From the sequence record LN881738.1: DNA of 41,318 bases. The stretch is one strand, 5' to 3'. This DNA comes from Clostridium phage slur17. Numbering within the stretch: the stretch's first letter is position 1; every line of letters begins with the position of its first letter. A model generated the notes under the pieces. That model did no database searches. It saw only the letters and a program-made list of their open reading frames with translations, and was not told where the DNA came from. The position numbers and the translations under genes are program-made. Positions 1-41,318 of the stretch are shown here, in pieces.

Positions 1-595
1 TGTCTGTAACTTCTTTAGTTAGAGTATCTTTAGTAGTATTAACATCACTAATCATGCTGTTTTTAGCGTCTGTAACTTCTGTAACTTTAGAGTCGAAAGT
101 TTCTTTTATACTATTAAATTCTTCGACTCTTTTAATTTCTGCTTCTTTTCTTGCTTCTTCTGTTTCTTTTATTTCTTCTATGCCTTCGACGACTTCTTTT
201 ACTTGATTTATTGTAACGCTGATATAATCCCATTTCGGTTCTTCTGTAATACTGTTTTTATCTATACTTTTCTCTATATTAATCTTTAAAGAAAAAGTAG
301 TAACAACTAAATCATCTTTGTAGAAAGTAAACTCTACTATTACATCCCCCGCAACTTCTGTTATGTTATTTTCTATTATAGTTGTTGCAATAGAATTTTC
401 TATAGTACAGCTCTGATAAACTATTTTCCCGTCTGGTCTTTGAAAATTTGCTATAGCTGTATATCCTGTCAAATCTTTTTCTATATTATTTTCTAATAAA
501 TTAATCTTAAATTCTATTGCATTATCATATTGCTTATATTTTGCAACTTGGTAACTTTTAGTGTTAATATCTACTGTATAAATTCTATCTCTCAA
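1..595 (-). CDS. Tail fibre / baseplate upper protein-like, N-terminal part; 3' end runs off the window start
   Basis: Hand translation of the minus strand: SD AAAGGAG (604-610), TTG start at 593-595, open frame to position 1 (LRDRIYTVDINTKSYQVAKYKQYDNAIEFKINLLENN...EEARKEAEIKRVEEFNSIKETFDSKVTEVTDAKNSMISDVNTTKDTLTKEVTD). Globular N-terminus then a coiled-coil-like repeat region. Not in the ORF track, which does not report window-truncated ORFs. Sits directly downstream of Tal in the tail operon. Confidence 0.5.
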   Translation of the reverse strand, partial: MRDRIYTVDINTKSYQVAKYKQYDNAIEFKINLLENNIEKDLTGYTAIANFQRPDGKIVYQSCTIENSIATTIIENNITEVAGDVIVEFTFYKDDLVVTTFSLKINIEKSIDKNSITEEPKWDYISVTINQVKEVVEGIEEIKETEEARKEAEIKRVEEFNSIKETFDSKVTEVTDAKNSMISDVNTTKDTLTKEVTD

Positions 596-609
596 ATTTA
601 TCACTCCTT

Positions 610-852
610 TTACTCTACCATTTTTGGAGTAAATTCTTTTATTATTTCTTTTTCCTTTAATACAAATTTTCCGTTTTCAATTTTATAATCACGAGGATTT
701 AAAATTTCTGGAATATCCTCGACAACTATTTTATCTAATATTTGCCTATAATCCTCTTCCCTATCTGCAAAGCAGGTATAATCCTGCTCCATCTCTGATT
801 TTATGCAATTATATATTTCTCCAGTTCTCTTGCTGTAAAAAATAGTAACCAT
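610..852 (-). CDS. Hypothetical small tail-module protein
   Basis: 80-aa ORF tightly packed between Tal and the fibre gene on the same strand; no recognisable motif. Confidence 0.45.
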   Translation of the reverse strand: MVTIFYSKRTGEIYNCIKSEMEQDYTCFADREEDYRQILDKIVVEDIPEILNPRDYKIENGKFVLKEKEIIKEFTPKMVE

Positions 853-878
853 ACTTCTTCTCCTTTTTTTTGAAAATT

Positions 879-2678
879 TTAAGCATAAACATAGTATTGT
901 ACTGTAATAAATCCTTCTGAAAAAAAATTCATTCCGAGCCAGTAGCCTATTGTTTGGCTTCCTGACATTTCGTAAGACACACCTCGCACAGATGCAGAAA
1001 GTTCCAATTGTGGATTTGTATCACTTTTTTTTGCTGTCGCTGATGTGCTGAAATAACTTAAACAGCTACCATTTGTTGATGTAGACCTTATTGCACAAGT
1101 TGCTTTAAAATTTTTACCTGCAAATTTTTTTGGTAAGTCTATTATGATTTTTGAATCTTTATAATCAAAGTATGTGTATCCACTTTCTTGAAGATAATAT
1201 GACTCTGTTACATCTGAACCGGTGTAGAATTTTGTATATAGCCCCGAGTCGGTCATTTTTGTAAATCCCTTCCCGCTTATAAGTTTCAATCCTTCATCAT
1301 CAATAAGAACATAAGGACTTACACTATTAAAAGCAATTTTAAAAGTATTTGGGTTAAAATGAACATCTCCAAAACTATCAATTTCCATTGTTTTGACTCC
1401 ATTATCATTTACGACTACCATTTCTCTAGCATTTATATACATGCCTTTTAGCTGTCCAAACCAACCTCTATCTAGCTTCAACTCCCCAATTAATGCATCT
1501 GCTATTGCTCCTTTTTCTATCCACATAGTTCCATCGTCGATTTTTGTAGTCTGTGCTTCTACTTGATTAGAGAACTCTGTAACATTTCCATGCGAGTTTA
1601 CTGCTCTTACTCTGAAATACCAAGTTTGAAAAGGTTCAGCTTGATGAACGTAAGCACTTGCTTGCCCTACAAAAATTCGATTTGTAAAATTAATTGTATC
1701 TGGTACAAAGTCTTTAATTTGAGACGCATAAACTTCATATTTGTAATAAGACTTATTTGTAAATGTCCATGTTAGATTGATAAAAGCGAATAACCCCTCT
1801 GCTGTCAAAGCTGGTGTATTCGGTAAAGTGTCTGGAAACTCTGAATCATCTACTTTGACATTATCAATAGCTTTTTTTACTGTTTCTATTTTATTTTCTA
1901 TATTATTAAACTTGTTATTTAAAAAGTCTAAATGATTTATTAAATCGCCAACTTCAATACTATAGTATTTTCGATTTATTGGGCTATAGTCTGTTTTAAC
2001 TACTCTAGCAGTTGCGTTAATGTTTAAATTAAAATCTCGTATTATCACTTCATCACCTAGATTGACTGTTTCTAGCATTTTGTAATCTTTATAATTTATA
2101 GTTGTAGATAAATCTACGAAGTTGACTTTGTATAAAACTTTTGGTAAATCAACTTGATTGTATTTAAAATAGTCTTTGCATTTTTCTCTTAATTCTTCTT
2201 CAACACTGACCTCATCAGAACTAAAATCTATAGCAACAATCTTTTGGGTAGCATATTTATTCATATTAGGACTAACAATGTATTTTTCTGTCAATGTAAT
2301 CATTTCATCTTCGTAGACCGCATAAGGATATATTTTTGTTACAATATCTTGTGTATCATACTCCGCTTCAAGCCCTGTTATATTTTTTTTATATGCAAGT
2401 AGCACATTTTTACTCTCACCTCTTTGATAATTTAAGAAAACATTAAAATTATCAAAGAAAAGTTTCGCAGTTGGTTCAAATTTTTGAATTAGAGAATTTT
2501 CGCCCTCGCAGATTGCGCTGTAAGGGCTTTGCATTTCAATATTAATAGTATTCCTTGCCTTGATGTCTGAATGTCCTCTAAATCTGTTCTGTTCCTCACA
2601 AGCACGAAAGACTCTTTCTAAAGCTTCTTCGCAAGTAATATCGTTCAATTCCAAACTTTCTATGAAATTATTAAGCAA
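879..2678 (-). CDS. Tail tip protein (Tal-like, tail-associated endopeptidase-type) with FN3-like segment
   Basis: 599-aa ORF immediately after Dit and the tape measure; C-terminal stretch YFRVRAVNSHGNVTEFSNQV resembles a fibronectin type III strand pattern. The frame stays open for about 98 codons upstream of the annotated TTG (to 2999), so the true start is probably further upstream (see findings). Confidence 0.6.
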   Translation of the reverse strand: MLNNFIESLELNDITCEEALERVFRACEEQNRFRGHSDIKARNTINIEMQSPYSAICEGENSLIQKFEPTAKLFFDNFNVFLNYQRGESKNVLLAYKKNITGLEAEYDTQDIVTKIYPYAVYEDEMITLTEKYIVSPNMNKYATQKIVAIDFSSDEVSVEEELREKCKDYFKYNQVDLPKVLYKVNFVDLSTTINYKDYKMLETVNLGDEVIIRDFNLNINATARVVKTDYSPINRKYYSIEVGDLINHLDFLNNKFNNIENKIETVKKAIDNVKVDDSEFPDTLPNTPALTAEGLFAFINLTWTFTNKSYYKYEVYASQIKDFVPDTINFTNRIFVGQASAYVHQAEPFQTWYFRVRAVNSHGNVTEFSNQVEAQTTKIDDGTMWIEKGAIADALIGELKLDRGWFGQLKGMYINAREMVVVNDNGVKTMEIDSFGDVHFNPNTFKIAFNSVSPYVLIDDEGLKLISGKGFTKMTDSGLYTKFYTGSDVTESYYLQESGYTYFDYKDSKIIIDLPKKFAGKNFKATCAIRSTSTNGSCLSYFSTSATAKKSDTNPQLELSASVRGVSYEMSGSQTIGYWLGMNFFSEGFITVQYYVYA

Positions 2679-3007
2679 ATCATACTTAATGTGTTGCGCT
2701 TTTACATTAATATACCCACCTAGATTTTTTGATATATAATAAATTCTAAAAAGCTGGTCTTTGTAGTCGGGCGAAGTATCAGCTTTAATTAATCTATCTA
2801 CTTTTATTTCTTTAAATAAAAAAGAGTCTTCGTAGATAGTAAATTCTAACTCGAAAACTCCGCTTTCTTCCTCTCTAACATGGTCATTTATTACATTCGT
2901 AAGAACACCTAAACCTAAATGCCTAAAATCTGTTTCTTTTTCTTCATATAAAACTAATTTTCCTTTTTGAATAATTAATCCCTCCCTCCAAATTTTAATT
3001 TAAAACT

Positions 3008-3763
3008 TTATAAAATATTCCATCTAGGATTTATTTTTATGCTTTTTATATCCCCTTCCCAGCTAATCTGATTTTCTCCTTCTTCAAGTATGGGAAAGTC
3101 ACTAAAAAGCTTATTATTTTCATTTACAATAATGTTATTTTCTTTGTTTATTCTATATACATTCATCTGTTCGCTATCTATTATTAAGTCGCTTAAAATT
3201 CCATTTTCTGCCACCCCTCTTAGCACTATGCTTTGAGTATTTATTTTTATACTTATGTCCCCTGCTCCTTCTATATAGAGAACAGGTTTTGACTCTCTAT
3301 AGAAATTTGTTATAGTAGCACTCTTTAGATTTAATACATTTAAACTTATAATTTCTTCTTCTGCGTATCTAAAAGGGTAGCAGTCGAATGTTAAAAGACA
3401 TGATGCAAAGTTTTTAAAATTTCTAGTTATATCTAGTTTATTGTTACAGCTTGCTAGATAATAAAAGTCACTATTACTTAAAAAAAGTTTTTTATATGAT
3501 ATATCGCCCTGTAGCCATTTTTTTATTTCTGTTGCAACTTCTTCTATATTACTTTGTCTTGCATCTATATCGCATTCTATTGTAAGCGTAAAATTTTCAA
3601 AACCTTTTTTTAGTAGTAAATCTCCATCTTTGCCTGGCACACTCACTCTTTCAACTTCCATCTGTGGAGCTGATAAGTCGTTTATATTGTATATTTTTAA
3701 ACCAAATTCTCTGCTGTCTCGACCGTTATAAACGAAAAACATAGCTTTATGCCCTCCTCTCAT
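3008..3763 (-). CDS. Distal tail protein (Dit-like)
   Basis: 251-aa ORF directly downstream of the tape measure gene, the canonical Dit position in siphovirus tail modules; call by synteny only. Confidence 0.55.
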   Translation of the reverse strand: MRGGHKAMFFVYNGRDSREFGLKIYNINDLSAPQMEVERVSVPGKDGDLLLKKGFENFTLTIECDIDARQSNIEEVATEIKKWLQGDISYKKLFLSNSDFYYLASCNNKLDITRNFKNFASCLLTFDCYPFRYAEEEIISLNVLNLKSATITNFYRESKPVLYIEGAGDISIKINTQSIVLRGVAENGILSDLIIDSEQMNVYRINKENNIIVNENNKLFSDFPILEEGENQISWEGDIKSIKINPRWNIL

Positions 3764-3862
3764 TTATTATTTTTTAGACATAACTCCGTTTTTGTAGTTA
3801 TATTTTTTACTATAGTCTTTTCAAAAAAGATAAAAGGAAATATAAAAAAGAAAAGGAACATT

Positions 3863-6800
3863 TTATAAAGCTCCTTTTCTTTTTGCTAAGAACAATATTT
3901 CATCAAAAAGATTTTCTATATCTTGTTGTCTATTATTTACAAAGTTTTCTATATTAAGTTTAATACCTGCTTGATTTTCATTAGCTTCATCAGCCTTATT
4001 ATTACTCATTATAGCTGTTTCTTTTCCAGCTTTAAAATCTGTACTTGCAACTATATTAGCTTGTATTTTAGACGTTTCAAAATTAACTGTAGCTTTTAAT
4101 TTACCTGTAAGTTCAGATATATTTTTCTCTATTTTTTCTTTCAAGCCTGGCGTTTCTACATCTATTCCAACGCCGACCCCTTTTACAAGATTTCTACCAA
4201 TTAAATCTCGCATGATTATGGAAGGTGAATGCACTCCAAAGCCGTCTCTAAATCCATCTATAACATTACTAGCAAAATCAAGGACTTGGTCTTTTAACCA
4301 GCCACCCATGCCCGTTATACCTTCCCATAAGCCTCTTACAACATCTTTCCCGATACTCATAATTTTACTAGGCAAATCTTTCAAAGCATCCTTAACAGCA
4401 TTTGCCATATTTTTTCCAGCTTCTCCAGCTTGTTTGACTAAGTTAGTCCCCCAGCTTATGACATTTGAAATGATATTGTCTAGCCATTCTCTAAATTTTC
4501 CTGGAAGCTGGCTAACAGTATTGTATATATTGTTAAAAAAGTTTTTCGCTGTTTCTAAAGCTTTTTTAGATAAATTAACTTCCCACTCCATGACTTTTTG
4601 CATTATATTAGTTAATTTTTCCCATATTTTGCCCGGAAGTTCTGAAAAGAATTTCATTATATTTTCTAAGAATTTGCTTCCTGTTTCTAATGCTTTTTGA
4701 ATTAGATTAGAACCCCATTCCGAAACTTTTCCCATGATATCTGTAAACTTTTCCCATAATTTTCCCGGAAGCTCCGAAATTGGAATTAATACATTGTCAA
4801 CAAATTGATTAAAAATATCTGTTGCCAATTGCTTTAAATTTTCGCCCCAGCCACTTATTGTTTCTACTACTGTATTAAACCATTCCGAAATTCTTTCGGG
4901 TAGCTCTGTAAAAAACTGTGTTATATTTTCCCAAATTGCACCAAAAAACTCTGAAACAGAAACCTTGAAATTTTCGCCCCAAGTTTGAATATTTTGCAAT
5001 ATGATACTAAAAAATTCCGAAATTTTTTCCGGAAGGCTTACAAACCATTCGACAATGCTATTTATTATTTCTGGTAATGTTTCTGTTGCCCAGGCGTACA
5101 GATTAGCTCCTAAATCAACGAAAAAACCAGCAATAGACCCGATTACAAAACCAATATTATATGGAATTTGTTTAAACCATTCGACAATATTATTTATTAT
5201 AGCTGGCATTGTCTCATTAAAGAAACTTGATATTTTTTCTCCTATTTTCCCACATTCTTCTTTTATCTTGTCGCCAATACCCGCAAACCATTTTGGTACT
5301 GTGCTAGTAAAAAAGTCTAAACCACTTTTTAATCCGCTTCCAATTGCATCTCCAATTTTTGACCCAGTCTCTTTGAACCAATTGCTAAGACCGCCGAAAA
5401 TCTCTACAGCTTTATCTTTTATACTTGAAAAACCTTGCTGTGCCTTATCTCCAAACTCTGTAAAAAAGTCTCCAGCTCCTGCAAATCCTTCACTTATTTT
5501 ATTTCCAAGACCACCAAAAAATCCACCTATATTTTCAATTCCTTCTTTGAATTTATCTTTTACTTTAGAGAAGAAATCACCAATAGAATTTTTTGCACTA
5601 GCTAGCCACTCATTTATATTTTTGTCTGTATCTCTTAGCCATTTTTCTATTCCACCAAAAAAACCACCAATGCCATTGAACCCTTTTTTTATACTTTCAG
5701 ATAATTTACTAGCTGAATCCCCAACTTTAGGGACTGTTCCTGTTACGAGTTCATCACTGACAAGTTCTAAGCCTTCAACAGAAGTTTTAACATCATCTAT
5801 GCCATCAGCATATTCTTCTAGTTCTCCAGCGTCCAGTTTGGCAGAACCAGAATCCAAAGAGGAACTTTTAGCAGATGAGTCTACATCCCCTCCACTTGCG
5901 CTAGAAGTATTAGCTTTTTCTTTTAGTTTCTCATATTCTTCTAACTTTTTCTTCAATCTATCAAGCTCTTTTTCTTGTGCTGGTATAATCTCTTTTAAGT
6001 TAATAGCTTCCTTTACAGCTTCCTGGATAGATTGCTTTTTAGAGTTAACTCCATTTAACAAACTATCTGCTAAACTCTGCCCTGCATCCTGCCAATGCGG
6101 GTTATATTCACTTAAAAGTTTTATAATTTCTTCTGAATTTTTTTGTAAAAGTAGCCTTCTCGCTTCATTTTGAATATTTGTCTCTTCTAAAAGTTCACTA
6201 AAATATTTTTCAATTTCTTCTTTTTGACTAGCATTAGACTCTTTTATCAATTCAAGTTTTTTACTTTCTGCTTCTTTTTGATTGTCGTACTCTTCTTTGT
6301 ACTGCTCTTTTTTGTTACTAGCTTCTGTTTTTATATTTTCAATCTGTTCTTTTAATCTGTTTTTTTCTTGTTGCCTTTGTTCATCTAATAATTTCTTCTG
6401 TCTATCTGATTGTGCTTCTGATATTTCTTTTTGTATTTTTTCTCGTTCTTTTTGATTTTTAGCTGTTGCTAGTTTCCTGTCAAGGTCGCTTATTTTTTCA
6501 TTGTACGCTTTCTCTTCTTCTGCTTTTTGTTCTTCTTCAATTTGCTTGTCTATGGCGTCAATTTGTTCTTGTATAGCATTAGTTTTCTCATTTGTTTCTG
6601 TATCTAAATACTTTAATTTCTCATTGTATTCTTTTTCATAGACCTTTAATCTATCATTTGATGCCTTTTCCTCAACTTTTAGTCTTTCATCAAGCGCTTT
6701 TATTTGTATATCTTTTTGACTTTCATATTGATTTTTTAATGCTGTAGTTATAGCCTCGCAAATTTTTTCAAATTTACTCTTGTTGGTCTCAAGATTTTTT

Positions 6801-9166
6801 TCCATAGCACTTATTAATTCTTTTGTTGCCTCTACTACATCTTTGCTTGTATTTTTTATACCATTAGCAAATCCAATGCCTGCAAATTCTCCAAGTTCTG
6901 TTGTAACTTTAGACGGTGAATGTATTCTTAGTACTTTTTTAAATGTATTAACTACAGTTAAACCGATATTTTTTACAGTATCTACAACCAAACCGATACC
7001 GCTCGAAAGCCCATTTATTATCCCAGCTATTATGTTTTTTCCAAAGGTAACAAAGCCTTTTACAACACTAGAAAAGAAACTAAAAACCTTATTTTTAAAA
7101 CTTACACAACTATTATAAATAGCTTTAAATCCATTTACAAAAGGGCTTAATAACATACTTCCTATACTTTTCCAGTTATTTTTAATAAAACTTAAAACAT
7201 TTTTAAAGATGCCTACAATTTTGTTAAATATAGAATTTACAGTGTTTCTAAAACCTTCACAATTATCGTAAATTAATTTAAATGCTCCAATGAACGGATT
7301 TACTAAAATTAATAATAAGCCTTGCCAGTTACTCTTAATAAAAGACATTGTTTTGCTTAAAGCATCTTTAATGCTGTTAAATAATTTATTTATAGTATTT
7401 CTAAAACCTTCGCAATTATCATAGATTAATTTAAAACCACCAATGAAGGGATTAACAAGTAATAGAGCCAATCCTTGCCAATTTTCTTTTGCAAAGTCTA
7501 TAAATTTACTCATAGCTTGCGGTATTGTTTCAGTAAAGAATTTAGCAATTTGACCGAATATTTTCTCCCCAACTTCTTTAATATTATTCCAAATATTTAT
7601 AACGGCATCTCTGAAACCCTCATTGTTTTTCCAGAGCGATACGAATCCCGCAATCAAAGCCCCTACTGCTACTATAGTTAAACCAATCGGACCACCAAGC
7701 GCCGTTAATGCACCCTTCCACAAATTAGTTGCTACTTGCGCTAAACTTATTTTTTTTGTAACTAATCCAACTATAGTTTCATACAGCGTTAACGTAGTTC
7801 CTGATTCTGCCATCCCTGTGACGAACAGCCTTACAGCAAGTTGCGCATCTGTAAAGCTTTTTTGTATACCCCTTACAATTCCAGCAATTTTTAATCCAGC
7901 GAAAGCAACTCCAATCCCTGTTATCAAAGGAGCTACAAGGCTACCATGCTGAATCAAGAAGGTTATAACATTGATTAAAGGGGTTAATGCTAAAGATATT
8001 AACTTTACAACTGTTCCAATTAACGCACCAATGCTTTCTGCTGTACTTCTTATAGCATTTTTTGTATTTTCGTTTTGAAAAGCCTTAGCAAATTTATTTG
8101 CCAAATCATTTAAAACAGGAAGCAATCCCTCTGCAATTGGAAGAAGTAAATTAACCTGCATTTGCCTTCCAATTCCTGTTATCGCTTCTCCGAAACTATT
8201 GTATTTTATCTTATTAATTTCTTCTAATTTATCTTTTGAACTGCTTATACTTCCTTCGATATTTGTTAGCGCTGTTACTGCATCCGCTTCCAAATCCTCA
8301 AACTTAGTACCAAAGAGTTGTACACCTATCTGATTTTTTAATACATTATCATCTAAATTATTTAAAGCCGTTGTAACCTCAACAAAAGCCTCTTTTGCAC
8401 TACTTCCACCATTTGCAAATTTCTTAGTTAGTTCGTCAGCATTAAAACCGAGCGCCTCAAAAGCTTCCTTAGTTCCATTCGAACCGTCTTTAGCCCTAAT
8501 ATTAAATTCTTTCAAAGCGTCATTTAGATAGTCTATTTGATAGACTCCACTCTCTGCCCCGTTTTTCATCATATTAAACATTTCTTCTGCTGAAAAACCC
8601 ATCTGTGCGTAATATGTCGAATATTCTGCTAACTGGTCTCCGAGGTCATCATTCTGATTTAATCCTTGTTGTGCTCCCTGTGCAATCAAGTTGTACGACT
8701 CTTTTGCGCTAATACCAAATTGGCGCATCATGGAGTTTACGCCATTTAAACTTTCCCCAACATCCATGTCGAAAGTATCCCGCATCATAATCGCACTTTC
8801 AGTAACTTCTTGAATATTGCTAGCGTCTATCCCATCAAGCTTTTGAGATATTAAACTCATAACTTCGCTTATATCGCCCATGTCCTCGCCAAAATTATTT
8901 GCATAGACCTGCTGTAGCGCTTCTCCAAAGCCTTTTGCCTTAGCTTCCGCATTTCCCGTTGCTGACTCGAAACCATTCATTGCCTTTTGGTATTCATCCC
9001 CAAAGTCAATAGCCTGTTTTCCTATAGCTCCCAGACTTGCGCCAATTCCAGCTATCGCAAGAGCGCTTTTTGCTTTCTTCTTCATAGTATCAGCTAAGTT
9101 ATTAAGTTGTTTCTCTGCATCTTCGGTATTTAAAAGGGTATCTATAATAATAGAACCATCTGCCAT
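3863..9166 (-). CDS. Tail tape measure protein
   Basis: 1767-aa protein with N-terminal helical region, long Glu/Lys-rich coiled coil, several hydrophobic segments and multiple internal tandem repeats (IYDNCEGFRNT units; W..E....LPGK units); lies between tail chaperones and Dit. Confidence 0.9.
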   Translation of the reverse strand: MADGSIIIDTLLNTEDAEKQLNNLADTMKKKAKSALAIAGIGASLGAIGKQAIDFGDEYQKAMNGFESATGNAEAKAKGFGEALQQVYANNFGEDMGDISEVMSLISQKLDGIDASNIQEVTESAIMMRDTFDMDVGESLNGVNSMMRQFGISAKESYNLIAQGAQQGLNQNDDLGDQLAEYSTYYAQMGFSAEEMFNMMKNGAESGVYQIDYLNDALKEFNIRAKDGSNGTKEAFEALGFNADELTKKFANGGSSAKEAFVEVTTALNNLDDNVLKNQIGVQLFGTKFEDLEADAVTALTNIEGSISSSKDKLEEINKIKYNSFGEAITGIGRQMQVNLLLPIAEGLLPVLNDLANKFAKAFQNENTKNAIRSTAESIGALIGTVVKLISLALTPLINVITFLIQHGSLVAPLITGIGVAFAGLKIAGIVRGIQKSFTDAQLAVRLFVTGMAESGTTLTLYETIVGLVTKKISLAQVATNLWKGALTALGGPIGLTIVAVGALIAGFVSLWKNNEGFRDAVINIWNNIKEVGEKIFGQIAKFFTETIPQAMSKFIDFAKENWQGLALLLVNPFIGGFKLIYDNCEGFRNTINKLFNSIKDALSKTMSFIKSNWQGLLLILVNPFIGAFKLIYDNCEGFRNTVNSIFNKIVGIFKNVLSFIKNNWKSIGSMLLSPFVNGFKAIYNSCVSFKNKVFSFFSSVVKGFVTFGKNIIAGIINGLSSGIGLVVDTVKNIGLTVVNTFKKVLRIHSPSKVTTELGEFAGIGFANGIKNTSKDVVEATKELISAMEKNLETNKSKFEKICEAITTALKNQYESQKDIQIKALDERLKVEEKASNDRLKVYEKEYNEKLKYLDTETNEKTNAIQEQIDAIDKQIEEEQKAEEEKAYNEKISDLDRKLATAKNQKEREKIQKEISEAQSDRQKKLLDEQRQQEKNRLKEQIENIKTEASNKKEQYKEEYDNQKEAESKKLELIKESNASQKEEIEKYFSELLEETNIQNEARRLLLQKNSEEIIKLLSEYNPHWQDAGQSLADSLLNGVNSKKQSIQEAVKEAINLKEIIPAQEKELDRLKKKLEEYEKLKEKANTSSASGGDVDSSAKSSSLDSGSAKLDAGELEEYADGIDDVKTSVEGLELVSDELVTGTVPKVGDSASKLSESIKKGFNGIGGFFGGIEKWLRDTDKNINEWLASAKNSIGDFFSKVKDKFKEGIENIGGFFGGLGNKISEGFAGAGDFFTEFGDKAQQGFSSIKDKAVEIFGGLSNWFKETGSKIGDAIGSGLKSGLDFFTSTVPKWFAGIGDKIKEECGKIGEKISSFFNETMPAIINNIVEWFKQIPYNIGFVIGSIAGFFVDLGANLYAWATETLPEIINSIVEWFVSLPEKISEFFSIILQNIQTWGENFKVSVSEFFGAIWENITQFFTELPERISEWFNTVVETISGWGENLKQLATDIFNQFVDNVLIPISELPGKLWEKFTDIMGKVSEWGSNLIQKALETGSKFLENIMKFFSELPGKIWEKLTNIMQKVMEWEVNLSKKALETAKNFFNNIYNTVSQLPGKFREWLDNIISNVISWGTNLVKQAGEAGKNMANAVKDALKDLPSKIMSIGKDVVRGLWEGITGMGGWLKDQVLDFASNVIDGFRDGFGVHSPSIIMRDLIGRNLVKGVGVGIDVETPGLKEKIEKNISELTGKLKATVNFETSKIQANIVASTDFKAGKETAIMSNNKADEANENQAGIKLNIENFVNNRQQDIENLFDEILFLAKRKGAL

Positions 9167-9196
9167 TTATTCACCCCCTTTTTATAAATTTGCATT

Positions 9197-9235
9197 AAAA
9201 AAGCACCTACTTTTTAAAAAAGTAAGTGCTTTTTA
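9197..9235 (-). terminator. Intrinsic terminator-like hairpin between DUF4236-like gene and tape measure gene
   Basis: 10-bp stem (9202-9211 / 9221-9230, one C-A mismatch), 9-nt loop, A-run 9197-9201 and T-run 9231-9235, so it could act in either direction. Confidence 0.45.
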
Positions 9236-9271
9236 TTTAAATCTTCTACTATATTTTTCTCTTTACAAATA

Positions 9272-9913
9272 TTAATCTTGTTTTTTAACATCATTTAATA
9301 GTTGTTTATATAGCCTATTAAGCTTAGTTTTATTATCATTATTTAAATGCTCTTTATAATCTATTGCTAAACTAGAGAATTTATAAGCATTGTTCATGCG
9401 AGCCTTTTCAGTTTTTAGTTCTTTCAATTTACTAGACATTTCATTGTAGTATCTAGTCAAAAAGTCATTTATAGTATCAGTCTTTTTTGCTATTATGCTG
9501 TCTAGCATCTGGCTAGGAGATTGACCAGAAAAGTTTAAGTTATCCTCTATGGCAACTAAGGCATATGATTTATCTAACAACATATTATATCTATAAAAAA
9601 ATGTTTTAGGGTCTTTTGTAGTATTAACTATATTAGCACAATCGTTTATTATTTTTAATAGCTGTTGAGCCTGCCTACTACTCTCCGAGCCTCCTGCACT
9701 CTTACCATTTTTCTTTTTACCTCCACCTAGTTGAGTTGTTTCTTGATAATATAAGCCACTTCCAGGAACTCCCAAAGTCGTCGTAGCTTTCCCTTTAGAA
9801 TTAACTGAAACTCTAGCACCTTTAACGCCACCGCTAACACTAACACTATTTTTATTAATATTTAACTTCAATCCACCGCCTAGATTTATGCTTTTTCTAA
9901 ATTTAAATCCCAT
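9272..9913 (-). CDS. DUF4236-like protein, probable moron inserted in the tail module
   Basis: N-terminus MGFKFRKSINLGGGLKLNINKNSVSVSGGVKGARVSVNSKG matches the Gly-rich repeat pattern I recall for DUF4236; followed by Gly/Lys-rich linker and helical C-terminus; has its own downstream hairpin. Confidence 0.5.
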   Translation of the reverse strand: MGFKFRKSINLGGGLKLNINKNSVSVSGGVKGARVSVNSKGKATTTLGVPGSGLYYQETTQLGGGKKKNGKSAGGSESSRQAQQLLKIINDCANIVNTTKDPKTFFYRYNMLLDKSYALVAIEDNLNFSGQSPSQMLDSIIAKKTDTINDFLTRYYNEMSSKLKELKTEKARMNNAYKFSSLAIDYKEHLNNDNKTKLNRLYKQLLNDVKKQD

Positions 9914-9984
9914 AACAATCCCCCCAAATTAAAATATTTATATAATAATTATATATTAATTCGGAAGGTGTAGAGTATATTATT

Positions 9985-10593
9985 TTATAATAAATTACTA
10001 ATATCTCCACCATTTAGCAAAGCTCTTTCAATTTCATTTATTTTCTCAACCTCATTTTTAGGAAGTGGTATAGCATGTATTTTTTTCATTTTCCTATAAA
10101 AATCTTTTTGCGCTTTTGGCATATCTCCACTTATATCCATTGCCCTGTAACCCATAATTTTAACTATCTCAGTATCTTCTTTCAAGGATTTAAATAGCGC
10201 TTTAAATTTCCACCAGTGTAATTTTTCTATGTCTTGCAAGTCAATCCCATATTGCCCTAGAAAAGCGGAATATATATACTCGTCGTCATGGTCATACGAA
10301 TATATTTGCCCCTTACTAGAACCACCCGCACCACTTTGACAACTATCATTAATATCATTTTCTTTTTTCCCGCACGAATAAAACCATATAATTTTATCTA
10401 TAGCCACCGTAGTATTTATAGGTATTACAGGGTAATATAAAGAAAGTGCATTTTTCCCTTTTTCCTCGTCACTTATAGAATCATCTTGTATCAACATTTC
10501 AAACAGAATTGATATTCTAAAATCTGTATTAATTTTATATTCTTCCCCATCAATTTCAACGTTTTCGGGAAGTACATCTATTAACATATTCAT
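9985..10593 (-). CDS. Tail assembly chaperone (Gp15-like)
   Basis: 202-aa acidic protein between major tail protein and tape measure; overlaps the upstream chaperone gene by 1 nt, as usual for the chaperone pair. Confidence 0.5.
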   Translation of the reverse strand: MNMLIDVLPENVEIDGEEYKINTDFRISILFEMLIQDDSISDEEKGKNALSLYYPVIPINTTVAIDKIIWFYSCGKKENDINDSCQSGAGGSSKGQIYSYDHDDEYIYSAFLGQYGIDLQDIEKLHWWKFKALFKSLKEDTEIVKIMGYRAMDISGDMPKAQKDFYRKMKKIHAIPLPKNEVEKINEIERALLNGGDISNLL

Positions 10594-10955
10594 TATTTTT
10601 TAGCTCTACGTTGCGCTCGGTTTGGCGTATACTTTGATACAGCTGAGGCGAAAAATTCTTCCCCCTCTTGTTTCTGTCTATTAACTTCTTCTATTAATTC
10701 AAAAAAAGCATTTGAGCATACCTTTAAATTTCTCTTATCTCCAAACATTTTATTTGATGTGCCTTCCCCGAAAATATCGTCAAAGCATTTAAAAATTAAA
10801 TTACATATATCTCTAATCATTTCATAACCTTTGGTTGCCTCTTTCTCAACTTTTCCCGTTTCAGTAATAGTCAAGCCTATTGTTTTTTCAATGTTTTCAT
10901 ATTCATCAGCATCATATATATCAAAATCTTTTAATTCTATATTATTAATTAACAT
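10593..10955 (-). CDS. Tail assembly chaperone
   Basis: 120-aa acidic protein immediately downstream of the major tail protein gene; synteny. Confidence 0.5.
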   Translation of the reverse strand: MLINNIELKDFDIYDADEYENIEKTIGLTITETGKVEKEATKGYEMIRDICNLIFKCFDDIFGEGTSNKMFGDKRNLKVCSNAFFELIEEVNRQKQEGEEFFASAVSKYTPNRAQRRAKK

Positions 10956-11012
10956 CTTTTGAATCTCCTTATTTTTAATTATTTATATAAATATTTTAAT
11001 TCAATTATATAG

Positions 11013-11813
11013 CTACTCTTTTACTGTAACAGTAGCTATTCCTGCCTTTTTCGCTTTATTGCCCGAATTAACCTCTACTATCAATATTTTATCCCCTTCA
11101 TTTGCTGTTATATCCTCAGTACCATCCCAAGTAGTATATCCAACTGAACAATCAGCATCTAATGCTGGAACTGAAACACTTGCCCCAGTCTTATATTTAT
11201 AACTATTTCCACTTTCAAGACCTGGAGTAACGGTTACTTTTGTATCCCCTGTGTTAGTACCCGCAATTGAATTTACAGTTAAAATCTTTAAACTTTCAGC
11301 TGGTGGTGCTTCTTCCCCAACCTCCGTGAAAATCTTTGTCTGAGTGTTAAATTCTCCATCTACAAAATTACCAACGCTATTTAAGTTCCCGCTGACAATA
11401 ATTGTTTCTCCTCCTGCTCCTGCAAGCCCAGAGACTTCAACTGACACTCTAAATTTTCTAGCCTTAAAAGTATTATCTTTTCCTTCAACTGGTAAAAATA
11501 ATTCTACTCTTAAATAATCTCTTTCAGCATCTGCGCCAGTTGCCTGGTCTCTACCTATCTTATAAAGTTCCATTATAGCCTTTTCGCTTTTAATTAAATC
11601 CGACTCAAACGGGAATTGTGTTTGGTAAGATTTTATAGCACTAGTACTGTTTCTATCGTTTATATATGTTTTAGAGTCACTTTGCGCGGATGGGTTCTCG
11701 TCTAATGTATTAAATCCTGCCCCCATCAACTCCCAAGAATTTTGTCCATCGTCTCCTAAAATTCCTAAATAATCCGCAATTTTATATCTTTGTATCGTTT
11801 CTATTCCTGCCAT
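11013..11813 (-). CDS. Major tail protein
   Basis: 266-aa protein between the head-tail joining genes and the chaperones; Thr/Gly/Val-rich C-terminal part consistent with an Ig-like decoration domain. Confidence 0.6.
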   Translation of the reverse strand: MAGIETIQRYKIADYLGILGDDGQNSWELMGAGFNTLDENPSAQSDSKTYINDRNSTSAIKSYQTQFPFESDLIKSEKAIMELYKIGRDQATGADAERDYLRVELFLPVEGKDNTFKARKFRVSVEVSGLAGAGGETIIVSGNLNSVGNFVDGEFNTQTKIFTEVGEEAPPAESLKILTVNSIAGTNTGDTKVTVTPGLESGNSYKYKTGASVSVPALDADCSVGYTTWDGTEDITANEGDKILIVEVNSGNKAKKAGIATVTVKE

Positions 11814-11815
11814 TT

Positions 11816-12247
11816 TTATATTTCTCCTTTTTCAAAATATTTTAGTTTTAATTGTATTTGATATTGTGCTGTGTCTATACTTGTTTGAACTGGATAACCT
11901 GTAGTACTTACCTCTAGTGACATAGACTCTTTATTTCCATCTAAAACAGGTAAATTGCCATTTAAATTTTCTCTATATATCCAGTCCGCAAATTGTTCGT
12001 AAAACTGGCTATTTTCTATATTCTGCATAACATCAGACCCATAAGACTCTCTACTTGCAAATATAAAAACAAATTGTTTTATAGAGTCGCCATTTACAAA
12101 TTTTTTTACAATCGTTTCAGCTGGAACAGTCTCAATTGTATAAGAAGTAAATTCCTCCGCTAAAAATTCAACATTTATACTTTTTGCAAATTCATCTAAG
12201 TAGGGGCATTTTTTTATAAACTCTCTAACGCTTTCAACTATAGTCAC
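11816..12247 (-). CDS. Head-tail joining / tail completion protein
   Basis: 143 aa; one of four small overlapping ORFs between capsid and major tail genes. Confidence 0.45.
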   Translation of the reverse strand: MTIVESVREFIKKCPYLDEFAKSINVEFLAEEFTSYTIETVPAETIVKKFVNGDSIKQFVFIFASRESYGSDVMQNIENSQFYEQFADWIYRENLNGNLPVLDGNKESMSLEVSTTGYPVQTSIDTAQYQIQLKLKYFEKGEI

Positions 12248-12591
12248 TCTCTACTACCTCCAATAAACCTAGCAACAGACCCTATCAGCTCATCTTTATT
12301 GTCTGCTAACATTCTTTTATCCCAATACTTGCCTCTTTTGCCTCCTGCCCCCATACCTTCTGAACCACGCCCAGAATTATTATAGTAATGTATTTTAGCG
12401 TAAGGCTGTATATACTTTATCTTGTCAACTTCTTCTCTAGCTGTATTTTTCAACGTTCCACTTTGTTTAGGGACATAAGAGTCTGAAAGCCTTCTAACTT
12501 CATGGGTAAAAAATTTTTGTGCCTTCCCGCCTCTTTCAAGACCCCGCTCTCTCATTATTCTAGCAACGTCAATATCTACGTGTACATTCAT
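12244..12591 (-). CDS. Head-tail joining protein
   Basis: 115 aa; 4-nt overlap with downstream gene; synteny. Confidence 0.45.
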   Translation of the reverse strand: MNVHVDIDVARIMRERGLERGGKAQKFFTHEVRRLSDSYVPKQSGTLKNTAREEVDKIKYIQPYAKIHYYNNSGRGSEGMGAGGKRGKYWDKRMLADNKDELIGSVARFIGGSRE

Positions 12592-12597
12592 CCCATA

Positions 12598-13041
12598 TCA
12601 TTCTGCCTCCAACTCTATATGTCGCATTCTTATGCTCCCAAAATCACATTTAATGACTGATTTTATAATACTGACATCATCAAATTTACTTTGTAATTCT
12701 CTTAATGTATAAGGCTTAACGCTAGTTATTTCAAAGTCTACGACCTCTTTTACAATAATATCGCCAACCTTGAAAGTATAAAATTTTTCCTTTTCGATTT
12801 CATCTAATTCATAATATTTGAAAGGGTCTATATATTTCTTCCCTCTTGCATTTGCAGAAAAGGGAACTATAACCTTAACACTATCAGCACTTAACAACCC
12901 CTTATCTGTAACAGCTATATTTTTAGAACCTTGATAATCTACTCCAATTAAATAAGCCCTCTTGTATAAAGTTTTGTCAGAGTACTTATCATAATATTTA
13001 TTATATAAAGTTATATTATCTTTAAAAAACACGCTAAACAC
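12598..13041 (-). CDS. Head closure / head-tail adaptor protein
   Basis: 147 aa; synteny. Confidence 0.45.
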   Translation of the reverse strand: MFSVFFKDNITLYNKYYDKYSDKTLYKRAYLIGVDYQGSKNIAVTDKGLLSADSVKVIVPFSANARGKKYIDPFKYYELDEIEKEKFYTFKVGDIIVKEVVDFEITSVKPYTLRELQSKFDDVSIIKSVIKCDFGSIRMRHIELEAE

Positions 13042-13366
13042 CTCGATACAACAAATCTGAATCTAAATACATTTTTAAAATATCATATGCCTTTTGCTCT
13101 ATCGTTTTATTGTTAGCTGAATAAGTCACTGAATGACTTCCAATACTTTCAGACTGAATTTCTTTGTCGCCTTCCAGGTTACTTTTATATATGAGGTCAG
13201 CAATCTCACAAGTGGCTATTTTTATTTCTTCTGTAACTTCTTCTATTCTATTAAAAGTATTATAATCTATATACTTAGTTGCTCTTATTGCATATTTATT
13301 AAATTTGTCCTGTGGGATTTCTCCCCCAAGAGTGCTATAAAATTCATAGTCTATATACATATTCAT
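13034..13366 (-). CDS. Head-tail connector protein
   Basis: 110 aa; immediately downstream of the major capsid gene. Confidence 0.45.
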   Translation of the reverse strand: MNMYIDYEFYSTLGGEIPQDKFNKYAIRATKYIDYNTFNRIEEVTEEIKIATCEIADLIYKSNLEGDKEIQSESIGSHSVTYSANNKTIEQKAYDILKMYLDSDLLYRGV

Positions 13367-13369
13367 AGC

Positions 13370-14443
13370 CTACCCTCTCGAAATAATTCTAGCGATAGGT
13401 ATAGCCTTATGGTTTATATAAGTTTTAGACCCATTCGAACTATCATTCACAAGCTCCCAATTTGCTCCGTTTTTCAGTTCTGCATCAGTTGGAGATGCTG
13501 TTGCAACTGCTTTTTTAGTAAAGCTAATACCATATGGCGCAAATACTTTTCTTTGTCTACTATATAAGTAATCTTCTCCACCATTTTTACCTGGAGCCCT
13601 ATCCATTTCATATGGGACTTTTGCACCAACATCCTCGAAGTCAATAGAATTTTCCCCAAGCACATATGTTGTATACTCTGTGTATCCATCATTTGAACCC
13701 TCTGAACTTTCAGCGACCTCTCTAGTTGGCATATTGTCATCAATTAAGACTAATTTGCCACCCCAAGTTCCTAACTTCATCTCCCTTTGAATACCTTGTG
13801 GGTCAGTATATTTTAACCTAGCAACAAGATTTAAATTTTCTAAGTTAGTTGATATAACACTGTGCATTATAACAAGTGCAAATTTTTCTTTATTATCTCC
13901 ACAAGCTTTTTGAGTTGCACTATTAAGAGTTTCGGCTTTAACCTTTTGATTTTCTGTTTCTGCTTCTTTCGTTATATCAAAAGTATGATTGTCAACAAAT
14001 TCTAAATTTTTCGCCCCTGTCATTGCGAAAATACCTTCCAGAACAGCTAACAAAGTTTTTTGGTCTATATTATCCCAATATTTAGCAACTTGATTTCCTA
14101 CATTCTCCATAAAAGGAACTCCGCCGGTTACGTCCTGGCTAAAGTCTTTTTCCACCCACGATTTAGCTCTACCAACAACAATTACAGACTGCGAAAAGGT
14201 CTTTGTTGTAGTTGCTACTATATCCGTTTGTCCGTCGTAATTGACTGGGTCGCCATCAATCAAGCCAAGCATTGGAATAGTTGCATAATTTGCTCCCGAT
14301 TGGGCTGAAAACATAGCCTTTAAATCGTCCCTTCTTCTTATTGCTCCAGACTTTATTAATTCGTCCCTATTTAGATTAGGTACAGTCTCAACGTATTTTC
14401 CAAACACTTCTCCATTAAAAATTTTTGAATCAAATAAACTCAT
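13370..14443 (-). CDS. Major capsid protein
   Basis: 357 aa; follows the coiled-coil scaffold gene and precedes the connector genes. Confidence 0.7.
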   Translation of the reverse strand: MSLFDSKIFNGEVFGKYVETVPNLNRDELIKSGAIRRRDDLKAMFSAQSGANYATIPMLGLIDGDPVNYDGQTDIVATTTKTFSQSVIVVGRAKSWVEKDFSQDVTGGVPFMENVGNQVAKYWDNIDQKTLLAVLEGIFAMTGAKNLEFVDNHTFDITKEAETENQKVKAETLNSATQKACGDNKEKFALVIMHSVISTNLENLNLVARLKYTDPQGIQREMKLGTWGGKLVLIDDNMPTREVAESSEGSNDGYTEYTTYVLGENSIDFEDVGAKVPYEMDRAPGKNGGEDYLYSRQRKVFAPYGISFTKKAVATASPTDAELKNGANWELVNDSSNGSKTYINHKAIPIARIISRG

Positions 14444-14453
14444 TTTCTACCTC

Positions 14454-15026
14454 CTATATGTTCAACATTTCTCTATTTTTTGCTATCATTTGTTCCATTA
14501 AACTTACTTTAGACTCTCCAGCATCTCCACCGCTAGAACTAACAACCTTTGGAACACTATTGCCATTTATAAAAGCCCCTGGGTCATTTGCCTGCAATTC
14601 TTTTATATAATCATCTGCTCCCTCAAAAGCCCCGTTCTTATATTCAAGTCCCTTCTCTTTCATTTTTATTTTTACAGCCTCTTTTGAGAGATTGCTAGAA
14701 AACTTAAAATTACTTAAATAATTATCTAAATTTAAGTTATAAGTTTGCTCTGACATTTGATTTTCAATCAATTCCTTATCTTTTTGAGCCTGTTCGGCTT
14801 TACTCTTCCAGTCATCAACCTCTTTTTTTATACTCTCAACATCTATTTTTTCTAAGTCTTTAATTTTATTATTAGCTGTTTCGAGTTCAGTATTTTTACT
14901 TTCCAATTCTTCTTTTTTCTTTTCTACTTCTTTTTTATACTTTTCTATATCCCTCCCATTTTCGGACATGATTTTTTCTATAACCTCATCCTCTAAATTT
15001 AAATCTTTCAAAAACTCTCTTTTCAT
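14454..15026 (-). CDS. Scaffolding protein
   Basis: 190-aa strongly Glu/Lys-rich coiled-coil protein directly upstream of the capsid gene. Confidence 0.6.
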   Translation of the reverse strand: MKREFLKDLNLEDEVIEKIMSENGRDIEKYKKEVEKKKEELESKNTELETANNKIKDLEKIDVESIKKEVDDWKSKAEQAQKDKELIENQMSEQTYNLNLDNYLSNFKFSSNLSKEAVKIKMKEKGLEYKNGAFEGADDYIKELQANDPGAFINGNSVPKVVSSSGGDAGESKVSLMEQMIAKNREMLNI

Positions 15027-15157
15027 AAAAACCTCCTGTTTTCATTTACAATTACGCTTTTTTACGTGGTAGCATCACATATTGTCTAACTTTTTACGTC
15101 GCTTAGTAGACATCTATATAAATGAATTAAGTATTTTAAGCATAAAAATAAGTCTTA

Positions 15158-15439
15158 TTAATATAAGACTTCCTCATATGTTTCTCTAAATATATCAGCC
15201 TTGCATGGATATAGTTCTCCTTTTATCCCTTGAATAATGTAATCACCTACATTAGCCTCGTGTATACCTTCAAGCGTCTTTATATACATGCGTGGAGATA
15301 ATTCCCCTAGACTCTGTTCAATCCAAACATTGCCACTCTCAATAGCCTTAACTATCCATATTGGTTCTTCCTTTTGTTCTATACTTCCTAGCCATTTAAA
15401 AGCTTCAACAGTAACTGGCTTCTTTCTATATTTCCCCAT
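15158..15439 (-). CDS. Hypothetical protein (moron in head module)
   Basis: 93-aa ORF (MGKYRKKPVTVEAFKW...) between minor head protein and scaffold genes; a 9-bp-stem hairpin (about 15141-15165) overlaps its stop codon. Confidence 0.45.
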   Translation of the reverse strand: MGKYRKKPVTVEAFKWLGSIEQKEEPIWIVKAIESGNVWIEQSLGELSPRMYIKTLEGIHEANVGDYIIQGIKGELYPCKADIFRETYEEVLY

Positions 15440-15454
15440 TTAAAGCACTCCTTT

Positions 15455-15805
15455 TTATAAAGCATCTAATTCCATAAATACTTTTAGCATTTTAGGAAAC
15501 TGTATCGCAAAATAGTCAACCATTTCCTCGTTTCTAGCCCAATCGCTATTACTCTTTAACCCGCTTTCAGATAAAAAAGCATGTATAACTTCATGTCTAA
15601 GAACTTGTTTTTCATAAAAGTTCAAATCCTCTAAACTTTCATCTGAATGCTCCATTTTAGCGATTATAATCTTGTTTACAGTATCATCCATAAAACCATC
15701 AAATTTAACCATTAAAGGCTCTTTTTCTTTGGTACAATTTTTCAATATAGTATATTTAGTCCCTAATATTTCAACATCCATTTTATTTCTCCTTTTTGCC
15801 AGCAT
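15455..15805 (-). CDS. Small HExxH-motif protein (putative Zn metallopeptidase-like)
   Basis: 116 aa containing RHEVIHAF, a HExxH zinc-binding signature; overlaps the 3' end of the minor head protein gene. Confidence 0.45.
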   Translation of the reverse strand: MLAKRRNKMDVEILGTKYTILKNCTKEKEPLMVKFDGFMDDTVNKIIIAKMEHSDESLEDLNFYEKQVLRHEVIHAFLSESGLKSNSDWARNEEMVDYFAIQFPKMLKVFMELDAL

Positions 15806-17006
15806 AAACAGCCTTTTGGCTGATGCTCTTATTATATCCTAACACCTGGTGTCTATCATTCTGCAACCTCAATTTAGCAACCTTACTAAACTCTCTATAT
15901 TCTTGCTTCTGTCTTTGCAACTTTATACTTGCATTTGTAAACTCATCTTTAAGACCAGCAGACTCATAAGCAATTAGTTGTCTCTTAGTCTGCCTCATAG
16001 CTGTTTCAATTTTGCGCTGATACTGCAACGCTTGATAATGCGTATAAGTTCGCCCCTTATATCCAATATCGGGAGGGTCTATATTTTTTAATTGCTCTTT
16101 AGTGTAAGCAGGAACAGAGATACCAGGTACAACTGCATGAAATTGATGCGAACAGTTCCAACCTCCTAATCCATCACCCTGTCCCCAGCCTGTAACAGCC
16201 CTTAAAGAAGGGTATTTCGTACTTTTACCACTTAAACTATACCATTTGCCCTGCCATTTCTTATGATTTTTAATGCCTGCACCCTCGCACCTTGCCCCCG
16301 AGTGAGCTGTAACTTCTACTATATCAGTATCCAAATCCTCTATAACTTTATTATTAATATTCTGTGACATCTGATTAACACCAGTAAGCACAGCCCTTCT
16401 AGTTGCAACATCTATCCTATTAGCCCAGCCAGTTTCATAATCTATAAACCTTAAACCACTATCTGCAAGCCTCTTGACTGCTTTTTTAACTGCTGTCTTA
16501 TAATCCAAGACTCCTGTACTGACTTGAAATTGCGCTAAGTCTAAAGACTCTATATATATGTCTGTAAGTTTCTTACTAATAACTTTACCTTTTTTAATAG
16601 TACAAAATCCTAATGTACCTGTCATATTCTTCAGTTTACCCTTAGTTTGCTCTTTAGCTGAAGAAACATAGTTCTTAAGTTCTTCAGAACTATTCAAGTG
16701 TATTGGTGTTAATTTAGCATGTTCATATAAAGCACTATCACTTTCAATAGATTTTATAGCACTTTCTTCAAATAACTTGTCAACTGCCTCAAAAGAGATA
16801 CCAAGTATTTCAGCAATTTTCATTTTAATTACTTTATCAGCCATCCCAATCTCTTCTGCTCTTATTAACTGCCATTCTGCCATATCTGTAATATTCCCAG
16901 CCTTTGCAATACGTCTTGCAATATCTGCTATTACAAAGTCCTCTAAAGTTTGAAATAAGCCAATAAAATACTTAGGAATTTCTTGTAACTCATTAGGTGT
17001 TAACAT
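15783..17006 (-). CDS. Minor head protein (phage Mu F-like / SPP1 gp7-like)
   Basis: 407 aa immediately after portal; contains GWNCSHQF, consistent with the conserved Cys-containing motif of the Mu F head morphogenesis domain. Confidence 0.65.
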   Translation of the reverse strand: MLTPNELQEIPKYFIGLFQTLEDFVIADIARRIAKAGNITDMAEWQLIRAEEIGMADKVIKMKIAEILGISFEAVDKLFEESAIKSIESDSALYEHAKLTPIHLNSSEELKNYVSSAKEQTKGKLKNMTGTLGFCTIKKGKVISKKLTDIYIESLDLAQFQVSTGVLDYKTAVKKAVKRLADSGLRFIDYETGWANRIDVATRRAVLTGVNQMSQNINNKVIEDLDTDIVEVTAHSGARCEGAGIKNHKKWQGKWYSLSGKSTKYPSLRAVTGWGQGDGLGGWNCSHQFHAVVPGISVPAYTKEQLKNIDPPDIGYKGRTYTHYQALQYQRKIETAMRQTKRQLIAYESAGLKDEFTNASIKLQRQKQEYREFSKVAKLRLQNDRHQVLGYNKSISQKAVYAGKKEK

Positions 17007-18419
17007 CTATATACCATCCTTGTCAAAAGGATTATCCTCTACTAATTCCCCCGTGTCGGGCATCATTTTCAAAGCCTCTTCCTCTGTGACTCCATATTTT
17101 TTCATAATATACAATTCGGGTCTAATTAATCCAGATGCGACATCCTGTTGCATTGCTAAGAGTTCAGAATCTTTGTCTATTATTACGCTATCGTCCCAAT
17201 TAAAAGTCGTTTCATACTTCAAACTAGGAGTAAATCCTGCCAAAATAGACCACTTATCTATAGAATAAATTAATCCCTCTAGGGCATCCTCTAAAGACTT
17301 TTGTATATCCTTAACAGTAGAGTATAAACGTTGCTTACTAGTTTTTATTTCTGTTGCTGTTTTTTCAATCTCTTGTGCATCTGATATAATCCCGTATGAC
17401 AATCCACAATTGAACTCTATTTTTCTTAGTAATTGATTAAGCCCAGCGTAAAGACTCGAATCCCTTATGGCTGGTGAAAACACATTCCATTTATTGTCTC
17501 CATCCTCCATTTCTAACATCCTGTACAGTCGTTTCTTGCCATGCGGAACTTCATATTCTCCATTTGCGTTTCTTCTGAACATACTAGAATCTGCATCAAT
17601 TGCTATCTCTGTAGCCTCATACTCCCACAAAATCCTCGAATATTGTTTATCAGCCTCTTTTATTAAGTCAACTGCTCTTGAAAAAACAGAAACGCCCAGA
17701 GCTGATGAGTTTTCTAAACTATTAGCCTGCGGGATTTTAAAGTATGCAAATAAAGGTCTTTCAATTCCTTCTAATACTAACTCTTCTGAAAGCTCTGCCC
17801 ATTCGGGAACATCACTTAATCTAATTCTCTTCCCTAAGTCATTTGAATAACCAATTAATCTTGCTGTATTACTCTTATATGCGTAATTAGAGATAGTATA
17901 AGAAGTAGAAGTCCAATTATGATATTCTAATCTGGTATATTTAATATCACCTTTAACTTTTATTTCAGAAAAAATAGCTGATGTAATATCACCTGTAGAA
18001 CTATATTCAACAGGGAAAAAATTACTTGCCTGGACATAATCAACTTCTATTTTATTCCTGCCTATATACGGTTTAAATACTAATCCACCAGCCACACACG
18101 CATATTCACAATACTTTCTTATGTCTTTCAATACCTCTTGATATTGTTCATTTAAAAAGTCATTTCCAACTATTTCACTTTCAAGTTCTAGTGTAACAAG
18201 GCGTGCAACTTCACTTGATATTGCACTTGGCAAATTCAAACTCTTAGTTGTTTCATTTAACCACGGGGCTTTGTTTTTGTACATAGCCATCCACGAGTCA
18301 ATTGCTCTTGACATCTTATCACTAACAGCTATATCTACCTTTAATTCATTTTGTATAGAACTCTTATTAAACAACTTGTTAATCACCCCCCTTATAGCAT
18401 TTTTCAATCCTTCAAACAT
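17007..18419 (-). CDS. Portal protein
   Basis: 470 aa; abuts the large terminase stop codon with no gap. Confidence 0.75.
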   Translation of the reverse strand: MFEGLKNAIRGVINKLFNKSSIQNELKVDIAVSDKMSRAIDSWMAMYKNKAPWLNETTKSLNLPSAISSEVARLVTLELESEIVGNDFLNEQYQEVLKDIRKYCEYACVAGGLVFKPYIGRNKIEVDYVQASNFFPVEYSSTGDITSAIFSEIKVKGDIKYTRLEYHNWTSTSYTISNYAYKSNTARLIGYSNDLGKRIRLSDVPEWAELSEELVLEGIERPLFAYFKIPQANSLENSSALGVSVFSRAVDLIKEADKQYSRILWEYEATEIAIDADSSMFRRNANGEYEVPHGKKRLYRMLEMEDGDNKWNVFSPAIRDSSLYAGLNQLLRKIEFNCGLSYGIISDAQEIEKTATEIKTSKQRLYSTVKDIQKSLEDALEGLIYSIDKWSILAGFTPSLKYETTFNWDDSVIIDKDSELLAMQQDVASGLIRPELYIMKKYGVTEEEALKMMPDTGELVEDNPFDKDGI

Positions 18420-19742
18420 TTAGTCACCTCTTATAAATCTTTTTAAATATCTCTCTATTGTATATTCAAAAGCATCTAAACTATCTATATCACTTGACCC
18501 ATCATCAAGTCTTACATCCTCATTAGTTTCTTTACTATCCCAAACAGCACTACATAAAGCATTAACAAGAGTTTCACTATGCTTTGTATACTCAAACCTA
18601 CCTTGACTAATTAATAAGTCTGTAAGTCTTATCCTATCGTTAATAGCACTCTTCAAAGCATTTCTAACACTAACATTTAATTTTTCTTTTTCTACTGCAT
18701 TTTTAATGCCTCGTATTAATACCTGTTCAGCACTATCGCAATAAACATAATCAACTTTACCATACAGATTTATTACCCTTTTTATAAAGTTTATAAGTAA
18801 AGCATTCAACTCGTCTGGACTGGTATCTGCACTAGGTCTTTCACTTGCAAGAGCTATTACTTTTTTATAGTTATAAGTAATTCCAGTTGCGACAAAGGCA
18901 TGATATGATTTGTTACCCCCAAAATCCACTCCAATAATAACGTCCATAAGTGGGTCAACTGTTTCAGTCTTAAATTGCTCTTTATTATTAGCAAAGTATT
19001 CATATATAAGCCCCTCGGCTACACAGCGCTGACCTAGTATATCTCTCTTGTACCAAATACTGCCCTCGTCATATTGAGATATAATTGCCCGTTTTCTCTC
19101 GTCCGAGACTGTTATATTGTCGTGGATGGTAAAGTGCTGATAGTTATACCCACCTAGTAAAGTGCCTTCCCTATCTTTTTTCATATAAGCATCAATATAT
19201 TCTTTGTAAATTGACGAGTTGGGATTATCGGGGTTTAAATCCCAAAAAATTTTACGATTAGTTGATGCTATAATTCTATTAAAAGCCTCTTTGATAGTAT
19301 TGTCATGGTGCAGATTTATCTCTGTTGCTATCCACATGCCATATGAGTTACCCCTTATTTTCTTATAACTATCAGCCTTAGCCCCTCCGGCAAAAATAAC
19401 AATCTTTTGCTTATGCTTAGTTGAAATACCTTTTACATACAAACATTCATTGCCCTTAAATTTACCCCAATGACATTGCCCTCTGAAAATATATTCAAGT
19501 CCAAAACCATTAGCATCTCCAATGTTCAATTTTGCATTTGCACTTGTAGACCCTGTTGCTAGATGTATCTTATCTTTAGATGTCTTTATCTCATGCGCAA
19601 AGGCAAATACATTGTCAACCGTCTTACCCGCTCTTACAGCGCCTTCGGCTATATTGTATGTATTGATAGCGCACTTTTTAATATATTCTTTGTGCTTATC
19701 TCCAAATCGAAAAGGTATAGTTTTCTTCTTAGTTACTGCCAT
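18420..19742 (-). CDS. terL: Terminase large subunit
   Basis: 440 aa; N-terminal P-loop GAVRAGKT, C-terminal nuclease-like acidic region; terminase-portal order. Confidence 0.85.
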   Translation of the reverse strand: MAVTKKKTIPFRFGDKHKEYIKKCAINTYNIAEGAVRAGKTVDNVFAFAHEIKTSKDKIHLATGSTSANAKLNIGDANGFGLEYIFRGQCHWGKFKGNECLYVKGISTKHKQKIVIFAGGAKADSYKKIRGNSYGMWIATEINLHHDNTIKEAFNRIIASTNRKIFWDLNPDNPNSSIYKEYIDAYMKKDREGTLLGGYNYQHFTIHDNITVSDERKRAIISQYDEGSIWYKRDILGQRCVAEGLIYEYFANNKEQFKTETVDPLMDVIIGVDFGGNKSYHAFVATGITYNYKKVIALASERPSADTSPDELNALLINFIKRVINLYGKVDYVYCDSAEQVLIRGIKNAVEKEKLNVSVRNALKSAINDRIRLTDLLISQGRFEYTKHSETLVNALCSAVWDSKETNEDVRLDDGSSDIDSLDAFEYTIERYLKRFIRGD

Positions 19743-20436
19743 AGATTTCTGCCTCTATCTCTTCTATATCCTCTATTTCTAAGTCATTACCAGTCAACTT
19801 ATTTGTTCTCGCTTTTATGTTTTCTATTCTGCTTTTTTGTTCTTCTGTTGCTAAATCCCAATTTTTATGAAGTAGTTCCTCATAGTCTTTTATCATTTTG
19901 GACAAAGCTTTAAATGCTGTCGCCTCTGCCTTCATAGCATTTGTAACTTTATCCCAAGAGTGTTGAATTTCATACTCTTTAATTTTATTACCATTTTTCT
20001 TAATGTCAGTTGTATGGTCTTTTTTATTTTTGACATGGGTAATCTTAAAAGAATCTAATATTTTCGCATACTGAACTACTATACTGTTCCAAAGAATGTC
20101 TAAAGAATTGCCACCATCCTTCTCGATATATTTAACAATCTCGTAAGTTCTAGCAGGCAAAAGCTTAGAGAAAAATCCATGAGTTCTAGCATTTTGATTA
20201 TTCGCTGGTGCGCCTCCTTCATGCCCTAAAGCATTTTGGTTGCCGGCTGGTGCGCCAACTTTCTTATTTATTCCAAGTCTATAATCCCATCTATCAATTT
20301 TTTTCCAACGACTAATATTGCAACTTTTTTCTTCTAACATTTTAGAGATATCAATTAATTTTATTCTCCCATTTTTCTCCTTGTAAATCTCAAACGCTTT
20401 TTCTCGATTGGAATTTTTTATTGAAATACAAATCAA
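19729..20436 (-). CDS. terS: Terminase small subunit
   Basis: 235 aa; N-terminal HTH-like region then GAPAGNQNALGHEGGAPANNQNA repeats; overlaps terL start by 14 nt. Confidence 0.7.
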   Translation of the reverse strand: MICISIKNSNREKAFEIYKEKNGRIKLIDISKMLEEKSCNISRWKKIDRWDYRLGINKKVGAPAGNQNALGHEGGAPANNQNARTHGFFSKLLPARTYEIVKYIEKDGGNSLDILWNSIVVQYAKILDSFKITHVKNKKDHTTDIKKNGNKIKEYEIQHSWDKVTNAMKAEATAFKALSKMIKDYEELLHKNWDLATEEQKSRIENIKARTNKLTGNDLEIEDIEEIEAEIYGSN

Positions 20437-20464
20437 CTCCTTTCAATAAAAAAAGACTAAGTAC

Positions 20465-21061
20465 CTAGTCTTCTTGTTTTCGCTTTGCTCTTTGTAATGT
20501 ACTCTTACTAATCCCTGTCATTCTCTCTACTTGCGTATAAGAATTAGTTTTTAATAACTCTAAAGCATGTTCCATTTGCATCTTAGTATATTTTTTAGGT
20601 CTACCTTCCCGGAAATTAGGATTTTGCTTTGCTATCTCCTTACCTGCAAAAGTTCGTTCTAAAATTAGATTCCTTTCCATTTCTGCAACTGCAAGCAAGG
20701 TTGTTATAAAAAACTTGCCAAGAGTAGTATTTTCTAAAAGCCCAACATTAAGCACATGAACAGAAATACCACTATCAAATAAATTTTGTATAAGATTAAT
20801 ACCTTCTGTTGCATTTCTTGCAAGTCTATCCAATTTAGTTACAACTAATTTATCACCATCACGCATTTGCTTAACCATTTCCTCAAAAATAGGTCTGTGC
20901 GTGGTTGACCCTGTATGTTGTTCCCTAAATATTTTAGCATCACTATAATGTCTTTTTATTTCCTGCTCCTGCTGTTCTAAACTATTATTATCAATTTGTA
21001 CTTTACTACTTACCCGACAATACCCAAATATCATAAAAATACACCCCTTACTTTTGACCAT
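20465..21061 (-). CDS. Serine recombinase (resolvase/invertase family)
   Basis: Motifs IFGYCRVSS (catalytic Ser), [29 protein letters not shown]-terminal HTH. The probable true start is the second Met at about 21034, which has SD AAGGGG nine nt upstream. Confidence 0.85.
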
Positions 21062-21087
21062 TAGTTATGACTACCTTCTATATGTTC

Positions 21088-21116
21088 ATTTTACTACATA
21101 ATCAAATCGTAGTCAA
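21088..21116 (-). promoter_or_regulatory. Sigma-A-type promoter upstream of the serine recombinase gene
   Basis: On the minus strand: -35 TTGACT (21111-21116), 17-nt spacer, -10 TAAAAT (21088-21093). Confidence 0.4.
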
Positions 21117-21498
21117 TACCGTACAGTTATGAATACGAGTGAATTTTTTTAAATGAATCAAAAGTACTTATAAGTATTGTCATTACTCTTGCAAAAGGGC
21201 GTAATTGAATTGTTTGCCTGTGAATTTTGTAGTTTTTATTGCATCAAACTCATTCTCTATTTTTCCATGTCCTTTAAGTTTTGTCCGTATGTCCTTAAGC
21301 TTCGTCATGGCCATTTTAATGTTAAATAGCTTCTATCCCAGTATTTATAATGGCTAACGCCTATTTTAACGAATATGGGGTTTTCTTAGAGAATCAGACA
21401 TTCACTTTTTACTTTTCCTACTTTATATATAGCGAAAAAAATACATTGAATATATAAGCCTTTATTTTTCCCACATTCAAAAAGACAAAATAAAAAAA

Positions 21499-22107
21499 TC
21501 ACCCTATTAGGTCATTTAAAAACATGCTATATTCTTGATATTGTTCTTCATTAAGACCTAGATATACCTTAGTTTCTTCTATACTAGAATGTCCAAGCAT
21601 TTCCTTAACTCTTATAATATCAAATCCACTTTCTTCGTATATGGTGTAAGCGTATGTTTTACGCATGCTATGCGCTGTTATATGCTTAAGTCCAAAGTAT
21701 CTACCTGCTTCTTTCAGTATCACTGTTACTCTCTCAACGCCTATATGCGGAGTAACAGATTTTTGCCTGGATGGGAACATATATTCATAGTCCTTTTTAT
21801 CTCGTATGTAGCTTTTGAGTACTCTTTCTAAATTAGGAACTATTGGAGCTTTTCTAGGCTTTTTATTTTTCTTTCTTATGTTCTTAGTCTTTTCTTTTTT
21901 ACTCTCCATTATTAAGAAATAACCTTCGTCTATTGCATTTCTAACGTCCCTTACCTGTAGTTTAACTAAATCCCCTGCCCTGTAGCCCGTAGCCACCCCT
22001 AAGACAAATAAAACATAATTTCTAACACTCTTTTCTTTTAAGTATTCTTGTATATTTAAGACCATACGTTTGTCTTTGACTGGGTTAGCTGGTTTCTTAC
22101 TACCCAC
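21499..22107 (-). CDS. Tyrosine recombinase, catalytic domain only (integrase remnant or Xer-like)
   Basis: 202 aa with catalytic-domain signatures ATGYRAGDL (Arg), HITAHSMRKTYA (H-x-x-R), LGHSSIEETKVYLGL (His and Tyr); the N-terminal core-binding domain is absent and the 177 bp upstream is non-coding. Confidence 0.75.
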   Translation of the reverse strand: MGSKKPANPVKDKRMVLNIQEYLKEKSVRNYVLFVLGVATGYRAGDLVKLQVRDVRNAIDEGYFLIMESKKEKTKNIRKKNKKPRKAPIVPNLERVLKSYIRDKKDYEYMFPSRQKSVTPHIGVERVTVILKEAGRYFGLKHITAHSMRKTYAYTIYEESGFDIIRVKEMLGHSSIEETKVYLGLNEEQYQEYSMFLNDLIG

Positions 22108-22284
22108 TTCTATTCACCTTCTCAACCCCCTTAAAATATTAATTTGCATTATAAAAAGCCCAACATTCCTGCCAGGCTTCAAATCTATATCTATTTAATT
22201 TTAAACTTCTTGATATTAATATTATACACTATATAAACGTAAAAGAGTGTTCTAACTTTGTCTTAAAAACCGTCTTTTTTTGTT

Positions 22285-22857
22285 CTATAAAAGACTTCCA
22301 CTTTCAAAAAGCATTTCGGCAAGTTCTTTCAATGCTTCCTTGTGTTTATAATGAACATTACTGCGACTACATTTAATCTTTGAGGCAATTTCTTCATTAG
22401 AAAGTTTACTTGCGCCATCATAAAAATACATAAATTTTATAATTTGTTGCTTCTCTTCTGTAAGTTCACTTATGTAAATATCCATTAGTCTCAATCTATA
22501 TTCTATAAAATCAATTTCACTTTCTTTAAATGATATTTTATCCTCATTATTCATAATCATTTCATCTATGCCCTTCGGGCTAGAATGTATTTTAAACCCT
22601 AGTTCATTGAAATTTATCTCTCTATAAAATTCTTTATCTTTTAAAAAATCTATCTCTTTTCTTAGAATATCTACTCTTCTTTTCTTATTTCCAAGTTCAA
22701 TTAAATATTCTTTGGTTTCTTCAACTAAGCAAGAACTTACGTTTTTTTCTTTGTCTTTTTTATACTTTCTTTCGCATGATTTACAGCAAAATCCGTTTTT
22801 TGACTCTGTAAAAAATGACTTACCGCACCATGAACAAATCCTTTTCTTTTTTGCCAT
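22285..22857 (-). CDS. Putative transcriptional regulator with zinc ribbon and sigma-70 region-4-like HTH
   Basis: N-terminal CSWCGK...CCKSCERK zinc ribbon; C-terminal SNEEIASKIKCSRSNVHYKHKEALKEL resembles a sigma region 4 HTH. Confidence 0.5.
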   Translation of the reverse strand: MAKKKRICSWCGKSFFTESKNGFCCKSCERKYKKDKEKNVSSCLVEETKEYLIELGNKKRRVDILRKEIDFLKDKEFYREINFNELGFKIHSSPKGIDEMIMNNEDKISFKESEIDFIEYRLRLMDIYISELTEEKQQIIKFMYFYDGASKLSNEEIASKIKCSRSNVHYKHKEALKELAEMLFESGSLL

Positions 22858-22868
22858 AAATTCACTTC

Positions 22869-23051
22869 CTATACCATCAATTTTTCTATAATTGTCTTTT
22901 TAATAATTTCAACATTTTCATATTCTTTTATCTTTTCATTTTTGCAAACTCTAGCATCTATTAAAGTGCTAAAACTTTCTTTATCCATTCTTAAAGTTCT
23001 TGAATTAAAATATATAACATTGTATTTAATATCTTTCTTCATTGCTAACAT
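22869..23051 (-). CDS. Hypothetical small protein
   Basis: 60-aa ORF co-oriented in the early operon; overlaps the upstream gene by 26 nt. Confidence 0.3.
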   Translation of the reverse strand: MLAMKKDIKYNVIYFNSRTLRMDKESFSTLIDARVCKNEKIKEYENVEIIKKTIIEKLMV

Positions 23052-23391
23052 CCTTTACATACCAGCCAGTTCTTGTAGGTCTTCCTCTCCGAATTACAGG
23101 GTACAAATCTTTAACATTTAAAAAATTTTCTGCTTCATCTATAGCCATTTCTTTTATTTCACCTGTTTTTGCATTTACAAGTCTTACCTTTTTACGTTCT
23201 TTTTTCTGATGCTCTCTAATTTTCAATGCACTACATGCCTTAGTAGAACTAGCCAAAACCTTTTTATTTCCATGAACTTTAACCGGTTTTATGCAACAAT
23301 ATAACGCTAAATAATTTTTAAAAGTTAGGTCATCTTCCATAAAATTCAGATTAACTGAACCACTAAAAATTTTTTCTACTTTTTTAATCAT
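23026..23391 (-). CDS. Hypothetical protein with AT-hook-like RRGRPTR motif
   Basis: 121-aa basic protein; GRP core near the C-terminus. Confidence 0.4.
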   Translation of the reverse strand: MIKKVEKIFSGSVNLNFMEDDLTFKNYLALYCCIKPVKVHGNKKVLASSTKACSALKIREHQKKERKKVRLVNAKTGEIKEMAIDEAENFLNVKDLYPVIRRGRPTRTGWYVKDVSNEERY

Positions 23392-23482
23392 TTAATCACC
23401 TACTTAAAAAGGTATATCGTCGTCTATAGCCTGGAAACCTTGCGGGTCTAAGCCTCCCGGCTCGAACTTACATTCTTTTTCA

Positions 23483-23815
23483 TTATCCTCTTTTTTTATA
23501 ATCTAAAAATTTAATTTTATTAGTATGAACTTTTGTATAAGTTCTTTTCTCGCCATCTTTTTCATAAAGATTAACCCTTATAGACCCTTCAACCGCTACT
23601 AACCTACCTTTATCTAAATTATTAGCACATACTTCTGCTAACTTCCCCATCACCTCAATAGGTATGAAATCAGTTTCCTTAGTTCCATCTTTTTTAACAT
23701 AATCTCTATCTACTGCTATTGTAAAAGTAGATACAGCTGTTCCAGAACCTGGTATATATTTCAATTCGGGGTCTCTTGTTAGTCTACCAATTAGTGTAGT
23801 GTTATTCATTTCCAA
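23483..23815 (-). CDS. ssb: Single-stranded DNA-binding protein
   Basis: 110 aa; N-terminal TLIGRLTRDPELKYIPGSGTAVSTFTIAV is the classic SSB OB-fold signature. Confidence 0.8.
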   Translation of the reverse strand: MEMNNTTLIGRLTRDPELKYIPGSGTAVSTFTIAVDRDYVKKDGTKETDFIPIEVMGKLAEVCANNLDKGRLVAVEGSIRVNLYEKDGEKRTYTKVHTNKIKFLDYKKRG

Positions 23816-24320
23816 CCTCCCCCCTTACAATTCTCACATTCTCTTAAATTAACTCTATATTCATATATACGACCAATAAAAAATGCAAATATAATCAAAA
23901 TTATCATTCCTAAAAAAATCATTATATTTCGTCATTCCTTTCATCTACTATAATGTCAAATCCACATTTACACTTTCTATGAAATGTATACTCATCAACG
24001 ATTAAACTTCCTTCACCTTCTCCAAGTTCATCACTTCCACATTTTGGACAAAAGCAATACATTGCCGATAGTTTTAAAACATTTTTCATTTTCATATTTA
24101 TATACCTCCATTCGTCATTTAAAAATTATTCCATTTCGCTTAATTCATCTACGCAATTTAAGCAGAAATACAGTGTAAAAACTAAACCTAGAGCCTCTTT
24201 TTCATACTGTACATGGTTATTTTCTTCTATATTTATTGTTCTTTCACAGCAACAACACTGCACAAATTCACTCATATTTAAGCACCTCATTTATTCCTAC
24301 AAGGAAATTATTCATTCAAC

Positions 24321-24632
24321 TTAACCCTTTTTTATAGGTATAGAATTAAGACATTTTTGCTTAATTCTAATGCTTTTAGTTCTGTTATAAATCGCTATCG
24401 CTTTCCTTGTTTCTTTATTTAAAATACAATCTATAAACAAGCTATATACATCTAATTCACTTTTATACTCTTTCAACTGTTCTTCTAAAATTTGAATCAA
24501 TTCTTCATTGTTACTCATAATACGCTCATAATACCTTATCTTATCGTCCCTTACTTTGTTTTCTTCTTTCAAACATTCAATATTTCTATCCACCTGCTCC
24601 TGGGAAACGATTAAGTATTTACCTATTTTCAT
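24321..24632 (-). CDS. Hypothetical protein
   Basis: 103-aa coiled-coil-rich ORF in the early operon. Confidence 0.4.
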   Translation of the reverse strand: MKIGKYLIVSQEQVDRNIECLKEENKVRDDKIRYYERIMSNNEELIQILEEQLKEYKSELDVYSLFIDCILNKETRKAIAIYNRTKSIRIKQKCLNSIPIKKG

Positions 24633-24848
24633 TGCCCAGCCTCCTGTTCCTTTTCCTCTCTTATTTTCTTAAGAGCTAACTCAATTAAATCTATTTTACT
24701 AAGATGAGGATTTTCTTCTTTTAATTCAAGAGCAACATTACCAACATATTCCCCACGTTCAATTGCTCCCATTTTCGTTATATCTTTATACAAAATAAAC
24801 ACTCCTTTTTAAAAGAGGCTGGTTATTTAGTCCAGCCTCTTCAATTTT

Positions 24849-25571
24849 TTATGCTATTATATCTATATTTTTAATACCTTCTAATTTCTTCTCTAAGTAC
24901 TCTTTTATATTTTTTATTGCTTCAAGTCTCCATGCTCCACCATCTGCTTCGATTAACTTAAATGCAATGCCCTCTTTTACTCTAAAGATAAATTCACTTT
25001 CGGGCTGGTCTACTTCCGCAAAAGTTCTGTAAGGTTTTAACTTAACTCTGTTAGGCAGGATTACATCCTCTACACTTGCTACACCTGTAGACATTGTGAC
25101 TACTTGTGATACTCCATCATCTTGCACAGTTTTTACACTTGTTTCTTTTACATTTCCGCTTACTTTTAAAAGCAGTTTCTTATCTTCTGTATCTACGAAA
25201 GAGGATTGCAACATAACGTTAAATTGCTCTGCATCAAGCGAACAATCGAAATTAACATGAGGTAATAAAGCTCTACTTTCAATGTAAATATCCCTCTTGC
25301 CACTTTCAAGTAGTTCAGAACACAATATAACACTTTTAGGGCTTTCAACTTGAACCATAAGTTTTCCACTTTTAAGCTTACTATCAATACTTGATTTTAT
25401 ATATCCTATTAAACCATCTAAAGTGCTTAGCCTAACTATTTCAGCTGGTCTAGGATGAACCTCAATCAAGGGGTCAGTCGTATACGTAACCCCATTGATT
25501 TCTCTTGTTTCTATTTTTCTTGCTCCAACTTCCATTACCCTGTTAAATAAATCTGTTAACATATTAAACAC
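24849..25571 (-). CDS. Hypothetical protein (possible replication/recombination function)
   Basis: 240 aa; same operon as SSB; no motif recognised. Confidence 0.45.
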   Translation of the reverse strand: MFNMLTDLFNRVMEVGARKIETREINGVTYTTDPLIEVHPRPAEIVRLSTLDGLIGYIKSSIDSKLKSGKLMVQVESPKSVILCSELLESGKRDIYIESRALLPHVNFDCSLDAEQFNVMLQSSFVDTEDKKLLLKVSGNVKETSVKTVQDDGVSQVVTMSTGVASVEDVILPNRVKLKPYRTFAEVDQPESEFIFRVKEGIAFKLIEADGGAWRLEAIKNIKEYLEKKLEGIKNIDIIA

Positions 25572-25584
25572 TCCTTTTTAGTTT

Positions 25585-25989
25585 TTATAAGTCTTTTAAA
25601 CTCTTAAATTTACGAACATTATCTTCTTCACTTTCTTTTACTTCTGTTTCTTCTGTTACACTTGTTTCTTTACTCTCCAAGTCGCCTAATTTTACTTGCC
25701 CCGGCAACTGGTTTCCATACTCATTTGCATTAACTTCTCCAGTTCTAAAATCCTTTTCAACTATAATGTCCGTTTCAGATGGTAAGACACTTGCGAGTTT
25801 TGGAATAACTTGTATTTGCGTATTAACATGAGAACGATTTTTACCTGGCTTTAGTGTAACCTTTACAGTCAAAGACCTTGTAGATGTCGCTGGTGTATTA
25901 GGGTCTTGTATGTTTTTAAATATCTCCATGAATCCATTTTCAATCTTTTCTTTTGTTTCTCCATTACACAATGTTTCTAAATTAATCAT
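25585..25989 (-). CDS. Hypothetical protein
   Basis: 134 aa with acidic C-terminus; early operon. Confidence 0.45.
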   Translation of the reverse strand: MINLETLCNGETKEKIENGFMEIFKNIQDPNTPATSTRSLTVKVTLKPGKNRSHVNTQIQVIPKLASVLPSETDIIVEKDFRTGEVNANEYGNQLPGQVKLGDLESKETSVTEETEVKESEEDNVRKFKSLKDL

Positions 25990-26063
25990 CTTTTTAAACC
26001 CCCCTTCTTTTTATTGACGGCTTACGCTGTTACTTTTTGTTTCTTTTCAACTAAAACAGGGAA

Positions 26064-26489
26064 TTACAGTAAGTCTGTTATTTCTAGCAAACAATTTGGG
26101 CATACATCTATACTTCCTAGTTGGTCAGAAACGGATTGATTGTTGTTATAATTTTCTAAAACTGGCATTGAGGTCAATTCTTCCGAACTGTCTACGATTG
26201 CCCCGCAATTATCACAATGTATCCTCCTTTTTAGTTTTGAACCCTCTTTTGTACCTTGTTCTATCGCCTTTGAAATTTGATTACCAATACCAAATTTTAA
26301 ACAAGTTTTTTCTGCTTCTGATACAATTCTCGCTTTACTATTTTTTAAAATTTCTAAAGTTTCTATAGCATCAATTTCTGAACATTCGCCACCTATGATA
26401 ACATCCATTAAATAGCTGTCTTTTGCTCCTATTACATCTTCATATTCAATGTACTCGTCGATAGTACTACATAAAATAACTTTTATCAT
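26064..26489 (-). CDS. Hypothetical protein with C-terminal zinc ribbon
   Basis: 141 aa; HCDNCG...CPNC motif. Confidence 0.45.
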   Translation of the reverse strand: MIKVILCSTIDEYIEYEDVIGAKDSYLMDVIIGGECSEIDAIETLEILKNSKARIVSEAEKTCLKFGIGNQISKAIEQGTKEGSKLKRRIHCDNCGAIVDSSEELTSMPVLENYNNNQSVSDQLGSIDVCPNCLLEITDLL

Positions 26490-26555
26490 TTTCCAGCCTC
26501 CTTATTTATTTTTTACTTTTTTTAATTGGTTTAGCGTAGCCGTCAAAGTACGCTT

Positions 26556-26738
26556 TTAACAAATAATTTGTTCTATTTCTTTTACTGCTTCATTTAGTTT
26601 ATTAACATCTAAAATATCATTCTCAACAATGTTTTCTATTGTCTTTGCATTTAAAATACAGTCAACTATTCTTTGCTTTTCCTCACTCATATCTAAGTAC
26701 AAAATTGCATTTCTTAAAATTCTTTCTTCTCTAGTCAT
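26556..26738 (-). CDS. Small early protein divergent from the XRE repressor (possible Cro-like or antirepressor role)
   Basis: 60-aa first ORF of the minus-strand early operon, back-to-back with the plus-strand XRE gene; no clear HTH. Confidence 0.35.
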   Translation of the reverse strand: MTREERILRNAILYLDMSEEKQRIVDCILNAKTIENIVENDILDVNKLNEAVKEIEQIIC

Positions 26739-26910
26739 AGAAACAACCTCCTGACTCCTATTGCGAATATATTTATATTATAGTGCGTAATAAGGGGCAA
26801 GTCAATAACTTTTACTAATTTATTTTCGCAAGACTACGCCCCAATGCGTTTTTTTGCGTTGACTTACGGGCAACTTTACTGTAAAATTAAGCTATGAAAG
26901 GAGTTTTAAA
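26739..26910. promoter_or_regulatory. Divergent promoter/operator region of the lysogeny switch
   Basis: 172-bp gap between divergent genes; GCAAGTCAA (around 26787) and its inverted counterpart TTGACTTAC (around 26863) are candidate operator half-sites; SD AAAGGAG precedes the XRE ATG. Confidence 0.4.
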
Positions 26911-27264
26911 ATGAATACTAGAATTAGAGACTTGCGAATTGCAGAGGGGCTATCTCAAATCGAATTTGGGAACAAGCTAGGAATGACTAGACACGAAATT
27001 TACAATCTTGAAAGTGGAAGAACACGAATAAAAGAAAGTGATTTAAAATTAATAACTTCAACATTTAAGGTAAACGAAAAATGGCTAAAAACAGGCGAAG
27101 GCGATATGTATACTTTTTCAAACAATAACTTAATAACAGCAGAAGTCTTATGCGCAATAGATAAGAATGAACGTCTTGCTAAAGCAATGTTAAAATTTAG
27201 CAAGTTAAATGACAAAGAATTAGAGGCAATGGAAAAGCTACTAGAATTATTTCAAAAAGAATAA
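26911..27264 (+). CDS. XRE-family HTH transcriptional regulator (CI-like repressor candidate)
   Basis: 117 aa; LRIAEGLSQIEFGNKLGMTRHEIYNLESGRT is a typical Cro/C1 HTH; the only plus-strand gene in this region. Confidence 0.85.
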   Translation: MNTRIRDLRIAEGLSQIEFGNKLGMTRHEIYNLESGRTRIKESDLKLITSTFKVNEKWLKTGEGDMYTFSNNNLITAEVLCAIDKNERLAKAMLKFSKLNDKELEAMEKLLELFQKE

Positions 27265-27266
27265 AA

Positions 27267-27296
27267 GGCTATCATCTTAAATTTGATAGTCTTTTC
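27267..27296 (+). terminator. Intrinsic terminator after the XRE gene
   Basis: 8-bp stem (27267-27274 / 27284-27291), 9-nt loop, then TTTT. Confidence 0.5.
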
Positions 27297-27694
27297 ATAT
27301 GTACATATTTATTTTTTAGTTTTTTGCTTTAAATACAGATAAATAATCTCTAATATATCCTTATCCCCTACTTTGTCCAACATTTCTTTTATTTCTTCTT
27401 TCAACCAAATCATCCCCCTATATGCAAGTAGAATAATACATTCTTAAAATTTGTAAAAAAATAACTTACAATTTTAATTATACCCCCTTTTGTTCGATAT
27501 TACAAGAGCACATGTACGATTTTTTGTCGCAATTAAACATTTATACTACAATAATAGTACCTTTTATCAAATTTTGCTAGTGGAAAATAATTCCAATTCA
27601 AAATACATTGAATTTTCTTACATTAGGAAAGTTCAGGGTCAATTTTTTTAACCTTGCGATTTTCCATTTGGTATAAGTTTTATATTTTCACATC

Positions 27695-27760
27695 AAAAAG
27701 TCACGCAAGTAGGAATATATATATATATATATATATTAAATCCTACTTGCGTGACTTTTT
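27695..27760. terminator. Bidirectional hairpin with (AT)n loop, copy 1
   Basis: 15-bp perfect stem GTCACGCAAGTAGGA (27700-27714) / TCCTACTTGCGTGAC (27741-27755) around a 26-nt AT-repeat loop; A5 before and T5 after. Confidence 0.55.
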
Positions 27761-27947
27761 GTTCTTAGATGCAAATTTCTAGTTGCTCTACTAACTCTAT
27801 TTCTTTTTCAATTTTAAATCCTATGTCAAATTCATTGTTTAAAAATGCCTTTTCAATTTCATCTAATTTACTCAATAACCTCTGTTTTCTAGTTTTTATA
27901 GCATTTCTTTAAATATTGTATGCTAATTATGTTTATTTTAATTGATG

Positions 27948-28005
27948 ACTCATTATCAAAAAGTCAGTCGACCTGGAATATATATATATATATATTCCAG
28001 GTCGA
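27948..28005. terminator. Bidirectional hairpin with (AT)n loop, copy 2
   Basis: 15-bp perfect stem GTCAGTCGACCTGGA (27953-27967) / TCCAGGTCGACTGAC (27986-28000) around an 18-nt (AT)9 loop; A5 before and T5 after; 70 bp downstream of the helicase operon's last gene. Confidence 0.55.
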
Positions 28006-28077
28006 CTGACTTTTTGTTTTTAGATGCAAATTTCTAATTGTTCTTTTGATTCTGTTTCTTTTTGATTAAATACAATT

Positions 28078-28425
28078 TTAATCAACTACAATTAATTCTG
28101 CCCCAGCTGGTAAATTAATTTTTATAAGTTCTAGTAAAAGTTGTTTTGAAAGCTCCTCCCTTAAATCCTGTTCTTGATATTGAAGTTCAAAAAAGTACTT
28201 ATCAACTTCTTCATCATAATAAAAATTATACTCATGATATGCCGAATTTTCTTCTAACAATTCTCTGTATCCAAGATTAATGCCTATAGGTATAAATTTA
28301 TCTTTATTTTTTATATCTTTTATGAAATTATCATAGTCATTAAAAGCTCGTATTAAAAGCTCTGAAAACTCATAACTCACACTCACTATATATTTATTTT
28401 TAACTTTAATATCTAATTCAAACAT
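28078..28425 (-). CDS. Hypothetical protein, second gene of the helicase operon
   Basis: 115-aa acidic protein 46 bp downstream of the helicase gene on the same strand. Confidence 0.5.
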   Translation of the reverse strand: MFELDIKVKNKYIVSVSYEFSELLIRAFNDYDNFIKDIKNKDKFIPIGINLGYRELLEENSAYHEYNFYYDEEVDKYFFELQYQEQDLREELSKQLLLELIKINLPAGAELIVVD

Positions 28426-28471
28426 CCTTTTTATCTCCTTATGTAAATATTTTTGAAATTTATTTTTGTCT

Positions 28472-30658
28472 CTACATAAAACCTTTTAATAACAATAGTT
28501 TTTCATCTTCATCTAAAGAGTTCAACATCCTGTCTTTTGTATATTTTATAGCATTTTCTAAACTCTTATCTTTTTCGTCTAATTCTAAATCTTTTTTTAT
28601 GTCATCTACAGTTATATATCTTTTTATATTATTAAGTTGTATTCGTTTTTTTTCAAACTGGCATGATATAGGATTTATATTTTTATAAAAAAACATAGTT
28701 TCTATATCATGCCAGTTACTATATTTTTTCTTTTCTATAATAAAAATTCCATTCAGTGTAACGCTTAGCTTTTTAGTTGTTAAATCCCAGTTTTCCCCTA
28801 AAATTGTTCTTAAGTCGTTACTTAACTCTTGTAAATGCAATTCTTTATAAGATGTTCCAATTCCAAACAATTTATCTATATAATTAAATACTGTAACTTG
28901 AATAAGTTCATCATTTAAAAACTCTGGATATTCCTCTTTTAATTCTCTATATATTAAAGTATTTATTTTATTAAATATTACCCCACGTCTTTTGTTTGCT
29001 GTATTCGCTAGTTTCCAAGCAAGGTCTAAGTCGAACTTATTATCTAGTACATAATTAGAATATAGTTCTAACATGCTATTACTTTTACTTTTCTTTACCA
29101 AATTATGTATGTCATACGCTCTGTAAGCCTCTAAGCACCCTTTTGAACTTAGTTTCATATCATTATGATACTGCATTAGTGAAAAGCTCTTAGAATCGCT
29201 TTTAATCTGTCTATAACCTACTAGAATTTCTTTATGTTCTTTTAAAATTTCTCTTGTTGCATCTTTAATTTCTTTTACAACTTTCTTGTACTCTTTTAAC
29301 TCTTTTTCATTTGTGCCAACTTCTTTAGCATCAGTTATATTAACATTTTCAAAATATTCTTCTAATAACACTTTAAAACTTTGAATTGTTCTTGTATTGT
29401 AATAGTTGCTGTAAACTTGACTTTTTATATATAATTTATCTACTTTATAGCAATTATCTTTTGTACAGTAGTACACATTTGAGTCTATGCGAATTGGCGT
29501 TGCATTTATTCCAACTGTTTCAAACTGTAACATGTGTTTAGATACTTTGTTATAAGCATCTTTTAAGATAGTTGCTTTTTCTATATTTTTGTTAACTAGC
29601 CATTCAATTTTGTATACATTGCACTCTTCTTCATATTTATTGAATATGTGTACATTTACTTTTTTTAAGTTTCTAAACCTTGCAACATACTGTTTTATAG
29701 CTCCAACATCTTTTATATTAACAATAATTATATCTGTGATATCTTTGTTGTTTATATTTACACCAGCTAGGATTGTTGTTGTATTTAAAAGCGTTTCATA
29801 GTCTTTCATGTCTGAATTTTTAACTATTCTATTGTACAATTCATTCTCTTCTTTTCCATCTGCATATACAACTCCAACTTTTTTGTTCACTGAATCTCTT
29901 ATAAATTCTAATGTTGATATATCATTCATCAACATGGCGCTGTTTTTAGATTTATTTATTATGTTAATCATTTCAGTAAAATTTTTATTGTCAAAGTCGT
30001 TGTACAATTTAACTTTATATTCTGTTTTTTGCTTTTGAGTGTACTCTATTATGTAGTCATATATTTCAAATTCAAGTTTTGTTGGTGTTGCTGTAATGTC
30101 TATTCTTCCTTTGCACTTAGACATTATATTATTTAGATTTTTTATTGCTTTTCCTCGATATGCATCTGTATAAGTTTGATGTATTTCATCAACTACAATT
30201 ATGTATTCACTTAAGTCTGTGTTTATAAGTTTTTCAGTTTTATCCCAAGTCATTACAACTAAGTTACCATTTTTAAATGCTTCGCTAACAGGTATTTTGT
30301 CATATGCTCCTGGTATATCATACTCGTGCATTGCCTGCTCCACATTTGAAGCATTTGGAAGTATGAATAACGCTTTTGTTTTTAATTTTTTTAATGTATT
30401 TATAAAGCTATAACTTTTTCCTGCTCCTGTCGGTGCAATAAACAGGGTTTTCCCGCCATTTATCGCGTTGGCTATAGCCGTTTTAATTCCTAGTTTTTTT
30501 TCGTTTATATATTTTTTTATTTCATATGTTTCATGTCTATTGAAATTTGAATAATTTTCTTTTTCATGCTCTGCTCTTTCAGCGCTACATTCTTCTAAAA
30601 ACATCTTATCTATATTATTTTTATTAACATTCTTCATCTTTATCCCTCCAATTTCCAC
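28472..30658 (-). CDS. SF2 (DEAH-type) helicase with uncharacterised C-terminal extension of about 350 aa
   Basis: Walker A FIAPTGAGKSYSF, Walker B/motif II VVDEIH, motif III ITATPT, motif VI-like QYVARFRN in the first ~380 aa; C-terminal half has no motif I recognise. Confidence 0.8.
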   Translation of the reverse strand: MEIGGIKMKNVNKNNIDKMFLEECSAERAEHEKENYSNFNRHETYEIKKYINEKKLGIKTAIANAINGGKTLFIAPTGAGKSYSFINTLKKLKTKALFILPNASNVEQAMHEYDIPGAYDKIPVSEAFKNGNLVVMTWDKTEKLINTDLSEYIIVVDEIHQTYTDAYRGKAIKNLNNIMSKCKGRIDITATPTKLEFEIYDYIIEYTQKQKTEYKVKLYNDFDNKNFTEMINIINKSKNSAMLMNDISTLEFIRDSVNKKVGVVYADGKEENELYNRIVKNSDMKDYETLLNTTTILAGVNINNKDITDIIIVNIKDVGAIKQYVARFRNLKKVNVHIFNKYEEECNVYKIEWLVNKNIEKATILKDAYNKVSKHMLQFETVGINATPIRIDSNVYYCTKDNCYKVDKLYIKSQVYSNYYNTRTIQSFKVLLEEYFENVNITDAKEVGTNEKELKEYKKVVKEIKDATREILKEHKEILVGYRQIKSDSKSFSLMQYHNDMKLSSKGCLEAYRAYDIHNLVKKSKSNSMLELYSNYVLDNKFDLDLAWKLANTANKRRGVIFNKINTLIYRELKEEYPEFLNDELIQVTVFNYIDKLFGIGTSYKELHLQELSNDLRTILGENWDLTTKKLSVTLNGIFIIEKKKYSNWHDIETMFFYKNINPISCQFEKKRIQLNNIKRYITVDDIKKDLELDEKDKSLENAIKYTKDRMLNSLDEDEKLLLLKGFM

Positions 30659-30724
30659 CTGGAGGCTGACGCTCTTTTTTTGATTTTTTGTAATAATTTT
30701 ACTATTAAAATTACCTTAAAACCA

Positions 30725-30753
30725 TTGTGTTTTTCTACACTTTGTCTTATAAT
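30725..30753 (+). promoter_or_regulatory. Sigma-A-type promoter (orphan; upstream of a structured non-coding region)
   Basis: -35 TTGTGT (30725-30730), 17-nt spacer, -10 TATAAT (30748-30753). Confidence 0.4.
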
Positions 30754-30759
30754 ATAAAT

Positions 30760-30866
30760 ATAAGTATAGAAAAACAAGGATATATTATCCTTAAGAGAGG
30801 TCTAACCTCCGGTGTAAGGAACATGGTTTGTTTGACGGCAAGTACATGTTCCTTGTTTATTTTTTT
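30760..30866 (+). ncRNA. Candidate small RNA of about 100 nt
   Basis: Downstream of the promoter above: short hairpins, then a 10-bp stem AAGGAACATG (30816-30825) / CATGTTCCTT (30845-30854) followed by a T-run to 30866; no ORF with a usable SD. Confidence 0.3.
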
Positions 30867-31006
30867 GTAGATTTTTTTAAACCAATTAAAAAAAAGTTTT
30901 CTGTTCGTTGTGATTATAATTATAGCACATTTAAATTATAAAAAAATATACTCTTTTTGAAAATAAATTATATTTTAAAAATATATTTTCTAAAATACTG
31001 CATTTT

Positions 31007-31039
31007 AAAAGACTTAGTATATAAACTAAGTCTTTTTTT
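31007..31039. terminator. Intrinsic terminator-like hairpin
   Basis: Perfect 10-bp stem AAGACTTAGT / ACTAAGTCTT with 6-nt loop, followed by T7; no protein-coding gene upstream on either strand. Confidence 0.45.
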
Positions 31040-31156
31040 ATGTAAATATATGTTATAATAATTTTAGCAAGAGAAAGCAATCTATATTCTAAAAAAAGAG
31101 TGGAGTCTATACACAAAAGATTATCCTCCCAACGCTACAAAGGGAGGTGATGAAGT

Positions 31157-31309
31157 ATGGATAATTTTTTACTTAATGTATTAGCTGGTGTTATAGCTAG
31201 TTTAATATTCTATATAATTAGCAAATTATTTAGACAAGTAAAAAACCACTCTGCGCAAAAGAGTGGTTGGGAATTTGATTTGAGAATCAAATTCAAAAAG
31301 TTTAAATAA
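31157..31309 (+). CDS. Small membrane peptide, type I toxin-like (50 aa)
   Basis: Hand-verified ORF MDNFLLNVLAGVIASLIFYIISKLFRQVKNHSAQKSGWEFDLRIKFKKFK with strong SD AGGGAGGTG 6 nt upstream; one hydrophobic helix then a Lys-rich tail; two hairpins in its 3' part. Absent from the ORF track (shorter than 60 aa). Confidence 0.5.
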   Translation: MDNFLLNVLAGVIASLIFYIISKLFRQVKNHSAQKSGWEFDLRIKFKKFK

Positions 31310-31361
31310 TTTTTTATTTTAGACTAAAACTCTACTCTTATGACTAGAATACAGTTCTCTT
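31238..31361 (-). ncRNA. Candidate antisense sRNA convergent with the toxin-like peptide gene
   Basis: Minus-strand promoter: -35 TTGTAT (plus 31392-31397), 18-nt spacer, extended -10 TGTGATATAAT (plus 31368-31378). Minus-strand terminator: stem 31244-31252 / 31260-31268 followed by T-run (plus A-run 31240-31245). Overlaps the 3' 70 nt of the peptide gene. Confidence 0.4.
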
Positions 31362-31454
31362 GCTTTTATTATATCACATTTTCTTTAAAAGATACAACTT
31401 TACATCATTTTCAGTATTCTATTTTTTTTATTTTTATCAAAGTTTATTTTAAGA

Positions 31455-31566
31455 ACGATAAAATTAAAAAACCACTCAAACGCCAATAAGAGTGGTTTAA
31501 GAAAATAAGTTATTTTTCAAAACATTGGAAATAGCTACTCTTGTGTAAAGTAAATCATTATTTCCT
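31455..31566 (-). ncRNA. Second, paralogous sRNA candidate with no intact partner ORF
   Basis: Near-identical promoter copy (-35 at plus 31599-31604, -10 at plus 31574-31579) and homologous terminator hairpin AACCACTC (31460-31467) / GAGTGGTT (31480-31487) with T-run on the minus strand; no peptide ORF on the plus strand opposite. Confidence 0.35.
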
Positions 31567-31761
31567 TGCTTTTATTATATCACATTTTTTAAAAAAAGAT
31601 ACAATTTTACATCATTTCTAATATACTAAAATCTTTACTTTTTACCAAAATTTGTTTAAAAAATAGGAGAAAACTATTGTTTTTGACGACCCGTCATGGT
31701 ATAATATATTTATAGAGAAGGAGGTGAGAAAGCAAAAAAATAAAAGAAAGGAGGAACGGGA

Positions 31762-31890
31762 ATGGGGAGATTAGAAAGAAGTAAAAAGAAAAGAGAAAAC
31801 AAATTTAACATAGTTAAAAAAGTTTTCTCCTTCATCCTATTATTACTTAACATAATCCTCGCAGTTCTAAGAATTTTGAAAGAACTGTAA
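31762..31890 (+). CDS. Small membrane peptide (42 aa)
   Basis: MGRLERSKKKRENKFNIVKKVFSFILLLLNIILAVLRILKEL; SD AAAGGAGGA 6 nt upstream; promoter-like TTGTTT-17-TATAAT at about 31676-31705; imperfect hairpin after the stop. Confidence 0.4.
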   Translation: MGRLERSKKKRENKFNIVKKVFSFILLLLNIILAVLRILKEL

Positions 31891-31964
31891 GGATAAGCCT
31901 AGAGGGAATAGCCCTTCTCTCTAGGTGACTTCTTTCTAATATTATAACACATTTCTAAAAAAAC

Positions 31965-32126
31965 ATGAGTGATAAATTTTATAAGATTTGCATTGTTTTA
32001 GTTTTGATAACTATAGTCTTAAATATAGTATCTATAGTATTAAACTCTAGTACAAGCAACATGCTCGGTTTAGTTTTTAGTGTTGTATTATTGCTTTTCT
32101 TTGTAATACAGCAAAAAAGGAGCTAA
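31965..32126 (+). CDS. Small two-helix membrane peptide (53 aa)
   Basis: MSDKFYKICIVLVLITIVLNIVSIVLNSSTSNMLGLVFSVVLLLFFVIQQKRS; no clear SD; its stop sits 3 nt before the AbrB-like gene start. Confidence 0.3.
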   Translation: MSDKFYKICIVLVLITIVLNIVSIVLNSSTSNMLGLVFSVVLLLFFVIQQKRS

Positions 32127-32129
32127 TGA

Positions 32130-32312
32130 ATGGAAAAAGAAAAAAGAGATTTAAAGTTTAACTTTCACAAAGGTGGGAGTGGGTCGTTTACTCCTAGAAT
32201 GAGTGTTCCTAAAAAATGGGCTGATGAAATGGGCATAACAAGAGAAAACCCTAATGTTACGGCAACATTCGAGGGCGACAGGATAATAATTGAAAAGGCT
32301 AAGAATGAATGA
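32130..32312 (+). CDS. AbrB/MazE/SpoVT-type DNA-binding domain protein
   Basis: 60 aa; TPRMSVPKKWADEMGITRENPNVTATFEGDRIIIEKA fits the looped-hinge-helix swapped-hairpin fold pattern; good SD AAGGAG. Confidence 0.6.
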   Translation: MEKEKRDLKFNFHKGGSGSFTPRMSVPKKWADEMGITRENPNVTATFEGDRIIIEKAKNE

Positions 32313-32399
32313 CTTTTTCTATAAAAGAAGGTTGCTTTTTTTCTTAGCCTTCTTTTTTTTAAATTTTACTATAATATAAAAATATTACTGTAATATTAT

Positions 32400-32585
32400 A
32401 AAAATATTATTTTAGTATTGTATATACAATATTTTAGTATTTTTAATATAATATATTGGTATTGTAAAAGCAATATGTAAATATTGTATTTATATTATTT
32501 GAATATTGTAATTAACAATATTAATATATTGTTGCAATATTATAAAAACAATACTACAATATTATTATAATATTATAAATATAAT
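32400..32585. repeat. AATATTGT-type repeat array upstream of parA (centromere/operator-like)
   Basis: Many direct and inverted copies of AATATTGTA / TACAATATT, e.g. AGTATTGTATATACAATATT, GAATATTGTAATTAACAATATT. Confidence 0.55.
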
Positions 32586-32591
32586 AATGAG

Positions 32592-33410
32592 GTGGAGAAA
32601 ATGGCTAATACAAAGCTACTTACGTACTTTAACATAAAAGGAGGTATCTATAAGACAACAACGTCTATAATGACAGCGTATGAACTTGCGAAAGATAAAG
32701 ATAAAAAAATACTCTTATGGGACTTAGATGTGCAAGCAAATCTAACACAATATGTTTATGAAATAAATCATAATGATAATACTACATTAGATATTTTAAA
32801 AGGGATTAGTGCTAATGATGCAATAGTCAAGTCACCTAATGAAAATTACATTAATGTAGACTTAATTCCTTCTGACATACAAATGGCTAGATTTGAACAA
32901 GAGCTATCACCTTTACCAGCCAGAGAAAAATTTTTAGCTCGCTGGTACATGCAAAACTTTAATACTTTGAGTGAGTATGATTATATTATCTGTGATTTAT
33001 CTCCACGCTACGATTTGACAGCTAAAAATGTGCTTTTCTTAGCAGATAGTATAATTATTCCAATTCAAGATAAAAACATTTCTTCTTTAAGAGGAGCAGA
33101 ATTATTTAAACAACTCTGGGATGTTGATAGAACCTATTTTGATAAGGAGGATAATATAAAAAGTACTATTTTAGTTGGATTTGAGAAGAAGAAAACTCAA
33201 ATTAGCGATACTTTCGATTCTTATCTGGAAGGGTTTAACGATATGAGAGATATTATGTTAGATACATACATTAGAAAAAATGAGTTTATAGAGAAGGCAC
33301 TATTAAAAAAACTATCTCTAACAGATTATACAAAAATAACTAAAGAGCATTTCAGCAGACAGGAATTTACTAATATGTTAGAAGAATTGAAAAGAAAAGG
33401 AGTGTTATAG
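32592..33410 (+). CDS. parA: ParA/Soj-family partition ATPase
   Basis: 272 aa; deviant Walker A KGGIYKTTT, A' motif LLWDLDVQAN, Walker B YIICDLSP. Confidence 0.85.
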   Translation: MEKMANTKLLTYFNIKGGIYKTTTSIMTAYELAKDKDKKILLWDLDVQANLTQYVYEINHNDNTTLDILKGISANDAIVKSPNENYINVDLIPSDIQMARFEQELSPLPAREKFLARWYMQNFNTLSEYDYIICDLSPRYDLTAKNVLFLADSIIIPIQDKNISSLRGAELFKQLWDVDRTYFDKEDNIKSTILVGFEKKKTQISDTFDSYLEGFNDMRDIMLDTYIRKNEFIEKALLKKLSLTDYTKITKEHFSRQEFTNMLEELKRKGVL

Positions 33411-33743
33411 ATGCCAAGTTTCAACAGAGACCTTTTAGTTGATAAAGAAAAACCGATTTTGAAAAATGGAACAATCGTACAAAATGATTCTACAACTACA
33501 GACAATAAGACATTAAACATATATAATCTAGTTAATAAGAAAAGTAAAAAAGTGACTATGAGTGCAACGCTTGATGAGGAGCTTGTAAACAAATTAAAAT
33601 CTTTTTCTATTGATATGAACAGCGACGTTAGTAAATTATTAAGTGATATACTAACTCAAATTTTATCTGATGTCACTATAAAAGAAGAGAATTTAAATAT
33701 ATACAATGAGAGAAATAGAAGAAATAAGACTAAGAAAAAGTAA
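33411..33743 (+). CDS. Putative centromere-binding partition protein (ribbon-helix-helix-like)
   Basis: 110 aa; start codon directly follows the parA stop; VTMSATLDEELVNKLKSFSIDMNSDVSKLLSDIL is consistent with a beta-strand plus two helices; basic C-terminal tail. Confidence 0.45.
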   Translation: MPSFNRDLLVDKEKPILKNGTIVQNDSTTTDNKTLNIYNLVNKKSKKVTMSATLDEELVNKLKSFSIDMNSDVSKLLSDILTQILSDVTIKEENLNIYNERNRRNKTKKK

Positions 33744-33749
33744 ATAATA

Positions 33750-33860
33750 TTATATTTATATTGTTTAGATATTACTTAAATATTGTATATATAATATTTA
33801 AGTAATATTTTAATATTATTATTACAATATATTAATATTGTTTAAATAATATGTTTTAAC
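33750..33860. repeat. Second AATATTGT-type repeat array, downstream of the partition genes
   Basis: AAATATTGTATATATAATATTT and TACAATATATTAATATTGTTTAAA; same motif family as the array upstream of parA. Confidence 0.5.
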
Positions 33861-33877
33861 TATAATCTAAAAAGGGG

Positions 33878-34168
33878 TTGGAAAAGATGAACGTTTATCT
33901 GCAAATTGGAAAAGAGTTATCTGAAAAAATGACTAAATCGGAGTTGAATAAGTTTTCGCAAGAAGTAACGAATTATCTACGATTCGCTGGACATGATAAT
34001 GATATGAAAATTAAACTATTTCAAACAATTATAGAAGCAATTGCTAGAAAAAGAGTAACATTGCCAGCTGACAATGAATTTACACAAGGAATAATGTTAA
34101 GTAACGAATTAGAGATGACAACGAATGTAGGATTTATAATCGAAGGATTAAGTTATCATAATAACTAA
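33878..34168 (+). CDS. Hypothetical protein
   Basis: 96-aa ORF; the likely true start is the ATG at 33887 (MNVYLQIGKE...); followed by a strong terminator. Confidence 0.45.
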   Translation: MEKMNVYLQIGKELSEKMTKSELNKFSQEVTNYLRFAGHDNDMKIKLFQTIIEAIARKRVTLPADNEFTQGIMLSNELEMTTNVGFIIEGLSYHNN

Positions 34169-34177
34169 ACATTAAAA

Positions 34178-34210
34178 AACAGTGTATTTATTGAATACAC
34201 TGTTTTTATT
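34178..34210 (+). terminator. Intrinsic terminator
   Basis: ACAGTGTATTTATTGAATACACTGT hairpin followed by TTTTTATTT. Confidence 0.55.
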
Positions 34211-34400
34211 TCCGCATAGTTAATCTAAAATTGGATATTATATTATTTCTATATAAATTAAATTGACATTTAAATCCCTCATAGTTAATCTTAAAATTCT
34301 TATTACAATATTATTTCTAAATAAATTAAAAAATATTTTAAATCCCTCGTAGTTAATCTTAAAAGCGATACTATATACATTAATAATAATACTCTTCTAC
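34205..34400. repeat. Three tandem imperfect direct repeats of about 66 bp
   Basis: Core TTTAAATCCCTC(A/G)TAGTTAATCTTAAAA recurs at about 34215, 34280 and 34348 with similar intervening sequence (ATTATTTCTA.ATAAATTAAA). Confidence 0.6.
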
Positions 34401-34871
34401 TTAATTTTCAATTACATTTTGCAATTCTTGTTTACAACTTTCAATGCCTTTTTGTAATTCTTCTAAAAAAACTGATGTGCTATCGTCTATATTTCTTTCA
34501 GCAATTTCTTCGAAATTTTCTTTATTGAATTTTTTATAACTATCCCAATCCAAATTTTCCCACTCATTTTCACACCAATTTTCAAATTCTTCATAATCGT
34601 TTACGTAACAAATTTCTCCAAGCATATCGTTTAAATGAGTTGGCGCTTGATTTAATGTGAAAATATTAATTTCTTTGTCATCACCTAAAAGTTTAGCCCA
34701 AGTTTGAACTGCTATCGCTTCAACTTTTCCTTGTATATCGATATAAATTTTTATATTATTAGTCTCTTTGATTAAACAACTTTCTTTAAAAGCTTTTATA
34801 GCTTCTTCCTCTATTTTATCTATATTCATATCTATAACTCTTAAAAATCTTCTAGCTTTTTGTTTATTCAT
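34401..34871 (-). CDS. Hypothetical acidic protein (third gene of uncharacterised operon)
   Basis: 156 aa, Trp/Glu-rich (ENWCENEWENLDWDSY); no motif recognised. Confidence 0.5.
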   Translation of the reverse strand: MNKQKARRFLRVIDMNIDKIEEEAIKAFKESCLIKETNNIKIYIDIQGKVEAIAVQTWAKLLGDDKEINIFTLNQAPTHLNDMLGEICYVNDYEEFENWCENEWENLDWDSYKKFNKENFEEIAERNIDDSTSVFLEELQKGIESCKQELQNVIEN

Positions 34872-34890
34872 TTTTTATATCCTCCATTTT

Positions 34891-35397
34891 TTAGTTGTTT
34901 TTATACATAACAGTTCTTTCGCTCTTTTCAATTTCTGTAAGATACTCTAAAAATTCTTTAATTTCTTGTTTGTTTATGCCTGTAAATTCGTGTCTAATTT
35001 CGCATTTTTCAACGCGTGTAGAATATTTCTCTTCTAATTTATAAAATCCAGGTCTTACACTAGCTATAAGGTCACTTTCTACATTTTTGCTGCATAAGCT
35101 ATTTACATATATTAAAATGTTTTCTATATTTTCTATGTCTACTTTGTCGCCTTTTGAATAATAAAAATTAAATCTCAATCTTATTCCTATGCTACTGTTA
35201 ATTTCACCATGCCCCCACGTTTCAATGTTTAAACTTTTTCCAACTGTTTCTTTAACGATTCCCACGTGACTGTTTGCACAATCTTTAAGACTTATATCAA
35301 ATATATCATTGTTGATTTTATTAATCTCTTTTTCTATCATTTCAACATTCTCTTTATTAACTTTTAAATTTAATATTGTACTAAAATCTATATTCAT
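34891..35397 (-). CDS. Hypothetical protein (second gene of uncharacterised operon)
   Basis: 168 aa; no motif recognised. Confidence 0.5.
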   Translation of the reverse strand: MNIDFSTILNLKVNKENVEMIEKEINKINNDIFDISLKDCANSHVGIVKETVGKSLNIETWGHGEINSSIGIRLRFNFYYSKGDKVDIENIENILIYVNSLCSKNVESDLIASVRPGFYKLEEKYSTRVEKCEIRHEFTGINKQEIKEFLEYLTEIEKSERTVMYKNN

Positions 35398-35475
35398 ACT
35401 TCAATCCTCCATTTATTTTATATATTAAAATTATAGCATTCGACGGTGAACTATATTTGTACCAATCCAAAATTT

Positions 35476-36306
35476 TTAACACTCTACACCATCTCTAAAT
35501 ATTTGGTATGCAATTTCTATTTTTCTTTCAGCACTTTCTATTTTTCTATAGTTTTCAATCTGCTTCTTTTTAATGTCTGCAAATCCATTTTTATAAAATT
35601 GTGCATTTTTTTGTATTAATGTTTCTATTATGTATTTTTTAGCTTTCTCTATATATTCTGTGCTAGTAGCTTGTTTTACTGCGTCGTCAAATATTTCAAC
35701 TATTTCAAGTACATTTTCTTTTATTTCATTAGACCAATTATCATTAAAATTTATTTCTTTAGCTATTTTTTTAGCTTCTTCATAGCTTATACTACCTTCA
35801 ACTTTTCTAAGTTTATGAGACGCTTGAGTTTCTCCTTTTAAAAATTTTAAATTTCCAATTTCTTCTGTAAATTGAGACTCTCGAAAAATCTGGTTTATTT
35901 GAAACGCTTTTTGATTTAAAGAATTATATTTTAAAACATTTCTAAAATTATCTATAAAGAACTTAGCATCCTCTATGTTGCTTATTGCTTCTCTTATTCT
36001 TTCAAATTTTCTTTTACATCTTTCTGTCATTTCTTCTATACTCATATCTTTGATTTTGTAGTCTTCATTTTTTATTCTTTCTATTTTACTTTTTTCTAGT
36101 TCGTTAGTTAAATTTAAAATGTCTGTTCTTATATCATTAGCCCAAATAATTTGTTTTTCTGACCCTTTTAATTCTTTCATTTTTATATCCCCCTTTTTAT
36201 TTAAGAAGGATAAGCAAAGACTAAATTGTACTTTATAATCTACATCATTATATTTTTCTTTAATTTCTCTTGCTATTTTATGTGCTTCTTTAAATAAAGT
36301 TTTCAT
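35476..36306 (-). CDS. Hypothetical protein (first gene of uncharacterised operon)
   Basis: 276 aa, largely helical and Lys/Glu-rich; N-terminus MKTLFKEAHKIAREIKEKYNDVDYKVQFSLCLSFL; no catalytic motif recognised. Confidence 0.5.
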   Translation of the reverse strand: MKTLFKEAHKIAREIKEKYNDVDYKVQFSLCLSFLNKKGDIKMKELKGSEKQIIWANDIRTDILNLTNELEKSKIERIKNEDYKIKDMSIEEMTERCKRKFERIREAISNIEDAKFFIDNFRNVLKYNSLNQKAFQINQIFRESQFTEEIGNLKFLKGETQASHKLRKVEGSISYEEAKKIAKEINFNDNWSNEIKENVLEIVEIFDDAVKQATSTEYIEKAKKYIIETLIQKNAQFYKNGFADIKKKQIENYRKIESAERKIEIAYQIFRDGVEC

Positions 36307-36484
36307 TCTTTGCTTACCCCCTTGTTTTATTTGTTAATTATATTATAATCTATATGAATATCTAAGTCAACACTTTTTCAAAGTTTTTTCTTTGATTTCC
36401 AAAAATATAACTTTGATTAACATAGATTATTCTTTTACTTTTAATTTTTTTATGTTATTATATAAATAAGAGAGGTGTGAAAAA

Positions 36485-36697
36485 ATGACATGGAAAAATG
36501 AAATCAAAAGTATTCTTGTGAAAGAAAATATCAGCATGAATGAGTTAAATAATTTAATGAATGAATATAATAATAAGAATAATACAGTAGAGAATTTAAG
36601 ACAAAAAATAAATAATGAGACTATGAAGTATAGTGAAATCTTGACTATTGCTAATCTGATAGGATACGAAGTTGTTTGGAAGAAGAAAGAAAAGTAG
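36485..36697 (+). CDS. Small XRE-like HTH regulator divergent from the uncharacterised operon
   Basis: 70 aa; SD GAGAGGTG; ISMNELNNLMN ... YSEILTIANLIGYEV resembles an XRE HTH. The overlapping minus-strand ORF 36427-36720 is rejected. Confidence 0.45.
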   Translation: MTWKNEIKSILVKENISMNELNNLMNEYNNKNNTVENLRQKINNETMKYSEILTIANLIGYEVVWKKKEK

Positions 36698-36699
36698 AC

Positions 36700-36745
36700 A
36701 TAAAAAAAAGAAGGTAACAACTAACTCTAGTTGCTACCTTCTAAT
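36700..36745. terminator. Bidirectional terminator between the HTH gene and the endolysin gene
   Basis: About 15-bp stem AGAAGGTAACAACTA / TAGTTGCTACCTTCT with one mismatch; T-run on the minus strand (plus A8 at 36704-36711). Confidence 0.5.
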
Positions 36746-37552
36746 CTATCTATCAATAAAATCTAGTGCCTTGTAAAGTGTATCAAACCTATCATTACCC
36801 TTTATCATAGTAAATTTTTCTTTAGTCATAGAACCAATCTTTTCACATGCTCCACCCCCAACAACATAAAGATTTTGTGTCTGACCTGGTACATAATCTT
36901 TTATATCACATATTAATATTTTACCATCATTATAGCCCCAGCCAACTACAGTTGCGGGGATTTTGTCAACTTCTCCATCATAAACGATTGTATGTTTATA
37001 CATTTTCTTATCCTCACTATTTTCTTTATTATCTATTGTCTTATTTAAAATACCTTCTGCTATTAACTTAGCGACTATGTCTTTATGTCTAATATAATAG
37101 TCTGTATCTGCTTTACTATCTACGAAACACACTTCTATTAATATCGCTGGAGCTTTTGTATGACTAAGCCAGTAAAGACCTCTTGCGTCCGATTTTGCGC
37201 CTCTATTTTTAAATATTGTTGCTAGTTTCTCGTTGACTCTTTCGGCATATACCTTACCATTATTAGTTTTATATATCGTCTCTGTACCCATGACATTTAA
37301 TGTCGTATGGTCAGCGTTAAAATGTATTTGTACAGCTACATCTACATTTTGCTTATTGGCTATTTGACATTGCTCTGCTAAGTAGTTATTAGACTTATCT
37401 ACCTTACCACTATACACAGTAGCCCCACCCTTTTTAAGCCATTTAACAACCAAATCCATCAATATCCTATTTTCTGTTCCTTCATTTATATACCCTGTTG
37501 CTCCTGTTCCTTTTCCTGTTAGCGTATGCCCTGCTGTTAGTGCTACTCTCAT
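36746..37552 (-). CDS. Endolysin, N-acetylmuramoyl-L-alanine amidase (Amidase_3 type) with C-terminal domain
   Basis: 268 aa; MRVALTAGHTLTGKGTGA...ILIEVCFVDSKADTDYY matches the zinc amidase pattern; directly follows the holin-like gene. Confidence 0.85.
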   Translation of the reverse strand: MRVALTAGHTLTGKGTGATGYINEGTENRILMDLVVKWLKKGGATVYSGKVDKSNNYLAEQCQIANKQNVDVAVQIHFNADHTTLNVMGTETIYKTNNGKVYAERVNEKLATIFKNRGAKSDARGLYWLSHTKAPAILIEVCFVDSKADTDYYIRHKDIVAKLIAEGILNKTIDNKENSEDKKMYKHTIVYDGEVDKIPATVVGWGYNDGKILICDIKDYVPGQTQNLYVVGGGACEKIGSMTKEKFTMIKGNDRFDTLYKALDFIDR

Positions 37553-37816
37553 TTAAAGACCTTCTTTCTGTAACATGTCTTTTATGTCTGTTACATCTTC
37601 TTTGATTTCTTCTACGTCCGTTTTCATTGCTCCCATTTCAACAAGTATATTCTTATTTATCTCTTGTTGCTGTGTAGATAGTTCTATGAAATTTTCTACT
37701 GTTTTTTTATACATATCTCTATCTTCTTTTTTCTCCTGCATAGTGTTTTTGAACAGCAAAGCGCATAATATCCCTACTGCTCCTAGTCCACTTAGTTGTG
37801 TTATTAATTCTTCCAT
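37553..37816 (-). CDS. xhlA: XhlA-like holin/hemolysin-family small membrane protein
   Basis: 87 aa; one N-terminal transmembrane helix (LSGLGAVGILCALLF) followed by a charged coiled coil; abuts the endolysin start. Confidence 0.55.
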   Translation of the reverse strand: MEELITQLSGLGAVGILCALLFKNTMQEKKEDRDMYKKTVENFIELSTQQQEINKNILVEMGAMKTDVEEIKEDVTDIKDMLQKEGL

Positions 37817-37901
37817 AACTTTCCTCCTAATTTTGATTATTTATTTTTTATATAAAAAAAGATTAGACTATTAATCTAATCTTTTAGATGACTTATAAAC
37901 A

Positions 37902-39752
37902 TTAAATTGCTTGATACATTGCGTAAGTAAAATAACCGTCTCCGCTTTGGTCATATCTAGCCCCGCCTAATGTTATAAACTTTTTGGTTTCATCTTTATA
38001 GCCATTTCCTCTGCCTGCTTCTATACTTGTATTGTAGCCATGATACACAATTCCATAATAACTATTACCTTTATATCCATAACAATAAGTTATGCCTACA
38101 TAAGTACTATTAATAGTTTGCGGTGGGTTATCATCAGCATCCGCAAAGCCTGTGATAGTTCTAAAATAAGCAGTACTTCCTTGTATTGTGTTCTGTATAT
38201 TATTTTTGTAAGTTTGTAAAGTTGAATTTTTGCTAATTAATATGCTTTTAGCTGTATTACTTTTAACCATTCTGTTAAGTGCAAGTCCTGTAAGTGTTAT
38301 TTTGGTCATAGCCGTTGAGCTATTTGCAATTATGCCCATTGCTGTTGTATTATTTACAAAAACACTTATAGACGTATCGTTATTTGCAACTGTCGACATA
38401 GCTTGTGCGTTATTTGCAATTATGCCCATTGCTGTTGTATTATTTGCAATAGTAACGTTATTTTCTGAAATAGTGAGCATAGCATTGAAAGCAGTAGAGT
38501 TATTTGCTATCTTAGTAAAAGCAGTAGTTTTATTTACTAAAATATTTATAGCTGTTGTACTTTTCATAAAAGCATTTAATGACACTGTTTTACTGAAAAT
38601 ACTTTCTATAATTCCCACTCGGTCACCAACTTTATTTACTATAATAGAATTATTTGCAAAAGTTGCCATTGCGATTGAACTTTCTAAAATTGCATCCGAA
38701 ATTTTTATTTTTTCCTCAATATCTCGTTGTGATATATTACGTGTGGTTTCCATACCATCATAATTTTTTACTGCATTTTTTAAAATCGGGAATATTTCTT
38801 CATTATAAGTTATTGCCATAATTTGACCTTTACCAGAAGCAATATTTGATTTTATTGTATTTATATAATTTAAAGAAGTTTGTAAATTATACTTCATTTC
38901 TAATAAATTAGGGATTATTTTTTCAACAGTAACATTATTAGTTAATATTTTATTTATGCTATTTTGGTTTTGCACTAATACTTTTGTAGCTTCTAAGTCA
39001 TTAAATATTTCCATTACGGAGTTTTCGTTACTTGAAATTTGTGTCATAGCTTCATCACTATTTATAATCGCATCCCTAATCACATTATTTTTTAAAATTG
39101 CTCTAATGACTGGTGACTCTGTTGTAACTCTTAAAATATATTGACCTAATAAATCCATAGCATTTGAACTTGCTACAACTGCGTCCATGCTTGATTTACA
39201 CATAGTTAAAGCTACTATTGCATTACTATTATTAAGTATTGCATTAGTAGCTTCCACATTTGCTAATATTTCTTCTATAGTTGTAAGATTTTCTAAATCA
39301 GTATTATCTAAGCTAAAAGTAGAATTAAACCATGCTCCTATAGTTGACTTTTCTTGTTCTCTTGTAACATATCTATCATACCCTGCTTTAAATTTTTCCT
39401 CTAATGAATTATAATGCTCTATAGTCATTTCTTTTACTACATTATCAGCATTTCCTAAGCTAAATATATCTGTTCTATAAAAGGCATTTAATTGTTCCCC
39501 TAGCTTAGTGCTTTTATTAAATAAATTATCAATATCAGTTTCTGAAAAAGCTGTGTAAACTGTTTCTCTTATTCCTCTATCAGAAAATAAATATAAACTA
39601 TTTAAATATAATTCTTCCCATATCCTAGCATTTCCAATAAACAGCACATAACTATCTAATCCATTTAGTTTTATGTCTTGCAAATAACTTAAAAAATTTA
39701 GTGGCTCGCCTTGCAAGTCACTATTCACTTTGTATGTCTCCGCCCAACTCAT
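37902..39752 (-). CDS. Tail fibre / receptor-binding protein with tandem 19-20 aa Asn/Thr/Ala repeats
   Basis: 616 aa; repeats such as NNTTAMGIIANNAQAMSTVANNDTSISVF; Gly/Tyr-rich C-terminal globular region; start overlaps the upstream fibre stop by 1 nt. Confidence 0.6.
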   Translation of the reverse strand: MSWAETYKVNSDLQGEPLNFLSYLQDIKLNGLDSYVLFIGNARIWEELYLNSLYLFSDRGIRETVYTAFSETDIDNLFNKSTKLGEQLNAFYRTDIFSLGNADNVVKEMTIEHYNSLEEKFKAGYDRYVTREQEKSTIGAWFNSTFSLDNTDLENLTTIEEILANVEATNAILNNSNAIVALTMCKSSMDAVVASSNAMDLLGQYILRVTTESPVIRAILKNNVIRDAIINSDEAMTQISSNENSVMEIFNDLEATKVLVQNQNSINKILTNNVTVEKIIPNLLEMKYNLQTSLNYINTIKSNIASGKGQIMAITYNEEIFPILKNAVKNYDGMETTRNISQRDIEEKIKISDAILESSIAMATFANNSIIVNKVGDRVGIIESIFSKTVSLNAFMKSTTAINILVNKTTAFTKIANNSTAFNAMLTISENNVTIANNTTAMGIIANNAQAMSTVANNDTSISVFVNNTTAMGIIANSSTAMTKITLTGLALNRMVKSNTAKSILISKNSTLQTYKNNIQNTIQGSTAYFRTITGFADADDNPPQTINSTYVGITYCYGYKGNSYYGIVYHGYNTSIEAGRGNGYKDETKKFITLGGARYDQSGDGYFTYAMYQAI

Positions 39753-41318
39753 TAACTCACCTCTTCTTTTATTTCTTCTATTTGATTACCTTTAAAAGTC
39801 GTTTTTACTTTACTTACTAATACATTATCTATATATTTTTCGTCTACTATAGTCCCATCTGCATTAAATTTAGTTATAGTTTTACTAACCGAGTCTAAAA
39901 TATCTGTTATAGAGCCGTCTGAATTAAAAGTCGTGCTTTTTTTAATGTAATCTAACTCTTTCGGTTTTTCTAATAACTCATTCCATGTAACTTTTCCTTT
40001 TGACGCTTTCCCCGTGTCTTCTCCATTTATAAACCAATTACCGTTTTCGCCGATTGCTGGAGTATAACCTTGTTCCCCTCTAAGCTCTGTATATATATAT
40101 TCCGTTTGTCCTTCTTCTCTAATACCTAGCTGACTTCCATTCCAATTAAATTCTAATTTATTTCCTGTCGCTCCTTTTAGATTTGTATAGCTATAGTCCT
40201 CTTGACCTTCTATTCTAACGCCTAGCTCCGTACCATCCCAACTAAATTCAATGCTATCGCCTTTTTGACCTTTCAAATCTGTATAAGTATAATTCTCCTG
40301 TCCTTCTATCCTTACACCTAGTCGTGTGCCATCCCATGCAAATTCGATATTGTCACCTTTGAGGTCTATATACTTATAATCTAATTCGTATTGTTGCCTA
40401 ACGCCTAACTGTGTGCCATCCCAATTAAATTCTAGGTTCTTGCCGTCCACGCCCGCTAGAGAACCTAAGTCTTCCCATTTAGTTTGATATATATAAATAT
40501 TTCTCCCTATAATCCAGCAATCTCCGATAGTAGGGTCTAATGGTAAGTTATCTATAGAATCTAATTTTCCTAAAATCCTCAAAGATGCCCCTCTAGCTGG
40601 TTTTTGGGTATCTATATTATTAATCCACCAGTTTCCATTTTCTCCTATTGTTGGAGTATAACCCTGCTCCCCTTTCAATTCTGTATAACTATAATTTTCT
40701 TGACCTTCTATCTTTATACCTAATCGTGTGCCATTCCAATTAAATTCAATACTATCACCTTTATCGCCTTTTTGACCTTTTAAATCTGTATAAGTATAAT
40801 TCTCCTGTCCTTCTATCCTTATACCTAGTCGCGTGCCATCCCAATTAAATTCTAAGCCATCTCCATTTTCACCCTTTATTTTTATGTCAGGAACTTTGAC
40901 CCAATTAGTGTTGTCCCAAACATATAAATCAATTTGGTTTTCTATTGTTGCGCTTTTTACAAAGTAAGCATCACTTAAAGTTGGATTGACTGGAAGTGCT
41001 GATATATTATCTAAACTTCCTTTTATTTCTATTCCTACCCCTTTTAACTCTTCTTTTGTGGGGATTGCATTAATAGCGTCTGTAACTTCTGTCTGCATAG
41101 TTTCTTTAGCTGTAGTTACTTCGCTAATCATAGTATTTTTAGCTGTTGTAACTTCCGCTTTAACTGTGTTAACTTCGTCTATTAATGTTGTTTTAGTAGT
41201 ATTAACATCACTAATCATGCTGTTTTTAGCGTCTGTAACTTCTGTAACTTTAGAGTCGAAAGTTTCTTTTATACTATTAAATTCTTCGACCCTTTTACCT
41301 TCTGCGATTTCTAATTCT
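39752..41318 (-). CDS. Tail fibre protein with six ~30-aa tandem repeats; N-terminus lies beyond the window end
   Basis: The frame is open from 41318 down to the stop at 39752; the ORF track starts it at an internal Met (41218). Contains coiled-coil heptad-like units (EVTDAKNSMISDVNTTK) and six copies of (L/I)EFNWDGTRLGIRIEGQENYTYTDLKG. Confidence 0.6.
   Translation of the reverse strand, partial: ELEIAEGKRVEEFNSIKETFDSKVTEVTDAKNSMISDVNTTKTTLIDEVNTVKAEVTTAKNTMISEVTTAKETMQTEVTDAINAIPTKEELKGVGIEIKGSLDNISALPVNPTLSDAYFVKSATIENQIDLYVWDNTNWVKVPDIKIKGENGDGLEFNWDGTRLGIRIEGQENYTYTDLKGQKGDKGDSIEFNWNGTRLGIKIEGQENYSYTELKGEQGYTPTIGENGNWWINNIDTQKPARGASLRILGKLDSIDNLPLDPTIGDCWIIGRNIYIYQTKWEDLGSLAGVDGKNLEFNWDGTQLGVRQQYELDYKYIDLKGDNIEFAWDGTRLGVRIEGQENYTYTDLKGQKGDSIEFSWDGTELGVRIEGQEDYSYTNLKGATGNKLEFNWNGSQLGIREEGQTEYIYTELRGEQGYTPAIGENGNWFINGEDTGKASKGKVTWNELLEKPKELDYIKKSTTFNSDGSITDILDSVSKTITKFNADGTIVDEKYIDNVLVSKVKTTFKGNQIEEIKEEVS

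Follow-up and report, generated by a model that had tools for sequence, protein, structure and literature searches.

The window (the whole stretch of DNA analysed, 41,318 nt of Clostridium phage slur17, record LN881738.1) is almost certainly a contig that was broken at k = 127 in the Gp21 tandem array of a CDSH1-type circular or circularly permuted molecule. Its two edges are parts of a single gene, CDHS1_21 (product Gp21; gp20 in phiCD38-2), and not two paralogues. The configuration is already known and ordinary: the assembly broke at a tandem repeat, and the gene and the phage concerned are both present in GenBank.

Sequence of the window edges

Comparison of the window ends showed that positions 29-127 and 41192-41290 agree over 99 nt without any difference. 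The first 155 nt (1-155) and the last 155 nt (41164-41318) were aligned without gaps, and with the flanks of the 99-nt core included (7-142 versus 41170-41305) identity was 91%. Among 100 dinucleotide-preserving shuffles of the sequence, none equalled the 99-nt identity, even when 3 mismatches were allowed. The identity between the window ends is real, and chance is excluded. An earlier sequence-only reading of the window had described an identical 99-bp segment at both edges with related but diverged flanks, and both observations were confirmed. Identity did not reach the outermost bases, as a terminal overlap of a contig would have it: 1-28 and 41291-41318 differ from their counterparts.

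Both edge ORFs lie on the minus strand and are translated as VEEFNSIKETFDSKVTEVTDAKNSMISDVNTTK over the common segment. The 5' part of a BppU-like tail/baseplate gene (1..595, minus strand) begins with a TTG start at 595 and runs off at position 1 after 198 codons and 1 nt. The 3' part of the same gene (39752..41318, minus strand) enters at 41318 and comprises 1 nt, 521 codons and a stop. When 41318 was joined straight to 1, the frame was broken and a stop followed 2 codons on; a frame clash at this join had been predicted correctly by the earlier reading. A single ORF was restored by one additional base, or by any 3n+1 bases, between 41318 and 1.

Comparison with the CDSH1 genome

Megablast searches with the window ends returned the C. 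difficile siphophages phiCD38-2, CDSH1, phiCD146, phiCD111 and AR1075-1 (genus Leicestervirus). For genome comparison, the whole CDSH1 record (KU057941.1, 41,619 bp) was rotated and compared with the reverse complement of the window. After this rearrangement, 0 mismatches were found across all 41,318 nt. The only CDSH1 sequence absent from the window is a stretch of 301 nt, located exactly between the window ends (41,318 + 301 = 41,619). The window runs unbroken across the end (41619) and the start (1) of the linear CDSH1 record, at window positions 20437/20436.

In both phiCD38-2 (gp20, 2463 nt, AEF56895.1) and CDSH1 (CDHS1_21, 2472 nt, ALY06964.1), one gene annotated as 'tail fiber protein' holds both window fragments. 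The 595-nt fragment matches, without a single difference, the opening 595 nt of phiCD38-2 gp20 and gene offset 9-603 in CDSH1. The 1567-nt fragment was aligned to the 3' end of the gene with 0 mismatches in CDHS1_21 and 2 in phiCD38-2 gp20. The gap between the two fragments measures 301 nt in CDSH1 as well as in phiCD38-2, and these missing 301 nt are made up of 73 nt of unit sequence and one full 228-nt unit of the tandem array described below. The frame clash at 41318/1 arises because 3n+1 nt (301 in CDSH1) are missing there. As a separate observation, codons 376-377 of phiCD38-2 (HM568888) gp20 read 'VF', compared with 'EV' in the window, CDSH1 and phiCD146. Two differing nucleotides, 2 nt from each other (window positions 41087 and 41089), are responsible; they may be genuine variation or a mistake in the older entry.

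Seen by itself, the window presents two truncated ORFs that have a module in common and diverged flanks, and the earlier reading had offered two paralogous fibre genes as one of its options. In such a case, a linear element would carry one paralogue at each end, with a recombined 99-nt module present in both. This option is refuted by the location of both fragments in the single gene CDHS1_21/gp20. In 8/8 complete relatives examined, one ORF (2025-2691 nt) contains the two fragments as its 5' and 3' parts; the BppU_N domain and the start of the stalk are all that the N-terminal fragment contains, and the C-terminal fragment holds only the rest. Host DNA was found at neither end, the window matching a complete phage genome over its full length. 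Paralogy retains practically no likelihood. The other option of the earlier reading, a circular genome cut inside one fibre gene with a duplicated helical module, was essentially right: both fragments belong to one gene, and the window sequence is continuous over the CDSH1 record ends. The earlier reading missed the sequence absent between the window ends (301 nt in CDSH1) and the 228-nt tandem array of at least three cores.

Tandem array and assembly graph

Tandem Repeats Finder was run on phiCD38-2 gp20 and returned a unit of 228 nt in 2.5 copies with 99% matches. In the protein, the repeat unit corresponds to 76 aa (RVEEFNSIKETFDSKVTEVTDAKNSMISDVNTTK-DTLTKEVTDTKNDLTNVVTTAKESMISEVTTVKEELEIAEGK). 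The exact 99-nt core is found three times, spaced by 228 nt, in phiCD38-2, CDSH1, AR1075-1 and the DSM 104450 plasmid. Unique sequence borders core copy 1 on its upstream side and copy 3 on its downstream side; both flanks of copy 2 are repeat-internal. The first array copy in the window (29..127, minus strand) is preceded by the unique flank ...EAEIKR and is located at gene offset 468 in phiCD38-2 and 477 in CDSH1. The last array copy, which is the third in CDSH1 (41192..41290, minus strand), is followed by the unique flank TTLIDEV... (gene offset 924 in phiCD38-2, 933 in CDSH1). In the window, copy 1 is followed by 28 nt of repeat-internal sequence (from 127 to 1), and copy 3 is preceded by 28 nt of repeat-internal sequence (from 41318 to 41192). 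Downstream of the array, degenerate sub-repeats of the helical stalk with 87-nt spacing were located by repeat search (41078..41242, minus strand).

De Bruijn graphs were built from both strands of circular CDSH1 with k-mers as vertices and (k+1)-mers as edges, using 23 k values from 55 to 500. k = 127 alone among these gave an edge with exactly the length and sequence of the window. At this k the other edges measured 327 and 155 nt, and the edge sum closes (41,318 + 200 + 28 + 200 - 127 = 41,619). At k of 77 and above, the array is the sole repeat that branches the CDSH1 graph. The exact repeat at lag 228 covers 327 nt and exceeds k = 127. Both contig-end 127-mers consist of 28 + 99 nt. The first (1..127) contains the core and 28 nt of repeat-internal downstream flank (DTLTKEVTD); it is a vertex at which the k = 127 graph branches, common to core copies 1 and 2. 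The second (41192..41318) contains 28 nt of repeat-internal upstream flank (ELEIAEGKR) and the core, and is a branching vertex common to copies 2 and 3. The largest k accepted by SPAdes is 127. That the 99-bp identity might mark a recombination or assembly join had also been considered in the sequence-only reading; it holds in the sense of an assembly break, the ends being the junction 127-mers of the k = 127 graph.

No vertex branched at k = 127 in synthetic genomes that contained 1 or 2 cores, and these would close into a circle. From synthetic genomes with 3, 4 or 5 cores the window was returned exactly. The source therefore carries at least three cores, and any core number of three or more fits the window equally well.

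The following sequence of events very probably accounts for the window. It would be one contig from a short-read de Bruijn graph assembly with a largest k of 127. The assembled molecule, which is identical to CDSH1 over the extent of the window, would be circular or circularly permuted. Its sole unresolved repeat would be the near-perfect 228-nt (76-aa) array in the helical stalk of BppU-like Gp21. The flank pattern of three cores would make two 127-mers branch (core + 28 nt and 28 nt + core), and the graph would be split into a 41,318-nt edge, the window, and short edges of 327 and 155 nt. The window would consequently begin and end in one gene with one core copy per end, and 73 + 228m nt (m at least 1; 301 nt in CDSH1) would be missing between position 1 and 41318. 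The sequence identity, the structure of the gene, the reproduction at k = 127 and the recurrence in other assemblies are direct results; the assembler, its k and the true copy number of the source are inferred, and the agreement with k = 127 is strong but indirect.

A simpler arrangement would be an overlap of the ends. Merging the two 99-nt copies keeps the frame and yields a 668-aa ORF, and the true molecule would then be a one-core circle with a 668-aa gene and a genome of 41,163 bp. One-core sequences are indeed on record: a 668-aa NCBI protein on a 6,124-nt contig (P0008) is identical to the overlap-merge of the window ends, and phiCD146 was deposited with one core. However, the outer 28 nt of each end clash with the sequence that they would overlap and must derive from other repeat contexts. 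A one-core genome is unbranched at k = 127 and would not yield the window contig, and CDSH1, which is identical elsewhere, has three cores. The one-core records may themselves be collapsed, a collapsed duplication having been described for phiCD146 in the PhageTerm preprint (10.1101/108100). We consider a simple overlap very improbable and retain the break at k = 127 in an array of at least three cores.

Draft assemblies and repeat number in related phages

The exact 521-aa end fragment of the window was found in 52 index blocks and the 198-aa fragment in 60, and most of these end-fragment blocks are on contigs of 20-50 kb. Among the places listed, both end fragments were always at a contig terminus, in C. 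difficile draft contigs of ~40-41 kb. Both fragments are present on contig JAHGED010000020.1 (40,737 nt), which begins and ends with the same 155 nt as the window. Several further contigs of differing total length match one or the other window terminus exactly, and the terminus 41192..41318 recurs in other public contigs. The family search returned many 'partial' proteins of the Gp21 type. One of them, P0019 (521 aa, 79 members), likewise opens with ELEIAEGKR and occupies contig positions 1-1567 in two assemblies. Because the same termini are found across many contigs, the break is systematic in short-read assembly of this plasmid-prophage. Many public C. difficile drafts hold the plasmid-prophage cut in Gp21, and the gene is routinely annotated as two 'partial' proteins. 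With Gp21 cut in short-read drafts, the repeat copy number is therefore unreadable or collapsed in short-read data.

The number of cores differs among relatives. Three were counted in phiCD38-2, CDSH1, AR1075-1, the DSM 104450 plasmid and pB12_1 (plasmid records with three cores: NZ_CP021446.1 and NZ_CP132142.1). Four are present in pCd23_2 (NZ_CP037803.1, 896 aa), and two diverged cores in phiCD111 (744 aa). phiCD146 has one core as deposited (LN681536, PHICD146_20020, 674 aa), its gp20 corresponding to CDSH1 Gp21 less 149 aa inside the array. The RBPs of phiCD38-2/CDSH1 and phiCD146 are reported to be identical or nearly so, and the Gp21/gp20 proteins of these phages differ by little more than the 149 aa of array. 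The region of phiCD146 that had collapsed is not named in the PhageTerm preprint (10.1101/108100). We infer that the one-core allele of phiCD146 is probably an assembly collapse, because the array is the sole graph-branching repeat in CDSH1 at k of at least 77. The one-core allele of P0008 may likewise come from a collapsed assembly. The most reliable evidence of true copy-number variation is the difference of three versus four cores in complete circular records. Judged from sequence, the differences in core number among relatives are consistent with recombination or slippage inside the array.

Gp21 and the neighbouring tail genes

At the N-terminus of Gp21, the Pfam domain BppU_N (PF10651) was matched over residues 16-134 (36.9 bits, E 3.6e-9, cutoff 23.1), and the NCBI name for P0002 is 'BppU family phage baseplate upper protein'. 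The upstream tail-tip genes form a block on the minus strand (610..3763). It contains Dit (3008-3763, minus strand) and Tal/endopeptidase (879-2678, minus strand), both assigned by Pfam Sipho_tail / Prophage_tail search and CDSH1 annotation, and an 80-aa ORF (610-852, minus strand) assigned by CDSH1 annotation. Next downstream of Gp21 is the gene of Gp22 (616 aa; 37902..39752, minus strand), the reported RBP of CDHS-1, which matched PDB 7QLR chain A 'CDHS1_22' over 1-616 of 616 residues (1306.8 bits, E 0). Gp21 is positioned between Dit/Tal and the RBP gene, as expected for the BppU family. In the Gp22 gene, periodic repeats of 30 nt (10 aa) were noted at 38307-38569 (minus strand); they fit the alpha-helical superhelix reported for PDB 7QLR.

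Gp21 resembles BppU of TP901-1 at the N-terminus only, and the authors of the CDHS-1 study likewise give it a BppU role (10.1101/2021.07.05.451159). According to the same work, anti-Gp21 serum caused no neutralisation of CDHS-1, and anti-Gp22 serum neutralises infection. Gp22 was reported to bind cells and to represent a new class of RBP (10.1101/2021.07.05.451159; structure PDB 7QLR). As the serum against Gp21 is inert and that against Gp22 is neutralising, the window edges lie in a gene other than the receptor-binding one; the RBP is the product of the next gene, Gp22. The proposal that identical modules at the window edges belong to a receptor-binding gene and serve host-range switching is not supported by these published data. 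An accessory role of gp20/21 is regarded as still possible by Royer et al. (PMC10100898), and gp21, gp22 and BppU are not mentioned in a PLoS Pathog 2025 article (PMC12680318).

The stalk of Gp21 (residues ~130-382) contains no proline, has a dominant hydrophobic periodicity of 3.6 residues and shows self-similarity at offsets 11 and 22. An AlphaFold2 monomer of Gp21 was calculated from an 11-sequence alignment (mean pLDDT 53, pTM 0.22) and was used for secondary structure only. In this low-confidence model (pLDDT 53), residues 123-382 are predicted to form a nearly unbroken helix, preceded by a beta domain at the N-terminus and followed by a beta-rich region at the C-terminus. These features support a helical, fibrous stalk that is probably a coiled coil. 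The array would encode a trimeric coiled-coil spacer whose length would be set by copy number, via slippage or unequal recombination. A search of the PDB with the Gp21 sequence gave no match.

Further repeats were observed in the C-terminal half of Gp21. Beta-strand repeats of ~32 aa (87-105 nt; EFNWDGTRLGIRIEGQENYTYTDLKGQKGD) are present in six copies in two blocks (40025-40852, minus strand), and no Pfam family was above threshold for them. A larger duplication of 157 nt, with copies 594 nt apart, is located in the same half of the protein.

As a lead of modest weight, a 228-nt repeat of varying copy number is located in the stalk of the protein that is thought to carry the RBP. Each 76-aa unit would add an estimated ~11 nm of alpha-helical stalk. 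The 76-aa module might be a true variable-number tandem repeat whose count sets the reach of Gp22 and affects adsorption to S-layer (SlpA) types, which we regard as a rather unlikely possibility. A possible effect of Gp21 stalk repeat number on adsorption is the sole biological lead that is left.

Topology and additional features

Phages of this type are carried by three circular C. difficile plasmid records (NZ_CP021446.1, NZ_CP132142.1 and NZ_CP037803.1). Two of the three were compared in full and are about 88-100% identical to the window, depending on the segment. phiCD38-2 is described as the first C. difficile prophage shown to be kept as a circular extrachromosomal plasmid (PMC6127314). 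Since the window is continuous across the ends of the CDSH1 record, the molecule that was assembled, and with it the source of the window, appears by sequence to be circular or circularly permuted. Genes for ParA, an HTH repressor, a short tyrosine recombinase and a serine resolvase are present in the window and fit a plasmid-prophage lifestyle.

Direct repeats at contig ends are the usual sign of phage contigs with direct terminal repeats or of circular phage contigs, and the repeat could in principle mark where the virion DNA physically ends (as a direct terminal repeat or at a cos/pac end) instead of an assembly break. Against this, identity stops short of the exact ends, with 28 nt differing on each side, and the repeat lies in frame inside a structural gene. 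Deposited records of the phage group start at terS, ~20 kb away, and phiCD146 was classed as a pac phage (10.1101/108100). The geometry at k = 127 accounts for the end positions to the base. Virion termini are an extremely improbable explanation, and the ends are best read as those of a broken contig.

Several other elements were recorded in the window. The serine resolvase (198 aa) and the short tyrosine recombinase (202 aa) are encoded at 20465-22107 (minus strand) and adjoin terS, though the phage type is reported to be plasmid-borne and not integrating; resolution of plasmid multimers is a possible role for them. AT-rich iteron-like repeats with 11/22-nt spacing (32373-32586 and 33747-33859) are located on either side of the ParA gene (32592-33410) and a 110-aa ORF (33411-33743). 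They are in inverted orientation, with 83-nt arms that are 77% complementary, and may be candidate partition (centromere-like) sites. Two related palindromes with (TA)n centres (27694-27761 and 27957-28016), one of them with perfect 30-nt arms and no spacer, are found in AT-rich sequence that separates the HTH repressor gene (26911-27264) from the helicase operon. These palindromes could be a putative origin or terminators.

Three direct repeats of ~44-57 nt with a spacing of 65-68 nt (TCCCTCATAGTTAATCTTAAAA) were found at 34204-34380, between a 96-aa plus-strand ORF (33878-34168) and a 156-aa minus-strand ORF (34401-34871). The sole Rfam match in the window is the GP20-b RNA motif (15053-15112, minus strand; 55 bits versus a gathering threshold of 36.2), just upstream of the scaffolding-protein gene (14454-15026). 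No tRNA was found in a tRNA scan of the window.

Comparison with known systems

The value of the window is mainly cautionary: it shows how a tandem repeat in a published phage can interrupt a short-read contig. Its edges are not a recombination junction, a paralogue pair or a host-range cassette.

The closest known counterpart is phage CDSH1 (CDHS-1, Leicestervirus CD382), with which the window shares sequence and gene order, both window ends lying inside CDHS1_21. The window differs from it by being reverse-complemented and rotated and by the absence of 301 nt of the tandem array; the core number in the source of the window is at least three. The same single gene with the same 228-nt array as in the window is present in phiCD38-2 (gp20) and in the plasmid-prophages NZ_CP021446.1, NZ_CP132142.1 and NZ_CP037803.1. 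The last of these (pCd23_2) has several regions at 88-99% identity to the window and four cores, and was rejected as an equal of the window for this regional divergence and core number.

BppU (ORF48) of Lactococcus phage TP901-1 has, like Gp21, a BppU_N domain followed by a long helical region, and its gene is likewise located between Dit/Tal and the RBP gene. Past the N-terminal domain, no similarity between the two proteins was detectable. In contrast to TP901-1 BppU, the stalk of Gp21 is built of repeats and much longer, and the large C-terminal part is rich in beta structure and includes 32-aa repeats; the partner RBP of Gp21, Gp22 (7QLR), was reported as a new class.

With contig breaks induced in de Bruijn graphs by tandem repeats longer than k, the window shares the branching k-mer ends, the reproduction in silico and the recurrence. 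Compared with such breaks, the window shows nothing unusual and is a textbook case.
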